A stretch of DNA of 64,000 nucleotides from NCBI GenBank assembly GCA_965658725.1, contig CBFHUI010000004.1, positions 2,825 to 66,824 of the forward strand, written 5' to 3'. Within the stretch, counting starts at the first letter, position 1, and the number at the start of each line of letters is the position of its first letter. This document shows, piece after piece, positions 1 through 64,000 of this stretch. The notes below the pieces were generated by a model. That model worked only from the letters and a program-made list of their open reading frames with translations. It ran no database searches and was not told the origin of the DNA. This stretch comes from Alphaproteobacteria bacterium (GTDB lineage Bacteria > Pseudomonadota > Alphaproteobacteria > UBA7985). Position numbers and translations under genes: made by a program.

Positions 1-23
1 GGGGGCCTCGGCCCCCGGTTTTT
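1..23 (+). terminator. GC-rich hairpin with T-tract upstream of atpC (terminator-like or mRNA-stabilising)
   Basis: GGGGGC-CTCG-GCCCCC (1-16) followed by GGTTTTT; the upstream gene is outside the window. Confidence 0.5.
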
Positions 24-51
24 CGCATCACGCGGATTGGACTTAAGACCC

Positions 52-444
52 ATGACGATGCAGTTTGAACTGGTAACCCCAGAAGCATCCGCAGCACAGA
101 TCGAAGCGACCATGGTTGTCGTTCCGGGCGCTGAGGGTGACATGGGTGTGCTGGAAAACCACGCACCAACCGTAACCAGCCTGCGCCCCGGCGTTGTGTC
201 GGTGACGGGCAGCGACGGCGATGCTGGCTTCTTCGTAGCGGGCGGCTTTGCCGAGATCACCAACGAGCGTTGTGTGATCCTCGCGGAGAGTGCAACGGCG
301 CTGAGCGAGCTGACGACAGAAGCCGCACAAGCGGCGCTGACCGAAGCGAAAGCAGCACTGGAAACGGCGACCTCCGATGGCGAAAAGAACGCCGCCGAGC
401 GCAAATACGCCGTGGCCCATGCCATGGTCGAAGCGGCGTCCTAA
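52..444 (+). CDS. atpC: F0F1 ATP synthase epsilon subunit
   Basis: FELVTPE...VVVPGAEGDMGVLENHAPTVTSLRPG...VAGGFAEI and a C-terminal helical hairpin; ATG at 52 preferred over TTG at 37. Confidence 0.95.
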   Translation: MTMQFELVTPEASAAQIEATMVVVPGAEGDMGVLENHAPTVTSLRPGVVSVTGSDGDAGFFVAGGFAEITNERCVILAESATALSELTTEAAQAALTEAKAALETATSDGEKNAAERKYAVAHAMVEAAS

Positions 445-471
445 GACCCCGCTATTCGCACCAAGTCTTCC

Positions 472-510
472 AAAAAGGGTGGCCCAGCCAAACGCTGCGC
501 CACCCTTTTT
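472..510. terminator. Bidirectional intrinsic terminator after atpC
   Basis: AAAAAGGGTGGC...GCCACCCTTTTT inverted repeat. Confidence 0.85.
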
Positions 511-513
511 CTT

Positions 514-529
514 TGGTACATCAGCTGCA
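514..529 (+). promoter_or_regulatory. Possible sigma54 promoter of the serine hydrolase gene
   Basis: TGGTACATCAGCTGCA = GG-N10-GC, two mismatches to TGGCAC-N5-TTGCA, about 50 nt before the ATG. Confidence 0.3.
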
Positions 530-578
530 CTGAGCTAAGCCCTGCGAAATTGTCTTTAATTCTTTAAGGTTTAGCTTC

Positions 579-1625
579 ATGCGTTTGCTTCACGTTCTGC
601 CCTGCCTTCTGATTTCCCTGACGACTGGCGTAGGCGCACAGGCTCAGGCTGACGCTTTAGCGGGTTGGCTGGAGGACATATCATCACCGGGACGCGCGGC
701 ATCCGTCTACTTTTGGGAAGACGGCCAAGGCGAAGCGGCAGCTCATGGCCCCTACGGTACCCGAAAACGCAAAGTTACACCAGCCGACCCTTTCTTGCTG
801 GCATCCGTGAGCAAGGCTTATACGGCTGTGGCGGTTGTAAAGCTGGCCGAACAGGCTCGGATAGACCTCGACGCGCCAATTGGCACGTATTTGCCCGAGG
901 AACTAATCGATCATTTGCCGGGACTGGATCGCATTACCGTGCGTCAGGCTCTGGGCATGCGAACGGGGCTGGCAGAGTACTACACCGAGGAAAACCCTGA
1001 AGCAGCATCGGGCAAAACGCCCGAGACACTGCTGGAATATGTCTACGATGAACCGCTGAATTTTTCGCCGGGGACGGCTTACGAATACTCGAACACCAAC
1101 TATTTGCTCGCCGAGATCCTGCTGCGTGAAGTTACTGGCCTGCGCTTTGGCCCTGCCTTGGACTGGCTTGTTTTTCGCCCGGCAGGTCTGAACAACTCAG
1201 CCGTTCTGGGCTACGGGATCGGCCCGGATAACATGGTGATGGGGTATCAGCGGGGTGATCTGGAAACTGTGGCAGACATTCGCAGGCTCTATTCCGGCTA
1301 TGGCTTTGGTGATGGTGGAGTGGTCGCGACGGCCGAAGACGTGGGCCGTTTCTACCGCGCCCTATTGATCGACCGCAGCCTTTTGGGCGACTGGGGCCTG
1401 CGCCAAATCACGAGCGACCCAGAAGGCGATGGGTATGGTCTCGGGATTGACGTTGCGGAAGAGGGCGAAATGGGCCTTGTCTATGGGCATGCAGGCTCGG
1501 ACACTGGGTATCTGACCGACGTCCGACTGACCCTCGACCCTCCGGCCGTCGCGGTCATTCTCACCGCTGAAGCTGAAAGCGATACCGAGCTGACTTACAC
1601 GCTTCTTAGTGAAGGTCTGGACTAA
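579..1625 (+). CDS. Secreted serine hydrolase, beta-lactamase/PBP-like family
   Basis: Signal peptide ending AQA; SxxK (LASVSK), YSN (YEYSNTNY) and HxG (YGHAGSD) motifs. Confidence 0.88.
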   Translation: MRLLHVLPCLLISLTTGVGAQAQADALAGWLEDISSPGRAASVYFWEDGQGEAAAHGPYGTRKRKVTPADPFLLASVSKAYTAVAVVKLAEQARIDLDAPIGTYLPEELIDHLPGLDRITVRQALGMRTGLAEYYTEENPEAASGKTPETLLEYVYDEPLNFSPGTAYEYSNTNYLLAEILLREVTGLRFGPALDWLVFRPAGLNNSAVLGYGIGPDNMVMGYQRGDLETVADIRRLYSGYGFGDGGVVATAEDVGRFYRALLIDRSLLGDWGLRQITSDPEGDGYGLGIDVAEEGEMGLVYGHAGSDTGYLTDVRLTLDPPAVAVILTAEAESDTELTYTLLSEGLD

Positions 1626-1725
1626 AACCAGTCATCAAAGAAAGTTCCCGTCCTGCCCTTGAAACACCAGCCAAATCAGAGAGGTTAGGGGCAGGATTGA
1701 CCGCCGTTTTGAAAGGCCTGCACCC

Positions 1726-2136
1726 ATGATCACAATCATTATCCTCGCCACCCTGATGACGCTGGCCATGAGCATGGTTCCCGGAGCATACAAGATCACC
1801 TCGTCCGGCATCGACGGCAAGCTGCGCACCGATGCAAACGTACAGGAATTGAAGGGCTGGGGCCGGTTGGGGCAGCGGGCGTTTGAGAACCATATGGAGA
1901 CCTACGTCACCTTCATGGGGCTCGCGGTTCTGGTGGTGTATCTGGGTGACCGTGTGGGGGTGAATGACATCCTGCGGCTGGCGGTGCTGGGCGGGTGGAT
2001 TTACCTGCTTTTCCGGGTTGCGCACTTCATCTGTTTCACGCTTTCTGTGCCCTACCTGCGCACGGCAAGCTGGTTTGGATCTGTCTTTGGGATCGTGCTG
2101 ATCGGCTGGGCCGTGCTGCAACTCGCTGCGATTTGA
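1726..2136 (+). CDS. MAPEG family membrane protein
   Basis: 136 aa, four hydrophobic segments, RAFENHME and LFRVAH...VPYLRT pattern. Confidence 0.8.
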   Translation: MITIIILATLMTLAMSMVPGAYKITSSGIDGKLRTDANVQELKGWGRLGQRAFENHMETYVTFMGLAVLVVYLGDRVGVNDILRLAVLGGWIYLLFRVAHFICFTLSVPYLRTASWFGSVFGIVLIGWAVLQLAAI

Positions 2137-2149
2137 GGACTTTCACTCT

Positions 2150-3010
2150 ATGCCAACGCTGCTCGGGTTTGGTGCCATCCTGCTGTGGGCGGCGCTGGCG
2201 CTCCTGACGTCCCTGACAACCCGATTGCCCTTGTTCGAGTGGCTCGCGCTGACCTTCGGTCTCGCGACGCTGTTCAGCTTGCCCATGCTGTTGCGTGCCG
2301 GGGCCGTTGCATCGCTGCGGGCTGTGCCGGTAGGCGGCTGGGCGCTGGGGATCATGGGGCTGTTTGGCTATCACGCGCTGTACATGCTCGCGCTCAAGAA
2401 CGCACCGACGGCGCAGGCCGGGCTGATCGCTTACCTGTGGCCGCTGCTGATCGTGCTGTTTTCCATGGCGGGGCAGCCCGCCGGGCGCTGGGTTCTGCCG
2501 ATCCTGGGCGGCGGGTTGGGGCTGGTTGGGGCTGCGCTGCTGGTCGTGGATCCGAGCGAAGGCGGGTTCCAGCCGACCTACGCACTGGGCTACGGCTTTG
2601 CGCTTGCCTGTGCGCTCATGTGGTCGAGCTACTCCGTCCTGAACCGGCGGTTAAGCGCCGTGCCGACGGTGGCGGTGGTCGTTTATTGCGCGGTGGCGGC
2701 GCTGGGCGGGCTTGGGCTGTCGCTGGCCTTAGAGGACTGGGTGCGACCGACCGCGCTTGAGTGGGCCGGGCTGGTCGGACTGGCGCTGGGGCCCATGGGG
2801 TTGGCGTTCTTCGTCTGGGACTATGGCACCAAGCACGGGAACGTCACGCTGCTCGGTGCGCTGAGCTATTTCGCGCCGCTGCTCTCGACGTTGTTGCTGG
2901 TCGCAGCGGGGCAGGCGCAGGCGTCGTGGGTGTTGGCGCTGGCGACGGTGCTGATTGTCGGCGGGGCGGGTTTGGCCGCGCTGGGGCTGCGGCGCAAGGA
3001 AGCCGCCTAG
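2150..3010 (+). CDS. EamA/DMT family transporter (YddG-like)
   Basis: About 10 TM segments in two repeats; GLFGYHALY, LIAYLWPLLIV, LSYFAPLLST. Confidence 0.88.
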   Translation: MPTLLGFGAILLWAALALLTSLTTRLPLFEWLALTFGLATLFSLPMLLRAGAVASLRAVPVGGWALGIMGLFGYHALYMLALKNAPTAQAGLIAYLWPLLIVLFSMAGQPAGRWVLPILGGGLGLVGAALLVVDPSEGGFQPTYALGYGFALACALMWSSYSVLNRRLSAVPTVAVVVYCAVAALGGLGLSLALEDWVRPTALEWAGLVGLALGPMGLAFFVWDYGTKHGNVTLLGALSYFAPLLSTLLLVAAGQAQASWVLALATVLIVGGAGLAALGLRRKEAA

Positions 3011-3960
3011 TCCTCTGCCTTCTCGGCGGCTTCAGCGGCGCGCATTTCAGCCAGTTCGGCGCGGATAGCGTGGAGTTCCTGCAGGATGGCGCGCTGCGCA
3101 GGGTCGGCAACCTCGTCAGCGGTCATGGTGCTTTCTGCTTCGTCCTTGGCCGAGTCCATGGCGTTCACCAGAATACCAATGAACAGGTTGAGCGCCGCAA
3201 ACGCTGAGATCACCACGAACAGCGTGAAGTAAACCCACGAGCTGGGGTGCACTTCCATGATTGGACGCACGATCCCGTGGGACCAGCTTTCCAGCGTCAT
3301 GATCTGGAACAGCGTGTAGAACGCGCGGCCTAGGTCGCCGAAGTAGTCGTACCCGTCCGCACCATAGCCGCCATAGAGCGTACCGCTGTAGAGCTGCACC
3401 CCGATCACGGCGAAGACATAGTGGATCAAGATCAGCAGCAGCGCCGCCGACCCCATCCCGGGCAGGGCGCGGAACAGGCCGGAGACCACCAGTCGCATCG
3501 CCGGGATTGCTGCGACCAGTCGGAGCACCCGCAGCACGCGCAGCGCCCGCAGCACCTTGAGCGAGTCCGTTGCCGGGACAAAGGCGACCGCGACCACAGC
3601 CAGATCGAACCAGTTCCACGGATCGCGGAAGAACCGCAAACGGTAGGCCGCCGCCTTGAGCGCGATTTCGCAGACGAAGAAGGCCAGCGCGATGGTGTCG
3701 AGGATCAGCAGGATCTGCCCAACCGAACCTTCGCCCGCTTCCCTTACGTTCTTCGACGTCAGCAGGCCGAGGATGATGGCGTTGGCGATGATGACCCCGA
3801 TCACCAGCGTGCGGAACCAGCGCGCCTCGACAAAGCGGGTCAGGCGGTTTTCCGGCCCAGCAGGCCGCTCGGGCTTGGGCTTGGCAGCCTTGGAGGTCGA
3901 GACGTGGGGGGCGTTGTTGGCGCGCGCGGCGGCGTGTGCGCCTGTGACGGGAGATTTCAT
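3007..3960 (-). CDS. Bacterial voltage-gated sodium channel (BacNav, ion transport protein)
   Basis: 6TM; S4 LRALRVLRVLRLV; pore FQIMTLESWSHGIVRPIM; S6 NLFIGILVNAM; C-terminal coiled coil. Confidence 0.92.
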   Translation of the reverse strand: MKSPVTGAHAAARANNAPHVSTSKAAKPKPERPAGPENRLTRFVEARWFRTLVIGVIIANAIILGLLTSKNVREAGEGSVGQILLILDTIALAFFVCEIALKAAAYRLRFFRDPWNWFDLAVVAVAFVPATDSLKVLRALRVLRVLRLVAAIPAMRLVVSGLFRALPGMGSAALLLILIHYVFAVIGVQLYSGTLYGGYGADGYDYFGDLGRAFYTLFQIMTLESWSHGIVRPIMEVHPSSWVYFTLFVVISAFAALNLFIGILVNAMDSAKDEAESTMTADEVADPAQRAILQELHAIRAELAEMRAAEAAEKAED

Positions 3961-3984
3961 CGATGAGTCAAGCGTTGCAGTCTG

Positions 3985-4386
3985 TCAGGAAGGTCCAAAA
4001 ACGACCTCGTGCATAACCCGTCCGGGCAAAAGCGTGAACCAAATGTTGAGGCCGAGTGCACCAAACCAGAGCAAAATCATTGTTAAACGGTGATCTTTGA
4101 CCCGATGCGCCCGCGCCGCTCGCCATCCCATGATCAAACCAAAGCCTGCAAACAGGGTTAGGAGATGAATGGGGCTGAACGGTCCCCAGGTTCTGATCTG
4201 GTTGATGAACAGGGACGAGAGCACGGCCACCAGCATGGCGCTCATCCACGTGTAACCCAGCGCGCGATGGATCAGCGTACCTTTCGGTCTGGCAAAAATG
4301 AGCACCCCGAGTGCCAGCGACGCGAGAGCGGTGCTGGCGTGGAGAGCAATCAGCCATCCCGCGCTGAGCAGGGGCTCGAGGGACAC
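3985..4386 (-). CDS. DUF2306-type membrane protein
   Basis: LHASTA...PKGTLIHRALGYTW...GPFSPIHLL...H..TM His pattern; 4 TM. Confidence 0.75.
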   Translation of the reverse strand: MSLEPLLSAGWLIALHASTALASLALGVLIFARPKGTLIHRALGYTWMSAMLVAVLSSLFINQIRTWGPFSPIHLLTLFAGFGLIMGWRAARAHRVKDHRLTMILLWFGALGLNIWFTLLPGRVMHEVVFGPS

Positions 4387-4387
4387 T

Positions 4388-4792
4388 CTAGGCGGTGGCG
4401 TAGCGGGCGCGTGCGCCGCGTTCGATACCAGCAGCGATCAGCCGGTCGATGTTCAGGCGGTGGCGCACCAGCTCCAGCACCTGCATTTCTTCGTCCGTCA
4501 GCACCCCGTCCGCTGCAGCCATCTCGCAGGCCAGTGCGTAGCCGGTTTCGCAGAGCTGCGCGGATAGTGCCCCCTGCATATCGCCAAACAGCAATTCTAA
4601 ACCGTCTTCGGCTTCCAGCGCTGTTGCGATCCGGCGTGCGGTCTCGGGCAGGGTTTCGATGTCAAAGCTATTGAACACCGGCCAGCTTCGCACCACGTCC
4701 GCCATCTTCTTCAGCTCCTGATCCGCGATGTCGTTATCTGCGGCCGAGACCAGAACCATAATGGCAATGAGTGAGTCGTGATGCGTCGCCAT
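4388..4792 (-). CDS. TerB-family (tellurite resistance-like) protein
   Basis: MVLVSAADNDIADQE...AYALACEMAAADG..TDEE..L. Confidence 0.8.
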   Translation of the reverse strand: MATHHDSLIAIMVLVSAADNDIADQELKKMADVVRSWPVFNSFDIETLPETARRIATALEAEDGLELLFGDMQGALSAQLCETGYALACEMAAADGVLTDEEMQVLELVRHRLNIDRLIAAGIERGARARYATA

Positions 4793-4901
4793 GCTGCTTG
4801 CTTCCCTGTGTTAGACGTGACGCCCAAAGTGCGTCTTTCTTCTCATGTATATGTGGATAGCCCTGCGGTTGGGTCAATGACAGGCGCGGGAAAAACCTCG
4901 A

Positions 4902-7736
4902 CTAGTCGAGGAAGGACCGGATCCTCTGGCAGGCTTCATCAAGGCCAAGGCGATGGATCGGCACCCCGGTGGGAAAGGCGCTTTCCAGGCGGCTGGGCAT
5001 CATGGGGTCGAGCAGGACGAACACGCCCTTGTCCGTTTGCCGCCGGATCAGCCGGCCGAAGGCCTGCCGCAGCTTGGCCCGCGCAAGCATGTCATCCAGC
5101 CCGCGCCCACCAAAAGCGTCGCGACGCGCACGGTGCAGGATATCGGGCCGGGGCCACGGTACGCGCTCAAAGGCAAGCAGGCGCAGGCTGTTCCCCGGCA
5201 CATCCACGCCGTCCCGCACGGCATCCGTCCCGAGCAAACAGGCGTTGGTGTCATCGCGGAAGATGTCCACCAGCGTCCCCGTGTCCATGGCGTCCACGTG
5301 TTGCGCGAACAGCGGCAGTCCGTTTTCTTCCAGCGGCGTTCGAATGCGATCGTAGACCGCGCGCAGGCGTCGGATGGCGGTAAACAGCCCGATGCCGCCC
5401 CCACCCGAGGCCATGAAAAGGCTTTCGAATGCAGCCGCGAGGGCGCCGGGCTGGTTCTTGGGCACATCGCCAACGATCAGTACTTCGGCCTGATTGGCGT
5501 AGTCATAGGGGCTTTCCACGCGCGCGCGAAAAGCGCCACCGCGCAAGTGTTGCGCCCCGGTTCGCTCTTCTGCCACGCGCCACGCATTTTCGGTGTCAGC
5601 GACCGGGTCCGTGAGGGTGGCAGAAGTGACGACAAAGCCCTGCACCTGGCTGGCCATGGTTTGGCTAAAGGGCTTCATCGGGTCGATGAAGTGGCGGTAG
5701 TAGCCCAGATCGCGGTCCTTGCCGTCCACACGCTCTACAGAGAACCAATCCACGAAATCAGGCGGTGGATCGCTTTCTAGGTCGCGCAGCATGGCGGACC
5801 ACGCGGTCAGCGGGTCCACGGCGCGGCGTTCGAGCGAACGCACCATGGCTTCGGCGCGGCGCCGGGCGTCGGCTTGGGACTTCCACTGGACCGGCTGGTC
5901 CTCGTCGCTGCCTTCGTTCTCTGTGCTGGCCTCAGCATCTTCATTGTCTTTACCCGTAGGCTGTTCGAGAACGTCAATCAGGCAGGCGCGCAAGTCCTGC
6001 ACGGGCTTGAGCAAGCGCCCCAGCGCCTCTTCAAACTCGCGCGCGGCGGCCAGCAAGCCAGTAACCGGCGGTCGCGGGGTGCATTCGATCGAGAACGGGT
6101 CGCCGGGCTTGTCGGCGCGGGCATAGACCTGCTCCCCAACAAAGCTCAGGAAGTACTCGCCCGCCCCGTCCGGCGTGCCGTCGCGCAAGCGCTGGTACCA
6201 GCCCGGGCCGGGTAGGGTGTAGGCCCCCTGTTCAACTTCCTTGAGCAGATCCGGCAGACGCGGGTCGAGGGTGACGACCTCTTCCATCCGAACCCGCAGG
6301 CCACGTCCTCGCCCGCGCTTGTCGCTTTCCGGGCCGAGCAGCCAGCGGCGCAGCTCAGCGGTTTCCAGCCCGGAGAGACCGGCGCTGAAAAAGCTGTCGG
6401 AGGCGTCGAAGAGGTGATGGCCTTCGTCGAAAACCACGTGCTCGGACAGATCGCTTTCCGGGCCCTGTCCAGCTTGATTGAGCACGAGCGCATGGTTGGC
6501 GATTACCAGTCGGGCATGGCGGGCGTTACGGATGTTCTTCTCGATCCCGCATTTGCTGTAGTGCGGGCAACCGGAATAGAGGCACTCGCCGCGCTGGTCG
6601 GTCAGGTCGGTGGTGACTTTGGTGCCGAACAGGTCGATCAACCACGCTGGAAAGTCGCCCCCAACCATATCGCCGCTGCGGCTGCGCTCAGCCCAACGCG
6701 CGGTAATGACCAGCCCGATGCGATCCCGATCGGTGAGGCCGCCGGCTTGTCCCGCTTCTTGCAGATTCAGCAGGCAGAGATAGTTCTCCCGCCCTTTGCG
6801 AACCACCACGTTCCGGTTTTTCGTGCCCGGCTCTTCGAACAGGCGGTCCATTTCCTGATCGATTTGACGCTGTAGGGCGCGGGTGTAGGTCGAGACCCAG
6901 ACAGAGCCTTTGTTCTTACCTGCCCACACGGTCGCAGGCGCGAGATAGCCCAGCGTTTTCCCCACGCCTGTTCCGGCCTCGGCGAGCACCATGTGCGGGG
7001 AAGCGCGTTCTTCGCGGGGATGAAAGGCCTGACTGACAGCAGAGGCATAGTCGGCCTGCGAGGGACGTTCTTCGACATCGCCTCGGCCCAGCCCGAGCAG
7101 CGTGGAAAGTTGCTTGCGCGCTTCAGCCTCGGTGACGGGGTCCGTGCCGGGGCGGCCTTGGGCGGCCTCGTCTTCCCACGTGTCCATCCGTTCCCACACT
7201 CGCAGGGCGCGGGATTGGTCCGCGCCGGGATCGAGCGCGGCGTCTCCGGCCGTGGCGGCGAGGCCGCGTACGATGGGTTGCGCCCAGGGCCAGTGCGCCC
7301 GCGCAGCGATCCACACGCCTGAAAGCATCACACGATCCGTTGCACCAAAGCCGCTGAGCTCGGCGAGAAGCGCGCGGGCGATGGCGCGGAGGTTGGCGGC
7401 AAGATCGTCGGGACCGGCGGCGTCTTCGGGTTCTTCCAGCCCCACCACGCGGGACAGTGACTTGGCCGTTGGCGTAACCGTGCGCGAGGGGCGTACAAAG
7501 GCGAAGAGTTCAAGCACATCCAGCGAGCGAAAGCGCGCCATTCCCCCGCGCCGTGCCAGCGCTGGCATGTGACAGACCAGTGGCGCGTCCTTGGTCAGCG
7601 CTTGAGACAGCGCTTGGGCAGAAAGTTGTTTTGCTGCCTGTCCGGGCGCACACCACCACAATCCACCGCCGTGCCACACCAGCACCGGCGCTGTATCAAC
7701 GGACAGCCCCTCAGAACGATCGAACAAATCAAGCAT
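4902..7736 (-). CDS. dinG: DinG-family ATP-dependent DNA helicase (Fe-S)
   Basis: EAGTGVGKT Walker A, DEGHHL, four Cys (YLCL, GECLYSGCPHYSKC), GVDVPG, QAFGRLIR; start placed at ATG 7736 (MLDLFDRS). Confidence 0.88.
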   Translation of the reverse strand: MLDLFDRSEGLSVDTAPVLVWHGGGLWWCAPGQAAKQLSAQALSQALTKDAPLVCHMPALARRGGMARFRSLDVLELFAFVRPSRTVTPTAKSLSRVVGLEEPEDAAGPDDLAANLRAIARALLAELSGFGATDRVMLSGVWIAARAHWPWAQPIVRGLAATAGDAALDPGADQSRALRVWERMDTWEDEAAQGRPGTDPVTEAEARKQLSTLLGLGRGDVEERPSQADYASAVSQAFHPREERASPHMVLAEAGTGVGKTLGYLAPATVWAGKNKGSVWVSTYTRALQRQIDQEMDRLFEEPGTKNRNVVVRKGRENYLCLLNLQEAGQAGGLTDRDRIGLVITARWAERSRSGDMVGGDFPAWLIDLFGTKVTTDLTDQRGECLYSGCPHYSKCGIEKNIRNARHARLVIANHALVLNQAGQGPESDLSEHVVFDEGHHLFDASDSFFSAGLSGLETAELRRWLLGPESDKRGRGRGLRVRMEEVVTLDPRLPDLLKEVEQGAYTLPGPGWYQRLRDGTPDGAGEYFLSFVGEQVYARADKPGDPFSIECTPRPPVTGLLAAAREFEEALGRLLKPVQDLRACLIDVLEQPTGKDNEDAEASTENEGSDEDQPVQWKSQADARRRAEAMVRSLERRAVDPLTAWSAMLRDLESDPPPDFVDWFSVERVDGKDRDLGYYRHFIDPMKPFSQTMASQVQGFVVTSATLTDPVADTENAWRVAEERTGAQHLRGGAFRARVESPYDYANQAEVLIVGDVPKNQPGALAAAFESLFMASGGGGIGLFTAIRRLRAVYDRIRTPLEENGLPLFAQHVDAMDTGTLVDIFRDDTNACLLGTDAVRDGVDVPGNSLRLLAFERVPWPRPDILHRARRDAFGGRGLDDMLARAKLRQAFGRLIRRQTDKGVFVLLDPMMPSRLESAFPTGVPIHRLGLDEACQRIRSFLD

Positions 7737-7871
7737 GAGGGTGGTTTTATGCGCAGTTGAGGCGCTTGGACAGTCGTAGTTTGAGCCGCCATGCAGGTTT
7801 GTGGCGTTTTGTCCGAGGCATAAAGCCCGTAGTGTCTCTCCGACTTTCAAACCCTGAGGACAAGAGATCCC

Positions 7872-9464
7872 ATGACTGAGTATTCCGATCTTGCTGACGC
7901 CGCGCGTGCCTGGCCGTTTGAGGAAGCGAAGAAGCTCAAAAAACGGCTGGGTGGCAAGGTGCCGGACAAGGGATATGTGCTGTTTGAAAGCGGCTATGGC
8001 CCCTCGGGTCTGCCGCACTTGGGCACCTTTGGCGAAGTTGCGCGCACGACCATGGTGAAGCGCGCGTTCGAAGCGCTGTGCCCGGACATCCCAACCAAGC
8101 TGGTGGCGTTCTCTGACGACATGGACGGCTTCCGCAAGGTGCCGACGAATGTGCCGAATCAGGAGTTGCTCGCCACCGCGCTGAACAAGCCCCTGACCCA
8201 AGTGCCTGATCCATTTGGCGAAGAAAGCTCATTTGCAGCGCAGAACAACCGGCGCCTGCGCGCCTTCCTCGACAGCTTTGGCTTTGAGTATGAGTTCAAG
8301 TCCTCGACAGAGACCTACCAGTCCGGCGCGTTTGATGCCGCGCTGATCCGCATGGCGGAGGCTTATGAGGCCGTTATGGGAATCATGCTGCCGACCTTGG
8401 GGGCCGAGCGTAAGGCGACCTATTCGCCCTTCCTGCCGATCTCCCCGGTCAGCGGTAAGGTTCTGCAGGTGCCGATGCTCAACGTCGACGCCAAGGCCGG
8501 GACCGTGACTTACGTTGAGCCGGAAACGGGCGAAGAAATCACCCAGCCGGTGACGGGTGGGTCGTGCAAAGTGCAGTGGAAGCCGGATTGGGCGCTTCGC
8601 TGGTACGCCTTGCAGGTCGACTATGAGATGTACGGCAAAGACCTGATCGACAGCGCGAAGATTGCGGCGCGGATCACCAAGGCGCTCGGCGGCCCCGCGC
8701 CAGAGGGCTTTTCCTACGAGCTGTTCTTGGACGAGCAAGGCCAGAAAATCTCCAAGTCCAAAGGCAACGGCCTGTCGATCGAAGAATGGTTGGAGTACGG
8801 CCCTGCCGAGTCCCTCTCGCTCTACATGTTCCAGCGTCCACGCACGGCCAAGAAATTGCACTTCGACGTCATACCCAAGGCGGTCGATGACTATGTGACC
8901 TTTGTCGAGAAATTCCCCGGAGAGGCCGGCGAAAAGCAGCTGGAAAACCCCGCCTGGCATATCCACGGCGGCGATCAGGTGCCGGCGAGCGAAGACGGTG
9001 TGTCCTTTGGCATGTTGCTCAACCTCGCGTCGGTTGTGAATGCGTCCGAGGCAAGCGTGCTCTGGGCCTTCATCCAGCGCTATCGCCCGCAGGCCAGCCC
9101 GGAGACGACCCCGTTTCTGGCCAAGCTGGTCGATCATGCTGTGCGCTACTACCGCGACCGTGTCGCCCCGACCAAGGCCTACCGCGCGCCGACGGAAGCG
9201 GAAGTTGCGGCCTTTACCAGTCTGCACGATGCACTGGGTGCCTTTGAGGGACAGGATGCAACGGCAGAAGATCTGCAAACGGCGGTGTTCACCGTGGGCA
9301 AGGGTGCTGAGTACGAGAATCTGCGCGAGTGGTTCCAAGCGCTCTATCAGGTTCTGCTCGGACAGGATCAGGGGCCGCGCTTTGGCTCCTTTATCGCGCT
9401 CTACGGCGTAGCTGAGACCCGTGCTCTGCTGATGCATGGGATCAAGGGCGAGCTGGCGGCATGA
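7872..9464 (+). CDS. lysS: Class I lysyl-tRNA synthetase
   Basis: [17 protein letters not shown] (HIGH-like), KISKSKGN (KMSKS-like), QGPRFGSF. Confidence 0.95.
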
Positions 9465-9805
9465 ACCTGATCTACCACATGGCGCACCGGGGAGACTGGG
9501 ATGCGGCGCAGGCAAGCGGGGCCTATGCTGGCTCAGCCGACGACCTGCGCGACGGGTTCATCCACTTTTCGACCGGCGCGCTGATCCCTGAATCCGCAGC
9601 CAAGCACCGGGCGGGGCAGGCAGATTTGCTGCTCATCTGTTGCGAGGCCGAGGCCTTGGGTGACGCGCTCAAGTGGGAGCGCTCGCGCAACGGCATCGAC
9701 TTCCCGCACCTTTACCGCGCGCTCGACCCGGCGGAGGCGCTGTGGTCGGTTCCGCTGCCGCTGGACGCGGCAGGCGTGCATGTTTTTCCCAAGGATATGG
9801 CCTGA
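9461..9805 (+). CDS. DUF952 domain protein
   Basis: IYHM...W..A...[15 protein letters not shown]...FPHLYRAL. Confidence 0.88.
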
Positions 9806-9808
9806 TCC

Positions 9809-11659
9809 ATGTGGTCCCTCACGCCTGCGCTGCTGCGCGCCCTAGACCCTGAAACCGCGCACCACGTGACTTTGCGCGGGTTGCGGCTGGGGCTGCACCC
9901 TCGTTTTCGCCAGCGTAAAGCGGCGCCCGCAGGTCAGCTGTTTGGCAAAGACCTGCCCAACCGCCTGGGCCTTGCAGCCGGGTTCGACAAGGACGCTGAG
10001 GCCGTCGCGGCACTGGCGGCGCTGGGCTTTGCGGCGGTTGAGGTTGGCTCGGTTACCCCGCAGCCCCAACCGGGAAACCCGCGCCCCCGCGTGTTCCGCC
10101 TGCCCGCCGACCGCGCTGTCATCAATCGTTACGGTTTTAACTCTGGCGGCCACGATCTGGTGCGCCGCAACCTCGACCGTCTTCGCCCGGAGCAGCGCCC
10201 GCCGCTGTTGGGCGTCAATCTGGGGGCCAACAAGACCTCCGAGAATGTTCCAGCGGACTTCGCGCTGGGTGTCAGCCGGTTTGCCGACATTGCTGATTAT
10301 CTGGTCATCAACGTATCCAGTCCAAACACGCCGGGCCTGCGGGATCACCAGACCATCGACGCGCTGGCTCGCATCCTCGACCTCGCCCTCGATGCCCGCG
10401 CACAGACCGCACCGACGCCGCTGATGCTCAAGATTGCCCCTGATCTAGCCGATGAAGACGTCGCCGCCATCGTTGATCTTGCGCTCGACCGGGGGATCGA
10501 GGGCCTGATCGCGACCAACACCACCATTGCCCGGCCCGACGGCCTGAAGGGCGCAGCGCAGACCCAAGCGGGCGGGCTATCCGGTCAGCCGCTGTTCGAG
10601 CGTGCGACCGAAGTGCTGACATCCATCCGGGAGCAGGCTGACGACCGCCTCGTCGTCTTTGGCACTGGCGGTGTTTCGACCCCGGAGCAGGCGCAGGAAA
10701 AGGTCCGCCGGGGCGCTGATCTGGTCCAGCTCTACACGGGCCTGATTTATGGCGGTCCGGCACTGGTCCGGCCGCTCATGCAGGCGGTTTCGCTGCCGAC
10801 GAAGACCCAGCGGGTGAGCGGGCTCAATCAGCTGATCGACGAGCGTCGCTATCGCGGGCTGATCGTCGATCTGTGGGGGGTCATGCACAACGGTAAGGCG
10901 CTCTTCCCCGAAGCGGTCGAGGCGTTGCGCCGCGCCCGGCAGCGGGGGTTGCAGGTGCAGTTCCTCTCCAACGCACCGCGCCGCGCGCACTCCATCGCTG
11001 GCCTGTTGGAGAAAATGGGCCTCCGGGCCGAGAGCTACGACGGCATTGTCTCCAGCGGTGAAGAAAGCTGGCAGGCGCTGCGCGACCGAACGGCGCTGTT
11101 CTATGAAGAACTTGGCCCGCGCTGCTTCCATTTGGGAGCGGGTGAGAAAGACGCAAACATGCGCGAAGGGCTGGATTTTGCCTTTCAGGATCAGCTCGAC
11201 GGCGCAGACTGGATCCTCAACACCGGCCCAGCCGCCAGCACGGATATCGCCGAGTGGCTGCCGCTGCTGCGGAAGGCGCTGGCGCTGGACCTTCCCATGG
11301 TGTGCGCCAACCCGGACCGCGTGGTCATGCGAGGCGAGTCCAAGGAGCTGTGCGCGGGCGCGCTCGCTGAGTGGTACGAGGCCGAGGGCGGGGTCGTCAG
11401 CTGGCACGGCAAGCCCTATCCATCGGTTTACGCCACCGCCCGCCGCGCCATGAACCTCCCGCGCCACGAAGTCCTTGCCATTGGCGACAGCTTCACCACC
11501 GACGTTGCGGGGGCGCAGACGGCGGGGATCGACGTCCTGCTGGTCAACACCGGCATCCACCAAAGCGACCTCGATGGCGATCTGATGGGCGGCGTTGACC
11601 GCCTCTCTGTCGAAAAAGGCCTGCGCCCGACGTTTGCGGCTGACAGGTTGCAGTTCTAA
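9809..11659 (+). CDS. pyrD: Fusion: quinone-dependent dihydroorotate dehydrogenase + HAD-IIA hydrolase (TIGR01459-like)
   Basis: Residues 1-~330: LAAGFDK, NRYGFNS, VINVSSPNTPGLR, KIAPDL, GGLSG, LYTGLIYGGP. Residues ~336-616: DLWGVMHNG, FLSNAPR, CANPD, HGKP, IGDSFTTDVAGA. No stop codon between the parts. Confidence 0.9.
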   Translation: MWSLTPALLRALDPETAHHVTLRGLRLGLHPRFRQRKAAPAGQLFGKDLPNRLGLAAGFDKDAEAVAALAALGFAAVEVGSVTPQPQPGNPRPRVFRLPADRAVINRYGFNSGGHDLVRRNLDRLRPEQRPPLLGVNLGANKTSENVPADFALGVSRFADIADYLVINVSSPNTPGLRDHQTIDALARILDLALDARAQTAPTPLMLKIAPDLADEDVAAIVDLALDRGIEGLIATNTTIARPDGLKGAAQTQAGGLSGQPLFERATEVLTSIREQADDRLVVFGTGGVSTPEQAQEKVRRGADLVQLYTGLIYGGPALVRPLMQAVSLPTKTQRVSGLNQLIDERRYRGLIVDLWGVMHNGKALFPEAVEALRRARQRGLQVQFLSNAPRRAHSIAGLLEKMGLRAESYDGIVSSGEESWQALRDRTALFYEELGPRCFHLGAGEKDANMREGLDFAFQDQLDGADWILNTGPAASTDIAEWLPLLRKALALDLPMVCANPDRVVMRGESKELCAGALAEWYEAEGGVVSWHGKPYPSVYATARRAMNLPRHEVLAIGDSFTTDVAGAQTAGIDVLLVNTGIHQSDLDGDLMGGVDRLSVEKGLRPTFAADRLQF

Positions 11660-11828
11660 TTTGAATTATCTGAGATTACGCGAAAAAAGACGTTGAAGCC
11701 TTTGTAAAACTGCGTTATTTCTTCTGGCATTATGCGGCAGTGTCGATTCATTTTTACGACACGCCTTCGATTTTTCAGCCCCGTGTTTGAGTCTCGGGGC
11801 GCGCATTTGATGTTCAGGAGCAGTGCCC

Positions 11829-14570
11829 ATGACGGCGCAGTTAAAGCCCGCTTCACGCTTTGAATCCTACACACCGACGCTTGTCTTCGCCCTGATCATG
11901 ACGGGTGCCTGGCTGGTCGCGGGTTGGTCTTTGTTTGGCTACTACGGCGGCCCGACCGCCTTTGCCAGCCTGAGTCCAGCGGAAGTAGGGCTGGTGATTT
12001 GCGGGGGCTTGCTGCCGCTTATGGCGATCTGGATCCTGTGCGGCATGCTGGTTGTAGGCACGCGCTTGCGCAACTCGATGATGCAGGAGCTTAGCACCCT
12101 GCGCACCGTGAACATCATGCCCGAGGAAACCCAGGCTCACATCAAGTCGATCACCCGCGCCTTTGAAGACCGCGTTGGGCACTTGCAGGGCGTGACCAGC
12201 GGTATTCTGACCTCGCTGGAGTCCGCGACAGGCCAGTTTGAGCGGCAGTCGGATATGCTGGAGGCGCTGTCCTACCGCGTTGATGAGCAGTCGAACACGA
12301 TTTCGACCGCACTGAGCATTCAAGGCAATCAGCTGACCGGGGCCGAAGGACGGATTGACCGCATGGTCAACCGCATGAAGCACGCCATGGAAGACGTCCG
12401 CGATGCGGGCGAGACCTTCCGCGAGAACCTCTCCAAGCCGATCGCTGAAGTCCAAGACACGCTCGCCGACGCGACCGCTTCGATCCATACGCAGATCGAC
12501 GACATCTGGTCCCGGCTGGAGCTGCTCGACGCCGCGCAGGCCGAGACCGAAGAAGCCACGGCCCGGACACGCGCCGCGCTGGAAGCGGAGTCCGAGAACC
12601 TGCGCCACACCGCTGACGAGGCCCTCGCGAATGTAGAGAGCATGTCGCTCAAGCTGACCGGGCAGATTGATTTGCTCAAGACTGTGTCTGACGATGCCAA
12701 CGACGTGGCGGATCAGATGCAGGGCCGGTTGGAAGAGCAGTCCAAGGCGCTGCGGCAGGCGGGCAATGACCTTTCCACCCACGCCAACGAACTGCATCAG
12801 GCGATTCAGGATCAGGCGGCGCACCTCACGCATTTGCAGGAGTCCGTTGATACATACGGCGGCGCGATCTCTGAAGAGTTCGAAAAGAAGATCGAGAAGC
12901 TCATGAATTCGGCACGCGAGGCGGCGGCTATTGTCGGTGAGGAAACAGCACTTGCCACCCGCCGCGCGATCGACGAGCTGTCGGAGAACGGCGACAAGCT
13001 CACCGGCAACATCAGCTTCGTCTCCGAGCGGGTTGAGCAGCTGACCGAAGCGCTCGAAACCGGCGCGGCGACGCTCAAGGAAACCGCGCTCTCGGCCAAG
13101 GCGGCGATGCAGGCCGGGGCTGACGAAGCGGCGAAGACCATGACGGACTCGACCAAGGGCGCAGAGGTTCGCTTTGTCGAGCTCGGCGACGCTTGGGCCG
13201 ATGCGCTGGAGGAGCAATCTTCGCGGCTCGAAAGCTTGCAGGAGATGGCAACCGCGGCTGAAGACAGCACCTTTGCCCGCGCTGAAGAGGCTGTTGTGCA
13301 CCTCGCCGAGCGCCTCGACCATGCGCTGCAGGAACGGTTTGAGGATGAACACGGCGCCTTTAACACCGCGCAACGGCAGATTGATGCTGCGGCACAGCGG
13401 ACCGTGAACAACTACCACCGCTTGGTCGGCAGCTTTGTCGATGATCTGACCAAGAAGGCCGGGGCTGAGATGGAATGTCTCATGACCTGGGGGCAGGAAA
13501 TTCCGCGCGCCGCCGAGCACCTGCGCGAAACAGCGGCTGAGGTTGTTCACTTGATGGACGAGAAGACCAAGGCTCTTCTTACCCGCACCGATGAAGTGCG
13601 CCACGCGACCACGGATGCACTGTCTGCAACGCAAAGCCTGTTCGATGGGATCTCGCAGGGGCCGGAGCGCCTGACGGAGACGGTGACGGCGCTGCGCGAT
13701 GCGTCGTCTTCGGCGGTCGAAGATCTACGCCTGCAAACCGAGACGCTGAACTCCTTGCTGGTGGACAGTCGCAATCGGTTGGTCCGGTTGACTGAGAAGT
13801 TCCATCAGGGCGTCAACGACGACGCGGTTGACTCTCGTCTCATGCGTTTGGCCGAGGCGATCGAAGCGGGTGAAGGCGCGCTGCGTCAGGCGGCGTCTGC
13901 GTTTGACGATACGACCCATCAGGCGGCTGAGTCCGCGCATTCGGCGGCAGGCCGTTTGCTCGAAACCTCTCGCCTTGTCGGCGCGCAAGTTGAGATGCTG
14001 CGGGATATGACCACCAACACGGAAAGCGCCAACAACCTGCGGCGTGTGACCGATCAGGCTGACGAGCTGCGGGTGATCCTTGAACAAATCGGGGTCGCGG
14101 CGGAGAACCACCAGCTGACGCTGGTCCGCGTGACGGAGGAGGCTAAGAGCCAGTCGGAAAAGCTGCTCCAGACGGTGAAGCACTCCGAGCGAGATGCCTT
14201 CCTCAACGAAGCGTCATCCATGGTTGAGGCTCTGCACCAGGCGGCGATTGACGTTGACACCATCCTCGACGGTGATCTGCCGGGCGATGTGGTGATGGCG
14301 ATCAATGCGGGTGACCGAGGCGTGTCTGTCCGCCGCCTGCTCAGCCGCTACACTCCTGCAGGCGCTGCGGCCATGGCGGACCTTTATGCCCGCGACCGGG
14401 CCTTTACGGCACAGGTGGACCGCTACTTGGAAACCTTCGACAGCCTGCTCGAACAGGCCAACCGCGTGGACCGGTCCAAGCTGCTGCACACGACCTTCCT
14501 GACCGCAGACATTGGCAAGCTTTACGTCTTCCTTGCACGGTCGATCGGGGTGATGCAGGCCGCCGAGTAG
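11829..14570 (+). CDS. Membrane-anchored long helical protein, TipN/GPR(RgsE)-like polar scaffold
   Basis: Two N-terminal TM helices, about 750 aa A/E/L/T/Q-rich helical region, C-terminal LYARDRAFTAQVDRYLETFDSLL...FLTADIGKLYVFLARSIG resembling the conserved end of alphaproteobacterial polar landmark proteins. Confidence 0.65.
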   Translation: MTAQLKPASRFESYTPTLVFALIMTGAWLVAGWSLFGYYGGPTAFASLSPAEVGLVICGGLLPLMAIWILCGMLVVGTRLRNSMMQELSTLRTVNIMPEETQAHIKSITRAFEDRVGHLQGVTSGILTSLESATGQFERQSDMLEALSYRVDEQSNTISTALSIQGNQLTGAEGRIDRMVNRMKHAMEDVRDAGETFRENLSKPIAEVQDTLADATASIHTQIDDIWSRLELLDAAQAETEEATARTRAALEAESENLRHTADEALANVESMSLKLTGQIDLLKTVSDDANDVADQMQGRLEEQSKALRQAGNDLSTHANELHQAIQDQAAHLTHLQESVDTYGGAISEEFEKKIEKLMNSAREAAAIVGEETALATRRAIDELSENGDKLTGNISFVSERVEQLTEALETGAATLKETALSAKAAMQAGADEAAKTMTDSTKGAEVRFVELGDAWADALEEQSSRLESLQEMATAAEDSTFARAEEAVVHLAERLDHALQERFEDEHGAFNTAQRQIDAAAQRTVNNYHRLVGSFVDDLTKKAGAEMECLMTWGQEIPRAAEHLRETAAEVVHLMDEKTKALLTRTDEVRHATTDALSATQSLFDGISQGPERLTETVTALRDASSSAVEDLRLQTETLNSLLVDSRNRLVRLTEKFHQGVNDDAVDSRLMRLAEAIEAGEGALRQAASAFDDTTHQAAESAHSAAGRLLETSRLVGAQVEMLRDMTTNTESANNLRRVTDQADELRVILEQIGVAAENHQLTLVRVTEEAKSQSEKLLQTVKHSERDAFLNEASSMVEALHQAAIDVDTILDGDLPGDVVMAINAGDRGVSVRRLLSRYTPAGAAAMADLYARDRAFTAQVDRYLETFDSLLEQANRVDRSKLLHTTFLTADIGKLYVFLARSIGVMQAAE

Positions 14571-14596
14571 GCGCTCGCCCGGATAGGACGATCAAG

Positions 14597-14636
14597 AAAA
14601 GCGCCGGCTGCTCAGGTGAAACTGAGCGGCCGGCGC
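14597..14636. terminator. Intrinsic terminator between convergent genes
   Basis: AAAA-GCGCCGGCTGCTCAG-GTGAAA-CTGAGCGGCCGGCGC, 15-bp stem; T-tract on the minus strand. Confidence 0.85.
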
Positions 14637-14667
14637 GTGTCGTTCTGGGGCGGTTGAGGCGGGGCGT

Positions 14668-15237
14668 CTACTGGCCGCGCGACACAGCTTGCATGATGTA
14701 ACTGGCGGAACCCGGGCGGGCATAGACTTCGGGGAAGCCTTCCGCGCTGTACGCAGGCGCGGCGTAGCCCATGGGCCTCGCGCTGGGAACGCCGTAACCG
14801 GGCAGGCCAGAGGTATCGTGCACCACCATGACGTTCGAACCGTAGCCCTGCATCTGATCGGCGGCGGCGACTTGCCCCTGATAGGACAGGATCGACTGCG
14901 CCTGCTCAGCGTAAGTCGCGCTGTCCTGCATGCTGTATCCATGGCCGTGGCCAGAGACGTGGGCCGAGCCGTAACCGGCCGATACCGCAGGCGCGGCGTA
15001 CTGGACGTGGGGCGCGTACGTGGGCTGGGCGGCATAACCGGTCTTGGTATAGGCTTGGTGCGTGTTGGCTGCTGCAACGTGCGCGTTGCCGCCGTATGAG
15101 AAGGTCACAATCGACCCTGCTGGAGCGGGCGCGTAGCCGGTTTTTGAGTAGCTGTAGGATTGGGCTTGGGCAGTTTGTACAGCGAAGACCCCGGCGATCA
15201 GCGCCGCCGGGATGATCAAATATTATAAGGTCCGCAT
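14668..15237 (-). CDS. Secreted Tyr/Ala/Gly-rich low-complexity protein B; in-frame TAA at codon 5 (or alternative TTG start at 15219)
   Basis: ATG CGG ACC TTA TAA TAT TTG ATC ATC CCG = MRTL*YLIIPAALIAGVFAVQTAQA; mature part has YxKTGYA twice and YAAP/YAP repeats. Confidence 0.7.
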
Positions 15238-15323
15238 GAAACTCTGCTTCTTCAAAAGGTCTAAATTGGTCGTCCAAACGGGCGCTCGGATTGGGAGCGA
15301 AGCGCCGCAGTAGCGAGATAAAC

Positions 15324-15339
15324 TGCAATGGTAGGGCCA
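15324..15339 (-). promoter_or_regulatory. sigma54 promoter of protein B gene
   Basis: Minus strand TGGCCCTACCATTGCA: GG-N10-GC with TGGC and TTGCA. Confidence 0.65.
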
Positions 15340-15459
15340 GTCGGGAGGAAGGACTGGCTCTGCGCATAAGGGCGGTTTACTCGGACCAAATCACCAAAAG
15401 AGAGACAATAAAGTGTCTTGCACGCAGAAGGGGCAGAACCGAATTGCGACGGTGGTCGC

Positions 15460-15999
15460 TTACTGAGTCGGAATAATTTGCGGGTAGGACGCAGATTGGG
15501 CCGGCTGAGCATAGGGGTTCGCCGCTGGCTGAGCTTGCGGGTAGCCCTGCGCGAGTGCCTGCGGAGCAACCTGCTGCTGGCCATACTGAATGACCTGCTG
15601 TTGCTGTTGCTGCTGGACCATCGCCCCTTCAACGCCGCTCACCACAGGCAGAACAGCGGCTTCATACACCACCGGCTTTTGCGTGGTGTAAACCTGCTGC
15701 ACTGGCAACTGAACAGGCTGTTGGTAGTAGGTGAAGGTCTGCGGCGCGTAGACCGGAATGCGGGCCTTGCTGTAGACCGCAGGCGCGCCGCCGGTCGCGG
15801 CGTAGCCGGTGCCGTGGGCAGACGGCATGTGATAGCCTTGGCCCTGGTGCGTGAAGTTCACCACGCTGTTGGGGTTGATCGCAACCTGGGGCGCGTAGCC
15901 GGTCTTGTTGTAGACCATGGGAGCCTGAAATTGTGCGGAGGCCACAGTCGGTGCGATCATCAGAGCACCGAGGCCTGCAAGCAGAAGAGAACGTAACAT
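15460..15999 (-). CDS. Secreted Gln/Tyr/Pro-rich low-complexity protein A (paralog of B)
   Basis: AGGAA Shine-Dalgarno; signal peptide MLRSLLLAGLGALMIAPTVASA; YNKTGYAP...SVVNF; Q7 tract; no Cys/Trp/Asp. Confidence 0.8.
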   Translation of the reverse strand: MLRSLLLAGLGALMIAPTVASAQFQAPMVYNKTGYAPQVAINPNSVVNFTHQGQGYHMPSAHGTGYAATGGAPAVYSKARIPVYAPQTFTYYQQPVQLPVQQVYTTQKPVVYEAAVLPVVSGVEGAMVQQQQQQQVIQYGQQQVAPQALAQGYPQAQPAANPYAQPAQSASYPQIIPTQ

Positions 16000-16050
16000 G
16001 GGCAGTTCCTAGAGGAATGAAACGAAAAGCAGAGAGCTTCCCGCCTCCTC

Positions 16051-16066
16051 CGCAAACGCGATACCA
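16051..16066 (-). promoter_or_regulatory. sigma54 promoter of protein A gene
   Basis: Minus strand TGGTATCGCGTTTGCG: GG-N10-GC with TTGC; predicted TSS about 41 nt before the ATG. Confidence 0.6.
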
Positions 16067-16129
16067 AGTCAGTTTTCACTACTTTCGGGCAGATTAGGCC
16101 CCACTTTGCCTCGTTTTTCCCTACGCTCA

Positions 16130-16161
16130 CGCATAAGAAAATGCGGTGACAAAGTTATGCG
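16130..16161. promoter_or_regulatory. Palindromic candidate upstream activator sequence
   Basis: CGCATAA-N18-TTATGCG with nested CGCAT-AAGAAA-ATGCG, about 90-120 nt upstream of the predicted sigma54 TSS. Confidence 0.4.
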
Positions 16162-16174
16162 CCCCCTATCCCCA

Positions 16175-17170
16175 TTATCCGACATCGTCCTTGAGGCTTC
16201 TGGCCAGCAGTTGGGTCATGAGGTCCTGAGGCGAGAGATTGTCCCGGATGAGCTGCCCCACGGCCTGCGAGATCGGCAGATCCAGCGCAGCGGTGCGCGC
16301 TCCGGCCAGCAGGGCGAGCGCGGCCTGCGCGCCTTCGACCGTGATGCCTTGGGCGAGTAGGGCATCAGCCTGCCCGCCTAGTCCCAGCTGAACACCAAAG
16401 CGATGATTGCGCGACTGGCTGTCCTGACAGGTCAGCGCCAGATCGCCAAGACCGGCCAACCCAGCAGCCGTCCGCTGCTGCCCGCCGTAAACAGCGATGA
16501 CCCGCTCGATCTCCCGGAGGCCGCGCGTCATCAGTGCTGATCGCGCGCTCGCGCCCAGCCCCATACCGTCCGAACAGCCACAGGCGATGGCAATCACGTT
16601 CTTGAGGGCCCCGCAGACCTGCACGCCAACAGGGTCGTCGCGCTGATATAGGCGGAGTTGGGGTGTGCTCAGCTGTTCGATCATGGCGGTTTGAACGCCG
16701 TTGGCGGCGAGCGTCAGAGCGGTCGGACGACCTGCAAACAAGTCTGCGGCAAAGGAAGGCCCGCTCAGTACCGCCAGACCACCGGGCGGGCTCAAGGCTT
16801 CGCTCAACAAGTCGCCCGTAGCGGTGGCAAAGCCCTTGGAAACGGTGACAACTTGGCAAGTCTGGGGCACGTGCGGGGCCAGCGCGGCAAAGACCTCAGC
16901 CTGCGCGCGTGCCTTGACCGCAAGGATCAGGACGTCGCCAGGCGCCATTGCTTCGCCTGCCGCGCCAAAGCGGTCGAGCGTGCCAGCCCGTACACCAGTG
17001 AGCGGCAAACAACCCGGTACGCGCGGGTTGTGGCCATCGTGGTTCAGCCGTTCTGCCTGCTCAGGATCCCGGCACCAAAGCTGCACCGACACATCGGCCG
17101 AGAGCCAGACTTTGGCCAGCGCGGAGCCAAAGGCACCGGCGCCAACAATATGCACGCTCCCCCGGCTCAC
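16175..17170 (-). CDS. gpsA: NAD(P)H-dependent glycerol-3-phosphate dehydrogenase
   Basis: IVGAGAFGSALA, SKG, LSGPSFA, GALKNVIAIACG, GLGDLALTC..SRN, VEG. Confidence 0.95.
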   Translation of the reverse strand: MSRGSVHIVGAGAFGSALAKVWLSADVSVQLWCRDPEQAERLNHDGHNPRVPGCLPLTGVRAGTLDRFGAAGEAMAPGDVLILAVKARAQAEVFAALAPHVPQTCQVVTVSKGFATATGDLLSEALSPPGGLAVLSGPSFAADLFAGRPTALTLAANGVQTAMIEQLSTPQLRLYQRDDPVGVQVCGALKNVIAIACGCSDGMGLGASARSALMTRGLREIERVIAVYGGQQRTAAGLAGLGDLALTCQDSQSRNHRFGVQLGLGGQADALLAQGITVEGAQAALALLAGARTAALDLPISQAVGQLIRDNLSPQDLMTQLLARSLKDDVG

Positions 17171-17275
17171 TGGCCTGCGTTCAAAAAGTGTTGAAGCATA
17201 GCGGCTCCTCCCTTGTTCTCAGGGCCATTAGTCTGCACATCACTTGTATTCCATATCAGTAGAAAGCGCCGCTTG

Positions 17276-19186
17276 ATGACCGACAATACAGCCAACCCCG
17301 GCCAATCCAAAGACGCCGCCGGGTCGGCAGTTCCCCGGACCAAAGGCCCTTCCGCCGGGACGCCAGCTGGCTCTGGCGGCGCGCCGGATACGCCAAAGGC
17401 GTCTTACGAGCGGGACGGCAACCAATTCGTTACTGCACTGAACCTGCTGCGCTACCTCTGGCCTGCTGACAAGCCGCGTCTGCGGTTGCTGTTCGTTCTG
17501 ACTGGACTGGCGATTTTGGCTGGACAGCTGTTCCTGGCCGTGACGCCGTTGGTGTTTGCAACGGCGGTGGATGCGGTTGGGGGTGAGGGCGCCTTTCCGA
17601 ACGCTTCTCTGGCGTTGATCGTCGGTCTCGTCGCCGCCTTTGGCCTCGCGCGCTTGCTGGCGCAGGGCAGTCAGGAGCTGAGTTCCGCGCTGTTTATCTT
17701 CGTGGGACAGAACGGGATTCGCACGGTTGCGCTGGAAACCTTCAAACACCTGCACCAGTTGAGCCTGCGCTTCCACCTCGACCGTCAGACCGGGGGGTTG
17801 AGCCGGGCGATTGAGCGGGGGACAAAGGGCATCGAATTCGTGCTGCGGATGATGACCTTTAACCTCGTGCCCACGACTTTTGCGATTGTGATCGTAAGCG
17901 TCATCCTACTGGTCAACTTCGGTGCGATTTACGCCATCATCACCTTTGTCACCGTGGTCGGTTACATCATTTACACGATCGCCGTAACCGAATGGCGCAT
18001 CAAGTATCGCCGGATGATGAACCAGACCGACTCAGAAGCGACGACCAAGGCTGTAGACTCGCTGCTGAACTACGAGACGGTGAAGTATTTCTCCAACGAA
18101 GACCACGAAGCCGTGCGCTATGACAGCGCGCTGCGAGGCTACGAGTCCGCTGCGGTGAACAGCCAGCTGTCCCTGTCACTGCTCAACCTCGGCCAAGGCG
18201 TGATCATCGCGGGTGGGCTGGTGCTGCTGCTCAGCCTGGCTGTGCCGTCCGTCATGTCGGGCGAGATGACCGTGGGCGACTTTGTGGCGATTCAAGCCTA
18301 TCTGATCCAGCTTTACCTCCCGCTCAACTTCCTCGGTTTCGCCTACCGTGAGATCAAACAGGGGCTGGTGGACATGGAGTACATGTTCAACCTGCTCGAA
18401 GTGGAGCGCGAAGTGCCTGACGGGCCTGGCGCAACAGATATTGCCGTAAGCGGCGGTCTGCTGGCCTTCCGCGATGTTGATTTTGGCTACAACAACGATC
18501 GCCAGATTCTGCACAAGCTCGATTTTGAGGTGCAGCCGGGAAAGACGTTGGCCATTGTCGGGCCGAGTGGTTCGGGCAAGTCTACCATCGGCCGCATGCT
18601 GTTCCGCTTCTATGACGTCTGGGACGGTGGCATTGAGATCGACGGGCAAGACTTGCGGGGCGTGACGCAGTCTTCCCTGCGCGAGGTGATCGGGATCGTG
18701 CCGCAGGACACCGTGCTGTTCAACGACACCATCGCCTATAACATCGCCTATGGCCGCCCGAATGCGAGCCGCGATGAGGTGATCGAAGCGGCCAAGCTGG
18801 CGCAGATCCACAACTTCATCCTTGATCTCCCCGAAGGCTACGACACTCGCGTGGGTGAGCGAGGGCTCAAGCTCTCAGGCGGGGAGCGTCAGCGGGTCTC
18901 GATCGCGCGGACGATCCTGAAAAATCCGGCCATCTTGCTGTTCGACGAAGCCACTTCGGCCCTCGACACCGACACCGAGTCGGCGATTCAGGCGTCTTTG
19001 GCAGCGGTTTCCCGGGATCGCACCACGCTCGTAATCGCGCACCGCCTCTCGACTGTGGTCGATGCAGACGAGATTATTGTGCTCGATAAGGGCCGAATCG
19101 TCGAAAAAGGCGCGCATCAGGCGCTTTTGGAGCGCGATGGGGTCTATGCGCACATGTGGCATTCGCAACAGGAAGCTGATGAGTAA
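17276..19186 (+). CDS. ATM1/HMT1-type ABCB half transporter (TMD+NBD)
   Basis: SLRFHLDRQTGG, DSLLNYETVKYF, GPSGSGKST, LSGGERQR, LLFDEATSALD; ATG 17276. Confidence 0.92.
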   Translation: MTDNTANPGQSKDAAGSAVPRTKGPSAGTPAGSGGAPDTPKASYERDGNQFVTALNLLRYLWPADKPRLRLLFVLTGLAILAGQLFLAVTPLVFATAVDAVGGEGAFPNASLALIVGLVAAFGLARLLAQGSQELSSALFIFVGQNGIRTVALETFKHLHQLSLRFHLDRQTGGLSRAIERGTKGIEFVLRMMTFNLVPTTFAIVIVSVILLVNFGAIYAIITFVTVVGYIIYTIAVTEWRIKYRRMMNQTDSEATTKAVDSLLNYETVKYFSNEDHEAVRYDSALRGYESAAVNSQLSLSLLNLGQGVIIAGGLVLLLSLAVPSVMSGEMTVGDFVAIQAYLIQLYLPLNFLGFAYREIKQGLVDMEYMFNLLEVEREVPDGPGATDIAVSGGLLAFRDVDFGYNNDRQILHKLDFEVQPGKTLAIVGPSGSGKSTIGRMLFRFYDVWDGGIEIDGQDLRGVTQSSLREVIGIVPQDTVLFNDTIAYNIAYGRPNASRDEVIEAAKLAQIHNFILDLPEGYDTRVGERGLKLSGGERQRVSIARTILKNPAILLFDEATSALDTDTESAIQASLAAVSRDRTTLVIAHRLSTVVDADEIIVLDKGRIVEKGAHQALLERDGVYAHMWHSQQEADE

Positions 19187-19275
19187 CTGCCGCAAGGCTT
19201 AGCACTGGCTTTTCCACAGTTCTTTGCGTAGAAAGCTGCATCCGTTTGACCACGATTTAAGTAGGAGCGAGGCTC

Positions 19276-19566
19276 ATGTCCCGCCGCTGTGATTTTGTTG
19301 GCCGTAAGCCACAAGCTGGTAACACCGTTTCGCACGCTATGAACAAGCGTCGCCGCCGGTGGCTGCCAAACCTGCAAAACGCGACCCTGCACTCTGATAT
19401 TCTGCAGGAAGGTGTCCGCGTTCGTCTGTCCACTCGTGCGATCCGCACCATCGAAAAGAACGGTGGTCTGGACAGCTTCCTGATGGGCACCCCGAACCGC
19501 AAGCTGGGTCCAGATGCGCTTGAGATCAAGAAGCGTCTGGAAAAGGCTCAGGCTGCTGCTGCCTAA
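19276..19566 (+). CDS. rpmB: 50S ribosomal protein L28
   Basis: [34 protein letters not shown]. Confidence 0.96.
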
Positions 19567-20625
19567 CTAAGGCAACTGTGCGAGCGCCCACTGGGCGCTT
19601 TCAGCCACGATTGAGTTTTCAGAGCGTGCGAGCTGCTTTAGTGGCTCGCGCGCTTTTTCTTGTCCTGAATTTCCTAAGCAAATGCTCAGGTTGCGCAGGA
19701 AGCGGACGATCCCGATGCGCTTGATGGGCGAGCCGGCGAAGGCTTCGCGAAAGCGCGTGTCATCGAAGTCGGTGAAGTCTAGCAGCTGCGCCTGATCCAC
19801 CACATCCCGCGGCTTGAAGCCTGCTTCTGCGGTCGCCTGAGCAAACTTGTTCCACGGACAAACGGCAAGGCAGTCGTCACAGCCATAGATCCGGTTGCCC
19901 ATAGCCTTTCGAAACGCCACGGGAATAGGGCCCTCGTGCTCGATGCTCAGATAAGCCAGACAGCGCGTGGCGTCCAACTGATAGGGCGCCGGAATGGCCT
20001 GGGTGGGGCATATGTCGATGCAGCGGGTGCAGCTGCCGCAGTGGTCTTCGGTTGGCGTGTCGGGCGGCAGGTCGAAGCTTAGGTAAATCACCCCCAGAAA
20101 CAGCCACGAGCCGAAGTCGGGAGAGACGAGGTTGGTGTGCTTGCCTTGCCAGCCCACTTGCGTCTGCGCGGCGAGGGCCTTTTCCGGCACTGGGGCTGTA
20201 TCGACGAAGACTTTCAGCTCCCGGCCCGTCTGCTCCCCAATCCAACGCCCCAAACGCTTGAGACGCTTTTTGAGGATGTCGTGATAGTCCCGGTTTTCGG
20301 CATAAACGGAGACATTGGCCCGCGCGGGCTGGCTCAGGCGCTTGAGCGGGTCGTCTTCCGGGCCATAGTTCAGGCCGACAATGACTGTTGAGCGCGCGTC
20401 GGGCCAAAGGGTTTGCGGGTCCGACCGCTGGTCGAGCCGGCGCTCCATCCAGTCCATGGTCCCGTGCTCGCCTTGAGCGACAAAGGACTGATAGCGGGCG
20501 GTGTTTCGCTGGGGGATGCTGGCCGGGCCGAACCCCACGCTGTCAAAGCCAAGCGCCAGCGCCTCCGCTCGGATCGCGTCGCGCAGCGCCGTGGGGTCAG
20601 AGAGGGTCGATGTCGCCTCGGGCAT
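19567..20625 (-). CDS. queG: Epoxyqueuosine reductase
   Basis: [49 protein letters not shown]. Confidence 0.95.
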
Positions 20626-21727
20626 AGCCAGCCAGCACTCCCGCTTCAAAGTCCGCGAAGGCCCCGGCTTCAATCGCCGAGCGCATGCGCGCCATCAGGT
20701 CCTGATAGTGCTGGATATTGTGCCACGTCAGCAGCATCGCGCCGAGCATTTCGTCAGCGCGGTGCAAATGCCGGATGTAGGCGCGGGAATAGTTGCGGCA
20801 GGCGGGGCAGCTACAGTCCTCATCGATCGGCCGTGGGTCGTCCTGATGCCGGGCGTTGCGCATGTTGATCGGGCCTCGCCAAGTGAAGGCCTGCCCCGTC
20901 CGTCCCGAGCGCGTTGGCAGCACGCAGTCGAACTGATCGACCCCGCGCTTGACCCCACCGATCAGATCCAAGGGCTTACCCACGCCCATAAGGTAACGTG
21001 GCTTTTCACGGGGGAGAAAGGGCTCGCAGACATCGAGCGTCTCAAACATCAGTTCCTGCCCCTCACCCACGGCCAGACCGCCGATGGCGATGCCGTGGAA
21101 GTCCATGGGCGTCAGCGCCTTGATCGACTCTTCGCGCAAGTCCGCAAACACTGACCCTTGCGCAATACCATAAACCCCGTACCCGGTCCGCTCGACCCAT
21201 GCCTCGCGTGAGCGCTTAGCCCAGCGCACGGAGAGCTGCATGGAGTTATAGGCCCCGGCTTTGTCGATCGGGAAAGGCGTGCACTCGTCCAGTGCCATGG
21301 TAATCGTAGCGTCCAGCAAGCGCTGGATGTCCATGGAATCTTCCGGCGTAAGCCTGTGCTTGGAGCCGTCGATATGGCTGCGGAAGGTCACGCCCTCCTC
21401 CGTCAGCTTGCGCAGATCAGCCAGCGACATGACTTGATAGCCGCCAGAATCGGTCAGGATCGGACCTTCCCAGTTCATGAACTGGTGCAAGCCGCCAAGG
21501 TTATGGATGCGCTGTGCCGTTGGGCGGATCATCAGATGGTAGGTGTTGCCCAGAATGATTTCTGCGCCAGTGGAACGCACGCTCTCGGGTGTCATGGCTT
21601 TGACAGTAGCGGCGGTGCCAACGGGCATGAAGGCAGGGGTTTCGACCGTGCCGTGCGCGGTGTGGATCCGACCCCGGCGCGCGGCGCCATCGGTGTTCAG
21701 AAGCTCAAAGGAAAATGGCGTGCTCAT
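20597..21727 (-). CDS. tgt: tRNA-guanine transglycosylase
   Basis: [56 protein letters not shown] Zn site. Confidence 0.97.
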
Positions 21728-22773
21728 GAGGGGTCGCGAAGCTCCAGAAAACAACCGTCGCCGTAGCTGAAGAAGCGGTAGCGCTGGGCGACGGCGTGTG
21801 CGTAGGCGGCTTTCATGGCGTCCGTGCCGCTGAAGGCACAGACCAGCATGAACAGCGTCGATTGCGGTAAGTGAAAGTTGGTGATCAGCGCATCGACCAC
21901 CTCGAAGCGGTCGCCGGGCTTGAGGAAAATATCCGTGTTCATCGCGCCTTCTTTCCCCCGCAGGCTTTCCAGCGCGCGCAGCACGGTCGTTCCCACCGCC
22001 ACCACGCGCCGGCCTTCGGCCTTGGCGGCGCGGATACGGGCGGCGTTTTCGGCGTCCAGCGCGCAGGATTCGCTGTGCATCTGGTGGTCAGATACGTCGT
22101 CAACACGGACTGGGGCAAAGGTACCCAGACCGACGTCGAGCCGGACTTCTGCCGTCTCCAACCCCTTGGCCGTGACCAGTGCGTCGAGGGTTTCCTCGTC
22201 GAAATGCAGGCTGGCCGTTGGTGCAGCGAGGGAGCCTTTCTCACGGCCGCAGAAGGTTCGGTAGTCGTCACGATCCTGCACTTCGCCACCCTTTTCCCGG
22301 CGGATATAGGGTGGGAGCGGCATGTGCCCCTGCGCGTCGATGGCGTCGAGCACGCTGCTGCCTTCTGCCGCGAAGCGCAGGCCGATGTCGGCACCATCCT
22401 TGGCCTCGACAGTGGCGGTCAGCGTGTCAGCGAACAGCAGGCGGTCGCCGGGTTCGAGCTTCTTGCCCGGCTTGGCGTAGCAGATCCACGTATCGCTCTG
22501 CTCCGTCTCGGCGACCAGCGTGACTTCGATCTGCCCGTCAAACACCCGCTCCCCCCGCTGCCGCCGACCGATCAGACGGCTGGCAAAGACCTGCGAGTTG
22601 TTGAACACCAGCAAATCACCGGTGCGCAGGCAGGCGTCGAGTTGCGCGAAGGTTCGATCCACCAGCGCACCATCTGCCGCAACGTGCAGCAGCTTTGCCG
22701 CGGAACGGGGGTAGAGAGGGCGCTGCGCGATGAGGTCTTCGGGCAGCGCGAAATCGAAGTCGCTAAGCCGCAT
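21724..22773 (-). CDS. queA: SAM:tRNA ribosyltransferase-isomerase
   Basis: [58 protein letters not shown]. Confidence 0.96.
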
Positions 22774-23362
22774 TCGTCGAGCCGGAGCGTGCAAAAACGC
22801 CGGCGATCAGAAGGCGGAAGGGCACGAGGGCGACGACGGCGACAACGACCTTCACGCCGAAATCAACCGACGCATAGTTCATCCAGTTACCGGCGCCGCT
22901 GGCCGCGATGCTGTAGAAAATCACAGTGTCGATCAGGCTGGCAATCAGGGAGCTGACCAAGGGCCCAAACCACCAGGCTTGCTGGCGCAGGGCGTTAAAG
23001 ACGGACACGTCGAGTACTTGGCCAACGACAAAGGCGCTCAGTGAGCCCAGTGCAATCCGGCCTACAGACCACGGGTCGGTGAAACCTTCGCCAATGTTGC
23101 CGCCGCTGAGGAGGAAGTACGCCACCCCGCCCCCGAAACCGATGGCAATCACCCAAAACGCCCGCCGCGCGCCGAACAGGCGGTTGATGACGTCGGTGAT
23201 CAGAAAGGCGACAGGAAAGGTGAACTGGCCATAGTTGAACCAGTTGGCATTCAACCACTCGATCGGCATGGCGACGAGCACATTTGAGATATAGACGATA
23301 AAGGCCATGAGCGCGCCGGCAACCACCAGCGCAAGCAGATTGGCGTTCTGCTGCTGAGTCAT
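22763..23362 (-). CDS. Queuosine precursor transporter (YhhQ/VUT family)
   Basis: SNVLV, GQFTFPVAFLITD, RIALGSLSAFVVGQVLD, SLIDTVIFY; first gene of the queA-tgt-queG run. Confidence 0.88.
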   Translation of the reverse strand: MTQQQNANLLALVVAGALMAFIVYISNVLVAMPIEWLNANWFNYGQFTFPVAFLITDVINRLFGARRAFWVIAIGFGGGVAYFLLSGGNIGEGFTDPWSVGRIALGSLSAFVVGQVLDVSVFNALRQQAWWFGPLVSSLIASLIDTVIFYSIAASGAGNWMNYASVDFGVKVVVAVVALVPFRLLIAGVFARSGSTNAA

Positions 23363-23462
23363 TTGTTTTCTCCAGTTTTTCCCCGTCTGCGGCCCAACGA
23401 GCAGGAGGCTCGCGGGTTCAACGCATCGGGTCGGGTAACGGCTTGCTTCTAGGGGATTTTTG

Positions 23463-24422
23463 TCACGGACGCCACAGCAAGACGGCGATCATGGTGGGCA
23501 GCAGACCTATGAAATTGTTGTCTGTCGCAACAAACACGAGGAACTCACCCGGATCGGAGGTCGCCATTACGGCGACTGATTCCACATTCGCTACTGGACC
23601 CAGCAACGGGTCGAGGTCGAGGATGGCTTGGGGTTGCAGGCGGTTGCCTGCCGCGATGTCTTCAATCGGCACGACCATCAGCCGATTGCTCAACGGCTCG
23701 CGCATGGAGACAAACTTGCGCTCGCTGATCACCAGAAAGCGGCCGTCGGGGGTGACGTCTGCACCGGTCGGGGCGAAGACCTGATCCCACTCGTAGACGA
23801 GGATTGGCCAGTCGTCCGGCTCGCCTTCATAAATCCAGGCGCGCAGACCCCCCTCGCGCTCGACCCCTTCAGCGATGGCGAGCAAGCGGCTGTCGGGCAA
23901 GGTGGCGAGGGCTTCGACACCTTTGGAATTACGCGCAAGGCCCCGCAGAGCGGTGGGAACAGGCAGGTTGCTGATCCGTGTGCCCTCGCGCATGACGCCA
24001 ACCCGGTGACGCTCCTCAAAGCCAAAGGCCAGCCGCTCTTCCCACACCGCCAGCGATTCTGCTTGCCGCGCGGGTAAGCCGGTTTGCGCATCCAGCAGCC
24101 GTTCGATGGTCAGCCGATCATCTCGAAACCCTGTCACCCTTAGGCCTGATCCGGTTTCAAACAGTAGGTCGCCTCGCAGCAGATCGCCATTGTCAGTCAC
24201 AGCCAGAATGCGGATGCCGTCGGCGGTCCCTGCCGGCACCAGCCCAGCCCCCAGACCGCTCACCCCACCCAGCCGCCGGTCGTCTGAGCTCAGCGCCAGC
24301 CCGCCAACCCAAGTGAAAGCGTCAGGCAGTTCTGCAGGTTCGGGCAGGGGGGTGCTCACAAGGGACACGTGACGCTGTGCCAGTGCTGCAGGCGGCGCGG
24401 TCAGAACCAGCGTCGCAAACAT
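23463..24422 (-). CDS. Esterase-like activity of phytase family protein (secreted beta-propeller)
   Basis: GGVSGL, AVTDNG, ESLA, GFEERHR, KGVEALA, NVESVA, TDNNF; start uncertain, placed downstream of the infB terminator. Confidence 0.75.
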   Translation of the reverse strand: MFATLVLTAPPAALAQRHVSLVSTPLPEPAELPDAFTWVGGLALSSDDRRLGGVSGLGAGLVPAGTADGIRILAVTDNGDLLRGDLLFETGSGLRVTGFRDDRLTIERLLDAQTGLPARQAESLAVWEERLAFGFEERHRVGVMREGTRISNLPVPTALRGLARNSKGVEALATLPDSRLLAIAEGVEREGGLRAWIYEGEPDDWPILVYEWDQVFAPTGADVTPDGRFLVISERKFVSMREPLSNRLMVVPIEDIAAGNRLQPQAILDLDPLLGPVANVESVAVMATSDPGEFLVFVATDNNFIGLLPTMIAVLLWRP

Positions 24423-24438
24423 CAGGCTGCAGAACGGC

Positions 24439-24465
24439 AAAAGGCCCCCGAAGCGGGAGCCCTTT
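24439..24465 (-). terminator. Intrinsic terminator after infB
   Basis: Minus strand AAAGGGCTCCCG-CTT-CGGGGGCCTTTT. Confidence 0.7.
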
Positions 24466-24520
24466 GGCGGAGCCTTGGCGTTGCAAGGCTCCGTTCGATG
24501 CAAGGATGCAGTGGCGAACA

Positions 24521-27190
24521 CTAGAGCTGGCGAGCGATTTCTTCGATCTCGAAGCACTCGATCTGATCGCCGACCTGAACGTCCTGATAGTTCTCGAAGG
24601 CCATACCACATTCCAGACCGTTGGCGACTTCGCGGACTTCATCCTTGAAGCGGCGGAGGGTCTTGAGCGTGCCTTCGTGAATAACCGTATCGTCGCGCAG
24701 CAAGCGCACTTTGGCGCCGCGCTTGACCACACCTTCGGTAATCCGACAACCAGCCACGCGACCGACCTTCGTAACGTTGAAGGTTTCGAGGATCGTTGCG
24801 TAGCCCAGGAAGTTTTCGCGCTGTTCGGGCTTGAGCAGGCCGCTCATCATCGCTTTCACGTCGTCCACCAGCTCGTAGATGATCGAGTAGTAGCGGATGT
24901 CGATGCCGTCACGCTTGGCGCTTTCGCGCGCTTGCGCATTGGCTCGGACGTTGAAACCGACGACCATGGCGTTAGAGGCACGCGCCAGCGTGATGTCAGA
25001 CTCGGTGATACCGCCCACGCCTTGGTGCAGGACGTTGACTTTGACCTCTTCGGTGGACAGCTTCTGCAGCGTACCGATGATGGCTTCAACCGAGCCGTGT
25101 ACGTCACCCTTGATGACCACCGGCAGTTCTTCTGCCGTGCCTTCCTTGAGGGCGGAGAACATGGACTCGAGACTGCCTTTGGACGCCAGCGAAGCGGCTT
25201 CCTTGGCTTTTGCCTGCCGGAATTCAGCAACTTCCCGGGCGCGCGCTTCGGACTCAACCACGACGAACTCGTCACCGGCAACCGGGGTTCCGTTGAGGCC
25301 GAGGACTTCGATCGGGGTTGATGGTTTGGCTTGCTTGACCTGCTTGCCCTGATCGTTGATCAGCGCCCGCACTTTGCCCCACTCGGAGCCAGCGACGAAA
25401 ATGTCACCGATGTTCAGCGTGCCGCGCTGGATCAGGACGGTCGCAACGGAGCCACGGCCCTTTTCCATCTTGGATTCGACCACCGCACCGGAAGCCCGGC
25501 TGTCGGCGTTGGCCTGCAAGTCCAGAACTTCAGTCTGCAGCTCGATGGCTTCAAGCAAGGCATCCATGCCGTCGCCCTTGAGCGCAGAGACGTGCGCGAC
25601 CTGGACTTCACCACCCATGGATTCGACCTGCACTTCGTACTGCAGCAATTCCTGCTCGACATTCAGCGGGTTCGCGTCGGGCTTGTCACACTTGTTCACC
25701 GCCACGATCATCGGCACACCGGCCGCTTTTGCGTGGGCGATGGCTTCCTGCGTCTGAGGCATGATGCCGTCATCGGCCGCGACCACAAGGATCACCATAT
25801 CCGTAACGTTCGCCCCGCGGGCGCGCATCTCGGTAAAGGCAGCGTGGCCCGGTGTGTCGAGGAAGGTGATCAGCTTGCCGCTTGGCGCAGTAATCTGGTA
25901 GGCGCCGATGTGCTGCGTGATGCCGCCAGCCTCACCGGAGACCACGTTGGCCTTGCGGTAGAAGTCGAGAATCGAGGTCTTGCCGTGGTCAACGTGACCC
26001 ATGACGGTCACAACCGGCGGACGCGGGGCCTTAACGCCAGCGTCATCCACAGGGGTTGCGAGACCTTCGAGGACGTCTGCGTCAGCAACACGACGGATTT
26101 CGTGGCCCAGCTCTTCGACCACGAGTTCAGCGGTATCGGCATCGATCGACTGGTTGACCGTCGCCATCACGCCCATTTTCATCAGCACGCGAATGACGTC
26201 GCCAGAGCGCTCGGCCATCCGGTTGGCGAGTTCGCCGACAGTGATGGTTTCAGGCACGACAACTTCACGCACGATTTTCTGCTGCGTCGCGAGCGCTTCC
26301 TTGGCGCGCTGCTTTTCCCGCTCCCGCTGACGCCGGATGGAGGACAGGGAACGCATGCGATCCTCATCGCCCTCGAGCGCGTCGGCAACGGACATCTTGG
26401 AGCTGCGACGACGACCGGAGTCGTTCTTTGCACGCAAGGTGGTTTTCTTGGCCTGCTCGTCCGCGCCTTTGGCTTTCTTCACGCGACCAAAAACGGGAGC
26501 CTCTTCCGGACCGCGCTGCGGGCGCGGAGGCGCCTCGCCTTTCTTGGTGCGGGGGCGCTCTGCTTCGGGCGGTGCCGTGGCGGCTACTATTGGGGCGCTC
26601 GGGCCGTCATCGCGAGGAGACGGCTTGGACGCCTGTGCAGCAGCCTTTTTGGCGTCTTCGCTTTCGCGTTCAGACTGGCGGCGGGCTTCTTCAGCCTCGG
26701 CGAGCTGGCGCAGCTCATCCTGCCGTGCGCGCTCGGACGCTTCGCGGGCTTTCCGCTCCTGCTCCCGCCGGGCGGTCTCTTCGGCAAGCTGCGCGGCGCG
26801 CTCTGCTTCGCGGGCCTTGGCCTGCTCCAGAACCGCCATACGCTTGACGCGTTCGGACGCGGTCAGGTTGTCGTTGCTGTCCGCAGCAGCGGCCGGTGTA
26901 CGGCGCGCAGCTGGCGGGGCAGCCGCGTCACTAGAAGGCGTGGATTTCTTGAGGCTGGCGAGCCCTTCGGCCAGTTCCTGATTCGGAACGGCCGCCATCT
27001 TACCCGTGCTGCCGCGTTCGAAGGTACGCTTGGTACGCTTCTCCACCACGACCGTCTTCGAGCGTCCATGGCTAAAGGACTGCTTTACCTGACCGGCATC
27101 AACCGTTTTACGAAGTTCCAGCTTGCCGGGCTTTGACAAGCGCAGCGGCTGCTTGGAATCTTGGTTGTTGTTTTCGTTTTCGTTGGACAT
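24521..27190 (-). CDS. infB: Translation initiation factor IF-2
   Basis: [42 protein letters not shown]..., ECGMAF. Confidence 0.98.
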
Positions 27191-27298
27191 TTAGTCTTTC
27201 GTCGCCTTCTAAGCGCGGCATCGGCCGCGTCATCATTGGGGGGTTGTCAGCACATTGCGTTCATACCCGTGTGTTCTGGTTCCCGAAGGAAGCCGTTA

Positions 27299-27910
27299 CT
27301 ATGAAGCCGCCTCGGCGACCGGTGTGCGGGGCGCGGCCATGACGCTGAGCAGCGCATGGTCGGCCTTTATTGTCTTCGCCATTCCGGCGTCGGTAACGCC
27401 GGAACAGACTGCTGTTGCGCGACCCAGGGCCTGAGCCAGGATCTGCGCGGTTTCGCTTCGCAAGACTGCGGTTGCCGTGTCCTCTGCGATCCGGATCATC
27501 GGATCGAGCGTATTCGGACTGCCATCGGAGGCCAGAACCAGCAGCCGCAGCTTGCCTTGTCTGAGCTTGTCCTTGGTCTTTTCAGTCCCCACAACCAGCG
27601 CCCCCGAACGGCGCGCTAACCCCAGTCGATCCAGCATGATCTGCCGGATCTGTGTTTCTACCCGTACCGCCAAATCTGCAGGCACAGACGCCTCAGTTTT
27701 GGCAGAACGCGCAAAAGCGTTCTTCTTGACCGCAGTCTCTAGCACATCCCGTCGGGGAATTAACCAGATTCCACGGCCCGGCAGACGCTTGCCCATGTCA
27801 AAGGTCACTTGACCCGCAGGATCGAGGACAAAGCGCAGCATGTCGCTGCGGTCTGCGCTCTCTCCTGTAACGGCGCATTTGCGCTGCGGGTCTTTCTTGC
27901 TCATGGGCAT
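27299..27910 (-). CDS. YlxR/DUF448 RNA-binding protein with L7Ae-like C-terminal domain
   Basis: RKCAVTG, RFVLDPAGQV..D...LPGRGIW; LGLARRSG..V.G; located between nusA and infB. Confidence 0.85.
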   Translation of the reverse strand: MPMSKKDPQRKCAVTGESADRSDMLRFVLDPAGQVTFDMGKRLPGRGIWLIPRRDVLETAVKKNAFARSAKTEASVPADLAVRVETQIRQIMLDRLGLARRSGALVVGTEKTKDKLRQGKLRLLVLASDGSPNTLDPMIRIAEDTATAVLRSETAQILAQALGRATAVCSGVTDAGMAKTIKADHALLSVMAAPRTPVAEAAS

Positions 27911-27941
27911 GTGTGCGTCTTTTCAGCTGGTTCTCCCTGCC

Positions 27942-29465
27942 TTACTCGTCAAACCAGTGCGCGCGCGCTGCCATGACGATCTCGTTGGCCTTCTCCTCGG
28001 TCATTTCGTGCGCAACCAGCAGCTCGGCGAGTTCGTCGCCGGCCAGATCACCCACGTCGTCGAGGGTCTTGATATTGTTGTTGCCGAGGATGACCATCAT
28101 CGACGGGGTCAGGCCGTCGAGCGCGGCGACTTCGTCGGTCACGCCCATCTGCTTGCGCTCCTCATCGCGGCGGTCTTCTTCCTGTGCCAGCCAGTCGCGC
28201 GCACGGTTGCGCAGCTCTTCGCCGATTTCCTCGTCAAAGCCTTCGATCGCGGCCAGCTCTTCGACCGGGACAAAAGCAATCTCGTCCACCGCCGTGAAAC
28301 CTTCGGCAACCAGCAGGTGTGCGATGACGTCTTCCACGTCCAGCGCCTGAACAAACAGGCCCGAACGCTGGTTGAACTCTTCCTGACGCCGGCCCGATTC
28401 TTCCTCATCGGTCAGAATGTCGATCTCCAGCCCCGTCAGCATGGACGCCAGCCGTACGTTCTGCCCGCGTCGGCCAATGGCCAGCGACAGCTGATCGTCT
28501 GGAACCACCACTTCGATCCGGCCTGCTTCTTCGTCGAGAACAACCTTGGTCACCTCTGCTGGAGCGAGCGCGTTTACCACGTAAGTCGCGATGTCTTCAG
28601 ACCATGGAATGATGTCGATCTTCTCGCCTTGAAGCTCACCGACAACCGCCTGTACTCGGCTGCCGCGCATACCGACACAGGCACCGACCGGGTCGATGTT
28701 CACTTCGTGGCTCAGCACCGCGATTTTAGCGCGGGAGCCGGGGTCGCGGGCGACAGATTTGATCTCGATCAGACCATCGTAAATCTCTGGCACTTCCATG
28801 GAGAACAGCTTCGCCATGAAGATTGGGTGCGTGCGGGAGAGGAAGATTTGCGGGCCGCGGGTTTCTTCGCGCACATCGTAGATATAGGCACGGATGCGGT
28901 CGCCGACCTTTGGCTTTTCCCGCTGGATCAGCTCATCCCGGCGCAAGATCGCTTCCGAGCGGCCCAGATCGACGTACACGTTGCCGTATTCAACGCGCTT
29001 GACCAGACCGGTGATGATCTCGCCCTTGCGGTCCTTGAACTCGTCGTACTGCTTTTTGCGCTCAGCAAAGCGCACTTCCTGCACGATCACCTGCTTGGCC
29101 GACTGCGCCGCAATCCGTCCCAGGTCGATAGGAGGCAGTTCTTCGGTCAGGAAGTCGCCCACGACCAGCGCCTCATCCGAGAGGTGCGCGTCACGCAAGG
29201 TGATTTGCGTCATGTCATCTTCGACTTCTTCACGCGTCTCAACCACTTCGCGGTACCGGTGCAGGCTGATCTGCCCGTTCTTGCGGTCAATCGCGGCGCG
29301 GATGTCGTGATCGACACCGTACTTCTGACGGCCGGCGCGCTGAATCGCCTTTTCCATGGCTTCGAGCACTTCATCGCGCTCGATGCCTTTCTCGCGCGCG
29401 ACCATGTCGGCCATCTGGATCAGTTCCAGCCGTGGGGTGGCGGTTGTTTGGACCACGTTATCCAT
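27942..29465 (-). CDS. nusA: Transcription termination/antitermination factor NusA
   Basis: AREKGI, RIAAQSAKQVI, ARDPGSRAKIAV, GACVGMRGSRVQ, AIGRRGQNVRLA. Confidence 0.98.
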   Translation of the reverse strand: MDNVVQTTATPRLELIQMADMVAREKGIERDEVLEAMEKAIQRAGRQKYGVDHDIRAAIDRKNGQISLHRYREVVETREEVEDDMTQITLRDAHLSDEALVVGDFLTEELPPIDLGRIAAQSAKQVIVQEVRFAERKKQYDEFKDRKGEIITGLVKRVEYGNVYVDLGRSEAILRRDELIQREKPKVGDRIRAYIYDVREETRGPQIFLSRTHPIFMAKLFSMEVPEIYDGLIEIKSVARDPGSRAKIAVLSHEVNIDPVGACVGMRGSRVQAVVGELQGEKIDIIPWSEDIATYVVNALAPAEVTKVVLDEEAGRIEVVVPDDQLSLAIGRRGQNVRLASMLTGLEIDILTDEEESGRRQEEFNQRSGLFVQALDVEDVIAHLLVAEGFTAVDEIAFVPVEELAAIEGFDEEIGEELRNRARDWLAQEEDRRDEERKQMGVTDEVAALDGLTPSMMVILGNNNIKTLDDVGDLAGDELAELLVAHEMTEEKANEIVMAARAHWFDE

Positions 29466-29476
29466 CGATGTATTCC

Positions 29477-30049
29477 TCAGCTTTCCGGCGCAGTGCCGGT
29501 CTTAGGGTCAAGTGCGTCAGCCAGGGTGACTGGCTTGGGTAAGGTGCCATTCTTGGCGGCGTCAAACAGGGCATCGGTCGCGATCAGCTTGGCCTTGGCC
29601 AAATCGGAAAAGGGCAGCAGCGCGTCCCCGTTCTCGGTGTCGATTCGAACCGCTTCACCCTCAACCCCGCCCAGCACGCCGGAGAACCGACGGCGGCCTT
29701 CGATCAGGAAGCGGGTTTCAATCTTGGCTTCGTACCCCTTGAACCGCTCAAAATCCGCAAGCCGGGTCAGCGGCCGGTCAACGCCAGCGGAGCTGACTTC
29801 CAGCGTGAAAGACTCCGCGATCGGGTCTTCCACGTCCAGCAGCGCCGACAGCGCACGCGAGATTTCCTCACAGTGCTCCACGGTCATCAGGTCGCCGTTG
29901 GACGGCTCGGCCATCAGCTGCAGGCGCGGGTTCTGCGACCCGATTAGCAGCAGGCGCACGAGATCAAAGCCCATGGCTTCCAGCATGGAAACAATGTCGT
30001 CTTCAATCCGGGCCAAAGGACCAACGGGGCGCTCGAGGCGTTCCATCAT
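29477..30049 (-). CDS. rimP: Ribosome maturation factor RimP
   Basis: GFDLVR, LQLMAE, CEEISRALSALLDVEDPI, LEVSSAGVDRPL. Confidence 0.95.
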   Translation of the reverse strand: MMERLERPVGPLARIEDDIVSMLEAMGFDLVRLLLIGSQNPRLQLMAEPSNGDLMTVEHCEEISRALSALLDVEDPIAESFTLEVSSAGVDRPLTRLADFERFKGYEAKIETRFLIEGRRRFSGVLGGVEGEAVRIDTENGDALLPFSDLAKAKLIATDALFDAAKNGTLPKPVTLADALDPKTGTAPES

Positions 30050-30076
30050 TCAGCGGCAATCAAAGAAGGGGTTACG

Positions 30077-30106
30077 AAAACAAAAAAGCGAGCCGGCGGC
30101 CCGCTT
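30077..30106 (-). terminator. Terminator/attenuator just upstream of rimP
   Basis: Minus strand AAGCGGGCC-GCC-GGCTCGCTT followed by TTTTGTTTT, ending 27 nt before the rimP ATG. Confidence 0.75.
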
Positions 30107-30168
30107 GTTTCCAAGGGCATCACATGAAGCTTTAGAAGTTCACGGGCCGTCTGACGCCTTACATAGGA

Positions 30169-30915
30169 TCAATCGGGCACGCGCTCAAGGCTTAAATACA
30201 GGGGCTTACGTCCTTCCCGCACTGCTTTTGCCTCATAGCGGGTCCGGGGCCAGTCTTCCGTGCGCACCCGCCAGTCGTCCGCCGACTGCGCCAGCCAGCG
30301 GAACTTGGGGTGCGCCAAGGCGATCCGAGTCATCCACGGCTGATAGTCGGCGTGGTCGGTCGCAAGCCGCAGCAGGCCGCCGGGACGGATGGCGCGGGCG
30401 AGCGCGTCCATCATGCTCGGCTGGATGATCCGTCGCTCCCAATGGCGGCGCTTCGGCCAAGGGTCAGGGTGCAGAATAAAGGCACGCTCAACGCTGCCTT
30501 CCGGAACCCCTTCCACCAGCACACGCCCGTCGCCGTGCATGATCCGTACATTGCTCAGGTCGTGATCGTGGATATGCCGTACGGCAGAGGCGACCCCGTT
30601 CAGGAAGAACTCGGCGCCAATCAGCCGCACATCCGGGTTGGCTTCAGCCTGCCAGGCCAGGTGCTCACCCGCGCCGATACCCACTTCGAGCCAGAGCCGC
30701 TCAGGCGCATTGCCGAACAGCGCCGGCAGGTCCACGCGGCCCTCATTATCGGGGATGCAGGCAATCTCTGGCAGGACATCGGTCATCATCCGCGCCAGCT
30801 TCGGCTTGAGCGGACGACCGGACAGGCGGCCCCACAGGTGCAGGATGCCGTCTTTGGCTGTGCTGTCCTTGCCGCGGTAGGGTTGGAAGTCGGTGGAAGA
30901 GGGAGGCTTTGACAT
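30169..30915 (-). CDS. trmB: tRNA (guanine-N7)-methyltransferase
   Basis: LEVGIGAGEHL, IGAEFF, HPDPWPKRRHWERRI, LATDHADY, TRYEAKA. Confidence 0.94.
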   Translation of the reverse strand: MSKPPSSTDFQPYRGKDSTAKDGILHLWGRLSGRPLKPKLARMMTDVLPEIACIPDNEGRVDLPALFGNAPERLWLEVGIGAGEHLAWQAEANPDVRLIGAEFFLNGVASAVRHIHDHDLSNVRIMHGDGRVLVEGVPEGSVERAFILHPDPWPKRRHWERRIIQPSMMDALARAIRPGGLLRLATDHADYQPWMTRIALAHPKFRWLAQSADDWRVRTEDWPRTRYEAKAVREGRKPLYLSLERVPD

Positions 30916-30961
30916 AGTCCCGATCTGCCCAAAGCCCTCTCACAGGTCAAGCGAAAGGGGG

Positions 30962-31426
30962 TCAGGTCCGGTATCGATCCGACTGTACAAAGTCCAGCGA
31001 CAAGACCAGCTGCATGATCGAGCGCCGCAGCGACGGGTCTTGCAGGCGGCAAAAGGCCCGCACCAGCTCGCTTAACTCGGCATCCCCCATGCGATCGACA
31101 CCTTCGAAGTCCCTGTGCTCATCACGCAGAGCGTCTTCGCTCGCTTCGCCCAAATCAGGGTCGGCGTATTCGTCAAAGAAATACTGGATGGGAACGCTAA
31201 GCGCTTTCGCCAGTTCATAAAGGCGACCGGCTGAAACGCGGTTTGCGCCACGTTCGTATTTTTGCACTTGTTGAAACGACAGATCGACGGCTTTCGCCAA
31301 TTCATCCTGCGTTAAACCCCTTACTAAACGCCGGGTCTTGATCCGTCTGCCAACGTGCACATCGATTGGATTGCCACTTCCCTCGGCGGTCGATGGCCTC
31401 CCTCGCTTGCGGGGCTTGGTGTCCAT
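30962..31426 (-). CDS. XRE-family HTH transcriptional regulator
   Basis: PIDVHVGRRIKTRR...TQDELA..VDLSFQQVQKYERGANRVSAGRL. Confidence 0.92.
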   Translation of the reverse strand: MDTKPRKRGRPSTAEGSGNPIDVHVGRRIKTRRLVRGLTQDELAKAVDLSFQQVQKYERGANRVSAGRLYELAKALSVPIQYFFDEYADPDLGEASEDALRDEHRDFEGVDRMGDAELSELVRAFCRLQDPSLRRSIMQLVLSLDFVQSDRYRT

Positions 31427-31527
31427 AAATGGGCTTGTCTGCTAATCGGTTAATTTATCCGAATTTTTACATACAATAGCATACATAGACAACTGATTAA
31501 AATTTACATCTTATACGAGTATTTTTA

Positions 31528-33060
31528 TCAACGGCGGCGGGTATTCCAAGCCAGACCCGTACCCAGACCGATTGCGAGCAGCCCCAAGCAAAGCCCCCAG
31601 AACACAAGGCGCGAGGCTCTGCCGTAAAGCGTGAGGGGAAGAGGTTGGGGCAAAGGTACGTTGGCGACCTCCGTGCTGCCATAGGCCATGCGCTTGTGCA
31701 CGCGCCCAGCGGCATCAATGACGCCAGAGATCCCCGTACCGCCGACGCGCACCATGGGTAAGCCTTCTTCCACGGCGCGGAACCGTGCGAAGATGAAGTG
31801 CTGGCGCGGGCCTGACGTGTCGCCGTACCAGCCATCGTTGGAGATGTTGACCATCCACTCTGGCCGGGGGGTGCCGCGCTTGATGACGTTGCCGGGGAAG
31901 ATCATCTCGTAGCAGATCAGCGGGGAGACGGGCGGCAGGCCCGCGATGTCCCACGTGCTCAGCCCAGGCCCTTCCCAGAACGACCCCGCCGAAAACGCCT
32001 GCAGCGGGATCCAGCGCACGAACCACGGCTTGTATTCACCAAAGGGGACGAGGTGTGATTTGTCGTGGCGCGCGAGGATCCCGTCCTCGCTCAGCAGATA
32101 AGCGGTGTTGGTGGGGATCGGATCATCCCCGGGAGAGGCGCCCAGACCGCCCGTGATGATCCGGGTTTGCGCAGGCAGGCGGTCGAGGATCCAAGCGAGG
32201 TCTTCCGGGAAATAGTCGATGAAGAACTGGATTGAGGTCTCCGACCAGATCGCGACGTGATGCGTGCCGTCGCCGCTCAAGGTCATGGACAGAAGGTCGC
32301 TGACCTTCTGGCGCTTTTCGGTGTCATCCAGTCGGGCGAGGGCGTTGGTGCCGGGCTGCACCAGCCGCGCGATGGTTTCCGACGGTGCCGCTGCCCGCAC
32401 GCCGATCTGGCTCAGCCGAAGCTGACCGAAGGCCACCAAAACCACCAGCGGCAACAGGGTCAGCGCCAGTCCCGCGCGCACCTGTCGCCGCAGCAGCAGG
32501 GCAGGGCCCGCTGCGCTGAGCATGGTTAGGGCCGTGAGGCCAAAGACGCCGATCCACGCTGAGAGCTGGAGCGTAAGGGGGTGAAAACCCCAGACCGTGC
32601 CCAGCGGACCCCAGGGCAGGCCCGTCAGAACCCACCCGCGAAAACCTTCCGCCCCCATGGACGCCGCAGCAAACAGTACAATCGTTCCCAGCAGGCCCAG
32701 ACGCAGGCGACGCTGCACCAGCCAAACCGCGAGCCACCATGGACTTTGCACCATGGCCAGAAAGGCGGGCAGACCGAGGATGGCGAACGGCATGACCCAC
32801 CAGTACGCGGCGAGGTCAACGCCGACGATCCAGCCCAGCCAGTACATCCCCCCGGCGATCTGTCCCCACCAGAACGTAAAGATGAACAGCCAAGCCCCGC
32901 GCCAGCCAGTCCGACTCAGGATCAGCAGCAGCGCAAGGGGATAGGCCACCCACAGCACGGGCAAGGCCCAGACCGGGGGCTGCGCCAATGCGGTCGAAAG
33001 GCCCAGCAGGAAAAGAAGCAGCGAGCCGCTTCCTGTCCGAACGCGGGTGAAGCGGTCCAA
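31528..33060 (-). CDS. lnt: Apolipoprotein N-acyltransferase
   Basis: GLPW, VQP, WSET, KSHLVPFGEY, ICYE, NISNDGWY, QH. Confidence 0.93.
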   Translation of the reverse strand: MDRFTRVRTGSGSLLLFLLGLSTALAQPPVWALPVLWVAYPLALLLILSRTGWRGAWLFIFTFWWGQIAGGMYWLGWIVGVDLAAYWWVMPFAILGLPAFLAMVQSPWWLAVWLVQRRLRLGLLGTIVLFAAASMGAEGFRGWVLTGLPWGPLGTVWGFHPLTLQLSAWIGVFGLTALTMLSAAGPALLLRRQVRAGLALTLLPLVVLVAFGQLRLSQIGVRAAAPSETIARLVQPGTNALARLDDTEKRQKVSDLLSMTLSGDGTHHVAIWSETSIQFFIDYFPEDLAWILDRLPAQTRIITGGLGASPGDDPIPTNTAYLLSEDGILARHDKSHLVPFGEYKPWFVRWIPLQAFSAGSFWEGPGLSTWDIAGLPPVSPLICYEMIFPGNVIKRGTPRPEWMVNISNDGWYGDTSGPRQHFIFARFRAVEEGLPMVRVGGTGISGVIDAAGRVHKRMAYGSTEVANVPLPQPLPLTLYGRASRLVFWGLCLGLLAIGLGTGLAWNTRRR

Positions 33061-33063
33061 GGC

Positions 33064-34077
33064 CTATTTGTCCTCTGACTCGGTTGAGTCCGTGTTGGGG
33101 GAAGGAGCAGCGCTTTCGTCCGCCGCGCCCTCGTTGGCTGCGCTGTCATCAGCGGCGGCGAGGCGGCGTCGGCGGCGCAAGGGGTTGGTGGCGGGCTCGA
33201 TGTGAACGCGGCGAATGCGGCGCGGGTCGGCTTCCATCACCATGAACCGCCAGCCCGATGCGTGGGTCAGAACCTCACCCCGGATCGGCACGCGCCCGGC
33301 CAGCGAGAACACCAGGCCGCCGAGCGTGTCGAAGTCTTCCTCGCGGTCTTCGTCGGTCAGGAACGCACCAATGCGGTTCTCCAGCTCGCTGAGTTCGAGC
33401 CGGGCGTAAGCCTCGAACTCGTTTTCACCGACAGTCACGATCTCGCCGTTGTCTTCGTCGTGCTCATCCTGAATATCGCCGACGATTTCTTCCACGAGGT
33501 CTTCAATAGTCAGCAAGCCGTCGATCCCGCCGTGCTCGTCAACCACAAAGGCCATGTGGCGGCGCTTGGTGCGCATATCCAGCAGCATGTCGAGTACCGG
33601 CATCGACGGCGCAACAAAGATTGGCGGGCGCAGGATGGAGCGCAGGCCCTCGTTCGAGCCGCGCGCCTTGGCGGCGAGCAGATCTTTGATGTGCACCAGT
33701 CCGCGAATGTCGTCCTTGTCCTCACCGTAGACCGGCATGCGTGAATGACCCTCGCCTGCGGCAACCTCGATCACCGCGTCGATGGAAGAGTCTATGTCCA
33801 CAGCAATGATCTCGGCGCGCGGGACCAGCACGTCTTCGACGGTGCGGTCCTTGAGCTGCAGGATGTTGGACAGCATCTTGCGCTCATCGGCACCAAAGCC
33901 GCTGCTTTCATCATGATCGGGGGACTCGAGGATGGTCTCGATCGCATCGCGGTCGTTGCGCTGGGGCCGAACAAGGCGCAGGACAGCGGCCACCTGCTCG
34001 CCCCAGCGGGTCAGCCGGGACGATGGCGGTTGAGACGGTTCAGAATTCGAAGAGGAAGGGTCGGCAGACGTTGTCAT
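33064..34077 (-). CDS. CBS-pair + CorC domain protein (CorC/hemolysin family)
   Basis: VLVPRAEI, HSRMPVY, VVDEHGGIDGLLTIEDLVEEIVGDIQDEHD, DTLGGLVF. Confidence 0.9.
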   Translation of the reverse strand: MTTSADPSSSNSEPSQPPSSRLTRWGEQVAAVLRLVRPQRNDRDAIETILESPDHDESSGFGADERKMLSNILQLKDRTVEDVLVPRAEIIAVDIDSSIDAVIEVAAGEGHSRMPVYGEDKDDIRGLVHIKDLLAAKARGSNEGLRSILRPPIFVAPSMPVLDMLLDMRTKRRHMAFVVDEHGGIDGLLTIEDLVEEIVGDIQDEHDEDNGEIVTVGENEFEAYARLELSELENRIGAFLTDEDREEDFDTLGGLVFSLAGRVPIRGEVLTHASGWRFMVMEADPRRIRRVHIEPATNPLRRRRRLAAADDSAANEGAADESAAPSPNTDSTESEDK

Positions 34078-34152
34078 GACGTGGTGAGAGTGGCCGCACC
34101 ATCGGGCAAAATTACGGTCGCTGTATCGCGTTGGTCTTGTCCGGTGCTTTGT

Positions 34153-34680
34153 TTACTCTGCGTTTTCTCCGTATGGGTCAGGATAGCCGAGGTCTCTCAT
34201 AGCGAGGCGTTCGAGGCCTTCCATCAGTTCGGCTTGGTCCTCTTGAATATGGTCAAACCCCAGCAAATGCAAAACCCCGTGGATTATCAAGTGGCTAAGG
34301 TGTGAATCGAGCGTTTTTTCCTGCTGGATAGCCTCTCGCACGACAGTTTCCCCTGCCAGAGCCAGATCTCCCCAGTAGACCGAGGCCCCATCGGCCTGCC
34401 CCTGTTCCATAATCCCGGCGGGGGCATCGTCTTCGAAGCTGGGCCAGGACAGGACGTTGGTGGGTTGGGGTTTGCCGCGGAAATCTTCGTTCAGCCGCGC
34501 CACGCGCGGGTCATCGAGGAAGGCGATGGAAAGCGCTGCATCGGCTTCCCAGTGGTCAAAGCCTTCGCTCTCCAATCCCACGTGAAAGGCCGCCGCCACG
34601 GCGCGGTCGGTGAGGGTTTCGAGGTCCTCGGCCGACGCAGGCCATGCGTCGGGCGCGTCTAGGATGAGTTCAGCCTTCAT
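34153..34680 (-). CDS. ybeY: rRNA maturation RNase YbeY
   Basis: LNEDFRGKPQPTNVLSWP; HLIIHGVLHLLGFDH. Confidence 0.95.
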   Translation of the reverse strand: MKAELILDAPDAWPASAEDLETLTDRAVAAAFHVGLESEGFDHWEADAALSIAFLDDPRVARLNEDFRGKPQPTNVLSWPSFEDDAPAGIMEQGQADGASVYWGDLALAGETVVREAIQQEKTLDSHLSHLIIHGVLHLLGFDHIQEDQAELMEGLERLAMRDLGYPDPYGENAE

Positions 34681-35693
34681 CCCTGATCGGCGCCGGTCTT
34701 GTAGGCCTCCGCCTCTGGCTTGGGTGCTGCGTCGTAAGCGCGGATGATGCGACCTACCAGCGGGTGGCGCACTACATCATCAGCAGCAAAGCGCTTCACC
34801 GCGACGCCTTTGACATCGCGCAAGGTATCGAGCGCATCGCGCAGGCCGCTTTTCACGCCGCGCGGCAGATCGACCTGACTCAAGTCACCGTTCACGACCA
34901 TGCGCGAGCCTTCGCCCAAGCGGGTCAGAAACATCTTCATCTGAGCAGCGGTGGTGTTTTGCGCTTCATCAAGGATCACAAAGGCTTCCGACAGGGTGCG
35001 ACCCCGCATGAAGGCCAGCGGGGCAATCTCGATTGACCCCGCTTCGATCCGCTTCTCCACCTGATCGCGCGGCAGCATGTCATAGAGCGCGTCGTAAAGC
35101 GGTCGCAGGTAGGGATCGACTTTTTCTTTCATATCACCAGGCAGAAAGCCCAGCCGTTCACCTGCTTCGACCGCAGGGCGGGACAGGATCAGCCGTCGAA
35201 CCTTGCCTTCGAGCAGGTGCGAAATCGCCATGGCGGCGGCAAGGTAGGTTTTGCCTGTCCCAGCGGGGCCAACGCCAAAGGTCAGCTCATGGTCGCGCAT
35301 GGCCACCAGATAGTCTGCCTGCCCCGGCGTGCGCGGTGAAATCGACTTCTTGCGCGTCGTGATGGCGACGTGTTCGGTGGGGTGCCCTTTGAACAGGTCC
35401 TCTGCAGCGCCGTTCTGCTCGACGTGGTGCCGACCCATGCGGATCGCTGCTTCTACGTCCGCCGGCTCAACGATCAGGCCACGACGCGCACGGTCGTAAA
35501 GGCTTTCAAGGACAGCAAAGCCAAGCTCGACGGACTCGGTCTCACCGTGCAGGACGATTTCATCGGAGCGGTTGGCGATCGACAGGCTGAGCCGTTCTTC
35601 GATTAGCGCAAGGTTCGCGTCACCCACACCGCAGACATCCAGAGCCAGTCTCGCGTCCGCGAATTGGAACGCATGCGATGTCGCTTGGGTCAT
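34677..35693 (-). CDS. PhoH-family ATPase
   Basis: GPAGTGKTY, SRPAVEAGERLGFLPGD, APLAFMRGRTL, LDEAQNTT, GDLSQVDL. Confidence 0.95.
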   Translation of the reverse strand: MTQATSHAFQFADARLALDVCGVGDANLALIEERLSLSIANRSDEIVLHGETESVELGFAVLESLYDRARRGLIVEPADVEAAIRMGRHHVEQNGAAEDLFKGHPTEHVAITTRKKSISPRTPGQADYLVAMRDHELTFGVGPAGTGKTYLAAAMAISHLLEGKVRRLILSRPAVEAGERLGFLPGDMKEKVDPYLRPLYDALYDMLPRDQVEKRIEAGSIEIAPLAFMRGRTLSEAFVILDEAQNTTAAQMKMFLTRLGEGSRMVVNGDLSQVDLPRGVKSGLRDALDTLRDVKGVAVKRFAADDVVRHPLVGRIIRAYDAAPKPEAEAYKTGADQG

Positions 35694-35708
35694 TCGGAAC
35701 CTTTCATA

Positions 35709-37070
35709 TCAAGCAGCTTCACGTGCCATTAGGATTTGGCCTCGTAGGGAATTGGCGCCCGCGGCGAGGATTTCAACGTCCACCAGTTGACCCACCCGAT
35801 GTTGCGGTGCCGTTACAGCGACCGACTGCATGTAGGGACTGCGCCCGATCAGCTGCTCTTCTTCCTTACCCGCGCGCTCAAGCAGCACAGAGAAGGTGCG
35901 GCCCACGCAGCTTTGGTTGAAGGCCAACTGCTGCTCGTTCAGCAGCTGTTGCACGGCTTCGAGCCGGCGTGACTTCACCTCTTCGGGCACATGAAACTCA
36001 ACATTAGCAGCCGGGGTGCCGGGGCGGGGGCTGTACTTGAAGGAATAGGCTTGGGCGTAGTTCACATCCGTGATGATCTTCAGCGTGTCTGCGAAGTCCT
36101 GATCGGACTCACCGGGGAAACCGACGATAAAGTCACCACTGATCGCCATGTCGGGCCGGATCTCACGCAAGCGTTGGATGATCTCAAGGTACTCGGCAGC
36201 TGTGTGCGAGCGGTTCATCGCCTTCAGGATCGGGTCCGAGCCGGACTGCACGGGCAGGTGCAGATAAGGCATCAGCTTTGGGTTATCAGCGAAGGCGCGG
36301 TAGAGGTCTTCGTCCATGTCCTTGGGGTGAGACGTAGTAAAGCGCAGGCGCTCCAGACCATCGATATCACCCAGCGCGCTGAGCAGCCCGGCAAGGTTCC
36401 ACGTCCCCGTCCCACCGTTCGGCGCTTCGCCGTGGTAGGCGTTAACGTTCTGACCCAGAAGGGTAATTTCCCGCACACCCTGATCCGCCAAGCGCTGGGC
36501 TTCGGCGAGCACGGAGGCAACTGGGCGCGACTCTTCCGCTCCGCGCGTGTAGGGGACCACGCAGAAGGAGCAGAACTTGTCGCATCCTTCCTGCACTGTC
36601 AGGAAAGCAGAAGCGCCCGTGGCGGACGTGCGCTCTTCAGGCAGATGATCGAACTTGGATTCCGTGGGGAAGTCAGTCTCGACGATGGCGCGCTCGCCGC
36701 GCTCCACTCGGTCTACCAGTTCCGGCAGACGGTGATAGGATTGGGGGCCGATGACCAGATCGACAGCCGGGGCCCGTCGCTGGATTTCTGCACCCTCAGC
36801 CTGCGCAACACAGCCGGTAACGGCGATCTTTACGTCGCGCCCGGACTGCTCCCGCAGCATCCGCATGCGGCCAACTTCTGAGTACACCTTCTCCGCCGCC
36901 TTCTCCCGAATATGGCAGGTGTTCAGCACCACCAGATCCGCCTCGTCGGCGCTCGCGGCAGTGGTATAGCCAGCCTTGCTCAGGCTTTCGGCCATCCGCT
37001 CGGAGTCATAGACGTTCATTTGACACCCATAGGTGCGAATGAAGACGCGCTTTTCGGAGTTCTCAGTCAT
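35709..37070 (-). CDS. miaB: tRNA-i6A37 methylthiotransferase MiaB
   Basis: [40 protein letters not shown]-terminal TRAM domain. Confidence 0.96.
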
Positions 37071-37103
37071 GACGCCCTACTATCACCAACCTTTGACAGC
37101 TTG

Positions 37104-37143
37104 AAAACAAAAACGGTCGCAGGGCATCAGACCTGCGACCGTT
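37104..37143 (-). terminator. Intrinsic terminator after mucR
   Basis: AACGGTCGCAGG-GCATCAGA-CCTGCGACCGTT, 12-bp stem with minus-strand T-tract. Confidence 0.85.
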
Positions 37144-37165
37144 CTAAACCGCAATGGCGGGTGGC

Positions 37166-37576
37166 TTAAGCAGCGCTGCGGCGGGTACCGAGGCCGATTT
37201 CCTTGGCCAGCTTGGAGCGCTGGGCTGCATAGTTCGGCGCAACCATTGGGTAGTCCGATGGCAGACCCCAACGCTGGCGGTATTCTTCCGGGCTCATGTC
37301 GTAAGCGGTCTTCAGGTGACGCTTGAGCATCTTCAGCTTCTTGCCGTCTTCCAAGCAGACAATGTAATCCGGCTTAATCGAAGAACGAATAGCAACCGCA
37401 GGTACAAGTTCTGCTTCTTCTTCTACTGCAGGGGCATCGACAGAAGAAAGCGTTGCGTAGACATCAGCAATCATCCGCGGCAAGTCGCCGACAGCGACAG
37501 AATTATTCGACACGTGCGCAGCAACGATGTCTGCAGTGAGTGCAAGCAACTCAGAGTTGGCGTTATCTTTCACCAA
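37166..37576 (-). CDS. mucR: MucR/Ros family transcriptional regulator
   Basis: LTADIVAAHVSNN, PAVAIRSSIKPDYIVCLEDGKKLKMLKRHL, YRQRWGLPSDYPMVAPNYA. Confidence 0.95.
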   Translation of the reverse strand: MVKDNANSELLALTADIVAAHVSNNSVAVGDLPRMIADVYATLSSVDAPAVEEEAELVPAVAIRSSIKPDYIVCLEDGKKLKMLKRHLKTAYDMSPEEYRQRWGLPSDYPMVAPNYAAQRSKLAKEIGLGTRRSAA

Positions 37577-37720
37577 AATATTCCTTCTCGATAAGTACCA
37601 ATATAGCGCTTTGAGCGAAACTGTATTGCTTCTTTAAACGTGAATTTGATTTTTGCAAGGCGAAGATCATTCTTCGTCACGCATTTATGATGCCGCGTCT
37701 GAAGCGGCGAAAGCGTGCAC

Positions 37721-38188
37721 TTAAGAACGTTCCTTCGTCTCATTCGGCGCAAAGTCATAATGCATTAACACTGCGTGCTGCAAATCACCATTTGCCATTC
37801 TATAGTAATTTTTGCGTATACCAGAAATGCTAAAGCCTAAAGACGAATACAGTGAAATAGCAGACTCATTATTCGCTGCAACTTCAAGGAAGCACTTCTC
37901 AACACCTTCGATTTTATCAAGTGTTTGTTCAAATATCATTTTTGCAATCCCTCGACGTCTGTAGTCAGGAGCCACACAGATCGTGGAGACTTCGATTTCT
38001 GGGATGACAGTATTGTAAAGAATAAAACCCGCTAAAGCGTTGCTGTCTTCAATCCAGCCGTACGCACTATAGGTTGGCAGGGCCAAAAAAGTCTGAAAGT
38101 CCTTCTCTCGCCATGGGGTGTCAAAACACAGTTGATGCACCGTTGCCATCGCGGCAGCATGAACGAAGCCCAAGCGTTCGACACTCAT
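37721..38188 (-). CDS. rimI: RimI-like GNAT acetyltransferase
   Basis: CF..PW, V.PDYRRRGIA, FLEVAANNESAISLY..LGF...G.RKNYY; directly downstream of tsaB. Confidence 0.8.
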   Translation of the reverse strand: MSVERLGFVHAAAMATVHQLCFDTPWREKDFQTFLALPTYSAYGWIEDSNALAGFILYNTVIPEIEVSTICVAPDYRRRGIAKMIFEQTLDKIEGVEKCFLEVAANNESAISLYSSLGFSISGIRKNYYRMANGDLQHAVLMHYDFAPNETKERS

Positions 38189-38823
38189 GGGGATAACTTT
38201 TGGCCGATTTCCGGCGCTCTCAAGTAAATCGGAGAAGATTTGTCCTGTGATTCAATCAGGTAGGCGGCTGAAACGTCAGGCTTTGACAAGGCTTGCGCGA
38301 CAATTGCCATGTTAGGTTCGTGCTGGGTGGCGTTTGGAAGGATCTTGCCGGCGGCTGAACCGATGAGCTGCCGGAATGGTCCCTTGGCTTGAACCTCTTC
38401 GACCGAGTAGACCCCGTCGCGCAAAAGAAGGGAGACACCGTCCTTGGCATAGGCGCGAACAAAGACTTCAGCGCGGCGGGACTCAACGGTGATGCACAGC
38501 CCGTCGGTCTCACCCGCTTCGGCGGCGTAGACGTCAAAGGCGTTGACCCCATAAAACGTCGCGCCTGTCGCCCGTGCCAAGCCCAAACCTACGGAAATCC
38601 CGAGCCGAATGCCGGTAAAGCCGCCCGGGCCGAGCGTGCAGGCAACGCGGTTCAACGAGCCAGCATCCTGATCTGCCGAAGCCAGCAAGTCATGGAGCGC
38701 CGGCACCAGCCGTGCAGGTTGTCCACGGTCCATGGTTTCGCGTATCGTGCCCAGCGCTTCACCGTCTTTGAACAGCGCGGCACTCAGGCCCTGGCCCGCG
38801 CACTCGAAGGCCAGTGCGAGCAT
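38185..38823 (-). CDS. tsaB: t6A biosynthesis protein TsaB
   Basis: MLALAFE, GPGGFTGIRLG, SRRAEVF, PIYLRAP. Confidence 0.88.
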   Translation of the reverse strand: MLALAFECAGQGLSAALFKDGEALGTIRETMDRGQPARLVPALHDLLASADQDAGSLNRVACTLGPGGFTGIRLGISVGLGLARATGATFYGVNAFDVYAAEAGETDGLCITVESRRAEVFVRAYAKDGVSLLLRDGVYSVEEVQAKGPFRQLIGSAAGKILPNATQHEPNMAIVAQALSKPDVSAAYLIESQDKSSPIYLRAPEIGQKLSP

Positions 38824-38824
38824 G

Positions 38825-40150
38825 TTAGAGGTAGAGGTTCATCGGCTGACCGCTGGACAACCGCGCGCGGTCAAAGTCGGTCAGACGGTTGTCGTTCACC
38901 AGCGTGTTGAGCGTTGCCGCGTAGTATGTCGGATCTTCGCTGTAGCGGTTGAGATGCGGGATCAAATCCCGCGCTGATGCCATCCGACCCGCTCGACGCA
39001 GGCCAGCGCGTGCTTTGCGCATTTCGAGATAAGCACTGTTAGTGTTCAGGTTCATCGCGTAGCTGCGGATCGACTCTTCTAGCGAGGTGAAAGTGCGGAC
39101 GCGGTGGTTCTGGTCTGCATCGCGGTCGGACGGGGTCATGCCCGGTTGGCTGGAATCCCAGACCCGCTGCCCGAACAGGGCGTTGCCTTGCTGCACATAC
39201 CGCGAAGTACCCCAGCCACTTTCCAGACCCGCCTGTGCGAGAATTAGGCTCACTGGCAGGACATCGACGCGCTGGAGGAGGTTGGTCGTGTTGCTCTGAA
39301 TATCGTATTTCGCCGCGATGGTGCGCACGGATGCAGGGGCGTTGGTGATCGGGCCGCTGTAGCCGCTGCGCTCGATGGTCGCGCGCTCGGCCGCGATTTC
39401 AGCGTTCACTTTGATCGAAAGGGGCAGCAACAGCCGGAGGAACACGTCTTTGTTCATCGGTACGCTGTTGTTCATGTCGTTCGGTAGCTTGCGCGCGAAG
39501 ACCGGCGGAACCGGCGCGCCGCGTCGCATGGTGTCGAGCAGGTAGCCGTTCTGGTCGAAGAACCGGCCAACGCCTTCCAAACCACCGGGAACCGACTTGG
39601 AGACGGCGTTGGAGGAGGGAGCCAGGGGCGCGAGCGCGCGCTGCGGGTTGACCTGCGGCGCGCGGGTCGGAACGAACTGCCCACCCATCGGGGTTGCGGC
39701 GGAGAGATCGAAGGACTGGCCGTTGCTGACAACAGTGGTGCTGGCCCGCTGCGGAGCCGCGGCAACTTGCGCCTGACGCTCGGCCTCAGCCTTAGCCGCC
39801 TTTTCCGCTTCGCGCTCAGCGCGTTCGTCGGATCCGGTGACCTGTGGCAGCCATTCGTTGACGATGTAGTTGAAGGTATCACCAGTGATCTCAAAGCCTT
39901 CACCGTCTACCTTGATCGCGCGCTCTTCATCGAAGGAAAAACGCTCGCTCACCTGATCAGGGAAGGCCTCTACCCGGCCTTCAAACGCCTTCATGCCCTC
40001 AGCAACGCGCGTCGGCGCGCTGGCGAGGTCAAAGGTGCTGCCGGGGCTCAGTTCTTCATCATCGATGGTCGTGGTGGACGAACAGGCACCAAAGGCCAGA
40101 AGCAGCAGGCAAGCTGAAAGAGGGGTCGAGCGACGAAGGCGGCCGGTCAA
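38825..40150 (-). CDS. Lipoprotein with C-terminal Bax-like glucosaminidase (GH73-like) domain
   Basis: GAGGA SD then TTG at 40150; LLLLAFGAC lipobox-like; LAQAGLESGWGTSRY..GNALFGQ, SYAMNLNTNSAY. Confidence 0.75.
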   Translation of the reverse strand: MTGRLRRSTPLSACLLLLAFGACSSTTTIDDEELSPGSTFDLASAPTRVAEGMKAFEGRVEAFPDQVSERFSFDEERAIKVDGEGFEITGDTFNYIVNEWLPQVTGSDERAEREAEKAAKAEAERQAQVAAAPQRASTTVVSNGQSFDLSAATPMGGQFVPTRAPQVNPQRALAPLAPSSNAVSKSVPGGLEGVGRFFDQNGYLLDTMRRGAPVPPVFARKLPNDMNNSVPMNKDVFLRLLLPLSIKVNAEIAAERATIERSGYSGPITNAPASVRTIAAKYDIQSNTTNLLQRVDVLPVSLILAQAGLESGWGTSRYVQQGNALFGQRVWDSSQPGMTPSDRDADQNHRVRTFTSLEESIRSYAMNLNTNSAYLEMRKARAGLRRAGRMASARDLIPHLNRYSEDPTYYAATLNTLVNDNRLTDFDRARLSSGQPMNLYL

Positions 40151-40298
40151 AGGAATATCCTCACAGAAAAAATACGGGCTTGAAACGCCACGCCTGCTTA
40201 ATGGGTTCGCCTGCCGAATCCCACGCAAATACGGCGGTTTGAGGATTATGTGACTATGCAGACCCCGTGACCCCCGATGAGGGTCGCATTAAGCTCCA

Positions 40299-40844
40299 TT
40301 ATACGGGCGCGACTTCGCGAACCTCTGGCACATAATGCTTCAGCATGTTTTCGATTCCCATCTTCAGCGTCGCGGTCGAGGATGGGCAGCCAGCGCAGGC
40401 GCCGCGCATGTGCAGGTAGACCACACCTTCCTTGAACTCATGGAAGACGATATCGCCGCCGTCCATGGCCACGGCGGGCCGCACGCGGGTGTCGAGCAGG
40501 TTTTTGATCTGCGTCACAACCTCACTGTCTTCTTCACCGGACTCTTCGGTCGCGCCATCGTCACGCATCACAGGACGGCCAGCGGTAAAGTGCTCCATGA
40601 TCAGGCCGAGGATAGAAGGCTTGATGAGGAACCATTCGCGGTCGTCGCTTTTGTGGATCGTGATGAAGTCCGAGCCGAGGAACACGCCGGTCACGCCCTC
40701 AACTTCGAACAGCCGTTCGGCCAGCGGCGAGACCGCTGCTTGCTCGGGCGTGTCGAAGTGCGCGGAGCCTTCGCTGAGAACCGTCAGGCCCGGAAGGAAC
40801 TTCAGGGTCGCTGGGTTAGGCGTGGATTCAGTCTGGATAAACAT
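40299..40844 (-). CDS. NifU/NfuA-family Fe-S carrier
   Basis: MFIQTESTPNPATLKFLPG; RVRPAVAMDGGDI; GACAGCPSS. Confidence 0.93.
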   Translation of the reverse strand: MFIQTESTPNPATLKFLPGLTVLSEGSAHFDTPEQAAVSPLAERLFEVEGVTGVFLGSDFITIHKSDDREWFLIKPSILGLIMEHFTAGRPVMRDDGATEESGEEDSEVVTQIKNLLDTRVRPAVAMDGGDIVFHEFKEGVVYLHMRGACAGCPSSTATLKMGIENMLKHYVPEVREVAPV

Positions 40845-41108
40845 GGAAGTCGTCCTGTCTTGTCGTGCCACTAACATGCGGATCAGGACGCAAGAGATCA
40901 AGTCGGCGCGACGTTATGCTGGGGCGCGGCTACGGGATGGCACGAAGAGCGGCTGGTTTTCGCGCATCAAGATCGCAAAGATTTGATAGTTTTCGTTACA
41001 AGGAGTCGTGAATGCGCCATATTAAGCGCTCACTTTTCAGTCTAAACACAGGCAGTATTCCCGGTACGCTCCGACGCACACCCGCCAGAGCAACTGTTTG
41101 AAAAATAT

Positions 41109-41735
41109 ATGAGAATCCAGATGCACCGTCGTCCCGCTTTCCTCTCCCTCCTCCTTTCCGCCTTTGCGCTGAGCCTTGCCGTGCCGTTGCAGGCACAGGC
41201 GCAGACGACGCAGGAGCAGGTGACGGCCTTCCTCAATCAGGTCGAGTCCCAGATCGAGCGCATTACCACTGCGCAAGGGCGTTTTATGCAGATTTCGGAT
41301 TCAGGGCAGATCGTGCGCGGCGATATCTACATCGCCCGCCCCCGTCGGATGCGCTTTGACTATGACGAACCGTCCCCGGCGTTGCTGGTCGCGGATGGCC
41401 GGTTCATTGGCACCTACAACACTAAAGATGAGACCTCTGCCCACCGGCAAATCAACCAGACGCCGTTGAAATTCCTGCTCAACGAAGACCCCAACCTCGC
41501 CAACGGGGTGAAGGTGCTGAAGATCGAGCGGGTGGCCGAGTCTGTGCTGGTGACGATTCAGGATCGGCGCAACCCGAACCAAGGGCAGCTCATCCTTGTG
41601 CTGGACACGCGGACTCTGGAGTTGCGCGCCTGGCAGGTTATCGACGACAAGGGGGAACGAACGACGGTGCGGCTTGAGTCCATGACTTACGGTGTACCGC
41701 TCGCCAACACCCTGTTTGAGCGTCCTACCTTCTGA
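41109..41735 (+). CDS. lolA: Outer-membrane lipoprotein carrier LolA
   Basis: Signal peptide; F.Q...G....G...I.RP.RMRFDY..PSP.LLVADG; TPLKFLL. Confidence 0.85.
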   Translation: MRIQMHRRPAFLSLLLSAFALSLAVPLQAQAQTTQEQVTAFLNQVESQIERITTAQGRFMQISDSGQIVRGDIYIARPRRMRFDYDEPSPALLVADGRFIGTYNTKDETSAHRQINQTPLKFLLNEDPNLANGVKVLKIERVAESVLVTIQDRRNPNQGQLILVLDTRTLELRAWQVIDDKGERTTVRLESMTYGVPLANTLFERPTF

Positions 41736-42487
41736 TGACAAAAGCCCCCGTGATCGGGGTCATGACGTGCGCCCGACCCAAGCACGAGAAGACCCCGGAG
41801 TATCTGGAACTGGCCGTGGGCCAGAAGTACATGCAGCCCCTTCTCGACCGGGGTGCGCTTCCCTTTCCGGTGCCGAATTTTGGCGAGAAAACCCCCTTTG
41901 ATGCGCTGGTGGCGCAGATCGACGGGCTGCTGCTGACTGGTTCGCTGAGCAACGTTCACCCGGACCGCTACGATGGCGAACTGGGGCCGCAAAGCCTGCC
42001 GCTCGACCCGCATCGGGACGCCTGCACCTGGGGCCTGCTCGATCGCTGTATCGCGCAGGGCAAGCCGGTGTTTGCGCTGTGTCGCGGGTTTCAGGAGCTC
42101 AACGTCTATGCCGGGGGCAGTTTGGATCAGAGCGTGCATGACGTGCCGGGCCGCATCGACCACCGCTCCCCCACCTCTCACGTGCCGGAGATCAAGTACG
42201 GCGCGTGGCAGCAGGTCACGGTCACACCGGGCGGCATTTTGGCCGGAGTGCTGCAGTCTGATGCGCCTATCGTTATCAACTCCCTGCACCTGCAGGGCGT
42301 GAACCGTTTGGGTGAGGGCGTGACGGTGGAGGCAACGGCGACCGACGGGCTGGTCGAAGCACTGTCGATCGACCGGGCGAAGGCCTTTTGTCTGGGCGTG
42401 CAGTGGCATCCCGAAGCCATCCCCGACAACCCTGTCAGCGTCGCGCTTTTCGACGCCTTTGTGGACGCCTGCCGAGCGCAGGGCTAG
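41735..42487 (+). CDS. Gamma-glutamyl-GABA hydrolase-like class I glutamine amidotransferase (peptidase C26)
   Basis: DGLLLTGSLSNVHP, RD, FALCRGFQELNV, NSLHLQGV, GVQWHPE. Confidence 0.9.
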   Translation: MTKAPVIGVMTCARPKHEKTPEYLELAVGQKYMQPLLDRGALPFPVPNFGEKTPFDALVAQIDGLLLTGSLSNVHPDRYDGELGPQSLPLDPHRDACTWGLLDRCIAQGKPVFALCRGFQELNVYAGGSLDQSVHDVPGRIDHRSPTSHVPEIKYGAWQQVTVTPGGILAGVLQSDAPIVINSLHLQGVNRLGEGVTVEATATDGLVEALSIDRAKAFCLGVQWHPEAIPDNPVSVALFDAFVDACRAQG

Positions 42488-42496
42488 AGTCGCGCC

Positions 42497-43291
42497 ATGA
42501 GAATTGTGACTTGGAATGTTAACGGCCTTCGCGCGCGTGCCGAGCACGTGACCAAGGTCATCGACGCGCTGCAACCTGACGTCCTGATGATGCAGGAAAT
42601 CAAAATGGACGCCGCGATTTTTCCCCACGACGACCTCGCCGCAGCGGGCTTGCCGCATGCGACCGCGCATGGGTTCAAGGGCAAGCACGGCGTCGCCATC
42701 GCGTCCCGCGTTGCGTTGAGCGATATTGATAAGTCAGTCATTGGCGGCATCGACGACGGGCGCCACGTCTCTGCGACCATCGCGACCAGCGGTGGCGACC
42801 TGCGGCTGTCGAGCCTCTATGTGCCGTCGGGTGGGGACAAGCCGGATGTCGAGATCAACGACAAGTTCGCGCACAAAATGGCCTTTATGGAAGAGATGAA
42901 GACTTTCTTCGCCGGTGACAGCTTCCACGTGGCGGGCGGTGACCTGAACATCGCGCCGGGCGAAGAAGATGTTCACGACCACAAGAAGTGTCGTCGTCTG
43001 GTCGGGCACTCCGACGGTGAGCGCGCGATTATGGCAGAGGCCATCGACGCGGGGCAGTGGCTCGACACCGGTCGCCATCTGCAGCCTGAAGGGCCGCTAT
43101 TTTCCTGGTGGGGCTACCGGTTTCCGCCAGCGTTTGAACGGAACCTTGGCTGGCGGCTGGATCACCTTTGGCTCAAGAAAAGCCATGCCAGCAAGATCAA
43201 GGGCGGCTCGGTCTATCGTGACAGCCGAGGGTGGGAAAAGCCTTCGGACCACGCGCCGGTGATCCTCGATCTCGACGTCACGGTCGGCTGA
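42497..43291 (+). CDS. xth: Exodeoxyribonuclease III
   Basis: TWNVNGLRAR, QEIK, YVPSG, GDLNIAP, FSWW, RLDHLW, SDHAPV. Confidence 0.92.
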   Translation: MRIVTWNVNGLRARAEHVTKVIDALQPDVLMMQEIKMDAAIFPHDDLAAAGLPHATAHGFKGKHGVAIASRVALSDIDKSVIGGIDDGRHVSATIATSGGDLRLSSLYVPSGGDKPDVEINDKFAHKMAFMEEMKTFFAGDSFHVAGGDLNIAPGEEDVHDHKKCRRLVGHSDGERAIMAEAIDAGQWLDTGRHLQPEGPLFSWWGYRFPPAFERNLGWRLDHLWLKKSHASKIKGGSVYRDSRGWEKPSDHAPVILDLDVTVG

Positions 43292-43292
43292 G

Positions 43293-43826
43293 ATGTCAGA
43301 ACAGCTCGCCCGATACGCCGGACGCGCTTGGATCGGTGATGCCGTTCTGGGCGGGATCGGCGCGGGCCTGCTGGGACTTTGGACGCTGGTGCTGCTGCCG
43401 GGTTTCTGGGCGGTTCTTCCGGGGATGGGATTGGTTGGGAGCCTCTATCTCATCGGTCGGGCGCTGTGGCTGAAAACGCTGACCTATGCATTCGACGAAG
43501 ACGCGGGAAGGCTCACCCGGCGCGCGGCTTTCGTGGCGGAGCGGCGCGTGGATTTGAGCGCGCTAACCCGCGCTGACCTGCACTATCTGGGGACTTTGCT
43601 GCGGGGGGCGCGGGGGAAAAGCGGGCTGTTCGTCCTACACGTTGCTGACGCCAATGCGTCCCTGCGGATCGAGAGCAAGGTTGAGGGCTTCCACGCCCTC
43701 ACTTCTGCCGCGTTGCGGTCTTTTATCGAAGCCGGGAATTCGATCTCGCTGGCGACTTACGACAATGCTGACGCCATCGAGGTCGACGTGGGTCTGAAGA
43801 CCGAGATGATCTCTCGGCCTGTCTGA
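43293..43826 (+). CDS. Hypothetical membrane protein (2 N-terminal TM)
   Basis: 177 aa ORF starting 1 nt after xth; two hydrophobic helices then a soluble domain. Confidence 0.65.
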   Translation: MSEQLARYAGRAWIGDAVLGGIGAGLLGLWTLVLLPGFWAVLPGMGLVGSLYLIGRALWLKTLTYAFDEDAGRLTRRAAFVAERRVDLSALTRADLHYLGTLLRGARGKSGLFVLHVADANASLRIESKVEGFHALTSAALRSFIEAGNSISLATYDNADAIEVDVGLKTEMISRPV

Positions 43827-43841
43827 CCCACCCGCATTTTC

Positions 43842-44549
43842 TTACATGGCGAGGCGGTAGCCGCCGGGTTCCGTCACCAGGATGGAGTTCTGCTGCGGGT
43901 CCGGCTCGATCTTCTGCCGCAGACGATAGACGTGGGTTTCCAACGTGTGCGTGTTCACACCCGCGTTGTAGCCCCAAACTTCGTCGAGCAGCGTATCCCG
44001 CGACACCACCTTGCCGCCCGCGCGGTAAAGAAACTTCAGGATCGCCGTTTCCTTTTCGGTCAGGCGGATCTTGCGGTCGTTCTCGTTGTTGGTGAGCATT
44101 TTTGCAGCCGGGTGGAAACCGTAAGGCCCGACGTTAAACACCGCATCATCGGATTGCTCGTGCGTGCGCAGCTGGGCGCGCAGGCGGGCCATGAAGACGT
44201 TGAAGCGGAAGGGCTTAGTGATGTAGTCGTTCGCGCCCGCATCAAGCCCAAGAATGGCGTCCGCGTCACTGTCTTGCCCGGTCAGCATGATGATCGGCGC
44301 CTTCAGCCCCCGACGGCGCATCAGCTTGCACAGGTCGCGCCCATCCATGTCCGGCAGGCCCACGTCGAGGACGATGGCGTCGAAGTGGTCGGCGTCTGCG
44401 AGCTTCATGGCTTCCGAGCCGTTCTCTGCCTCGCTCACCGCATACTCTTCATGGAACCCCAGTTGCTCGGCGAGGGTCTCCCGCAAGGTCGGGTCGTCAT
44501 CGACCAGCAGGATGCGGCGGCGGTTGGCGTCGTGGCTGAGGCTTGTCAT
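43842..44549 (-). CDS. cenR: OmpR-family response regulator, CenR/OtpR-like
   Basis: ILLVDDD..LRETLAEQL..HEEY, LDVGLPDMDGR, GANDYITKPF, KIRLTEKETAILKFLYRAG, THTLETHVYRLRQKIE; lolA-xth neighbourhood. Confidence 0.72.
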   Translation of the reverse strand: MTSLSHDANRRRILLVDDDPTLRETLAEQLGFHEEYAVSEAENGSEAMKLADADHFDAIVLDVGLPDMDGRDLCKLMRRRGLKAPIIMLTGQDSDADAILGLDAGANDYITKPFRFNVFMARLRAQLRTHEQSDDAVFNVGPYGFHPAAKMLTNNENDRKIRLTEKETAILKFLYRAGGKVVSRDTLLDEVWGYNAGVNTHTLETHVYRLRQKIEPDPQQNSILVTEPGGYRLAM

Positions 44550-44687
44550 CAAAAGGCTCCTTTGAACAGGCGCGTTGGTTCTGGACCTTATGTTAGCCGC
44601 ACACGCAGTCGTGTCATCAGCTCACAGAGCCATGTTGAGACTTTGTGAGGATTTGTCAAATTGACGTGAGGAAGAAAGCGTTTTTAA

Positions 44688-45359
44688 TCAGGGATTTAGC
44701 GGTGGACGCGCGCCAAAGATGGCGCTGCCGACGCGAACGTGAGTGGCGCCTAACTCCACGGCTGTCTGGTAATCACCAGACATCCCCATGGACGCCCACG
44801 GCAAGCCGAGGTCGTCTGACATCCGCTTGAGGAAGGCAAAGTGGCCCGCGGGCGCGTCTTCGACCGGCGGTATACACATGAGCCCTTCGAGCGGCAGGGA
44901 TTCGGCGCGGATCTCGGCAACAAGCGCTTCGACATCATTGGGCAGAACGCCCGCTTTCTGCGGCTCTTCGCCTGTGTTCACTTGGACCAGCAGCTTGGGG
45001 CAGCGCCCCAACGCCTGCGCTTCCCGCGCGATGGCTCGGACAAGCTTGGCGCGGTCCACGGTGTGGATGACGTCAAACAGCGCGAGGGCGTCTTTGGTCT
45101 TGTTGCTCTGCAAAGGGCCGATCAGGTGCAGCTCCATGTTGGGCCAGTCGGAGCGCAGGTCGGGGTACTTGCCCTTGCTCTCTTGCACGCGGTTTTCACC
45201 GAAGATCATTTGCCCGGCCTGCAGGGCTTCGATGACGGCTTCTTGCGGCTTTGTCTTGGCAACGGCAATCAGATGCACGTCGTCTGCTGACCGTCCAGCG
45301 CGTTCAGCAAAGCGGTCGATCTGTTCGTGGACGTCGGCGAGGTTTTCGGCGATGGACAT
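44688..45359 (-). CDS. YggS-family PLP homeostasis protein
   Basis: LIAVAKT, FGENRVQE, HLIGPLQSNK, GLMCIPP, SMGMSGDY, VRVGSAIFGAR. Confidence 0.95.
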   Translation of the reverse strand: MSIAENLADVHEQIDRFAERAGRSADDVHLIAVAKTKPQEAVIEALQAGQMIFGENRVQESKGKYPDLRSDWPNMELHLIGPLQSNKTKDALALFDVIHTVDRAKLVRAIAREAQALGRCPKLLVQVNTGEEPQKAGVLPNDVEALVAEIRAESLPLEGLMCIPPVEDAPAGHFAFLKRMSDDLGLPWASMGMSGDYQTAVELGATHVRVGSAIFGARPPLNP

Positions 45360-45362
45360 GGC

Positions 45363-46328
45363 CTAGACCAGCCCTTCGCGCCCAATCGACAGGAACCGCT
45401 GCTCCCGCGAGCGTTTGAGCGCCTGGCCGTCCATGGCGGAAAGCTTCTTCAGCTGCGCTTCAATCGAGTCACCCAGCGCCATGGCGGCTTCGACCGGGTG
45501 ACGGTGCGCGCCGCCTGCGGGTTCGTCTACTATGCCGTCAATGACGCCCAGCCGAAGCAGATCTTGCGCGGTCAGGTTCAACGCCCCGGCCGCGTCCTTG
45601 GCAAACTTGCCGTCGCGCCAGAGGATCGAGGCACAGCCTTCGGGGGAAATCACGGAATAAACCGCGTGCTCGAACATCAGAACGCGGTTCGAAGCCGCCA
45701 GCGCCACTGCGCCGCCAGAGCCGCCTTCGCCGGTGATCACCGCGATCGAAGGCACCTCGAGCCGCAAGCCGGCTTGGATTGAACGGGCAATGGCCTCAGC
45801 CTGTCCGCGCTCTTCCGCGCCTTTGCCCGGATAAGCGCCGGGCGTGTCCACGAAGGACAGAACCGGCAGGTTGAACTGCCCTGCCAACTCCATCAGGCGG
45901 ATCGCTTTGCGGTAGCCCTCGGGCCGACCCATGCCGAAGTTGTGCCTTACCCGCGAGTTCATGTCGTTGCCCTTCTCGTGGCCCATGACCACAACAGGAC
46001 GACCCCGGAACCGCGCCAATCCGCCCAGAATGGCTTGATCGTCGCCGAAGTTCCGGTCACCGGAGAGCGGCTGGTAATCGGAGAGCAGCATTTTCGCCAG
46101 CGCAAGGAACTGCGGCCGGTCGGGGTGGCGGGCGACCTGACATTTCTGCCAGGCATCCAGGTTGCGATAGACTTGGGTCAGGCGTTTAGCGGCCTGCTCG
46201 CGCAGCTTTTCCAGCTCGGTGCTCATATCGCCGCTGCCGTCTTCACCGACGAGCCGGCTCAGCTCCGCAATCTTCGCTTCCAGATCTTTGACTGGCTTTT
46301 CAAATTCCAAGGCCACCGCAGCGGACAT
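45363..46328 (-). CDS. accA: Acetyl-CoA carboxylase carboxyltransferase alpha subunit
   Basis: LEFEKP, QVARHPDRP, NFGMGRPEGYRKA, GEGGSGGA, YSVISPEGCASILW. Confidence 0.97.
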   Translation of the reverse strand: MSAAVALEFEKPVKDLEAKIAELSRLVGEDGSGDMSTELEKLREQAAKRLTQVYRNLDAWQKCQVARHPDRPQFLALAKMLLSDYQPLSGDRNFGDDQAILGGLARFRGRPVVVMGHEKGNDMNSRVRHNFGMGRPEGYRKAIRLMELAGQFNLPVLSFVDTPGAYPGKGAEERGQAEAIARSIQAGLRLEVPSIAVITGEGGSGGAVALAASNRVLMFEHAVYSVISPEGCASILWRDGKFAKDAAGALNLTAQDLLRLGVIDGIVDEPAGGAHRHPVEAAMALGDSIEAQLKKLSAMDGQALKRSREQRFLSIGREGLV

Positions 46329-46357
46329 GCCAGACGTCTCCCGTCTTTGGTTTCCGG

Positions 46358-47329
46358 TTAGTTCAGTTGTGCTAGCCCATCGCCGCCGCTTAACAAACCC
46401 AGATTCAGTGGGTGAGCTGCGCCTACAATGGCCTTCAGACGCTCGTCTAGGATATGGGTGTAGATCTGCGTGGTCGATATATCGGCGTGCCCAAGCAGGG
46501 ATTGCACAGCGCGCAAATCCGCTCCATGGGCCAGCAAATGGCTTGCAAAGGCGTGTCTGAGCACATGGGGAGAAAGGAGCCCTGGATCAACATTGGCCCG
46601 TGCTGCCAGATCTTTCAGCGTCGTACCAAGCTTCTGTCTAGAAAGATGTCCCGCCTTTGACGGTTCTGGAAAGAGGAACAGACTTTCCTTGCCCAGTGGC
46701 AGAAACCCAACCCGGCCGCCTTCGATGTAGCGGGCCAGTGCGCGCTGTGCGGGTTCGCCGACGGGTATCATACGCTCCTTATTACCCTTGCCGCGCACGA
46801 CCAGAAAGCGCGGGTCACGGGCAGCGACAGCGATGGGAAGGCTGACCAATTCCGTCGCGCGCATGCCCGTGGCGTAGAGCAACTCGACCAACGCAAGTGT
46901 GCGCAGAGTGGTGGGCGTGCCGGAGTCGGCGTCTTGCTGCGCGCGGGTCAGCAGCTTGCCGACCTGATCTTCAGAGACCAGCTTGGGCAGCGGCTTGCCG
47001 GTGCGGGGGCCGTCGATGTGGCGGGCGGGGTTGTCTTTGCGCAGACCGTCTTGCTGCAAAAACAGGAAGTATTGCTTCAGCGCCGAGAGCTTGCGCGCGG
47101 CGGTCCTGGCGGACTGACCAGCGTCGAGCAGCCCTGCGAGAAAGGTACGAATGTCCACGGCATCAGCAATGGCAATGTTGCCGCCAGTTTCCGGCCGGGC
47201 GTGGTTCAGGCTCTGGCGAAAGGCATCGAGGTCGCGGCGGTAGGCTTCCAGCGTGTTCCGCGCTGCGCCGCGTTCGCTGCGCAGCATCTCAAAGAACAGA
47301 TCCAGAAAGGGCCCCTCGTTGACTGCCAT
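46358..47329 (-). CDS. xerD: Tyrosine recombinase XerD
   Basis: SERGAARNTLEAYRRDL, LYATGMRATEL, GKGNKER, SPHVLRHAFASHLL.HGADLR.VQ.LLGHADISTTQIYTH. Confidence 0.9.
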   Translation of the reverse strand: MAVNEGPFLDLFFEMLRSERGAARNTLEAYRRDLDAFRQSLNHARPETGGNIAIADAVDIRTFLAGLLDAGQSARTAARKLSALKQYFLFLQQDGLRKDNPARHIDGPRTGKPLPKLVSEDQVGKLLTRAQQDADSGTPTTLRTLALVELLYATGMRATELVSLPIAVAARDPRFLVVRGKGNKERMIPVGEPAQRALARYIEGGRVGFLPLGKESLFLFPEPSKAGHLSRQKLGTTLKDLAARANVDPGLLSPHVLRHAFASHLLAHGADLRAVQSLLGHADISTTQIYTHILDERLKAIVGAAHPLNLGLLSGGDGLAQLN

Positions 47330-47520
47330 CAGCGCCCCGTGTCAGTCGGCCGCGGCATGTCCTGCCCCAGAATAACCTCGCGCGGCAGCACTTGCCGGAT
47401 CGTCTGAGCTGGGCGGGGCGGTTCCCAAGTGTACAGCAGAATCAGGAAGAAAACCCCGATCACGCACAGGATCACCAGAAACAGCAAAAAGGGATTAGGA
47501 TCGTTTCGCCGGAAGGTCAT
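47329..47520 (-). CDS. Small single-TM hypothetical protein
   Basis: 63 aa with one hydrophobic helix; stop overlaps the xerD start. Confidence 0.6.
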   Translation of the reverse strand: MTFRRNDPNPFLLFLVILCVIGVFFLILLYTWEPPRPAQTIRQVLPREVILGQDMPRPTDTGR

Positions 47521-47581
47521 GTGTCGATGTTAAGCCCTGTCTTCGTTTACAGCTTCAATAAACGGGTCTAAACGCCAAGTC

Positions 47582-48148
47582 ATGACCCAAGCACGCAACA
47601 AGAGCCTCGCAAAATCGCTGCACGGTCGCATCGACCGTCCAATCGTTCTGGTTGGGCTCATGGGATGCGGCAAGTCCAGTGTTGGCAAAGTCATCGCCCC
47701 CCTCTTGGGCCTCGACTTCTTTGATTCCGACTCAGAAATCGAAGGCGCTGCGGGCATGTCTATCGCTGAAATCTTTGAAAATTATGGCGAAGCTGAATTT
47801 CGTGCGCTGGAAAGGCGGATTTTTGAGCGCATGCTGGATGACCAGCCCAAGGTTATTGCAGCTGGTGGCGGGGCTTTCGTGCAGGATGATACCCGGGCCG
47901 TGATCAAGGCTGGCAGTGTCTCTCTCTGGCTGCAAGCAAAGCTGGACGTGCTTGTCTCGCGGACGCAAAAGCGGAGCAATCGGCCCATTTTGGCCGGTAA
48001 GGATCACCGCGCGGTGCTGCGAGATTTGATGGAAAAGCGACGTCCAGCATATGAGAAGGCCGACTTGCGCGTGTTTTCAGGACCGGAATCGATCGATAAA
48101 ACGGTTCGGGCGTCTTTGGACGCGCTCAAGGGCCACTTCCTGCCCTGA
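47582..48148 (+). CDS. aroK: Shikimate kinase
   Basis: GLMGCGKSSVG, DSDSEIE, GEAEFR, GGG, RP. Confidence 0.93.
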   Translation: MTQARNKSLAKSLHGRIDRPIVLVGLMGCGKSSVGKVIAPLLGLDFFDSDSEIEGAAGMSIAEIFENYGEAEFRALERRIFERMLDDQPKVIAAGGGAFVQDDTRAVIKAGSVSLWLQAKLDVLVSRTQKRSNRPILAGKDHRAVLRDLMEKRRPAYEKADLRVFSGPESIDKTVRASLDALKGHFLP

Positions 48149-48163
48149 GCCACAGGAACGGAC

Positions 48164-49276
48164 ATGACACAGCAGACTCTCGAAGTTGGACTTGGTGAGC
48201 GCACCTATCCCATCACCATCGGTGCCGGCGTGCTCGATGGATTGGCGGCGGCGTGGGCCGATCGGCTGAAGCCTCGCCGGCTGTCGATCATCGCCGACAG
48301 CGCCGTTTGGGCGGCCCATGGCGCCCGGCTTGAGCAGCAGTTGACGGCGGCAGATGTGGCGATCCGGCTGGTGACGGTACCGGGTGGGGAGGAGAGCAAG
48401 TCCTTTCCCGTCTTTGCAGATGTTTGTGAGCAAATGCTCGCCCATGGCATTGAGCGCCGCGACGTCTTGCTGGCTTTTGGTGGCGGTGTGGTGGGTGACC
48501 TTGCGGGTTACGTGGCCGCTTCGCTGTTGCGCGGGATCGACTTTATTCAGGTGCCGACGACCCTACTGGCGCAAGTTGATTCCTCCGTCGGCGGCAAGAC
48601 CGGGATCAACAGCGCGAGCGGCAAGAACCTCGTTGGCGCGTTTCACCAGCCCAAGGCCGTCTACATCGACACCACTCTCCTCGACACCCTGCCCGAACGC
48701 GAATGGCGCGCAGGCTATGCTGAGGTGGCCAAGTACGGCTGTCTTTGGGACGGTGCGTTTTTCGAGTGGTTGGAAAGCGAAGGCCCTGCCGTGCGTCCGG
48801 GTGATGCGGATGCCCTGATCGAAGCGGTGACCCGCTCTTGCGCCATTAAGGCCGAAGTTGTCGCGCAGGATGAGCGTGAGGTAGGCGTGCGCGGGTTGCT
48901 CAACCTTGGCCACACCTTTGGTCACGCGCTCGAAGCAAACTACGGCTACGACGGCCGCTTGTTACACGGCGAAGGGGTCGCCGTGGGGATCGGCTTGGCC
49001 TATGAGCTGGGGCGGGTACTGGGGCTTTCGACCGGACAGGACGCGCAGCGGGTGAAAACACACCTGCTCGCCGCCGGCCTGCCGGTGCACCGCTCACAGC
49101 TTGCGGCGCAGGATTTAAGCCTGAAATCGATCTGGAAACCGATGATGAAAGACAAAAAGGTGCAGGACGGCGTCCCGACCTTTATTGTTCCCACATCCAT
49201 TGGGGATACCCATTTGAATAAAGACGTGCCGAAAGCGGCCGTCGATCAAGTGTTGAATGACTGGCTGGAGTCCTGA
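48164..49276 (+). CDS. aroB: 3-dehydroquinate synthase
   Basis: GGGVVGDLAG, PTTLLAQVDSSVGGKTG, LNLGHTFGHALE, HGEGV, DKK. Confidence 0.96.
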   Translation: MTQQTLEVGLGERTYPITIGAGVLDGLAAAWADRLKPRRLSIIADSAVWAAHGARLEQQLTAADVAIRLVTVPGGEESKSFPVFADVCEQMLAHGIERRDVLLAFGGGVVGDLAGYVAASLLRGIDFIQVPTTLLAQVDSSVGGKTGINSASGKNLVGAFHQPKAVYIDTTLLDTLPEREWRAGYAEVAKYGCLWDGAFFEWLESEGPAVRPGDADALIEAVTRSCAIKAEVVAQDEREVGVRGLLNLGHTFGHALEANYGYDGRLLHGEGVAVGIGLAYELGRVLGLSTGQDAQRVKTHLLAAGLPVHRSQLAAQDLSLKSIWKPMMKDKKVQDGVPTFIVPTSIGDTHLNKDVPKAAVDQVLNDWLES

Positions 49277-49279
49277 TCC

Positions 49280-50584
49280 GTGTTGACCACCGTGGTCGCC
49301 ATTGCCCTCGTAATCCTGCTGCTGCTGGCCGCTTCGGCCTTCTTCAGCGGCTCTGAAACCGCGCTGACTGGCGCGAACGCGGCGCGCATGCACCTGCTGG
49401 CTAAGGGCGGGGACAAGCGGGCCGGGCGGGCCGAGCGGCTGATCGCGATCAAGGACCGCGTGGTGTCTGCCATCCTGATTGGCAACAACCTAGTGAACAT
49501 CCTCGCATCCGCCCTAGCAACCATGCTGTTCAGCACGCTGTTCGGCGGCTTCGGTGTTGTGGTGGCAACCGTTGTGATGACCGTACTGGTCGTGGTGTTC
49601 GCCGAAGTGCTGCCCAAGACCTTTGCCCTGCGTCAGGCCGATAACGTTGCGCTGCGCGTGTCACGGCCACTGTCCATCCTGACAGCTGTATTCGCGCCCG
49701 CGACCTTTGCGCTGCAGCGGGTGATCTCCGCGCTGCTTCCCGACCGGACGACGGACGACGACGAAGGCGAGGAGGCCCTCCGAGGCGCCATTGCACTGCA
49801 CGCCACCAGTGGTGATGCCGAAGACGAAGCGGAGAGCCAGATGCTTGGCTCCATCCTCGACCTTGAGGACGTCGCGGTTGACGAGATCATGACCCATCGC
49901 AGCCAGGTTGAGTCCCTCGACCTCAGCCAGACCAACGCCGAGATCATCGACGCGGTGCTGAACTCAACCTTTACCCGCCTGCCAGTCTGGCGGGAGCAGC
50001 CGGACAACATCGTCGGCGTGCTGCACGCTAAAAACCTGTTCCGCGCCCTGCGAAAAGCCGACGGCGACCCGGAGAAGCTGAACATCAGCGCCATCGTTGC
50101 CACGCCGTGGTTCGTGCCGGGTACCGCCTCACTGCTTGAGCAACTCCAGCACTTCCGCTCCCGCCGCGAGCACTTTGCGCTCGTTGTTGATGAGTACGGC
50201 GGGCTGGAAGGCGTTGTGACGCTCGAAGATATCCTCGAAGAAATCGTTGGCGACATCGACGATGAAGAAGACGAAGTGCGCCGCGGCATCCAGCGGGAGG
50301 CCGGCGGATCCTTCATCATTGATGGCGAGATTTCCTTGCGTGATCTGAACCGGAACCTGAGCTGGCGCTTGCCCGATGACCGGGCCTCAACGCTGGCGGG
50401 TTTCGTGCTCTACGAGAGTCGCCAGATCCCTGAGGTCGGGCAGGTGCTGAGCTTCCAGGGGTTCCAATTCGAGATTTTGGGCAGGGATCGTCTGCGAATC
50501 ACCCGCTTGCGCGTGACCCCAGAATCGGTCTTGGCTCAAAGACGTCGAAATCAGCGCAAAACCAGTGAGCAAACCGCCCCATGA
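49280..50584 (+). CDS. HlyC/CorC family transporter (CNNM/DUF21 + CBS + CorC)
   Basis: SAFFSGSETAL, ILIGNNLVNI, EVLPK, VVDEYGGLEG. Confidence 0.92.
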   Translation: MLTTVVAIALVILLLLAASAFFSGSETALTGANAARMHLLAKGGDKRAGRAERLIAIKDRVVSAILIGNNLVNILASALATMLFSTLFGGFGVVVATVVMTVLVVVFAEVLPKTFALRQADNVALRVSRPLSILTAVFAPATFALQRVISALLPDRTTDDDEGEEALRGAIALHATSGDAEDEAESQMLGSILDLEDVAVDEIMTHRSQVESLDLSQTNAEIIDAVLNSTFTRLPVWREQPDNIVGVLHAKNLFRALRKADGDPEKLNISAIVATPWFVPGTASLLEQLQHFRSRREHFALVVDEYGGLEGVVTLEDILEEIVGDIDDEEDEVRRGIQREAGGSFIIDGEISLRDLNRNLSWRLPDDRASTLAGFVLYESRQIPEVGQVLSFQGFQFEILGRDRLRITRLRVTPESVLAQRRRNQRKTSEQTAP

Positions 50585-51252
50585 ATGGTCGCAGTACCCA
50601 ACACCCACAGCAGGGCTTACCAACCGCCGATCGCCGCAAGCTTTTGCACGAACGCCGCTACGATATTCGTGGCTATGAGCGTGAAGACGGCATGATCGAT
50701 GTCGAGGGCAAGATCGTCGATCTGAAGCCTCATTCCTTCGACAACCACGACCGGGGCTACGTCCCGGCGGGGGAGCCGCTGCATGAAATGCACCTGCGTC
50801 TGACGATCGATGAGAACTTCAAGATTCACCGCGCTGTGGCGGCGACGCTCTACTCGCCCTTTGCCATTTGCCCCGGCGCTACGGACGCTTACGCCCGGCT
50901 CGAGGGCCTGACCATTGGCCCGGGCTTCAACAAGCGGGCGGCTGAGGCTGTTGGGACGGCGCTAGGGTGCACCCACATCACCGAAATGCTCCGCGCCATG
51001 GGTACTGTTGCGTTTCAGTCCATGTGGCCGATCATCCGGCGCAAGGAATTGGAAGCAGAAGAGCGGGAAAAGGCCGAGAACGGCGGGGCTCCTGCAGCAG
51101 AGAAGCCAAAAAAGCGACCAGGACTGCTGGGCAGCTGTCACGCCCATGCGCCCTGGTCCGAAGTGGTGAAAAGAAACTGGCCTGACTTCTACGACCCCGA
51201 AGCCGAGGCCGATGCGCTGGCACGAGTGGAGTCGCCCAGCAGCCGCAGCTAG
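50581..51252 (+). CDS. DUF2889-type protein
   Basis: R.DG..DVEG...D.K, LHEM.LRLTID, PFAICP, GCTHITE, GSCHA. Confidence 0.75.
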   Translation: MNGRSTQHPQQGLPTADRRKLLHERRYDIRGYEREDGMIDVEGKIVDLKPHSFDNHDRGYVPAGEPLHEMHLRLTIDENFKIHRAVAATLYSPFAICPGATDAYARLEGLTIGPGFNKRAAEAVGTALGCTHITEMLRAMGTVAFQSMWPIIRRKELEAEEREKAENGGAPAAEKPKKRPGLLGSCHAHAPWSEVVKRNWPDFYDPEAEADALARVESPSSRS

Positions 51253-51258
51253 ACCGAT

Positions 51259-51504
51259 TTAGCGACGGCGAAAGTACTGCAAAATCTGCGCACGCATGGT
51301 GGAGGAGAAGGACGCCTGCCCCTTGCGGCGCTCGACGTAGTCGCAGAACTGGTCGAGAGACACTTTCTCTTCTTCCAGTAGCTCATTGAGTCCCGCCCAG
51401 AATTCCGGCTCGAGCCGCACAGACGTGCGACGCCCCTGAACGCGAACATTTCGGATGGGGTGGATCGCCTTTTGAGGCGTGTCTTGTGAAATTTGCTGAA
51501 GCAT
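51259..51504 (-). CDS. Ribbon-helix-helix domain protein (RHH_4-like)
   Basis: GGAGG SD; RNVRVQGRRTSVRLEPEFWAGL...SFSSTMRAQILQYF. Confidence 0.85.
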   Translation of the reverse strand: MLQQISQDTPQKAIHPIRNVRVQGRRTSVRLEPEFWAGLNELLEEEKVSLDQFCDYVERRKGQASFSSTMRAQILQYFRRR

Positions 51505-51660
51505 GGGGAACCTCCAAAAAAGTGCATTCATGGGAAATGATCTCGTATAACGAGTAGTACCTATGAATTAGGTTCTTATGCAAGCGAAATCGTTATGGAA
51601 ATGCAACCAAAAGTAATTTTTCATGCATTTTTTTGCCTAAGCGAGCCAGTCTAGACAATT

Positions 51661-51915
51661 TTATAGGAATGATATCGAAAGTGCATGCACGGGGCCGGCC
51701 AGTTCTGCGGCTAAAATCGTATGCACCCTCCGGTAGCGCTCCAGTCGCGTTAGGCCGGAAAGGGCTTCCGACTTGATGGTTAGTTTGAAGTGCGATTCAC
51801 CTGAGTTTGGACTGCCAGCGTGGCCCGCGTGCAAATGAGACTCATTCTCTAATTCCAAAATTTCAGGGGACAGGGCCGCAATTAGCTTGGCTTCGATCTG
51901 TTCCTGCACGGTCAT
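51661..51915 (-). CDS. bolA: BolA family protein
   Basis: ENESHLHAGHAG...GESHF...F/L.G..RLERYRRVH..L..E...VHALSI. Confidence 0.9.
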   Translation of the reverse strand: MTVQEQIEAKLIAALSPEILELENESHLHAGHAGSPNSGESHFKLTIKSEALSGLTRLERYRRVHTILAAELAGPVHALSISFL

Positions 51916-51968
51916 TTCGCTTAGTCTCCAAAATCTTGTGTCTGACCCACCTATAACCCGGCGGCCCC

Positions 51969-52616
51969 ATGGATCGAAGCGCTGAAGACGCTCTGAAAGA
52001 ACCTTTCAAACGGACCAACCGCACGCAGGAGCGTGAGCAACGGCGTGCGAAAAGTCGCGTGCGCGTCTGTGAAGCGCCGGGCTGTAAGGAAGAGGGCCAG
52101 TATCCTGCACCCAAGTCTCGCCGACGGGTCAACGAACGCTACCACTTCTGTCTTGAGCACGTGCGCGAGTACAACAAGGCGTGGAACTACTTTGAGGGCA
52201 TGACCCCTGGCGCGGTCGAGCGGGATCGCCTCGCCGCCATGACCTGGGACCGGCCGACCTGGCGCTTTGGGGAGCAGGGTCGGGCCAAGGCGGGCCAGCG
52301 AGCCAGTGCCTTTTCCGGGAACGCCTTCAAAGACAGCTTTGGTTTCTTCGAGGAAGACGAGCGCGACGAGGAAGAAATCCGCGCGCGCGACACGCGCCGG
52401 CTGCTGCGTTCCCTGCCGCCCGAGTATCGGCAGGCCTTCGATACGCTCGAGATTCAACCGCCTGTGACGCCAGAAGCACTGAAATCGCACTACAAAGATT
52501 TGGTTCGCAAGCTACATCCTGATTTGAACCAAAACGACCCGGCTGCGGAAGAGAAGATGAAAGCTGTGAACGCCGCTTATTCCCTCGTCCGCGACATTAT
52601 CGAGAACGCTGAATAA
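51969..52616 (+). CDS. J-domain protein with N-terminal Cys/His motif
   Basis: CEAPGC...YPAPK...FCLEHVREYNKAWNYF; C-terminal LHPDLN. Confidence 0.9.
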   Translation: MDRSAEDALKEPFKRTNRTQEREQRRAKSRVRVCEAPGCKEEGQYPAPKSRRRVNERYHFCLEHVREYNKAWNYFEGMTPGAVERDRLAAMTWDRPTWRFGEQGRAKAGQRASAFSGNAFKDSFGFFEEDERDEEEIRARDTRRLLRSLPPEYRQAFDTLEIQPPVTPEALKSHYKDLVRKLHPDLNQNDPAAEEKMKAVNAAYSLVRDIIENAE

Positions 52617-52707
52617 CCCGGCTCTCAGCCTTGCACGAAGCGCCCTTGCGGGGTCCATGGCGCTTGAGTGTAATGAGCCGGAAATTAAAACTTGAGGGTA
52701 AGCCATC

Positions 52708-53673
52708 ATGACCGCAGAGCTCACGGCACCAGACATCACCGTAAACGTCCGTGACGCCTTTGGGATCGACGTGGATCTGGACGTTCCCGCGTTTTCCGAG
52801 GCTAACGAATACGTGCCGGATCATGACGAGAATTACATTTTCGATCGCGATACCACGCTCGCCATCCTGATGGGCTTCAAGCACAACCGCCGCGTGATGG
52901 TGCAGGGCTACCACGGCACGGGCAAGTCAACGCACATCGAGCAAGTGGCCTCCCGGCTAAACTGGCCGCTGGTGCGGGTGAACCTCGACAGCCACGTTTC
53001 GCGGATCGATCTGGTCGGTAAAGACGCGATTGTCCTGAAAGACGGCAAGCAGATTACGGAGTTCCGTGAAGGCCTGCTGCCCTGGTCGCTGCAACGCCCC
53101 ATGGCGCTGGTGTTCGATGAATACGATGCTGGCCGCCCGGACGTGATGTTCGTGATCCAGCGCGTGCTGGAAGTCGATGGCAAGCTGACTCTGCTGGACC
53201 AAAACAAAGTCATCCGCCCGAATCCCCACTTCCGCCTGTTCGCGACGGCCAACACGGTCGGTCTGGGCGACACGACGGGCCTGTACCACGGCACGCAGCA
53301 GATCAACCAAGGTCAGATGGACCGCTGGTCTGTGGTGTGTACGCTGAACTATCTGCCGCGCGCGGTTGAGACGGAGATCGTTCTCGCCAAGCTTCCAGCC
53401 TACCAGACTGAAGCCGGTCGCAAGACGGTTGAGTCGATGGTTGCGCTGGCCGATTTGACCCGTAAGGGCTTCATGGCGGGTGATATCTCCACCGTCATGT
53501 CCCCCCGGACGGTACTGACTTGGGCAGAGAACGCGGGGTATTTGGGCGAGGACATCGGTCTGGGTTTCCAGCTCTCCTTCCTCAACAAGTGTGACGAGTT
53601 GGAGCGCCCGGTGATTGCCGAGTACTTCCAGCGCGCCTTCGGTGAAGACCTGGTTCTGGACAAGGCAGCCTAA
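52708..53673 (+). CDS. cobS: Cobaltochelatase subunit CobS (MoxR-like AAA+)
   Basis: GYHGTGKSTHIEQVASRLNWP..RVNLDSHVSRIDLVGKD; FDEYDAGRPDVMF. Confidence 0.95.
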   Translation: MTAELTAPDITVNVRDAFGIDVDLDVPAFSEANEYVPDHDENYIFDRDTTLAILMGFKHNRRVMVQGYHGTGKSTHIEQVASRLNWPLVRVNLDSHVSRIDLVGKDAIVLKDGKQITEFREGLLPWSLQRPMALVFDEYDAGRPDVMFVIQRVLEVDGKLTLLDQNKVIRPNPHFRLFATANTVGLGDTTGLYHGTQQINQGQMDRWSVVCTLNYLPRAVETEIVLAKLPAYQTEAGRKTVESMVALADLTRKGFMAGDISTVMSPRTVLTWAENAGYLGEDIGLGFQLSFLNKCDELERPVIAEYFQRAFGEDLVLDKAA

Positions 53674-53676
53674 GCT

Positions 53677-55599
53677 TTGGCACAGCCCGCATCGTTCAAG
53701 ATCCCCGCATCCAAGCGCCGAGCGAACCTGCAGGAAGACTTCCGGCAGTCCACCTCGGCAACCTTGCGCGCACTCTCCGGCAACAAGGAGCTGGAGGCGG
53801 TTTTCGCGTCAAACGCGCGTGGGAAGATCGGCAACGATGTGTTCATCAGCTCGCCCAGCCGGGAAATGACCCCGGCAGAGCAGGCACTGGTGCGCGGTGA
53901 GTGCGACCAAAACGCCCTGCGCGAAGCCCACCACGATGAAAAGCTGCACACCCGCCTTGCCCCGGTTGAGATGACCGCGCGGCAGGTTTTCGATGCTATG
54001 GAGCAGGTGCGCTATGAGGCGCTGGGCTCCCGCGAGATGGGCGGTGTTCGGCAAAACCTGCAGGCCGCGCACGAGCAGCGGGTCTCCGACCTGAACCTAA
54101 AGTTCGTCAACGCCAAAGAAGAAGCCCCGCTGGCTGAAGTCATGCGCTATCTGGCGCGGGAGCATATCAGCGAAGGTGAGTGGAACGTTCCGGACAACGC
54201 ACAGCCGGTTGTTGACCTCTGGAAGCCGCACCTGAGCGACAGCGTTTATGAGCAGCTGGAACGCCTGAAAGATAACCTCGACGATCAAAGCGCCTTTGCC
54301 GAGATTGCCGGAGATCTGCTCCGCGACCTCGAATTTGAGATCGACCAGAACCCCGATGATCAGCCTGATGACGATCAGGAAGCGGGCGAGGATAACGACA
54401 CCGAGAGCAACGCGAACGACGTGCGCGGTGAGGATGACGGCCAGCAGGACGATCAGCCTCAGGACTCCAACCCCGACGACCAGCAAGCCTCTGACCAACA
54501 GCAGGCCGGCGAGCAGGACGACGTGCAGTCTGAAGACAGCTCGCAGATGCAGGAAGGGGACGAAGCTCCACTGCAGCCTGATATGACGCCGGAGTACCGC
54601 CCGCCGTCCAACGACCCGCCGCCGCACGACTACAAGGCCTTTACCACCAAGCATGACGAAGTTGTTGAAGCTCAAGACCTCTGTGACGGCGAAGAGCTGA
54701 CCCGCTTGCGTCTGATGCTCGACCAGCAGCTGACTTCGCTGCAGTCTGTTGTTGCCAAACTCGCCAACCGCTTGCAGCGCCGCCTGATGGCGAAGCAGAC
54801 GCGGTCGTGGGAGTTCAACCTCGAAGAAGGTCTGCTGGATACCGCGCGCTTAACTCGTGTGATTACTGATCCGACCAATCCGTTGTCGTTCAAGGTTGAG
54901 ACCGATACTGACTTCCGCGACACCATTGTGACGCTGCTGATCGACAACTCCGGCTCCATGCGTGGCCGTCCCATTTCCACGGCAGCGATTTGTGCGGACA
55001 TTCTCGCACGGACGCTGGAGCGCTGTGGTGTCAAAGTCGAAATTCTCGGCTTTACCACGCGACAGTGGAAGGGCGGGAAGGCCAAGGAAGACTGGCTCGC
55101 CGCTGATCGACCGACCAATCCGGGCCGCCTGAACGATTTGCGGCACATCATCTACAAATCCGCCGACGCGCCTTGGCGCCGTGCGCGGAAGAACCTCGGC
55201 CTGATGCTTCGCGAAGGCCTGCTGAAAGAAAACATCGACGGCGAAGCGCTCGAATGGGCGATGAAGCGTTTGTCGGTCCGCCCAGAAAACCGTCGCATCT
55301 TGATGGTGATTTCTGACGGTGCACCAGTCGATGACAGCACGCAGTCTGTGAACAGCGGCAACTACCTCGAAAAGCACCTGCGCGACGTCATTGAGTCGAT
55401 CGAGAAGAAGTCAGAAGTTGAGCTTGTCGCCATCGGTATCGGCCACGACGTGACCCGCTATTACCAGCGCGCTGTGACCATCACGGATGCTGAGCAGCTG
55501 GGTGGGGCGATGATGGATCACCTGGTCTCACTGTTCGACGAAGACGCCCTGCGCAAGCTTGCTGCTGAGGCCATGGCTGCGGGTCTGATGGGGCGCTAG
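53677..55599 (+). CDS. cobT: Cobaltochelatase subunit CobT (VWA)
   Basis: Acidic linker; [13 protein letters not shown]; [10 protein letters not shown]; [11 protein letters not shown]; [11 protein letters not shown]. Confidence 0.93.
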
Positions 55600-55617
55600 G
55601 CGTCCTTCTTCACCGTT

Positions 55618-56889
55618 CTAGGCCGTGTCTTCTGCCGCTTCGGCAGGTGGTCGTGCCCGCTCAAACCACCGCAACACCAGCCCAACGGTCAGCGCCAGCG
55701 TAATCGGGAACAGCGCCAGCGCCATGAAGGTGGTTCGGAAGCCATAGTGCTCGCCGGAAAAGCCGATGGTGACCGGACCGCCGAGGAAGGCGATGAAACC
55801 CACAGCCGTTATGATCGATATCGCGACCCCCGGCGGCAAACCAGGCGCGCCGTCAGCGGTCTTGATCGCTTGCGGGATGATGTTGCCCGTGCCCAGCCCG
55901 ACCATGGCAAAGCCGATGTAGGTGAGCGCGCTGGTTTCGGGCCGGGTTGCCAGAATAATGCCGATGACGGCAATCACCCCACCAATCTGCAGCGTCCCCG
56001 CTCGGCCAATCCGCGCGATCACCGGGTCGCCGACCATGCGGCCAACCGTCATCATGGCGGTGAAGAAGGCGAGAGCTGTCCCCCCAGCCACCGCCGCTGC
56101 GCGCCGCCGGTCGGCGTCTGCTGCATCCAACGTGGGCCACAGGCGCTCCGGCACGATCGGCGCGTCACGGCCAAGGAACAGCTCGCGGATGAGGAAAGAG
56201 CCCCAGTCCTGAAACGTGCCTTCGAGCATGTAGCCCACGATCTGATAGAAGGCGATGATCAGCAGAGGCGGATAGAGGATGTACTTGAGCTTCAGCGGCG
56301 GGCTGCTGGTCGCGCTCTCCGCCGGGATCTGCTCCCGCCGCAGCAGACCATTGTAGATCGACGGCAGGCAGGCAAAGCCCAGCACAATCAGCCCCCAGAT
56401 CAGCCACAACCCGTTCAACTCCAGCGCCAGCCAACCGGCCATCCCCGCAGAGCCAATGAAAGTACCCAGCGACCAGAAACCGTGGATCGAGGAGATCACC
56501 GGCTTACCCAGCTGATCCTCAATCACCGACGCCTGTGAGTTAACGGCGATTTCCCACGTGCTGATGGTCAGCCCAACCAGCAGAAACAGCACCAGATAGA
56601 TCACGAATGACGGCGCAGAGACCATGAAGCCGACCACACTCAAGTAGCCGATCGACATGATCATCACAGCTTTTCGGGTGCCAATTTGCTTGATGATCCA
56701 CGGGGCGAGGGGCAGTGAAACCAGCGCTCCCCCGGCGCCAAACAGGAAGCCAATGCCAAATGCGCCCTCACCTATGCCAAAGCGGTCCTTCACAAAGGGC
56801 AGGTAAGGCAAATATGTCCCGATCAGTGTGCCGTAGATCAAAAAGATGAAGCTCACAGAAAATCGAGCGCTTTGCGGCGTAGCGGTCAT
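55618..56889 (-). CDS. MFS transporter
   Basis: About 12 TM; HGFWSLG, EG...DWG, GRMVGD; ATG 56889. Confidence 0.85.
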   Translation of the reverse strand: MTATPQSARFSVSFIFLIYGTLIGTYLPYLPFVKDRFGIGEGAFGIGFLFGAGGALVSLPLAPWIIKQIGTRKAVMIMSIGYLSVVGFMVSAPSFVIYLVLFLLVGLTISTWEIAVNSQASVIEDQLGKPVISSIHGFWSLGTFIGSAGMAGWLALELNGLWLIWGLIVLGFACLPSIYNGLLRREQIPAESATSSPPLKLKYILYPPLLIIAFYQIVGYMLEGTFQDWGSFLIRELFLGRDAPIVPERLWPTLDAADADRRRAAAVAGGTALAFFTAMMTVGRMVGDPVIARIGRAGTLQIGGVIAVIGIILATRPETSALTYIGFAMVGLGTGNIIPQAIKTADGAPGLPPGVAISIITAVGFIAFLGGPVTIGFSGEHYGFRTTFMALALFPITLALTVGLVLRWFERARPPAEAAEDTA

Positions 56890-56971
56890 AGGGCCTCGTG
56901 CGAGTTTGTTGGTGCTTCGGTAGCCGATTCGCTCCATAGTGAACCTGACCAAGAGTAGACAGGAGGCCCCA

Positions 56972-57337
56972 ATGGCTGAATCTCATCGTCAACAGCGTGT
57001 AGCGGAACGTATCCGCAAAATCCTGTCCGCAGAACTGGCGAAAAGCAACTTCTCAGATGCCGTGCTCGACCGGCAACCCATCACCATCACCCATGTTGAT
57101 CCCTCTCCCGACTTGCGTCATGCGAAGGTCTTTTTCACCGCTTTGGGGGGTGTGGCGCTGGTGCCGGTCAAGGATCTCAAGGATGCACTGACCCGGCAAA
57201 AGACCGCGTTGCAGTCGGCGCTGGGTCGGCAATTGACCATGAAGTTCACGCCAAAGCTTACGTTTGTCCCTGACGATGCCTTTGACAAAGCCGATCACAT
57301 GAACCGGCTCATCCATGGTTTGCCACAAGCGAACTGA
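56972..57337 (+). CDS. rbfA: Ribosome-binding factor A
   Basis: AGGAGG SD; RQQRVAERIR, ITITHV..SPDLRHAKVF, MKFTPKLTFV.D. Confidence 0.88.
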   Translation: MAESHRQQRVAERIRKILSAELAKSNFSDAVLDRQPITITHVDPSPDLRHAKVFFTALGGVALVPVKDLKDALTRQKTALQSALGRQLTMKFTPKLTFVPDDAFDKADHMNRLIHGLPQAN

Positions 57338-57812
57338 TCGCCTTCGCAGTCTGGGAAAGTCCGGCTCGGCGCAGGTCGTCGGGGTGGTGGTCTGGGCTCT
57401 GCAGCGCTGTCGCATGGGCCGCGAAGAAAGCGTCGATACTCACTCGATCCAGCCCAAGCGGTCTTAACTGCCGCAGGGGAAAGTCGCGGGCGTTGCTGGT
57501 AACAATCAAGCTGGCGTCAGCACTCAGCGCCGCTTCGATCACATGCAGATCGCCGGGATCGCGGAAGCCGTTGGCGGAGAGCGGGAGCGGGGCGGGTGTG
57601 ACGATGCTGGCCTGAAACTGGGTCAGAAAAACCTCAGCATCGGGCATGGCTCGAGCGGTGAGAACGGCGCGGAGCTCCTCGACGGTGCGCGTGGACCAGA
57701 GCGGCTGAATCGTGCCTGTCCGAGCAAGATCGGCAATCAACGCCCGCACTCGAAAACGAAAAAGCGCGTTGGTGTCGAACACAACGCGCTTTGAGGTGGG
57801 TGAGGATGCCAC
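57309..57812 (-). CDS. PIN-domain protein (PIN_3-like)
   Basis: VVFDTNAL, WS....EEL, DPGDLHVIEAA, IVTSNARDFP. Confidence 0.8.
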   Translation of the reverse strand: MASSPTSKRVVFDTNALFRFRVRALIADLARTGTIQPLWSTRTVEELRAVLTARAMPDAEVFLTQFQASIVTPAPLPLSANGFRDPGDLHVIEAALSADASLIVTSNARDFPLRQLRPLGLDRVSIDAFFAAHATALQSPDHHPDDLRRAGLSQTAKAISSLVANHG

Positions 57813-57826
57813 GGAAAGGCGGCTTC

Positions 57827-59464
57827 TTAGCTCTTGGACTCGAGCGTTTCCCAGTGCTGACGCTTGCGGTAGATCGTTGAAGCAGAGATCCCAAGCAGTG
57901 CGGCTGCTTTCGGGATGTTACCACCACAGGACTCGATGGCGTCCTCGATGGCCTGCTTCTCTGTTTCCCACAGGGGCAGAATGCCTTCAGCACGCCGCCG
58001 GATTGGCGCGCCTTCACCAGCAGCAGCCGGGTTGACGATGCCCTCAATCGGGGCAGTGGAGCGCGGAGACAGCGGGTTGGGCGTGCTGGTCGTCGCGCGC
58101 AGGGCTTCTGCGGCGAGGTTCTCGGCCAGCGGACTAGCGGGTGCGGACGGCACGCTGTTCTGCGGAGGAGCCACGGAGACCGGGGATGCGCCGCCTTGGT
58201 TGGGTAGAGCGGTCGGCGCGCCAGCGGTGAACATGGCGGGTGGGGTATGCGCGTGAACACCCGGAACGCGGCCCGGGCCAGACCCTGCCGGGTTTACGGG
58301 TGCTGGCACCATATCGGCTGTTACCTGCTCACCCTTGTTCAGGACGACGATGTTACGGATAACGTTCTGCAGCTGGCGGACGTTGCCCGGCCAAGGATAG
58401 TTCAGGAACATGCGGGAGACTTCGGGGTCGAAATCGCGGAAGCGCTTGTTCTCTTCAGCAGCAAACTCCACCAGAATCTTGCGGGCAATGTCGAGCGTAT
58501 CGCCCTCACGCGCGCGCAGCGGTGGCAGGTGGATCGGAATGACGTGCAGGCGGTAGTAGAGGTCTTCGCGGAAGCGGCCTTCGCCGATTTCCACCAGCGG
58601 ATCGCGGTTGGTGGCGCAGATGAAGCGGATATCAACCTTCTGCTGCTTGGTTCCACCGACTTTGGTGAAGGTGCCGGTCTGGATAAAGCGCAGCAGCTTG
58701 GACTGCAGGTGCAGGTCCATTTCGCAGACTTCGTCGAGGAACAGCGTACCGCCCTCCGCCTGCGAGGCCGCGCCTTCGTGATCGCTGATCGCGCCGGTAA
58801 AGGCGCCTTTCACGTGACCGAAGATTTCGGATTCCATCAGGTCTTTCGGGATCGCTGCACAGTTCAGCACGACAAGCGGCTTTTTCGCGCGCGGGGAAAG
58901 ACGATGGATGGCTTCGGCCGTGACTTCTTTACCTGTACCAGACTCGCCGGTGATGAAGGTTGTGGCCTTGGACGGCGCGGCGGATTCCACCATGCGGTAG
59001 ATGACCTGCATGGCCTTGGACTTGCCAATGAAGCCCTGAAAGCCCTTGGTCGAGACCGGCTTGGGGTTGGCGATGACCTGCTGCTTGATGCTCTCGCGCT
59101 TCAAAGCGGCGGTGAGCGTCTGGACGAGGCGCTGTCGGTTGAACGGCTTGACGAGGAAGTCGTACGCCCCGCCGCGCATGGTCTCGACCGCCATGTTGAT
59201 CGAGCCGTGAGCCGTAATCATGATGACGGCGGAGTTGAGGCCGCGCTCCTGGATAAAGTCGAGGATCTCCGTGCCGTTCATATCGGGCAGACGAACGTCC
59301 AGCAAAATGACGTCGGGTTCATCGTTGGAGAGATGCTTGAGCGCTTCCTTGCCACTGCTGGCGTGCGTGATGTCGAGCGGCTCCTCTTTCAGATATTCCT
59401 TATACAGGGAAACCAGAGGCTGCTCATCTTCAACAAGCAAAACTTTAAAGCGTTGTGCGCTCAT
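57827..59464 (-). CDS. sigma54-dependent response regulator (REC-AAA+-Fis HTH), LuxO-like
   Basis: VED, LLDVRLPDM, TAHGS, QGFIG, GESGTGKE, GAFTGA, FLDEVCEMDLHLQSKLLRFIQTGTF, WPGNVRQLQN, ILPLWETEKQAIEDAI..C.GNIPKAA. Confidence 0.9.
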   Translation of the reverse strand: MSAQRFKVLLVEDEQPLVSLYKEYLKEEPLDITHASSGKEALKHLSNDEPDVILLDVRLPDMNGTEILDFIQERGLNSAVIMITAHGSINMAVETMRGGAYDFLVKPFNRQRLVQTLTAALKRESIKQQVIANPKPVSTKGFQGFIGKSKAMQVIYRMVESAAPSKATTFITGESGTGKEVTAEAIHRLSPRAKKPLVVLNCAAIPKDLMESEIFGHVKGAFTGAISDHEGAASQAEGGTLFLDEVCEMDLHLQSKLLRFIQTGTFTKVGGTKQQKVDIRFICATNRDPLVEIGEGRFREDLYYRLHVIPIHLPPLRAREGDTLDIARKILVEFAAEENKRFRDFDPEVSRMFLNYPWPGNVRQLQNVIRNIVVLNKGEQVTADMVPAPVNPAGSGPGRVPGVHAHTPPAMFTAGAPTALPNQGGASPVSVAPPQNSVPSAPASPLAENLAAEALRATTSTPNPLSPRSTAPIEGIVNPAAAGEGAPIRRRAEGILPLWETEKQAIEDAIESCGGNIPKAAALLGISASTIYRKRQHWETLESKS

Positions 59465-59607
59465 CAATATCAAATCCCATGCCAAAGCGTAGGCAATAAC
59501 AATTTACGGCTAAACAATATGCGACGTTGTAATTCTCGATCTAAGTACGCTGCGAAAACCACTGAAATCAAGGATTTTTTTCGGTTTTGACGCAATTCGT
59601 TTGATCG

Positions 59608-59620
59608 CTGCATTTTGCAA
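59608..59620. promoter_or_regulatory. LuxO-box-like palindrome
   Basis: CTGCA-TTT-TGCAA, one mismatch to the Vibrio LuxO site TTGCA-W3-TGCAA, 144 nt upstream of the LuxO-like ATG. Confidence 0.5.
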
Positions 59621-59724
59621 ACATCAGCGCAAAGCGAAAAATCGCTCGGGTGCCGTTTGGCCAATAAGCCAGATTTCCACCGACTTATCCACAAAAAAAC
59701 TCCCTATTTACGGGGGTAGAAGTC

Positions 59725-59755
59725 AAAAAAAGGGCGTCCTAATTGGACGCCCTTT
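59725..59755. terminator. Intrinsic terminator (BI-1 gene; possibly bidirectional)
   Basis: AAAAAAAGGGCGTCC-TAATT-GGACGCCCTTT, perfect 11-bp stem. Confidence 0.88.
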
Positions 59756-59788
59756 GTGCTCAAGTCTGAGACCTGATCAAGCTGGAGC

Positions 59789-60601
59789 CTAGTTCCGTGC
59801 GGAGAAGATCCGCAGCAGGGACAGGAACAGGTTGATGAAGTTGATGTACAGGCTCAGCGCGCCGCCGATGGCGTAGGACTGTGCCAGTGCCTGATCCCCG
59901 GACTGTGCCGCGTGGTAGTACAGGCCCTTCAGGTTCTGCGTGGTGTAAGCGATCAGCGCCAGAGAGGCGAAGATCACGACAACGCTGATCAGGATGTCGA
60001 ACCAGCCACCTGCGAAGATACCGATGCCCAGCACGTTGCCCAGGAACAGCTGTGCGACCGATGCGATGATCGCAGCGAGGATGCCTGCGCCGGCAATCGC
60101 GCCGATGCTGCTCAGGTCACGGTTCGTGGTGTAACCGAAGAGCGACAGAATGCCGAAGCCCAGCGATGCGGACAGGAAGGCCTTGAGAACGACCGGACCG
60201 GAATAGCCGGTGGCGTTCGCCAGCTGCTGCGCGCCCACGCTGTTGATCGCGAAGGCCATGATGAAGGACAGCGCCACGCCCATCAGCGTGGCAAAGGTCC
60301 AGAACACGGCCTGTGCCGCACTGGGGCTCATTGTATAGATGCGTCCACCGAAGATGAATGACAGCACCAGCGGCGCAAACATGACTACCCAGCGCACGGG
60401 CGAGCCGTACAGGATCTGGCCCAGGACGGAGCCGTCCTGAAAGGCAAAGTAGGCAACCACAAAGCCGACGACGCCAGTAAGCGCCAGTCCGCCGATCATG
60501 TAGTTGTAAACGGACAAGAAGAAGGTCCGTAGACCAGCGTCAACCGCGACGTCACCGGCGCGGCGGTAGCTGATTGGATCGTCGTCGAAGTTGTTCGACA
60601 T
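59789..60601 (-). CDS. Bax inhibitor-1/YccA family membrane protein
   Basis: DAGLR.F.LSVYNYM..GLALTG, LFGYTTNRDLS, TQNLK, GALSLYINFINLF. Confidence 0.92.
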   Translation of the reverse strand: MSNNFDDDPISYRRAGDVAVDAGLRTFFLSVYNYMIGGLALTGVVGFVVAYFAFQDGSVLGQILYGSPVRWVVMFAPLVLSFIFGGRIYTMSPSAAQAVFWTFATLMGVALSFIMAFAINSVGAQQLANATGYSGPVVLKAFLSASLGFGILSLFGYTTNRDLSSIGAIAGAGILAAIIASVAQLFLGNVLGIGIFAGGWFDILISVVVIFASLALIAYTTQNLKGLYYHAAQSGDQALAQSYAIGGALSLYINFINLFLSLLRIFSARN

Positions 60602-60721
60602 GGTGTCCTCCGAAAGTAAGGTCAGGAACGATGGGGCATGACCGCCCCAACTCTCGCGCGCATCCTGCCTCAGCAGCAGGAGAAACGCCAGACTTGCGAC
60701 TGATATAGGGGGTCGCAGGCG

Positions 60722-62008
60722 CTAGCGGTAGAACCGTGCGACCAATTCGACGTGACCGGTGAACAAAAATTGATCCAGCGGGGCGACCCATTCGAGCTGA
60801 TAGCCCCCTTCGCGCAAAATCCGGGCATCGCGGGCGAAGGTTGAGGGGTTGCAACTTACGGCGACGACCGTGGCCGGACCCGCATCGGCGAGGGCCTCGG
60901 TCTGCGCTTTGGCTCCGGCGCGGGGCGGGTCGATGACCACGGCCTGAACCTTTTTGAGCGCAGCACCGGTCAGGGGCCAGTTGGCCAGATCGCGGGTCGC
61001 CGCGTGCACGTCCAGCCCTGCTGCCTTGGCGGCTGTTTTCAAAGCCTCGATGGCAGCGGACGCGCCCTCATAGGCCTCAACGGTGTGGCCGCGCTCGGCG
61101 AGCGGCAGGGCAAAAGTGCCGTGTCCGGAATAAAGGTCCATGACCCGTCTCGCTTCGTCCGGGATCGCGGCGAGGACAAGGCTCTGCAGGATGGTCTGCC
61201 CGTCCTCGGACGGCTGAAGAAACGCACGCTGGGGCAAGGCTACCTGCGCCGAACCCAACTGCACCAGCGGCGCAGAGCGCTCGGCGATGGGGAGGTCGTT
61301 GTGCGTCAGCCGCGCCCAGCCTGCTTCTGCTGCCAGTTGCGCAAGCCGGTCCTGAGTCTCAAAGCCCTCTCGCATTCCACCTGACAGCGCGATGTCGAGG
61401 CCGTTGCTGGCCTCAGTGATATGCACGCGCAGGCCTTCGCGGTCTTCGATCAGTCCGTCGAGCCCCGTGCAGAGCAGGGGTAGGGCGTCGAGCAGGGCGG
61501 GGCGCAGGACCATGCAAGTCTCGACCACTTCCACCCAGTGCGAGGAGCGGCGGCGAAAGCCGATCTGCACAGGCTTGCCCATGGGCTGGAGCGCTATGAA
61601 CTCCGCGCGTCGCCGTGTGCCAGCCTCGACAGCTTCGAGCGGCAGGACCAGCGCGGGGTCATAGCCCGCCCGGCTCACGGCGTCTTCGACGCGGGTCAGT
61701 TTCCAGTCGTGCTGAGCGCTGAGGCTCCAGTGCTGCAACTGACAACCGCCACAGGCTCCAAAGTGCGGACAGGGCGGTTCCGTGCGGTCGGGGCCTTCGC
61801 TGAGCAGTTCAAGGATCTCGGACTGTGTGCCTGACGCGGACTTGGCCGTGGTCTGCACCAGCACTTCGTCCCCCGGCACGGTCAGCGGTACGAAAACCGG
61901 GCCTTCGACGCCGGGTTGCGGCGCGAGGATGCCGTCGCCGCGTCCGCCGATACTCTCGATTTTGCCTTGGAGCTGCTTGCCCCCGCCCTTGCGCTGCTTG
62001 CGTCTCAT
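60722..62008 (-). CDS. RNA m5U methyltransferase (RlmD/TrmA family, TRAM domain)
   Basis: CPHFGACGGCQLQH, AFLQ, DLYSGHGTF, DPPRAG, VSCNPSTFARD, FLFTGHVE. Confidence 0.9.
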   Translation of the reverse strand: MRRKQRKGGGKQLQGKIESIGGRGDGILAPQPGVEGPVFVPLTVPGDEVLVQTTAKSASGTQSEILELLSEGPDRTEPPCPHFGACGGCQLQHWSLSAQHDWKLTRVEDAVSRAGYDPALVLPLEAVEAGTRRRAEFIALQPMGKPVQIGFRRRSSHWVEVVETCMVLRPALLDALPLLCTGLDGLIEDREGLRVHITEASNGLDIALSGGMREGFETQDRLAQLAAEAGWARLTHNDLPIAERSAPLVQLGSAQVALPQRAFLQPSEDGQTILQSLVLAAIPDEARRVMDLYSGHGTFALPLAERGHTVEAYEGASAAIEALKTAAKAAGLDVHAATRDLANWPLTGAALKKVQAVVIDPPRAGAKAQTEALADAGPATVVAVSCNPSTFARDARILREGGYQLEWVAPLDQFLFTGHVELVARFYR

Positions 62009-62730
62009 TGCCGTACCAGATGGATCAAATATTCGCGGTTGCCGTCTCCGCCTTCGATGGGGCTATCGCCATTCCAAGCGATGGTCCAGTCCGCATGCGC
62101 GTCAGCCAGCCACGCGCGGACAAGGTCAAGCGCGGCGGCGGGGTCTTTGGCGACACCGTCCTTTTGCAGGCCGTCGCGCCCGACTTCGAACTGTGGCTTG
62201 ACCAAAATCAGCGCCTGCGCCTGCTGTGGGAGAAAGCGTAGGGCGGGATCGAGGGCCTTGGTCACAGAGATAAACGACACGTCGGAGACCAGATGCGTCA
62301 CCCCATGCTCAGCCAGCAATTCCGCCCCCAAATCGCGGGCGTTGAAGCCGTCGAGCGCGTGCAAGCGCGGGTGGGAGCGCAAGCTTGGGTGCAGCTGGTC
62401 GTGTCCAACGTCCAGCGCCACAACGTGACGGGCGCCGCGGTCCAGCAGCACTTGAGAAAACCCGCCCGTTGATGCGCCGATGTCGATGCAGGAGCGGTCA
62501 GTGGGATCAAAGCCGGGGCACCGTTTCAGCGCTTCAACCAGCTTGAGCGCTGCGCGAGACACCCACGGGTGATCGTCGATTTCCAACCGGTCAAAGGCTT
62601 CTGTGCTGATCTTGTCGCTGGGCTTGAGCGGGCGACCGTCGAGGGTGATTTTGCCGCGCTTGAGTAAATCCGCAGCGCGGGACCGGCTCGACACGCGGCC
62701 TGCCGCAACAAGGCGCGCGTCCAGACGCAT
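62005..62730 (-). CDS. tlyA: TlyA-family RNA methyltransferase
   Basis: S4 domain; WVSRAALKL, DIGASTGGF, DVSFIS, LVKPQFEVG, PIEGGDGNREYL. Confidence 0.92.
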   Translation of the reverse strand: MRLDARLVAAGRVSSRSRAADLLKRGKITLDGRPLKPSDKISTEAFDRLEIDDHPWVSRAALKLVEALKRCPGFDPTDRSCIDIGASTGGFSQVLLDRGARHVVALDVGHDQLHPSLRSHPRLHALDGFNARDLGAELLAEHGVTHLVSDVSFISVTKALDPALRFLPQQAQALILVKPQFEVGRDGLQKDGVAKDPAAALDLVRAWLADAHADWTIAWNGDSPIEGGDGNREYLIHLVRQ

Positions 62731-62734
62731 GCGC

Positions 62735-64000
62735 CTAGGCCGACAGCGCCGAAATCGTCAGCACGGCTTCAGCCTCGTCCATACCCAGCAGTTGCAACGC
62801 CTTGCAGGCGATAGACGCACTGTCCAGCCCGGCGGCGGCGAGCTGGTCGGCGGGGCTCATGTGGTCGATGAAGGCGTCTGGCATGGTCAGGGTGCGGATC
62901 TTTACGCCCCGGTCCAGATGCCCGGCCTCGGCCAGATGCGTCAGCACAGCCGCGCCAAAACCGCCCGAAGAGCCTTCCTCGATGGTCAGGAGGGCGTCGT
63001 GACTGGCCACGGTTTCGTCGATCAGTGCCGTATCGAGCGGCTTGGCAAAGCGGGCGTCAATGACGGTGGGGTTGAAGCCCTTGGCCGCCAAAGTCTCAGC
63101 CGCGGCGAGCGTGTCTTTGAGCCGTGCGCCGTAAGACAGCAGGGCGATGGCCGAACCCTTGCGCACCACGCGCCCCTTGCCTATTTCCAGCGGCACGCCG
63201 CTCTCCGGCAGGTCCACGCCCACGCCATCACCGCGTGGGAAGCGGTAGGCGAATGGCCCGGCATCGTAGGCCGCAGCGGTGGCCGTCATGTGCATCAGCT
63301 CTGCCTCGTCCGCCGGTGCGGCAACCACCATACCGGGGATGGTGAGCAGGTAGGAGATGTCATAGGCCCCGTGGTGAGTCTGACCGTCTGCCCCCACAAA
63401 CCCGGCGCGGTCGAGGACAAAGCGCACGGGCAGGCCTTGGATGGCTACGTCATGGATCAACTGGTCATAGGCGCGCTGCAGGAAGGTCGAGTAGATCGCC
63501 ACAAAGGGCTTCATCCCTTCACAGGCCAGCCCCGCCGCAAAGGTGACGGCGTGCTGCTCGGCGATACCCACGTCGTGGGTGCGCTCTGGGAAGCGGGTGC
63601 CAAAGGTGTCCAGGCCCGTGCCGGACGGCATGGCGGCGGTGATTGCAGCGATGCGCTCGTCACGCTCCGCTTCGCGGATCAGTGCGTCTGCAAACACGCG
63701 AGTGTAGCTCGGCGCGTTGGACGGCGGCTTGGATTGCTTGCCAGAGACCACGTCGAACTTGGCGACGCCGTGGTACTTGTCTGCTGCGGCTTCGGCGGGC
63801 GCGTAGCCCTTGCCCTTTTGCGTGACCACGTGGACCAGGAACGGCCCGGCCCCGTTCTCGCTCGCTTTCCGCACGTTCTCGAGCACGGGCAGCAAGTGTT
63901 CAAGATTATGACCGTCGATCGGGCCGATGTAGTAGAAGCCCAGCTCCTCGAACATCGTACCGCCGGTTGCATAGGTGCGCGCAAACCCTTCCGCGCGCTT
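62735..64000 (-). CDS. dxs: 1-deoxy-D-xylulose-5-phosphate synthase (5' end outside the window)
   Basis: [64 protein letters not shown]; frame open to the window edge. Confidence 0.96.

Follow-up and report, generated by a model that had tools for sequence, protein, structure and literature searches.

A clade-specific gene fusion of class 2 dihydroorotate dehydrogenase with a TIGR01459-family HAD domain and a possible link to flavin

What does it mean that a single alphaproteobacterial gene encodes both a dihydroorotate dehydrogenase (DHODH, PyrD) and a HAD-type domain? In the window (the whole 64,000-nucleotide stretch of DNA analysed here), an open reading frame (ORF) that begins with ATG and contains no internal stop codon specifies such a protein (Table 1). 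A preliminary description had read it as one 616-residue chain in which an entire class 2 PyrD is fused in frame to an entire HAD-IIA domain of the TIGR01459 kind, and the ORF list together with Pfam and NCBIfam models scoring above their cut-offs bears this reading out for both halves; the strings that it quoted (the catalytic loop, LYTGLIYGGP, QAVSLPTKTQR, DLWGV, CANPD, GKP and GDSFTTD) all lie where it had put them. Pfam assigns residues 43-325 to DHO_dh (E = 1.5e-73), residues 352-446 to Hydrolase_6 and residues 534-587 to Hydrolase_like.

Table 1. Features of the pyrD::HAD locus in window coordinates
Feature	Coordinates	Strand	Basis or remark
Class I lysyl-tRNA synthetase gene (lysS)	7872..9464	+	Pfam tRNA-synt_1f, E 8.5e-127; order kept in all fusion loci
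DUF952 gene	9461..9805	+	Pfam PF06108, E 5.4e-24; upstream of pyrD in fusion loci and many unfused loci
pyrD::HAD fusion gene	9809..11659	+	616 aa, stop codon included; ORF list, domain scans, full-length orthologues P0001-P0008, gap-free metagenome contigs
PyrD part, residues 1-325, class 2 quinone-dependent dihydroorotate dehydrogenase	9809..10783	+	NF003645, TIGR01036, DHODH structure matches
DHODH catalytic loop NVSSPNT, residues 168-174	10310..10330	+	invariant in alignment A1; identical to rat DHODH loop
Junction/linker, residues 321-335, RPLMQAVSLPTKTQR	10769..10813	+	comparison with unfused sister loci L016 and L018
HAD part, residues 331-616, TIGR01459 family, HAD subfamily IIA	10799..11656	+	TIGR01459, TIGR01460, 6NQ4 match, stand-alone relatives
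In-frame GTG (Val336), proposed internal start, unsupported	10814..10816	+	codon comparison
HAD motif I, DLWGV, residues 354-358	10868..10882	+	invariant D, L, W, G, V, H, G columns in A3 and A5
HAD motif II region, LSNAPRR, residues 386-392	10964..10984	+	Ser387, then two invariant Arg (A3, A5)
Cap-domain loop CANPD, residues 499-503, conserved in HAD-IIA	11303..11317	+	invariant columns; ICANPD in 6NQ4
HAD motif III, GKP, residues 534-536 (Lys535)	11408..11416	+	invariant columns (A3, A5)
HAD motif IV, GDSFTTD, residues 559-565	11483..11503	+	Asp560 and Asp565 Mg2+ ligands by homology; invariant (A3, A5)
Gene for predicted 915-aa coiled-coil protein	11823..14570	+	weak Apolipoprotein-type matches alone

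The PyrD half passes the equivalog cut-offs of NF003645 (399 bits versus 366, the match spanning residues 4-346 of the fusion protein), NF003652 (360.1 versus 267) and TIGR01036 (341.7 versus 200). It matches rat and human DHODH with E-values of about 1e-86, these alignments beginning at residue 4, and the E. coli enzyme (1F76) with an E-value of 2.9e-66. An N-terminal extension of two helices is present (residues 2-11 and 14-26 in the AF2 model); two such helices (residues 2-26) are of the type seen in the membrane- and quinone-binding domain of class 2 DHODHs, with its quinone tunnel and membrane anchor. Foldseek aligned the AF2 model to DHODH structures with TM scores (target) of 0.83-0.88, the E. 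coli structure 1F76 reaching 0.88, and when the full-length model was searched against the PDB the best 50 matches were all DHODHs, with no match to the HAD part among them. The active-site loop carries a serine and not a cysteine at the position of the catalytic base (Ser171, which by homology we take to be the class 2 base), and alignment A1 shows no variation in the FMN- and orotate-binding residues of GFDK, NRxGFN, KIAPD, NTT, GGLSG and GxGG. By these sequence features the PyrD half is a class 2 (quinone, FMN) DHODH with predicted activity.

A trivial explanation for the architecture would be an error in a single assembly that erased a stop codon or shifted the frame. Assembly errors do occur in data from this clade, as the related long-read contig L019 carries the locus in fragments, but every gene on L019 is fragmented and L019 itself is therefore an erroneous contig. 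Conversely, Logan contigs from four independent marine metagenome runs cover positions 9700-11760 with substitutions only and zero gaps, a single contig crossing the whole ORF in two of these runs, so that the continuity check proposed in the preliminary description came out without an indel. Metatranscriptome contigs (10706-11001 and 10737-11037) likewise span the junction without gaps, and words of junction sequence were found in independent assemblies from at least 12 studies. Eight protein clusters (73-99% identity; from ENA, JGI, NCBI and Logan) are full-length fusions, one of them occurring in 30 indexed blocks of the assembly collection, from which 24 carrying contigs were examined. The reading frame is preserved in five divergent fusion lineages in which synonymous divergence is saturated (dS 0.9-4), with dN/dS ratios of 0.03-0.14 for PyrD and 0.04-0.25 for HAD; both halves are under purifying selection, and the linker is relaxed compared to both domains (dN/dS 0.1-1.0). 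We thus rejected the assembly artefact, to which we concede next to no chance, on the strength of the eight clusters, the selection data, the junctions from many studies and the gap-free contigs. Together, these observations show that a marine alphaproteobacterial clade carries the ORF as a real gene, expressed and maintained by selection. Two metagenome-assembled genomes of the fusion clade bear the NCBI labels Geminicoccus sp. and Rhodospirillaceae bacterium.

How widespread is the fusion, and from what did it arise? A domain-architecture search of 1.84 billion representative proteins, as suggested in the preliminary description, recovered the fusion in a single cluster containing both domains (1144.7 bits; next match 318 bits), confining it to one clade, and a search of genome contigs returned no fusion-clade genome among the matches listed. 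The HAD domains of the fusions are monophyletic and nested among HADs encoded next to pyrD (in a neighbour-joining tree that carries no branch support values). Among the matches listed, pyrD lies directly upstream of the HAD gene on the same strand in 35 of 77 evaluable Rhodospirillales-type loci and within 2.4 kb in 19 more (54/77 in total), none of the 77 being fused; the remaining 23, among them every one of the seven Azospirillum loci, lack both pyrD and ribF next to the HAD gene. The pyrD stop codon overlaps the predicted HAD start (e.g. ATGA) in 20 of the 35 immediate neighbours. The earlier statement that the two genes are normally separate thus holds in that they are distinct genes outside one clade, but it needs amending in that they usually lie side by side, often with translational coupling. 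Since the genes were already neighbours and coupled, the fusion makes formal an operon that existed before and contributes little beyond the pair itself.

The unfused pairs (e.g. the sister loci L016 and L018, Komagataeibacter xylinus L033 and Roseomonas L052) match the fusion in both families, in gene order and in strand, often with a DUF952 gene upstream and a coiled-coil gene downstream, as at the fusion locus. Their proteins share 44-53% (PyrD) and 41-51% (HAD) identity with the window protein, and closest to the fused HAD are those of L018, L016 and L022. By contrast, a stop codon always separates the genes of these pairs, and the unfused PyrD has a tail of about 27 residues past the conserved GP.LV motif, whereas the fusion retains 8 residues before the linker. 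In L018 the pyrD stop codon TAG is followed at once by the ATG of the HAD gene, and in L016 a 12-nt spacer intervenes; compared to these loci, the junction takes the place of about 18 C-terminal PyrD residues and of everything from the stop codon through the spacer to the HAD start codon. L016 and L018 show the ancestral unfused state and what the deletion took out. That the fusion is real and arose from neighbouring genes in a single event we consider virtually assured: its source was a widely conserved pair, frequently coupled in translation, of pyrD followed by the HAD gene, from which one in-frame deletion took out this same stretch, the PyrD C-terminal tail in it being dispensable.

The linker varies in sequence and length among the fusion lineages, P0008 carrying an insertion of 13 aa (alignment A1). 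The suggestion that an in-frame GTG just beyond the linker could start a HAD protein on its own found no backing: the codon differs from GTG in three of the four other fusion lineages (GTC in L014, ACC in L007 and L010), and a search for a Shine-Dalgarno-like sequence upstream of it revealed none, so the internal start was rejected. Two further items were set aside. The alignment A4 (9 fusions, 30 PyrD and 34 HAD proteins) was discarded since the first 93 HAD residues were misplaced on the PyrD part, and A6 and A8 were checked and used in its place; an 821-aa HAD "fusion" in L081 is an ORF-calling artefact, an Arg/Ala-rich read-through 5' of the real start.

We then asked what the HAD half might do. 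Residues 346-580 match TIGR01459 with 189.6 bits (cut-off 103.75), and the general HAD subfamily IIA model TIGR01460 is passed marginally (103.9 bits versus 100.15). Stand-alone relatives of about 290 aa are about 50% identical, the closest being named TIGR01459 by NCBI and JGI, and the family signature (D[LV]WGVxH[ND]G plus CANPD) is present in the fused HAD. In the AF2 model the stretch from S387 to K535, about 145 residues with alpha/beta structure, occupies the position of a C2 cap. The sole family member with a solved structure, the Brucella suis 1330 hydrolase 6NQ4 (E = 5e-38; a near-identical Brucella protein in L100 is 34% identical to the fused HAD by tblastn), shares DVWGV, ICANPD and GKP with it, but stands alone, is encoded next to ribF and not pyrD, and has TNSPR instead of SNAPRR in motif II. 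A literature search for "TIGR01459" found mention limited to a Ruegeria re-annotation table, leaving the family without a measured activity; a search for "6NQ4" found it solely as a docking control, the PDB entry being an unpublished structural-genomics structure; and a search combining DHODH, HAD, fusion and phosphatase yielded nothing relevant among the matches listed.

The superfamily set D354, S387, K535, D560 and D565 is invariant in fused and stand-alone members. The nucleophile Asp354 is retained, and the position two residues on, where a general acid/base Asp is usual, is occupied by Trp356: motif I thus departs from the canonical DxD, and this Trp is invariant in A3 and A5 and also present in 6NQ4, DLWGV aligning with DVWGV of that structure and with DLDGT of YutF (3PDW). 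Alcohol leaving groups such as those of FMN or the riboflavin precursor ArPP normally require the acid/base Asp. The Trp thus speaks against simple hydrolysis of FMN or ArPP and against UMP, OMP or FMN being the substrate of an ordinary phosphomonoesterase, and the proposal that the HAD is a phosphatase by analogy to NagD/UmpH is unproven. The chemistry would be atypical for a HAD phosphatase, with nucleophile Asp, Ser, Lys and Mg2+ ligands intact and the acid/base Asp replaced by Trp.

The same motif bears on the possibility that the HAD is a pyrimidine-nucleotide phosphatase, an alphaproteobacterial counterpart of NagD/UmpH that would dephosphorylate UMP (or OMP) and so regulate how much the PyrD pathway delivers. 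UmpH serves in pyrimidine overflow, and the fused HAD has a pyrimidine-biosynthesis gene, pyrD, as its context. It also belongs to subfamily IIA like NagD, and NagD/UmpH, YutF, PDXP and Pho13-type pNPPases share its HAD-IIA plan with core motifs I-IV and a C2 cap; these NagD-type phosphatases are weak but significant matches (E = 1e-6 to 1e-11; NagD itself, 2C4N, 6e-7). However, the NagD similarity is confined to the C-terminal core, the NagD-type model TIGR01457 scores 47.7 bits versus a cut-off of 247.65 (TIGR01452 is also far below its cut-off), and NagD-type enzymes have the DxD motif (DLDGT in YutF), in contrast to DLW in the window protein, where Trp stands in for the Asp+2 that phosphomonoester hydrolysis needs. 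Moreover, no further pyr gene lies beside the pyrD-HAD pair, and the sister branch of the same HAD family is tied to ribF and to no pyr gene. We consider a pyrimidine-nucleotide phosphatase quite improbable.

Within subfamily IIA, human LHPP (2X4D, DISGV) and HDHD2 (DLSGT) also lack Asp at D+2, where they have Ser and the fused HAD has Trp. LHPP hydrolyses phospholysine, phosphohistidine, pyrophosphate and imidodiphosphate, showing with HDHD2 that the subfamily can work without the canonical acid/base residue on activated P-N and P-O-P substrates (PMC11277029). By analogy, the HAD might hydrolyse an activated phosphate (pyrophosphate, an acyl phosphate such as carbamoyl phosphate, or a phosphoramidate) and no flavin, since activated-phosphate leaving groups need no general acid; pyrophosphate-releasing steps may also lie near both genomic partners (the RibF adenylyltransferase reaction, and PyrE after PyrD). 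Yet the neighbours are pyrD and ribF and not pyrE, carAB or ppa; LHPP and HDHD2 have no genomic link to pyrD or ribF, and their model, TIGR01458, is far below cut-off (48.5 bits versus 175.95), which makes the likeness an analogy and not membership. We judge this alternative improbable.

The ribF association points elsewhere. In Brucella and Mesorhizobium ribF lies directly downstream of the TIGR01459 HAD gene, and in the Rhizobiales branch the HAD gene is directly upstream of ribF on the same strand, at 3-124 bp, in 75 of 77 evaluable metagenome loci. The pyrD and ribF contexts fall into two clean clades of one HAD family (neighbour-joining tree without branch support values). The neighbours pyrD and ribF share FMN as a theme, which points to a flavin-related job for the HAD family. 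HAD enzymes are established FMN and ArPP phosphatases, and in plants riboflavin kinase is fused with a HAD-type hydrolase of FMN (PMC7017516, PMC9678776). Like the fused HAD, plant AtFMN/FHy and bacterial YigB, YbjI and YcsE are HAD hydrolases joined physically or genetically to flavin metabolism or use, but they belong to other HAD subfamilies, the partner of AtFMN/FHy is riboflavin kinase and not DHODH, and the flavin link of the fused HAD is here one of gene context only. These enzymes carry the canonical DxD motif I. Of the proposal that the fusion marks a pyrimidine-nucleotide or flavin substrate, the flavin part is thus favoured by the ribF neighbours, and the pyrimidine part is disfavoured by the Trp at D+2 and by the sister branch without a pyr-gene link. 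That the HAD acts on a flavin-related substrate is a tentative reading, to which we give somewhat less than an even chance; candidates would be FMN, the riboflavin precursor 5-amino-6-ribitylamino-uracil 5'-phosphate or a related activated phosphate, and the HAD might then serve FMN supply, turnover or quality control for the FMN-dependent DHODH. Against it stand the Trp at D+2 and the 23 Rhodospirillales-type loci with neither partner gene; gene neighbourhood, besides, does not identify a substrate, and pyrD and ribF could share another theme such as nearby pyrophosphate-releasing reactions (the FAD synthetase step; PyrE after PyrD).

Does the covalent link matter? The fusion could be neutral, a deletion in a compact marine genome having joined unrelated enzymes of a shared operon into a product that is tolerated since its domains fold and work independently. 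Fusion is limited to one clade, whereas no fewer than 54 lineages keep the pair close but unfused, and with one clade fused against hundreds of adjacent pairs the fusion itself may therefore be selectively neutral; the variable, nearly unconstrained linker and the tight gene packing at the locus (lysS, the DUF952 gene and pyrD::HAD form a same-strand cluster, with an overlap of 4 nt between the first two and a gap of 3 nt before pyrD) favour this too. On the other hand, the pair is conserved across orders and often translationally coupled, which would be unusual for unrelated functions, and the fusion has been kept through saturating synonymous divergence with both halves constrained. AF2 also predicts a fixed inter-domain arrangement in two orthologues, with pTM values of 0.86 for the window protein and 0.87 for P0008 (73% identical, its longer linker disordered); from pTM alone we infer a possible inter-domain interface. 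Neutrality would in any case cover the fusion event alone and be compatible with a functional operon, and as an account of this gene we regard it as rather unlikely.

We lean towards a functional or physical coupling of PyrD and HAD, and the explanation that we find best, and probably right, is a PyrD-HAD couple made covalent by fusion, with a flavin-related HAD. On this coupling hypothesis the unfused PyrD and HAD would already cooperate, probably assembled into a physical complex at the membrane-associated DHODH, and the fusion would merely turn a 1:1 association covalent. A bolder extension, which we offer as doubtful, is that TIGR01459 represents a dedicated, hitherto unrecognised flavin-handling family of Alphaproteobacteria with non-canonical HAD chemistry, pairing with RibF in Rhizobiales and docking on the FMN-dependent membrane DHODH in the Rhodospirillales-type branch to load, trim, recycle or proof-read flavin or a phosphorylated precursor, the marine fusion being its covalent form.

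TIGR01459 is a widespread alphaproteobacterial family (Brucella included) with a solved structure, 6NQ4. The pyrD-HAD operon, the HAD-ribF operon and the natural fusion make the family testable, and the three contexts suggest a short, flavin-centred list of substrates and mutants; the unusual Asp-x-Trp motif I calls for an explanation in terms of HAD enzymology. Should the HAD indeed service the FMN of DHODH, a central and drug-targeted enzyme class would gain a new kind of partner that maintains its cofactor; otherwise, the fusion still illustrates cleanly how translationally coupled neighbours turn into one gene.

With regard to the wider neighbourhood, an Rfam search over the whole 64-kb window returned no RNA family and hence no FMN riboswitch, and a scan of positions 7400-12200 for promoters and terminators gave no useful excess over shuffle expectation. 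Homologues of the coiled-coil gene lie 3' of the HAD in the fusion loci and in the unfused loci L016, L022, L026 (Kiloniella spongiae), L029 and L031. The partners at the 23 HAD loci without pyrD are heterogeneous and offered no lead, comprising an RHH_4 protein, an unknown 113-aa protein and mixed ORF clusters; judged by eye, these clusters are glycosyltransferase-, ABC-transporter- and methylmalonyl-CoA-mutase-like.

The gene pyrD::HAD is a real, old and constrained fusion of two neighbouring, co-translated genes that arose in a single event. As the preliminary description had recognized, a complete PyrD is joined in frame to a complete TIGR01459 HAD: Pfam and NCBIfam place both domains in a single 616-codon ORF, and the strings quoted at the time (NVSSPNT, LYTGLIYGGP, QAVSLPTKTQR, DLWGV at 354, CANPD, GKP and GDSFTTD) all lie at the residues assigned to them. 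Pfam assigns residues 43-325 to DHO_dh (E 1.5e-73) and 352-446 and 534-587 to the HAD pieces Hydrolase_6 and Hydrolase_like, and the NCBIfam models are the quinone-dependent DHODH equivalog NF003645 (residues 4-346, 399 bits versus a cut-off of 366) and TIGR01459 (residues 346-580, 189.6 bits versus a cut-off of 103.75); both fused domains come from known families. Judged by its sequence, PyrD in the fusion is a class 2 enzyme of the ordinary kind, best matched in the PDB by rat and human mitochondrial DHODH (E about 1e-86; E. coli 1F76, E 2.9e-66). Its catalytic loop is identical to that of rat DHODH, and AF2 and Foldseek concur with this reading. Because the DHODH alignment begins at residue 4, the N-terminal quinone/membrane helices are included. 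An internal GTG at 10814 had been considered as a start for the HAD domain alone; the homologous codon is GTC in the related locus L014 and ACC in L007 and L010, and no Shine-Dalgarno-like sequence lies upstream, so we rejected a separately initiated HAD protein.

Features of the window and HAD-ribF loci on other contigs
Feature	Location	Strand	Remarks
DinG-like helicase ORF (Helicase_C_2 in relatives)	4902-8201	-	mechanical call, 1099 aa from TTG
DUF952 gene	9461-9805		4-nt overlap with the lysS stop, 3-nt gap to pyrD::HAD
pyrD::HAD ORF	9809..11659	+	ATG start, 616 codons
915-aa protein	11823-14570		weak apolipoprotein-type (coiled-coil) matches alone
Rhizobiales-type HAD-ribF loci	L100 6001-7929; L101 6001-7848; L102-L181		

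That an assembly or sequencing error created the fusion is vanishingly improbable. Logan contigs from four runs cover 9700-11760 with substitutions only and no indels, two of the four sets being single contigs that span the whole gene. The junction words were recovered from over 20 metagenome runs of marine, estuarine or seawater origin, belonging to at least 12 studies. Metatranscriptome contigs (10706-11001 and 10737-11037) also cross the junction gap-free, from libraries that may include DNA carry-over. The same architecture and frame are kept in eight protein clusters from ENA, JGI, NCBI and Logan (99-73% identity, 616-646 aa), one of which is indexed in 30 assembly-collection blocks; 24 carrier contigs were examined. 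Among five fusion lineages, dS is about 0.9-4 (saturated) and dN/dS is low in both the PyrD part (0.03-0.14) and the HAD part (0.04-0.25), while at the junction 26 codons evolve almost without constraint (0.1-1.0). In one fusion-clade relative (L019, 1-16972; long-read, pilon-polished) nearly every gene is fragmented, with FtsK and lysS each in three pieces and pyrD::HAD in four HSPs; since genes throughout are affected, the contig itself is faulty. The database protein P0124 (323 aa), seemingly a 'stand-alone' HAD-like protein, is one of these fragments and is not to be taken for an unfused relative.

When 1.84 billion representatives at 50% identity were searched exhaustively with HMMER, a single protein matched over both domains (P0004, 1144.7 bits); next came a plain PyrD at 318 bits. 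Because any independent fusion would score well above single-domain proteins, a single clade accounts for the architecture. Its taxonomic placement follows NCBI labels: of two public MAGs with the fusion, one is labelled Geminicoccus sp. and the other Rhodospirillaceae bacterium. Seawater assemblies, Tara Oceans among them, supply most fusion contigs. The proteins are already deposited publicly as predictions that drew no comment, under the names 'hypothetical protein' or 'quinone-dependent dihydroorotate dehydrogenase', and our literature search found no paper on the fusion, the pyrD-HAD pair or TIGR01459 function.

The two genes had been described as normally separate, which is right insofar as a stop codon divides them in every pair listed but overlooks how close they lie. 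A HAD-profile scan of species-representative genomes, a sample rather than a census, gave at least 80 loci (Stellaceae, Acetobacteraceae, Kiloniellales, Rhodovibrionaceae, Azospirillum and others), 77 of those listed having upstream sequence long enough to score. Among these matches, 35 of 77 have a same-strand pyrD as the immediate upstream neighbour of the HAD; another 19 have it on that strand at an upstream distance of 0.25-2.4 kb, and 23 lack it. Of the 35 adjacent pairs listed, 20 have a pyrD stop that runs into the predicted HAD start, mostly as ATGA or GTGA, a classic signature of translational coupling. The closest stand-alone HADs (about 50% identity) adjoin pyrD: on the 2.28-Mb contig L016 the order is DUF952, pyrD, a 12-nt spacer, HAD and the same coiled-coil gene as in fusion loci, and in L018 the HAD ATG directly follows the pyrD stop TAG. 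Elsewhere, an opposite-strand ArsC-family gene and an EAL-domain gene lie between same-strand pyrD and HAD (L001/L004, Kiloniellaceae MAG GCA_050043265.1, 4862-8894), and the two genes are similarly spaced, at 2 kb, in Kiloniella loci L026 and L029; insertions have thus separated them in some lineages. One alphaproteobacterial MAG (L038, 4251-7691) carries DUF952, an ORF resembling the L001 EAL-domain gene and tandem TIGR01459 HADs (5956-6825 and 6822-7691), with no pyrD within 6 kb upstream.

Unfused PyrD runs about 27 residues past GP.LV, e.g. GPGLVRRINADLSALLKQEGVPNIQHLIGVDLT and then the stop, versus GPALVRPLMQAVS followed by LPTKTQRVSGL in the fused protein, the latter corresponding to the HAD N-terminus MSTKVIAGF. 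These termini imply an in-frame deletion that removed the PyrD tail, stop, spacer and HAD start codon; as E. coli PyrD ends at about the same point as the fused PyrD part (alignment to residue 333 of 336), the tail is dispensable. The five fused domains are monophyletic in a neighbour-joining tree built from 169 HAD sequences without branch support, and their nearest relatives (L018, then L016 and L022) are all pyrD-adjacent, which indicates a single event. That functionally unrelated neighbours simply merged in a neutral fusion is, for the event itself, somewhat unlikely. AF2 modelling of the window protein (checked alignment A6) gave a mean pLDDT of 88.6, a pTM of 0.86 and a linker pLDDT of 78-91; in the 73% identical P0008 a 13-residue linker insertion is disordered (pLDDT <50), yet pTM is 0.87. 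For domains of about 330 and 280 residues such pTM values indirectly imply a confidently fixed mutual orientation and hence a predicted PyrD-HAD interface that does not depend on the tether. With moderate confidence, we propose that PyrD and the TIGR01459 HAD act together in the many lineages where they stay adjacent, probably as a complex, an association that the fusion would make covalent.

In the HAD part the nucleophile Asp354, Ser387, Lys535 and Asp560/Asp565 are kept, and they are invariant in fused and stand-alone HADs. HAD phosphatases and mutases have a general acid/base Asp two positions after the nucleophile (D+2); its place is taken here by Trp356, which in the alignment with YutF matches the second Asp of DLDGT and is invariant throughout the family, including the Brucella suis structure 6NQ4 (DVWGV). 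Loss of this Asp is said to have been tied, by Burroughs et al. in 2006 and by Allen and Dunaway-Mariano, to non-phosphomonoesterase chemistry (dehalogenases, phosphonatase, P-type ATPases), so that the label of a phosphatase on UMP, OMP or FMN, drawn earlier from NagD, is unsafe; a UmpH-like pyrimidine nucleotidase is quite improbable. A His at D+6 and two Arg that follow motif II, all invariant, may be compensating or substrate-binding residues. Within subfamily IIA, the D+2 residue of LHPP and HDHD2 is Ser, and the substrates of LHPP include phospholysine, phosphohistidine, pyrophosphate and imidodiphosphate (PMC11277029); an LHPP-like hydrolase of activated phosphates is likewise improbable for the fused HAD.

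A second and independent genomic context characterizes the Rhizobiales-type branch. The genes of the 6NQ4 protein (P0387) and of a Mesorhizobium homologue lie directly upstream of ribF (gaps of 87 and 6 nt), encoding in both cases a bifunctional riboflavin kinase/FAD synthetase (FAD_syn and Flavokinase). A metagenome scan with the profile of this branch, likewise a sample, gave at least 80 loci; among the matches listed, ribF is downstream on the same strand at 3-124 bp in 75 of the 77 evaluable loci and 2.6 kb downstream in the other two, and no pyrD is near HAD. Conversely, no ribF was found in the 84 Rhodospirillales-type loci listed or in the window, and the two contexts form two clean clades of one HAD family in the neighbour-joining tree. 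RibF makes FMN, the prosthetic group of class 2 DHODH, and the common denominator of pyrD and ribF is FMN. We tentatively suggest a flavin-related phosphoryl compound as the substrate of the HAD, with atypical catalysis. HAD-superfamily FMN hydrolases and ArPP phosphatases of riboflavin synthesis are already known (E. coli YigB and YbjI, B. subtilis YcsE, Arabidopsis AtcpFHy1), and in plants a HAD FMN hydrolase and riboflavin kinase make up one fused protein (PMC7017516, PMC9678776); the HAD-ribF association is absent from the papers searched. Together with the two operon contexts, the fusion serves as a pointer: it opens a concrete and inexpensive way to learn by experiment what this widespread family, for which a crystal structure exists, does.

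All fusion loci share the order helicase(-), lysS (class I), DUF952, pyrD::HAD, the ~915-aa coiled-coil protein, gpsA(-), ABC transporter, L28, queG(-) and tgt(-). DUF952, placed among ADP-ribosyltransferase-fold families in two papers, is also upstream of pyrD in many unfused loci. The coiled-coil gene is conserved directly downstream of HAD in the fusion clade and in unfused L016, L022, L026, L029 and L031, and may be part of the same conserved cluster. Between it and gpsA (14571-16174, 1.6 kb) there is no ORF of at least 200 aa; in relatives this interval holds two small ORFs (L012), about 0.5 kb (L014) or almost nothing (L007 and L010). Rfam returned no family at gathering score over the whole 64-kb window, which thus contains no tRNA, rRNA or riboswitch, FMN riboswitch included. 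The DinG-like helicase ORF shares about 330 nt with the start of lysS; its orthologues have 945-980 aa, so its true start is probably further downstream.

Follow-up and report, generated by a model that had tools for sequence, protein, structure and literature searches.

What do two small neighbouring genes encode when their products appear to be exported, share a short tyrosine-containing motif and carry no recognisable domain? The question arises from a stretch of 64,000 nucleotides of alphaproteobacterial DNA (hereafter the window), which had been read earlier from its letters and open reading frames. That sequence-only reading described two minus-strand reading frames as tandem paralogous secreted proteins of prion-like or cuticle-like composition, and suggested that they might form an extracellular matrix, adhesin or cyst coat. 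Both frames are present in the open reading frame listing, and we call them A and B:

15460-15999, minus strand: gene A, a 179-aa precursor with an ATG start, in which a signal peptide precedes a conserved core and a Gln-rich tail that varies
14668-15237, minus strand: gene B, ancestral reading frame of 189 aa with its ATG at 15235-15237, interrupted at codon 5 in the window
14668-15219, minus strand: the frame of B that is open in the window, 183 aa with a TTG start

Two coding genes of a narrow lineage

The residue counts given earlier are right: A holds 14 Tyr, 31 Gln (a Q7 run included), 2 Glu and no Asp, B holds 18 Tyr, and neither protein has Cys or Trp. Charged residues account for a fraction of 0.04 of A and 0.07 of B, tyrosine makes up 9-11% and proline 7-12% of the proteins, and the abundant residues of the mature forms are Tyr, Gln, Pro and Ala for A, and Tyr, Ala, Gly and Ser for B. 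Both are real coding genes under purifying selection. Compared with strains that are 98-99% identical, A differs by 9 synonymous and 2 non-synonymous changes and B by 5 and 1, and dN/dS lies at 0.14-0.34 for the two genes and at 0.14-0.15 for the neighbouring gpsA. An antisense frame at 15418-15996 on the plus strand is spurious, because it would have taken 2 synonymous and 9 non-synonymous changes, which rules it out as a gene.

The proposed export signals were called heuristically from sequence and hydropathy, and by that measure the tandem pair does have signal peptides, in A and in ancestral B, the copy of B in the window being truncated.

15934-15999, minus strand: signal peptide of A, residues 1-22, MLRSLLLAGLGALMIAPTVASA followed by QFQ, with Arg3, a hydrophobic core and an A-x-A site
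15223-15225, minus strand: premature stop TAA in B, codon 5 of the ancestral frame, where relatives have AAA (Lys5)

Cleavage of A is placed after MLRSLLLAGLGALMIAPTVASA; R3 is conserved in nearly all homologues, and A22 and Q25 are invariant. The signal peptide called for ancestral B, MRTLKYLIIPAALIAGVFAVQTAQA followed by Q, likewise has a charged n-region, an h-region and an A-x-A site. Both proteins thus look, by the same heuristic, like substrates of Sec and signal peptidase I with no lipobox Cys, and Sec export of the precursors with cleavage after A-x-A is predicted. Lipoprotein, prepilin and PEP-CTERM sorting were discarded, as no sequence of A or B has a lipobox Cys, a G|FxxxE site or a PEP-TM-Arg tail.

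In the window, ancestral B begins ATG CGG ACC TTA TAA TAT TTG, with a T at position 15225 where L013-L016 have an A. Because codon 5 is a stop, B of the window is left without the charged n-region (R2, K5), and the listed TTG frame starts inside the signal peptide. Among dozens of contigs the lesion was seen once: a single contig yields the truncated product, 12 members have the full 189 aa, and codon 5 is intact in 11 of the 11 close relatives fetched. The identical A allele is found on 7 contigs, in all of which B starts at the ATG and 5 of which carry the whole gene (189 aa); P0012, which has 189 aa and is 97% identical to B, begins MRTLKYLIIPAAL. Another locus, L011, has an in-frame stop in A together with a mutated -12 box for B, and several truncated or frameshifted variants are found in the databases, many of them on short, low-coverage contigs, and these may be assembly errors. 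The null alleles of B in the window and of A in L011 therefore mean either that the genes are dispensable at least sometimes, or that these alleles are themselves assembly errors.

That neither protein has a recognisable domain was borne out. Neither single-sequence nor profile searches of Pfam, NCBIfam, PHROGs and PDB sequences produced a meaningful match for A or B, Pfam returned no match for A, B or 12 homologues of B even at E <= 1, and no characterised family matched either protein. A profile of A run against 1.84 billion representatives recovered the family itself alone, in 11 clusters, and 11 homologues of A were found. There were no relatives of A or B among viral contigs, which rules out a phage origin, and Rfam had no match over the window. 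Full-text literature searches on secreted prion-like or Tyr-rich periplasmic disordered proteins turned up no description of the family. By these searches, A and B are a lineage-restricted pair outside known families.

The order gpsA, A, B is found in every locus long enough to show the gene pair, and it is confined to a narrow clade of marine Alphaproteobacteria represented by uncultured MAGs. The genes around the pair are gpsA, one for an ABC exporter, one for a coiled-coil protein of 915 aa, and pyrD; elsewhere the window carries housekeeping genes. Genes for outer-membrane secretion, assembly or cross-linking were found neither beside the pair nor elsewhere in the window. Because there is no outer-membrane export route there, the periplasm is the default location, and the suggestion of an extracellular matrix is unsupported. 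An adhesin, a cyst coat, an amyloid or a dityrosine-linked coat, as proposed earlier, would each be hypothetical.

A shared N-terminal module and a low-complexity remainder

The two families are built from a short common module and from blocks that are peculiar to each:

15781-15918, minus strand: N-terminal module, A copy, VYNKTGYAP, then SVVNFTHQGQGYHM, then GTGYAATGG, with a predicted beta-hairpin at residues 46-59
15028-15156, minus strand: N-terminal module, B copy, YSKTGYAP, then SIVTFSYGGNAHV, then YTKTGYAA
15640-15678, minus strand: invariant hydrophobic motif of A, KPVVYEAAVLPVV, residues 108-120, the best conserved stretch of family A
15463-15639, minus strand: variable tail of A, Gln/Ala/Pro-rich, Q7 run included; homologues differ in its length and in the number of its repeats
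14710-14832, minus strand: conserved C-terminal block of family B, VxVVxDTSxLPGYG ... P ... A..FPxV ... G

The shared motif seen earlier is real, reading YNKTGYAP in A and YSKTGYAP in B with a second YTKTGYAA in B, and homologues of both families keep it. The module as a whole reads YxK[TA]GYxP followed by a short predicted beta-hairpin, and residues Y30, K32, G34, Y35, A36 and P37 of A are invariant. An exact 6-mer common to A and B arises in about 0.9% of composition-preserving shuffles, pairwise BLASTP of A against B gives an E of 9e-4, and profile-profile alignment (hhalign, signal peptides removed) joins the families over 43 columns with 94% probability and an E of 1.5e-7. A profile of family B also retrieves the A-type protein P0042, at an E of 5e-3 in a search of 5.8 billion sequences. 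The description of the genes as paralogous therefore stands for about 45 N-terminal residues, whereas beyond them hhalign could demonstrate no homology. The likeness between VVYEAAVLPVV of A and VVVxDTSxLPGY of B was set aside, being insignificant in alternative hhalign alignments.

Outside the module, P109-V120 of A are invariant in 10 sequences, and the distant homologues P0050 and L047 keep the hydrophobic motif as VYEAAVVPVV. Many of the metagenome matches to VYEAAVxPVV are acyl-CoA-synthetase-like enzymes with a chance peptide, and these were discarded. Upstream of the motif stand 1-3 copies of a PVQYQQ[AV] unit, while the tail itself aligns poorly among homologues. In family B, 12 sequences agree without exception at D141, S143, L145-G149, P155, A165, F168, P169, V171 and G176; a His/Met-rich patch, HVSGHGHGYSM, is present in the clade of the window and is absent as a conserved feature from other homologues of B. 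One distant homologue (L047, L053) joins the core of A to a very acidic long linker and a Gly/aromatic-rich domain, so that the core behaves as a portable module. The C-terminal region of this fusion spans at least 176 residues rich in Gly, aromatics, Thr and Ser before it runs off the contig, and that of L047 has no match in Pfam, NCBIfam or PDB.

The mature proteins are predicted to be largely disordered. AlphaFold2 gives a mean pLDDT of 45.6 for A and 32.5 for B, values that rest on alignments of 11-12 sequences and may mirror shallow data and not true disorder. The exception is one hairpin, with strands at E46-51 and E54-59 in A and, at the homologous position, at E43-48 and E51-56 in B; it is the only predicted secondary structure in A, and no helices are predicted in either protein. 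A beta-solenoid is absent from both models, which at this alignment depth is weak negative evidence. An outer-membrane barrel of the OmpX, OmpA or OmpW type was rejected on the 7-12% Pro, the AlphaFold2 models, which contain no barrel, and the C-termini (...IIPTQ or ...SYAQ in A, ...SRGQ or ...PSEN in B), which have no aromatic beta-signal.

The prion-like composition that had been proposed is right in part. Charge is low, Tyr and Gln are abundant, and aromatic residues are spaced more evenly than in shuffles in B (p = 0.002) and in the A homologue P0005 (p = 0.001), the spacing being insignificant in A itself (p = 0.09) and in P0018 (p = 0.11). The part that fails is the density of Gln and Asn: the classical Q/N-rich class has at least 30 such residues in an 80-residue window, and A reaches 24 at most, B 12 and P0005 28.

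Promoters and upstream elements

How might such a pair be switched on? Each gene is preceded by a candidate promoter and by copies of a common element, and a terminator closes the pair:

16052-16066, minus strand: sigma-54-type -24/-12 box of A, TGGTATCGCGTTTGC (GG-N10-GC), 67 nt before the ATG
15325-15339, minus strand: sigma-54-type -24/-12 box of B, TGGCCCTACCATTGC, 102 nt before the ancestral ATG
16130-16162, minus strand: inverted repeat upstream of A, GCGCATAA-N18-TTATGCG, centred about 80 nt upstream of the -24 box
15362-15369, minus strand: single element upstream of B, TTATGCGC, about 25 nt upstream of the -24 box, the same motif as the repeat arms
14594-14636, minus strand: intrinsic terminator downstream of B, formed by a GC-rich hairpin with UUUUCUU behind it, in the gap that separates B from the convergent gene of 915 aa

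No block of the gpsA-A spacer is better conserved than the box of A, which is found once, at -66 to -69, in 9 of 9 main-clade loci; that of B is kept at -100 to -129 wherever the contig includes the start of B (that of L007 ends within the spacer). Each spacer has one box at a fixed distance, in 10/10 regions upstream of A and 9/9 upstream of B, against a background of 2.5e-4 per nt per strand, and B of L011 alone deviates, reading TTAC. The distant homologues L017, L047 and L053 carry the canonical TGGCAC-N5-TTGC. Among orthologous loci the flanking spacer diverges and the box is kept. The pattern TGG-N8-TTGC has 17 matches in the window, of which 2 are intergenic, namely the boxes of A and B. 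A scan of 14400-17400 for sigma-70 promoters gave no matches. On these grounds we infer that A and B depend on sigma-54 in vivo.

Within the window, at 57827-59485, lies a gene for a LuxO-like enhancer-binding activator that combines a receiver domain with Sigma54_activat and HTH_8 domains and carries a GAFTGA motif; rpoN was not seen in the window, the stretch that the search covered. Both arms of the inverted repeat upstream of A are kept in 7/7 loci, and the repeat is a candidate enhancer to which such an activator might bind. Of the 5 copies of TTAYGCGY in the window, 3 are in the promoter regions of A and B, and TTA[TC]GCGC also occurs in the B spacers of L001 and L010 and upstream of distant homologues.

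The terminator after B has a fold energy of -40.8 kcal/mol and a z-score of -4.4, with 0 of 200 shuffles as stable. Sister lineages have a hairpin of about 100 nt after the stop of A (z -5.9), which is degenerate in the window (z about -1) and was dropped from its features.

A tentative reading, its rivals and its nearest parallels

The reading that we prefer, possible rather than probable, is that A and B are conditionally expressed, Sec-exported, self-associating proteins of the envelope or of a matrix. Each gene would be transcribed from its own sigma-54 (RpoN) promoter once an enhancer-binding activator fires, and the same activator probably serves both, because they share the upstream TTATGCG element. 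The precursors would be exported by Sec and cut after A-x-A, leaving a mature N-terminal Gln on almost uncharged proteins of about 160 residues. The N-terminal module may then dock A and B onto a common envelope partner or onto one another, and the low-complexity remainder, with its regular tyrosines and variable repeats, could self-associate into a layer, gel-like or fibrous, within the envelope or at the cell surface; final location, self-assembly and structural role are all conjectured. Repeat number varies between strains, and such variation is common in surface or structural proteins. We think it rather unlikely that the pair represents a new class of envelope material, in which sigma-54-switched, secreted "sticker and spacer" proteins would condense or gel beyond the cytoplasm by way of their evenly spaced tyrosines, with the shared hairpin module as anchor; a sister lineage would then have this module joined to a membrane or barrel domain.

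If self-associating envelope proteins are indeed what A and B encode, free-living marine Alphaproteobacteria have uncharacterised and easily testable exported low-complexity proteins, whose N-terminal module is well delimited and portable and which offer a clear regulatory handle in two sigma-54 promoters and a shared upstream element; a new gene pair would also join the sigma-54 regulon of a clade about which little is known. Should they be only a lineage-specific periplasmic pair, the value is smaller and lies in two new orphan families and clean, conserved -24/-12 promoters, which could help to establish which genes the LuxO-like activator controls in these genomes.

An unlikely competitor holds that A and B are soluble, disordered periplasmic proteins with a protective or buffering role, as a stress chaperone or holdase or as a "sponge" for ligands or metals, induced through sigma-54 under envelope or nutrient stress. 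Sec signal peptides with no outer-membrane export machinery nearby, predicted disorder in both proteins, promoters that imply inducible expression and the His/Met-rich patch of B would all suit it, and ZraP and SilE are functional analogues. E. coli zraP, which has a -24/-12 promoter and an NtrC-family activator, is a precedent for sigma-54 control of a small, Sec-exported envelope protein of the periplasm. However, ZraP belongs to the Spy/CpxP family and is helical, whereas A and B have no predicted helices and show no homology to the Spy/CpxP/ZraP or SilE families; their near-zero charge and high Tyr, Pro and Val content are unlike those of the helical, charged periplasmic chaperones known, the His-rich patch is not kept in other homologues of B, and conserved short motifs with varying repeat number suit a structural or surface role better. 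It is quite unlikely, in our estimate, that the conserved N-terminal core is a surface-displayed or barrel-associated module, the stand-alone A and B being bound to, or exported through, an outer-membrane partner encoded elsewhere and serving as an adhesin or as a coat exposed to phages or grazers. The composition of the C-terminal region in the L047/L053 fusion does resemble outer-membrane beta-barrel domains, and exposed proteins that are subject to diversifying or negative selection typically show repeat-number polymorphism and occasional null alleles; yet that region of L047 matches no family and runs off its contig, which makes its barrel nature a guess, no partner gene was found, and A and B themselves have neither the aromatic beta-signal nor a barrel in AlphaFold2. 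The Caulobacter holdfast anchor HfaA, reportedly a small secreted alphaproteobacterial protein that forms stable multimers in a surface structure, is encoded in an operon with the export and anchor genes hfaB and hfaD, whereas no genes of the hfaB or hfaD type are present here, and the comparison is by description only.

Classical functional amyloid, with a curli-like or Fap-like major subunit and nucleator, strikes us as very unlikely, for all the outward resemblance. CsgB and CsgA of Enterobacteria and FapB and FapC of Pseudomonas are likewise adjacent, related, small, Sec-exported, Cys-free and polar in the Gln/Asn manner, so that one of A and B could nucleate or anchor the other, and A and B are also Tyr-rich, with a beta-prone motif in VVYEAAVLPVV. 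Against this stand the lack of imperfect amyloid repeats and of any curlin, Fap or other Pfam match (Curlin_rpt included), the absence of CsgEFG-like or FapF-like genes from the window and related loci, with none of the csgE, csgF or csgG type adjoining, predicted disorder where curli would have a beta-solenoid, homology limited to about 45 residues, and a Pro content of 7-12%. Curli are under sigma-S/CsgD control, in contrast to the sigma-54-type promoters of A and B. Least probable of all, and by our judgement highly improbable, is that these are dispensable, fast-evolving lineage-specific frames of no important function that are heading for loss. The premature stop in B, the stop in A and mutated -12 box of B in L011, the truncated or frameshifted database variants and the very narrow taxonomic range speak for it; but the stop in the window is a singleton, many of the broken variants may be assembly errors, dN/dS is close to that of housekeeping gpsA, and motifs, promoter boxes and gene order are invariant among lineages saturated at synonymous sites.

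Two further groups of proteins resemble the self-associating envelope proteins that we prefer to see in A and B. Insect cuticle proteins, resilin, plant extensins and spore-coat proteins are rich in Tyr, Pro, Ala and Gly and carry short repeats of variable number, as A and B do (P[VI]PY, PVQYQQ); there is, however, no homology to these cross-linked proteins, no peroxidase or cross-linking enzyme is encoded nearby, and unlike makers of spore coats or cysts the host is a Gram-negative bacterium not known to form either. The eukaryotic prion-like domains of the FUS type share with A and B a very low charge, abundant tyrosines (with aromatic residues evenly spaced in B), Gln, Ser and Gly spacers and predicted disorder, and if our preferred reading is true, Tyr-driven self-association would reach from the eukaryotic cytoplasm to the bacterial envelope. 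A and B differ from them in being bacterial and Sec-exported, in their high Pro, Val and Ala content, in having fewer than 30 Gln and Asn per 80 residues, and in their invariant short motifs and hairpin module; the likeness is one of composition, not of homology.

Coding status and composition of A and B

Genes A and B, proposed in the sequence-only reading as a tandem pair encoding secreted prion-like or cuticle-like proteins, were both confirmed on the minus strand at the positions that it proposed:

15460-15999, minus strand: gene A, 179 aa, ATG start
14668-15219, minus strand: gene B, 183 aa, TTG start

Its residue counts were also right (14 Tyr and 31 Gln, including a Q7 run, in A; 18 Tyr in B). 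By sequence count A has two Glu and no Asp, and Cys and Trp are absent from both. The charged fraction of the mature proteins is 0.038 for A and 0.067 for B, so that they are nearly uncharged. Searches of Pfam, NCBIfam, PHROGs and the PDB sequences, with single sequences or family profiles, returned no match to A or B, in keeping with the original view that neither has a recognisable domain; no characterised family matches them.

Both are real, lineage-restricted genes under selection, and they are almost certainly coding. Relative to four strains 98-99% identical in DNA, A shows 11 differences, 9 of them synonymous and 2 non-synonymous, and B shows 7 (5 synonymous, 1 non-synonymous, 1 nonsense). 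Comparison with diverged homologues gives a dN/dS of 0.14-0.34 for A and 0.18-0.28 for B; for gpsA, the housekeeping gene next to the pair, the range is 0.14-0.15. An antisense ORF over A (15418-15996, plus strand, 192 aa) with coding-like GC3 was rejected as a spurious, GC-rich shadow ORF, having 2 synonymous against 9 non-synonymous changes.

The shared N-terminal module

Pairwise BLASTP aligns A and B over 45 residues (E 9e-4), and their family profiles match with 95% probability, or 94% (E 1.5e-7, 43 columns) once the signal peptides are removed. A B-family profile search of 5.8 billion sequences returns the A-type protein P0042, and AlphaFold2 predicts in each protein a beta-hairpin as the sole secondary structure, at the homologous position. 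Past this N-terminal module, comparison of A with B gave nothing significant; the term "paralogous" is therefore valid for a portable module, on the profile alignment and the homologous hairpin, but not for the whole proteins. The motif on which the pairing was first based is retained in homologues. Each protein also has a second, looser Y-x-K copy, reading YTKTGYAA in B and Y[NS]KAARIP[IV]YAP in the A family (VYSKARIPVYAP in the window's A). The order of elements is:

A: signal peptide; VY[SN]K[AT]GYAP; NVVA[YF] hairpin; MPSAxGTGYAATGG; Y[NS]KAARIP[IV]YAP; one to three PVQYQQ[AV] units; invariant KPVVYEAAVLPVV; Gln-rich tail of variable length
B: signal peptide; shared module; variable Pro/Ala/Tyr region; conserved VVVxDTSxLPGYG...FPxVY...G block

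Repeat number in the Pro/Ala/Tyr region of B varies among strains, with variants of 213, 219 and 238 aa. Sec-type signals are present in both proteins, which are very probably exported. AlphaFold2 confidence on shallow alignments is low throughout (mean pLDDT: A 45.6, B 32.5), which is consistent with disorder, and their composition is PLD-like. The spacing of aromatic residues is more even than in shuffled sequences for B (p = 0.002) and for the A homologue P0005 (p = 0.001); the trend is weaker in A itself (p = 0.09) and in the homologue P0018 (p = 0.11). Q/N density peaks in A at 24 per 80 residues, below the classical Q/N-rich criterion.

A metagenome scan with the motif VYEAAVxPVV returned the known clade, unrelated enzymes and two contigs, L047 and L053. 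The enzymes were rejected as relatives of A, since they share the peptide by chance. The two contigs carry a fusion gene:

L047 3012-3989: A-core fusion gene, the same gene being present in L053

The A core, from the signal peptide to VYEAAVVPVV, is followed by a very acidic linker, some 50 residues long, and then by a C-terminal region in which Gly, aromatics, Thr and Ser abound; this region spans at least 176 residues and runs off the contig. The L047 core matches family A with 95% probability (E 4.6e-8), and the extra region matched no known family. The gene is preceded by a canonical TGGCAC-N5-TTGC box and adjoins a 583-aa coiled-coil protein, not gpsA. The fusion shows that the A core is a portable module; the composition of the added region hints at a possible outer-membrane domain.

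Gene order and sigma-54-type boxes

Family A is very small: a word search gives 11 homologues, and an exhaustive profile search through 1.84 billion representatives gives 11 clusters at 50% identity. For family B, a profile search gives 31 proteins. All members come from aquatic metagenomes, most of them marine, from genomes labelled Alphaproteobacteria bacterium, 'Geminicoccus sp. MED756' and 'Rhodospirillaceae bacterium MED834'; none was found in viral contigs. In every sufficiently long locus the gene order is constant: a divergent ABC exporter, gpsA followed by A and B, a convergent coiled-coil gene and a pyrD fusion.

11823-14570, plus strand: coiled-coil protein, 915 aa, membrane-anchored, with two N-terminal membrane helices
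9809-11659, plus strand: pyrD fusion, 616 aa, dihydroorotate dehydrogenase with a HAD-type hydrolase domain

The remaining genes of the window are housekeeping (nusA-infB, queuosine genes, lnt, ybeY, miaB, lolA, accA, aroKB, cobST, dxs) and GC content is uniform along it. Given these surroundings and the constant order, the A/B pair is a core feature of the clade, not an island component. The coiled-coil neighbour, 735-923 aa in other loci, has a long apolipoprotein-like helical repeat region and lies convergent with B, beside the pair, in all loci; its architecture resembles that of polar landmark proteins, of which Caulobacter TipN is one. The pyrD-HAD fusion is kept in related loci (Pfam on the close strain L013). 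The gpsA start codon (window 17170) is GTG here, the closest strains, L013 and L015, having ATG. In a 467-aa protein at 38825-40228 (minus strand) a glucosaminidase (peptidoglycan hydrolase) domain at the C-terminus is all that is recognised, its N-terminal ~300 residues being without assignment.

The main new finding on the regulation of A and B is a set of sigma-54-type boxes with upstream elements. Within the gpsA-A spacer, conservation is highest in a block that reads TTTGGTATCGCG[CT]TTGCGG, and the conserved block of the A-B spacer reads TGGCCC-N5-TTGC; in both, 10 nt separate GG from GC, as is characteristic of sigma-54 promoters, whose consensus is TGGCAC-N5-TTGC. The a-priori core TGG-N8-TTGC has 17 matches on both strands of the window, and the only two that are intergenic are the A and B boxes, on the coding strand. 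Against a background of 2.5e-4 per nt per strand, each related locus has exactly one box upstream of A, at -66 to -69 from the ATG, and exactly one upstream of B, at -100 to -129 where the contig includes the B start. The canonical TGGCAC-N5-TTGC occurs in the most distant homologues (L017, L047, L053). A conserved inverted repeat, GCGCATAA-N18-TTATGCG, is situated some 80 nt upstream of the A box, and the same motif, TTATGCGC, lies ~25 nt upstream of B's box; the 64-kb window has five TTAYGCGY sites, and three of them fall within the two spacers. A strong intrinsic terminator stands 3' of B. The window also encodes an activator:

57827-59485, minus strand: NtrC-family activator with a GAFTGA loop (receiver, AAA+ and HTH_8 domains)

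In NCBIfam it scores best against LuxO (630 bits, under the 800 cut-off). From the presence of such an activator these cells probably use sigma-54, this particular activator being without a link to A or B; judged from the boxes, control of both genes by sigma-54 is likely. The activator also has an unusual Pro/Ala-rich linker of ~100 residues before its DNA-binding domain.

In sister lineages a hairpin of ~100 nt, with arms TTATTCCGAC / GTCGGAATAA, follows the A stop once per locus (L001 8512-8611; L009 6476-6575; equivalent sites in L002-L012). In L009 it folds at -55 kcal/mol (z -5.9) with some compensatory pairs. In the window's lineage it is degenerate, and its left arm lies inside the coding 3' end of A (IIPTQ).

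Candidate roles and broken alleles

The A/B pair is a genuine, uncharacterised two-gene module of an uncultured clade; its regulatory signature is clear and its composition unusual. Its products are predicted to be exported low-complexity proteins of no known family, candidates for the envelope or matrix. The pair goes beyond a generic 'hypothetical protein', but no new mechanism is shown. The reading that we favour, tentatively and as a possibility, is that A and B would be expressed conditionally under sigma-54, exported, and self-associate into an envelope or surface layer docked via the shared module.

No secretion, assembly or cross-linking genes accompany the pair in the window or related loci.

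A soluble periplasmic protective protein is a rather unlikely alternative. A surface or barrel-associated module, to be weighed with the putative outer-membrane domain fused to the A core in two contigs, is less likely still. A classical amyloid we consider improbable. That A and B are decaying, dispensable ORFs is the least probable of these readings, the broken alleles described below standing against dN/dS values close to those of gpsA.

The window's own B is one such allele. Its homologues are 189-191 aa long with the N-terminus MRTLKYLIIPAAL..., the ancestral ORF starting at ATG, and the window's frame reads ATG CGG ACC TTA TAA TAT TTG:

15223-15225, minus strand: premature stop TAA at codon 5 of B, AAA in every relative

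The listed TTG start lies two codons past this stop, so that the signal peptide loses its charged n-region (R2, K5). The truncated product occurs on a single contig, against 12 cluster members with a length of 189 aa, and on seven independent contigs with an identical A allele B begins at ATG in 7/7 and is complete in 5/7. The stop is thus a singleton, the 189-aa gene being unbroken on the other contigs checked, and it represents either a rare allele, null or leaky (translation might conceivably reinitiate at the TTG), or an error in the consensus. The promoter box and terminator of this B are both intact.

In the MAG Co_bin_324 (L011), A has an in-frame TAA at 6166-6168 for a conserved Tyr (PGPVT*HQQ), and the box ~100 nt before 6694, upstream of B, has TTAC, not TTGC, as its -12 element; the pair may be decaying in that genome. 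A noticeable share of A/B entries (P0009, P0040, P0044, P0046, P0047, P0049) are frameshifted, truncated or internally deleted, for which CAG-rich repeat slippage, assembly noise or real inactivation could be the cause.

Follow-up and report, generated by a model that had tools for sequence, protein, structure and literature searches.

Two adjacent genes for secreted low-complexity proteins with probable sigma-54 promoters in a clade of uncultured marine Alphaproteobacteria

Two adjacent genes for small secreted proteins, here called A and B, appear in all likelihood to be separate transcription units, each with a genuine sigma-54 (RpoN) promoter of the -24/-12 type, as judged from sequence comparison across related lineages. 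The window, i.e. the whole 64-kb stretch of alphaproteobacterial DNA that was analysed, has a G+C content of 61%, and apart from A and B its genes are those of an ordinary chromosomal core (infB, nusA, lnt, phoH, miaB, accA, cobT, queG and others). On the minus strand gpsA (17170-16175) is followed by A (15999-15460) and then B (15237 or 15219 to 14668), the latter two lying in tandem on the same strand in an adjacency that is constant across loci. In the proposed mechanism, sigma-54 RNA polymerase would bind the GG and GC elements ahead of each gene and stay there as a closed complex, which an ATP-hydrolysing enhancer-binding protein bound upstream would remodel; A would then be transcribed from about position 16040 and B from about 15313. 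The enhancer of A would be the inverted repeat CGCATAA-N18-TTATGCG at about -105, B would have a single copy of the heptamer about 23 nt above its -24 element, and a LuxO-like activator encoded elsewhere in the window is a possible regulator of both promoters. The features on which this proposal draws are collected in Table 1.

Table 1. Features of the A-B locus and the candidate activator gene, in window coordinates
Feature	Position	Strand	Remarks
Candidate enhancer (UAS) of A, inverted repeat CGCATAA-N18-TTATGCG	16130-16161	-	centre about -105 from the predicted start
TAGTGA box	16076-16081	-	about 10 nt upstream of the -24 element of A; TAGT invariant in the alignment
Sigma-54-type promoter of A, TGGTATCGCGTTTGCG	16051-16066	-	intergenic, faces A; predicted start about 16040
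Gene A	15460-15999	-	179 aa; Sec signal peptide (...VASA/Q); Q/P/Y/A-rich mature part
100-nt element bounded by TTATTCCGAC...GTCCGAGTAA	15377-15476	-	overlaps the last 5 codons of A in the window
TTATGCG box upstream of B	15363-15369	-	same heptamer as the A half-site; about 23 nt upstream of the -24 element
7-bp inverted repeat GCCAGTC-N9-GACTGGC	15336-15358	-	overlaps the -24 element of B
Sigma-54-type promoter of B, TGGCCCTACCATTGCA	15324-15339	-	intergenic, faces B; predicted start about 15313
Gene B	14668-15237	-	189 codons from ATG 15237; signal peptide (...TAQA/Q); Y/G/A-rich mature part
Intrinsic terminator after B	14594-14634	-	13-bp GC-rich stem then TTTTCTT, canonical; read from sequence
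Candidate activator, LuxO-like bEBP	57827-59485	-	receiver, AAA+ with GAFTGA, long P/A-rich linker, Fis-type helix-turn-helix

The two motifs and their conservation across relatives

Both motifs had been picked out in a first-pass annotation of the same DNA, and direct reading returned their sequences, coordinates, strand and orientation into the genes as described there, with GG-N10-GC and TTGC present at each: the A motif has GG at 16065/16064 (-25/-24) and GC at 16053/16052 (-13/-12), and the B motif has GG at 15338/15337 and GC at 15326/15325. When the C of the GC is set as -12, the predicted leaders come to 41 nt for A (to ATG 15999) and 76 nt for B (to ATG 15237), the same values for leaders and starts as had been put forward. 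The window itself contains 17 copies of TGG-N8-TTGC where 11.6 would be expected, a count equalled or exceeded in 7 of 100 shuffles and so not significant. All 1153 GG-N10-GC sites of the window were also scored against the consensus TGGCACG-N4-TTGCW, which has 12 specified positions. The B motif agrees at 10 of the 12, which places it in the top four sites and makes it the sole intergenic one of those four, and the A motif agrees at 8 of the 12, a modest value that 164 sites reach and that is unremarkable in a single sequence. Since the motif count alone is not significant, the case for the promoters rests on conservation.

The comparison set consisted of 28 syntenic loci from approximately 10 distinct lineages, with A proteins 41-58% identical to that of the window. 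Both motifs were kept in every locus covering the regions, with the exception of the -12 element of B in the metagenome-assembled genome L015, which reads TTAC (AC for GC) where the near-identical contig L027 has TTGC. No other stretch of 16 columns in the upstream alignment is as well conserved as the A motif (97% mean column identity), which outranks the ribosome-binding site and the start codon; its consensus across lineages is TTTGGTATCG[C/G/T][G/T][C/T]TTGCG, in which the variable positions are confined to the spacer. At B, apart from the TTAC of L015, no change is seen in TGGCC or TTGC, and the spacer takes the forms TACCA, TGCCG, CGGCG, TGGCG, CTTGG, CGCCG and CTGAG. TGG and ATG are 66-68 nt apart for A across lineages; the corresponding distance for B falls at 100-102 nt in the window and in L001, L013 and L015, and at approximately 127-129 nt in L014 and L016. 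In the alignments of both genes two blocks are held at a fixed distance and the changes fall in the spacer, which at B is of free sequence. This is the pattern that sigma-54 contacts predict, and the conservation shows that precisely these positions are under selection. Such two-block conservation is hard to explain other than by a sigma-54 footprint, and the earlier proposal that each gene has its own sigma-54 promoter thus gains support from comparison across lineages.

A coincidental likeness, in which the blocks would be the sites of another regulator or the promoter of another sigma factor, was considered very unlikely. The modest match of A to the consensus would suit it, as would the conserved TAGTGA box and the T-runs nearby, which indicate that other elements are under selection in the same DNA too. 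However, two separate blocks match TGG-N8-TTGC exactly, for which a rough estimate gives a chance of about 0.002 per block, the B pattern is bipartite, neither block has dyad symmetry, and a consensus scan of 14000-17500 for sigma-70 promoters returned no match.

The proteins encoded by A and B match no family in Pfam or NCBIfam. A search of 5.8 billion proteins gave just 11 relatives of protein A, every one of them from an uncultured marine alphaproteobacterium, and AlphaFold2 run on A with 11 sequences gave a mean pLDDT of 44 and no confident fold. Pairwise BLAST between A and B is marginal (E = 9e-4 over 45 residues), and profile-profile comparison relates the two at 95% probability (E = 3.8e-8) over just 51 N-terminal columns, corresponding to a shared module made up of the signal peptide and Y-S-K-T-G-Y-A-P...V.Y..NGQ (approximately 35 mature residues). 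The description of the two proteins as paralogs consequently holds for an N-terminal module of approximately 50 residues and does not extend to the whole protein or its fold. The two promoters had likewise been counted as two independent matches; there are two, but their independence is uncertain, given that a shared origin by duplication is possible.

Individual copies of both genes carry nonsense codons. The B frame of the window is interrupted at codon 5 by a TAA (15225-15223, in the context ATG CGG ACC TTA TAA TAT TTG) and reopens at TTG 15219, a start that would leave the signal peptide without its charged N-region. The same codon is AAA (Lys) in L007-L010 and L017, five conspecific contigs whose DNA is 98.6% identical. 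Gene A of L015 has an in-frame TAA at approximately 3166-3168, giving VT*HQQ where the others have VTYHQQ, and it is intact in the near-identical L028. These stops may be strain-level knock-outs or errors of sequencing or assembly. The genome L015 thus combines a nonsense codon in A with the TTAC form of the -12 element of B (promoter at 3594-3608). Among the same-species contigs, L008 (Logan contig SRR36426618_311976) starts 39 nt upstream of the A ATG, 2 nt from the predicted start site, which may be coincidence; its sister contig L010 begins further upstream.

The A-B spacer and the separation of the two units

The DNA between A and B contains a 100-nt element that varies between just 98 and 100 nt across the lineages (L001 6512-6611, L013 3476-3575, L014 3594-3692, L016 3524-3622) and whose ends in the relatives are invariant (TTATTCCGAC...GTCGGAATAA). 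The distance from the element to the TGG of B is 37-39 nt, and 49 nt in L016. In the relatives it forms a long hairpin directly after the A stop codon, with folding z scores of -4.9 to -6.4. The consensus hairpin has 28 pairs, 15 of them with compensatory changes, the outer 10-12 bp being unvarying and the interior covarying; 91.6% of its cells are paired, whereas shuffles reach 80.6%, 0 of 500 equalling the real alignment, and slid controls 32-44%. The hairpin is assigned to the sense strand because U-G and G-U wobbles occur in it. In the window and in L019 the element is degenerate: the A frame extends into the 5' arm, where it ends in IIPTQ, two changes are present in the 3' arm, and the folding z scores of -0.2 and -1.3 are no better than those of shuffles.

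Several identities for this element were tried and set aside. It is not an intrinsic terminator, as it has no U-tract, the stem being followed by AAUAAUCCCC or similar and a T-run lying approximately 25 nt further on. A dispersed repeat or MITE was rejected for the DNA examined on the basis of copy number, with one copy per locus in approximately 122 kb of related loci and one in the window. The end of gpsA (GTCGGATAAT) looks similar to the 3' arm of the hairpin (GTCGGAATAAT), but to make anything of this was judged an over-reading, as the gpsA end is constrained by coding (DVG, then stop). An Rfam scan of 14400-16400 at E values up to 5 gave four chance-level matches (E >= 1.5), none of them in the A-B spacer. 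The most likely role of the hairpin is to mark the A transcript at its 3' end, or to stabilise it there, and to keep the two units apart.

The canonical intrinsic terminator downstream of B separates it from a convergent gene and may be bidirectional. The convergent gene (11823-14570, plus strand) encodes a 915-aa coiled-coil membrane protein with membrane segments at its N-terminus and long apolipoprotein-like coiled-coil repeats, and the same convergence on B is always found in the relatives. Beyond it, an unusual 616-aa ORF (9809-11659, plus strand), which is also present in L007, fuses dihydroorotate dehydrogenase and HAD-type hydrolase domains.

The hairpin of the relatives, together with the terminator after B, fits with separate transcription units. 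It is improbable that A and B instead form one operon, transcribed from the A promoter or by read-through from gpsA, with the B motif as a secondary internal element or regulatory site. Such an arrangement would be in keeping with two tandem genes that share a strand and keep their adjacency throughout, and with a hairpin after A that, for want of a U-tract, is no classical terminator and is degenerate in the window. However, the -24 and -12 blocks of B are invariant amid a drifting spacer and flanks, which is hard to explain without sigma-54 binding, and the distance from the B motif to its ATG is conserved in several lineages. Both observations favour a promoter at B in its own right.

The presence of a structured RNA in the spacer also bears on whether the conserved blocks themselves act as RNA, as part of 5'-UTR or 3'-UTR structures of longer transcripts, and not as promoter DNA, a possibility to which hardly any weight was given. 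Besides the covarying sense-strand hairpin, it could draw on a GGAG just after the TTGC of A that, by eye, may pair with a CTCC just before the ribosome-binding site, and on some compensatory change in the 7-bp repeat at the -24 element of B. However, the -24 and -12 blocks covary with no partner and are simply invariant, no Rfam family is matched, and the 7-bp repeat is only weakly supported: across 9 lineages 71% of its cells are paired against 64% in shuffles, with a change on both sides in 2 pairs. This repeat had been raised at the outset as a caveat to the B promoter; the overlap with the -24 element does exist, but the repeat is weakly conserved and offers no argument against a promoter at this position.

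The candidate enhancer and activator

Upstream of A, the inverted repeat CGCATAA-N18-TTATGCG lies directly after the gpsA stop codon and is unique in the window, with 0 occurrences expected from shuffles. Its half-sites are invariant in sequence and exactly 25 nt apart in all lineages, and the distance from the start of the repeat to the TGG of A is 94 nt in the lineages and 95 nt in the window species, through intervening DNA that is heavily diverged. On account of this invariant sequence and fixed spacing, the repeat is the most likely candidate for the enhancer of A, and a centre near -105 is the classic position for a sigma-54 enhancer. The same invariance and spacing, along with the lack of a U-tract, rule it out as a gpsA terminator. 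Half-sites 25 bp apart, centre to centre, would be unusual for the dimer site of a bacterial enhancer-binding protein (bEBP), and to our knowledge the 7-N18-7 repeat has no likeness to the binding motifs of NtrC, NifA, DctD, FlbD or LuxO. The heptamer TTATGCG occurs five times in the window (both strands), three of these in the upstream regions of A and B, and the copy at B is kept as TTAYGCG in most lineages. At approximately -53 the B copy would be unusually close to the promoter for a typical enhancer. A search of the stretch from repeat to promoter in 10 lineages for the IHF consensus (WATCAANNNNTTR, at most one mismatch) gave nothing consistent, and no match at the TAGTGA box.

The candidate activator gene (59485-57827) lies approximately 42 kb from A and B, and its product is one candidate regulator of the two. 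The Walker A motif (GESGTGK) is intact, as is GAFTGA, which was found by pattern search, and the Pfam matches, namely Sigma54_activat (PF00158, 6.6e-67), Response_reg and HTH_8 (2.1e-14), identify the protein as a bEBP. Among NCBIfam models it scores 630 bits for LuxO against 388 for NtrC, 308 for NtrX and 293 for FlbD; the LuxO score lies below the cut-off of 800 bits (NF041946), so that the protein is LuxO-like and not a LuxO equivalog. Against the PDB it scores 480 bits with LuxO (5EP0) and 330 bits with NtrC1. The C-terminal 170 residues, used as a query, returned fragments only, some of them labelled LuxO by JGI. No histidine kinase adjoins the gene, whose downstream neighbour codes for a PIN-domain protein (57309-57812, minus strand).

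A pattern search for the RpoN box gave no match in the 64-kb window. GAFTGA proteins act only with sigma-54, and from the GAFTGA activator in the window it follows that the genome very probably carries rpoN. Activator-dependent expression, as proposed in the first-pass annotation, would follow for both genes from sigma-54 promoters at A and B, given the established mechanism in which the sigma-54 holoenzyme requires an activator; a GAFTGA gene is present in the same window. The accompanying suggestion of probably developmental expression is unsupported: nothing in the data bears on development, and the only tie is that Caulobacter TacA presumably falls in the same LuxO-like subgroup as the activator of the window.

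Significance and comparison with known systems

The promoters are very probably real, and they represent an ordinary bacterial switch of a well-known type; sigma-54 promoters are textbook elements, and no concept is changed by two further examples. Their value is practical: the clade is known only from metagenomes and its regulons are not measurable, so that two high-confidence sigma-54 targets validated by conservation, together with a candidate enhancer motif, are of use in it. The repeat and the -24/-12 pair could be used to scan the genomes of the clade for the rest of the regulon, a scan that might assign targets to the LuxO/TacA-like activator. The hairpin of the A-B spacer, with its covarying pairs, may represent a new RNA motif. 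A wider interpretation, offered tentatively and with less than even confidence, is that the locus is a previously undescribed, self-contained sigma-54 module of one uncultured marine alphaproteobacterial clade. On that joint reading its four parts would be two secreted low-complexity proteins with a common N-terminal module, a new enhancer motif (CGCATAA-N18-TTATGCG, with TTAYGCG at B) read by the LuxO/TacA-like activator, a new insulating or stabilising RNA of 100 nt with invariant ends, and the recurrent loss of A or B in individual genomes, in each case through a single nonsense codon. If true, such losses would point to a cost of the products or to selection on them that fluctuates.

The hairpin of the A-B spacer resembles other structured intergenic hairpins and 3'-UTR stem-loops that serve as insulators or mRNA stabilisers in being a long covarying hairpin after the stop codon of A, and differs from them in its fixed length, its unvarying outer pairs and its lack of an Rfam family.

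At -24, Klebsiella nifH likewise has TGGTAT. Classical sigma-54 promoters, such as those of nifH, glnA p2, rhizobial dctA and the Caulobacter class III/IV flagellar genes, have the same 10-nt spacing between GG and GC and the same intergenic, gene-facing position as the two promoters described here, and the published consensus is TGGca-N4-5-ttGCaa (PMC2831329). As in those classical promoters that have an enhancer, A has a conserved inverted repeat approximately 100 bp upstream. Unlike classical sigma-54 targets, A and B encode unannotated secreted low-complexity proteins with no link to nitrogen, dicarboxylates, flagella or stress, and unlike in the classical systems no IHF site was found here.

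The LuxO-like bEBP of the Alphaproteobacteria is TacA, the group including Caulobacter TacA and its relatives in that class. The site of Vibrio LuxO is TTGCA-N3-TGCAA, and no such sequence was visible by eye in the upstream sequences of A and B from the window and the relatives. TacA of S. meliloti is reported to have no known targets (PMC3616915), and no TacA binding motif is given in PMC7010744. In comparison with LuxO-type bEBPs, the activator of the window differs in its long P/A-rich linker and has the same build of receiver, AAA+ domain with GAFTGA and Fis-type helix-turn-helix.

Follow-up and report, generated by a model that had tools for sequence, protein, structure and literature searches.

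A LuxO-like sigma-54 enhancer-binding response regulator is encoded in the 64,000-nucleotide stretch of DNA from an uncultured marine alphaproteobacterium analysed here (hereafter the window), and its profile scores and sequence identities support the view that it is a true close relative of LuxO, rather than of NtrC, NtrX, FlbD, AtoC, ZraR, GlrR or PrsR. LuxO is the quorum-sensing switch of Vibrio, where it takes its input from autoinducer receptors and acts via Qrr on a HapR/LuxR regulator, and where luxU, the Hpt phosphotransfer gene, lies directly downstream of luxO in a shared operon. The regulator described here is not a member of that Vibrio quorum-sensing family, and because it has no luxU, no divergent qrr and a score under the equivalog cut-off, it falls outside the context that defines Vibrio LuxO. 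It is an orphan regulator. The titles of the records for the nine genomes nearest to it agree with placing its host in the Alphaproteobacteria.

The gene (57827–59464, minus strand; identified as an open reading frame with Pfam and NCBIfam matches) encodes a 545-residue protein from its ATG start. An alternative TTG start at 59485 would give 552 residues, and gene callers report the identical 545-residue product on public contigs. The features listed in this paragraph likewise lie on the minus strand. Pfam identified a receiver domain (residues 8–117, 59114–59443; Response_reg, 1.1e-29), a sigma-54 interaction AAA+ domain (residues 146–312, 58529–59029; Sigma54_activat, 6.4e-67) with an intact GAFTGA loop (residues 220–225, 58790–58807), an AAA+ lid (residues 317–391, 58292–58516; AAA_lid_14) and a Fis-type helix-turn-helix, or HTH (residues 498–536, 57857–57973; HTH_8, 2.1e-14). 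This is the same receiver, sigma-54 AAA+ and Fis-HTH architecture as that of Vibrionaceae LuxO (V. cholerae, V. harveyi and P. angustum; PDB 5EP0). The phospho-acceptor Asp56 (codon 59297–59299) aligns with the corresponding Asp of LuxO and is an Asp in 200 of 232 aligned homologues, while His86, within the sequence TAHGS, is equivalent in the alignment to His84 of V. angustum LuxO, a residue common to LuxO whose role has been set out previously (PMC4878744). Alignments to 5EP0 and NtrC1 delimit a receiver-ATPase linker (residues 126–145, 59030–59089) that ends in KGFQGF. The HTH helices, PLWETEKQAIEDAI ... ISASTIYRK, are LuxO-like in alignments that include Enterovibrio LuxO and further proteins of the family, and the recognition helix (STIYRK) is very similar to that of LuxO. 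One departure in layout is a Pro/Ala-rich spacer of approximately 104 residues, which in the translation separates the ATPase from the DNA-binding domain (57980–58291), is much longer than in Vibrionaceae LuxO and opens a gap of 68 residues when the regulator is aligned pairwise to the Enterovibrio protein; the proteins of close relatives are 546–575 residues long, indicating that the spacer is retained there.

The initial annotation had quoted a series of LuxO strings and argued that the resemblance goes beyond motifs generic to the NtrC family. Each string is present in the translation, which contains FQGFIGKS in the receiver-ATPase linker, FITGESGTGKE, NCAAIPKDLMESEIFGHVKGAFTGA, FLDEVCEMDLHLQSKLLRFIQTGTFTKVG, GNVRQLQNVIRNIVVLNKG and PLWETEKQAIEDAIESCGGNIPKAA, and the broader argument is supported by profile scores and identities. 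The best curated match was the NCBIfam LuxO model, at 630.4 bits in two stretches, followed by NtrC at 388 bits; on this lead of approximately 240 bits, the regulator does not group robustly with another clade of bacterial enhancer-binding proteins. The model for the PEP-CTERM regulator PrsR (TIGR02915) scored 357 bits, under its cut-off of 502.6, and the Caulobacter FlbD model scored 293 bits. A search of the PDB ranked LuxO (5EP0, 480 bits) above NtrC1 (330 bits), and over the receiver and AAA+ domains the regulator is 58% identical to P. angustum and Enterovibrio LuxO versus 43% to NtrC1. The LuxO model in question, NF041946, is an equivalog for quorum-sensing LuxO of the Vibrionaceae with a curated whole-protein cut-off of 800 bits, which Enterovibrio LuxO exceeds (829 bits) and the regulator does not. 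It falls instead in the same band as homologues from Aeromonas (664 bits), Celerinatantimonas (666 bits), Rhodospirillales (645 bits) and Nitrospirillum. In a neighbour-joining tree of 198 sequences, the clade containing the regulator had 100% support and joined P0001 at 75%, while the backbone had 0–2% support and the split between the LuxO-like supergroup and NtrC1, made with few named references, only 45%. Because this backbone was unresolved, the placement with LuxO is based on profile scores and identities and not on the tree.

A residue that ties the regulator to LuxO lies in the linker. Gly144 (codon 59033–59035) aligns with Gly141 of V. angustum LuxO and Gly145 of V. cholerae LuxO, and forms part of a LuxO-type (F/Y)-x-G-F-I-G motif that reads FQGFIG in the regulator and YQGFIG in LuxO. 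Aquifex aeolicus NtrC1 and NtrC4, as well as NtrC and NtrX, have the same three-domain layout and AAA+ fold, but NtrC1 reads E-E-Y-V-F at this point, with Glu in place of the glycine, and has a different recognition helix. NtrC1 is kept off through its dimer arrangement and not through the linker. In LuxO, a segment of the linker fills the ATP site, and the linker glycine was described by Boyaci et al. as LuxO-specific and conserved in all LuxO proteins (PMC4878744); more recent literature confines the regulatory glycine to LuxO and SypG. Here it occurs in approximately 70% of the sequence clusters of a family that spans Alpha- and Gammaproteobacteria and numbers at least 150 such clusters, so that autoinhibition via the linker may extend to the LuxO-like subfamily in general. 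Mapping to V. angustum LuxO showed that the lid residues which contact the linker, Arg319 and Gln366, are retained in the regulator together with the phospho-acceptor Asp, GAFTGA and the x-G-F-I-G glycine. Three residues of the receiver-ATPase interface differ (Glu322 to Asp325, His325 to Arg328 and Gly329 to Val332), and Enterovibrio LuxO likewise deviates at the His325 and Gly329 positions. An AlphaFold model of the regulator (pLDDT 95.5, pTM 0.87) was compared with known structures using Foldseek. The modelled C domain is predicted to superimpose on the LuxO catalytic domain (5EP3) with a target-normalised TM score of 0.95 and an rmsd of 1.2 Å, compared with 0.88–0.93 for NtrC-type structures. 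The whole chain fits 5EP0 via the C domain only (TM 0.60, rmsd 18.6 Å), such that the packing of the receiver against both lobes of the ATPase, as seen in autoinhibited LuxO, is not recovered by the model, which fits NtrC1 no worse and has a predicted domain arrangement that matches neither protein.

The genomic setting of the regulator differs from that of luxO. No luxU, sensor kinase or autoinducer gene is adjacent, as had been noted at the outset; the downstream ORF (57309–57812), which we considered as a divergent LuxU, encodes a PIN_3 domain protein and was rejected. Across the 64 kb there is no histidine kinase, no Hpt motif in any frame, no second GAFTGA protein, no RpoN box, no autoinducer synthase and no TetR-type regulator, and the other annotated genes are all housekeeping. 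The neighbours comprise dxs, tlyA, rumA, a Bax-inhibitor-1 gene, rbfA, an MFS transporter gene, cobT and cobS, and their order around the regulator is fixed in nine relatives at 80–92% identity. Together with the window, these nine make up a family-level close clade of 10 loci from metagenome-assembled genomes (MAGs) of marine Alphaproteobacteria that share this gene order, and none of the 10 has a linked phosphorelay gene. Recent horizontal transfer is unlikely, because the GC3 of the regulator gene (0.75) is in line with that of neighbouring genes and the gene order is fixed.

In Vibrio, luxO is accompanied by a divergent qrr small RNA, a sigma-54 promoter and two enhancers of consensus TTGCAWWWTGCAA (PMC10162802). 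Beside the regulator gene there was no Rfam match to qrr or any other RNA, and no sigma-54 consensus promoter was found in 59486–59788; the sequence TGGCATGGGATTTGA directly before the ATG was considered as such a promoter, but it lacks the GC at -12 and probably belongs to the ribosome-binding region instead. An intrinsic terminator of the upstream Bax-inhibitor-1 gene (59729–59755, minus strand; terminator scan), conserved in relatives, divides that gene from the regulator's own control region. Within this region, motif scanning and conservation point to a single palindrome, TTGCAAAATGCAG (59608–59620), located 155 nt before the ATG. It agrees with the enhancer consensus of Vibrio LuxO in 12 of 13 positions and, unlike the paired Vibrio enhancers, stands alone with no sigma-54 promoter beside it. 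Its TGCA-N3-TGCA core does not vary among the 10 loci of the close clade, whose flanks and spacer differ, and was found upstream of none of 70 more distant homologues. As the window holds three matches where 1.6 are expected, which is not above chance, the weight of the palindrome derives from its conservation, and on that basis it is a concrete candidate binding site and a possible autoregulatory one. A second conserved block in the 10 loci, TTGATT-N18-TACTTA (59542–59571, minus strand), may be a housekeeping-type promoter; it was missed by a strict consensus scan and is proposed from conservation only. The region upstream of the gene also carries a conserved, perfect DnaA-box-like 9-mer.

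LuxO-like regulators are widespread and already auto-annotated, and the one described here is fairly ordinary and no rarity. Of clusters defined at 50% identity, at least 150 outscore the level of NtrC1, and homologues at 45–62% identity occur in Rhodospirillales, Hyphomicrobiales, Kordiimonadales and several gammaproteobacterial groups. On its own the gene matters little: it encodes a recognisable LuxO-like regulator that is already labelled LuxO automatically, and a member of its 90% cluster in IMG is named 'two-component system repressor protein LuxO'. The LuxO-like regulators of Rhodospirillales, Kordiimonadales, Minwuia, Aeromonas, Shewanella benthica and Celerinatantimonas (loci L010–L080; 55–62% identity, 614–666 bits) have the same linker motif and HTH, and literature searches found no characterised function for them. 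Many of these adjoin an Hpt-fused hybrid kinase or a pair made up of a small Hpt protein and a receiver protein, often with sigma-54 promoters preceding them, whereas the window's clade has a fixed housekeeping neighbourhood without phosphorelay neighbours. Overall, 29 of 65 distant homologue loci encode a hybrid kinase, an Hpt protein or a small receiver protein no more than two genes away; a large kinase occurs at 21 of these 29, and in 14 of the 21 it carries an Hpt motif at its C-terminus, while four loci have a small Hpt protein (neighbour proteins representing three loci were checked by Pfam). The two regulators most similar to ours outside its own clade, L019 and L024 (62% identity), both adjoin Hpt and receiver genes, and several homologue loci have sigma-54-type promoters before neighbouring REC-Hpt or PBP-kinase operons. 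Related regulators have as neighbours hybrid kinases with PAS domains, substrate-binding proteins, phosphatases of the RsbU type or polysaccharide genes, and none of those examined lies beside a known quorum-sensing receptor.

We consider it probable, judging from sequence, that the regulator is an orphan LuxO-like member standing at the end of a phosphorelay whose other genes lie elsewhere, and that it also binds its own promoter. It would form the last step of a His-Asp-His-Asp phosphorelay, with Asp56 phosphorylated from an Hpt domain encoded elsewhere; this domain could be a small LuxU-like protein or form the C-terminal end of a hybrid kinase. In the unphosphorylated protein, the linker around Gly144 and the receiver would keep the ATPase off, as in LuxO, and phosphorylation would free it. 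The active oligomer, bound to TTGCA-N3-TGCAA-like enhancers, would then remodel sigma-54 RNA polymerase at target promoters outside the window, and binding to the conserved TGCA-N3-TGCA palindrome, approximately 80 bp ahead of the gene's presumed promoter, would provide self-regulation. The signal could be something other than an autoinducer. The linkage of distant homologues to phosphorelay genes speaks for the relay, and the invariant half-sites speak for self-regulation. Counting against this reading are the domain packing of the AlphaFold model, the three changed interface residues, the occurrence of only one palindrome and its absence from distant homologues, and the unresolved tree backbone; in the regulator's lineage, moreover, no kinase or Hpt protein was found as its partner and no promoter as its target. 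A far more speculative extension, and one we think quite improbable, is that the LuxO-style linker plug and its release via Hpt are ancestral in a large family of phosphorelay-fed sigma-54 activators, with the orphan copy of this marine lineage integrating several unlinked hybrid kinases and driving sigma-54 small RNAs or other genes via LuxO-type enhancers. If true, LuxO control would be no speciality of the Vibrionaceae, and a LuxO/Qrr-style circuit would exist outside the Gammaproteobacteria.

Among the alternatives, a lineage-specific developmental, cell-cycle or surface-polysaccharide regulator, similar to TacA, SypG or PrsR and with an unrelated regulon, fares best, although we regard it as unlikely. 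Caulobacter TacA, like LuxO, is a sigma-54 activator fed via a hybrid kinase and an Hpt protein, in the ShkA-ShpA-TacA phosphorelay, and carries a C-terminal Ala-Gly ClpXP degron (PMC7010744); the regulator ends in LESKS, not Ala-Gly, and the window contains no kinase or Hpt gene. In Vibrio fischeri, the LuxO paralogue SypG switches on the syp polysaccharide locus as well as qrr1; it shares the regulatory linker and HTH with LuxO but governs a regulon distinct from classical quorum sensing (PMC10162802), an example that shows that a LuxO-like sequence need not mean quorum sensing. We compared SypG by its published identity only, and it differs from the regulator in being encoded inside a polysaccharide gene cluster. 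Homologues with 45–47% identity in Pseudovibrio, Beijerinckiaceae and Hyphomicrobiales do adjoin apparent chain-length determinant, sugar-transferase and glycosyltransferase genes, as judged by reading the sequences. The DnaA-box-like 9-mer and the position among housekeeping genes also count in favour of such a regulator. Against this, the PrsR and FlbD models score far below LuxO, and polysaccharide genes are absent nearby.

The initial annotation had also put forward a pair of sigma-54-driven genes for small secreted proteins (14668–15219 and 15460–15999, both minus strand) as a candidate target, and we judge activation of this pair by the regulator to be quite unlikely. The promoters themselves hold up: apart from TGGCCCTACCATTGC (15325–15339) and TGGTATCGCGTTTGC (16052–16066), the window has no intergenic promoter of the sigma-54 type, and relatives conserve both of these along with the gene order gpsA-sec1-sec2. 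The regulator is the single GAFTGA protein in the window, and one relative MAG (JBMTIF) contains both loci. However, the tie to the regulator is unsupported. The loci are 42 kb apart, other enhancer-binding proteins of the genome lie outside the 64 kb seen, and the conserved elements upstream of the pair are CGCATAA/TTATGCG half-sites, not TGCA-N3-TGCA; four of the five occurrences of these half-sites in the window are intergenic, between 11.7 and 16.2 kb, and neither promoter is preceded by a TGCA-N3-TGCA or TTGCA-N3-TGCAA-like site. Apart from sigma-54, nothing connects regulator and pair. A CGCATA in the regulator's leader bears a weak resemblance to the pair's CGCATAA and was not counted as evidence.

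Very unlikely, finally, is a true functional quorum-sensing LuxO orthologue, with autoinducer-responsive hybrid kinases and a LuxU-like protein encoded elsewhere and sigma-54-dependent Qrr-like small RNAs repressing a HapR/LuxR-type regulator: the 58% identity to LuxO over receiver and ATPase exceeds the 47–48% between LuxO and SypG in full-length alignments (PMC10162802), and the conserved linker glycine and HTH, the near-consensus LuxO box and the IMG cluster name would fit, but the score of 630 against a cut-off of 800, the missing downstream luxU, the absence of a divergent sigma-54 promoter, RNA gene or Qrr/Rfam match, an alphaproteobacterial host with no quorum-sensing genes (synthase, kinase or TetR-type regulator) within 64 kb, and related regulators that do not lie beside known quorum-sensing receptors all argue against it. 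The window lacks luxU, qrr and autoinducer receptors, and the label 'LuxO' outside the Vibrionaceae is no evidence of quorum sensing; in other lineages, PAS-domain hybrid kinases with a fused Hpt, small Hpt-plus-receiver pairs or polysaccharide genes take the place of the luxU/qrr context.

The regulator gene lies on the minus strand at positions 57827-59464 and encodes, from an ATG start, a protein of 545 amino acids; an alternative in-frame TTG start at 59485 would add 7 residues. An identical 545-residue product is present in public gene calls from three contigs, including the NCBI MAG GCA_049612585.1. Pfam domains comprise a receiver (residues 8-117), a sigma-54 interaction AAA+ domain (146-312), an AAA+ lid (317-391) and a Fis-type HTH (498-536), with a Pro/Ala-rich spacer of ~104 residues between lid and HTH. 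The protein has an intact GAFTGA loop, and all of the LuxO-type strings quoted in the initial annotation were found in the translation.

Amongst 18,950 NCBIfam models, the regulator scored highest on the Vibrio LuxO equivalog (630 bits), followed by NtrC (388 bits), AtoC (375), PrsR (357), ZraR (333), NtrX (308) and Caulobacter FlbD (293). Against the PDB, LuxO from Photobacterium angustum (5EP0) scored 480 bits and the Aquifex aeolicus protein NtrC1 scored 330. Across the receiver and ATPase domains, the regulator shares 58% identity with both P. angustum LuxO and an Enterovibrio LuxO cluster (library representative P0005), compared with 43% for NtrC1. P0165, a member of this Enterovibrio cluster, bears the NCBI name LuxO and, at 829 bits, passes the LuxO model. 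SypG, a paralogue of LuxO, is reported to have 47-48% identity to LuxO at full length (PMC10162802), less than the regulator has over the receiver and ATPase. As a neighbour-joining tree built from 198 members of the family gave its backbone only 0-2% support, the placement of the regulator rests on profile scores and identities; by both of these measures it sides with LuxO over NtrC-type proteins, and amongst the families compared (NtrC, AtoC, PrsR, ZraR, NtrX and FlbD) none came closer than LuxO. Judged from sequence, the resemblance to LuxO is real and specific, and the regulator is a predicted sigma-54 activator of the LuxO subfamily. By the criteria of score, luxU, qrr and receptors, it falls outside the LuxO family that serves quorum sensing in Vibrio.

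The genomic surroundings bear out the earlier remark that no luxU or sensor kinase is adjacent. Upstream of the regulator is a Bax-inhibitor-1 (BI-1) family gene with a strong terminator, and 14 nt past the regulator stop codon, at the position of Vibrio luxU, is a gene encoding a 167-aa PIN_3 domain protein (57309-57812, minus strand), which shares 29 nt with the 3' end of the convergent rbfA and has no evident antitoxin-like ORF beside it. The 64-kb window yielded neither a histidine kinase nor an Hpt motif, and no RpoN box or second enhancer-binding protein; there was no match to Rfam families either, Qrr included, and the only further response regulator is of the OmpR type (43842-44552). 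The other annotated genes are housekeeping genes (among them atpC, pyrD, gpsA, tgt, queA, infB, lnt, ybeY, phoH, tsaB, nfu, lolA, xthA, accA, xerD, aroK, aroB, bolA, cobS, cobT, rbfA, rumA, tlyA and dxs). Between infB and lnt there is an 862-aa ORF (27840-30428, plus strand) with high third-position GC and without a Pfam match at E <= 1e-6.

By scanning one genome per species, we identified nine marine MAGs, labelled Alphaproteobacteria, "Geminicoccus sp." or Rhodospirillaceae, whose regulator homologues are 80-92% identical. In these nine the genes run dxs - tlyA - rumA - BI-1 gene - regulator - rbfA - MFS gene - cobT - cobS - dnaJ-like gene, which makes the regulator a stable orphan of the lineage. 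The PIN_3 gene, limited to the window and a MAG contig carrying the identical regulator, is missing from all nine, which argues for its recent insertion at the luxU position. Homologues of 45-62% identity span alphaproteobacteria (Nitrospirillum, Azospirillum, Kiloniellaceae, Minwuia, Kordiimonadales, Stappia, Pseudovibrio and Beijerinckiaceae) and gammaproteobacteria (Shewanella benthica, Aeromonas molluscorum, Celerinatantimonas and Neptunomonas). In a library of 1.8 billion proteins, the best 150 cluster representatives all scored above the level of NtrC1, and those homologues tested on the LuxO model scored 574-666 bits, the same band as the regulator. The LuxO-like family is thus common and already machine-labelled: a member of the regulator's 90% cluster is named "two-component system repressor protein LuxO" in IMG. 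We found no characterised alphaproteobacterial member in the literature, and "LuxO" annotations outside Vibrionaceae should be read as quorum sensing only with caution.

In unphosphorylated LuxO, the ATP site is filled by residues 137-142 of the receiver-catalytic linker (Boyaci et al., PMC4878744). Alignments mapped V. angustum LuxO Gly141 to regulator Gly144, within the motif FQGFIG, and this residue is kept, as are His84 (His86), Arg316 (Arg319) and Gln363 (Gln366). Three positions are changed: Glu322 (Asp325), His325 (Arg328) and Gly329 (Val332). Enterovibrio LuxO also departs from V. angustum LuxO at the His325 and Gly329 positions, which shows that neither residue is universal among LuxO proteins. 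AlphaFold gave a confident model for regulator residues 1-395 (pLDDT 95.5, pTM 0.87), in which the C domain superposes well on the LuxO catalytic domain (TM 0.95, rmsd 1.2 Å); the whole chain matched 5EP0 only with a TM of 0.60 and rmsd of 18.6 Å, no better than its match to NtrC1. Of the 232 alpha- and gammaproteobacterial homologues aligned, 161 have the linker motif (F/Y)-x-G-F-(I/V)-G with the LuxO glycine; it is thus widespread in the family, whereas the regulatory linker had been predicted for LuxO and SypG only (PMC10162802).

The 303-bp region upstream of the regulator contains no sigma-54 consensus. When the upstream regions of the window and its nine relatives were aligned, four conserved blocks were apparent downstream of the terminator. 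The first (59685-59693) is TGTGGATAA, whose reverse complement on the plus strand, TTATCCACA, we take to be the E. coli DnaA-box consensus 9-mer. It is kept in 9 of the 10 loci, with TGTGAATAA in the remaining relative (L008), and the sequence around it is not conserved; the block could place the regulator gene under DnaA-dependent, i.e. cell-cycle-linked, control. The second block (59608-59620) is a palindrome. The window has TTGCAAAATGCAG, five relatives share TTGCAAAATGCAT, and the other four carry ATGCAGATTGCAT or ATGCAGTTTGCAT; a TGCA-N3-TGCA core is invariant throughout, while spacer and flanks vary. The third, TTGATT-N18-TACTTA (59542-59571), is a possible promoter that a strict consensus scan did not call, and the fourth covers the leader and ribosome-binding region. 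Vibrio LuxO binds its own promoter region, and the HTH of the regulator closely resembles the LuxO HTH. Since 12 of the 13 positions of the palindrome also agree with the Vibrio LuxO enhancer TTGCAWWWTGCAA (PMC10162802), the simplest reading is that the regulator autoregulates via this candidate site. Cores of the TGCA-N3-TGCA type occur three times in the 64 kb, no more than expected by chance, and the palindrome is absent upstream of 70 distant homologues, so that the argument for autoregulation rests on conservation within the close clade.

Phosphorelay components were found within two genes of the regulator homologue at 29 of 65 distant loci. A kinase of 800-1330 aa is present at 21 of these, in 14 cases with a C-terminal Hpt motif, and a small Hpt protein of ~115 aa at four. 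By Pfam, the Shewanella benthica kinase is HAMP-PAS-HisKA-HATPase-REC-Hpt, and the small neighbours at two further loci (L024, L053) are Hpt or REC proteins. As in Vibrio luxO-luxU, the Celerinatantimonas Hpt gene lies downstream of the LuxO-like gene on the same strand. Sigma-54-type promoters stand 27-45 bp upstream of a REC-Hpt operon adjoining the LuxO-like gene in three Rhodospirillales loci (L010, L019, L024) and ahead of the binding-protein/kinase/regulator operon in S. benthica, which suggests that these regulators feed back on their own signalling modules. Because of this linkage, these promoters and the linker glycine, we infer that the regulator in the window would receive phosphate from an Hpt donor whose gene lies elsewhere and may use LuxO-type autoinhibition. 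The chain as a whole, an orphan terminal regulator with LuxO-like autoinhibition and self-binding at the end of a phosphorelay whose other genes lie elsewhere, is the likeliest reading and strikes us as fairly probable.

In the S. benthica loci (L013, L016, L017), the genes downstream of the sigma-54-type promoters diverge and encode a phosphonate-type binding protein and an RsbU-like receiver-PP2C phosphatase, again suggesting feedback of this kind. Amongst six Nitrospirillum loci (L015, L020, L026, L050, L052, L060), some (L020, L060) have a weak sigma-54-like site past the LuxO-like gene, followed 177 bp on by a gene for a ~216-219-aa protein that, from reading its sequence, presumably has a double cold-shock domain and may be directly targeted in Nitrospirillum.

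The initial annotation had proposed as a target two paralogous genes (14668-15219 and 15460-15999, both minus strand) encoding small, Gln/Tyr/Ala-rich secreted proteins without a Pfam match. Each has a sigma-54-type promoter, and the window contains no other intergenic ones. The order gpsA-sec1-sec2, where sec1 and sec2 are the pair, then a coiled-coil protein gene, is kept in relatives (loci L084-L093), and one MAG, JBMTIF, carries both the pair and a 91% identical regulator. Both promoters are conserved in relatives, with core dinucleotides altered in one lineage: in L090 and L091, the -24 GG of the first is GA and the -12 GC of the second is AC, with the remainder of each conserved, which could reflect loss or rewiring of sigma-54 control. 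Yet the conserved upstream elements are CGCATAA/TTATGCG half-sites, and no LuxO-type palindrome is found upstream of the pair, so the proposal is not borne out: the pair needs some enhancer-binding protein, and nothing points specifically to the regulator. Four of the five occurrences of the 7-mer in the window are in intergenic DNA at 11.7-16.2 kb. The fourth copy (11730-11736) is in a 163-bp intergenic region upstream of a gene for a coiled-coil membrane protein (11823-14570; 915 aa, with weak apolipoprotein-like matches), which suggests a single small regulon made up of this gene and the secreted pair.
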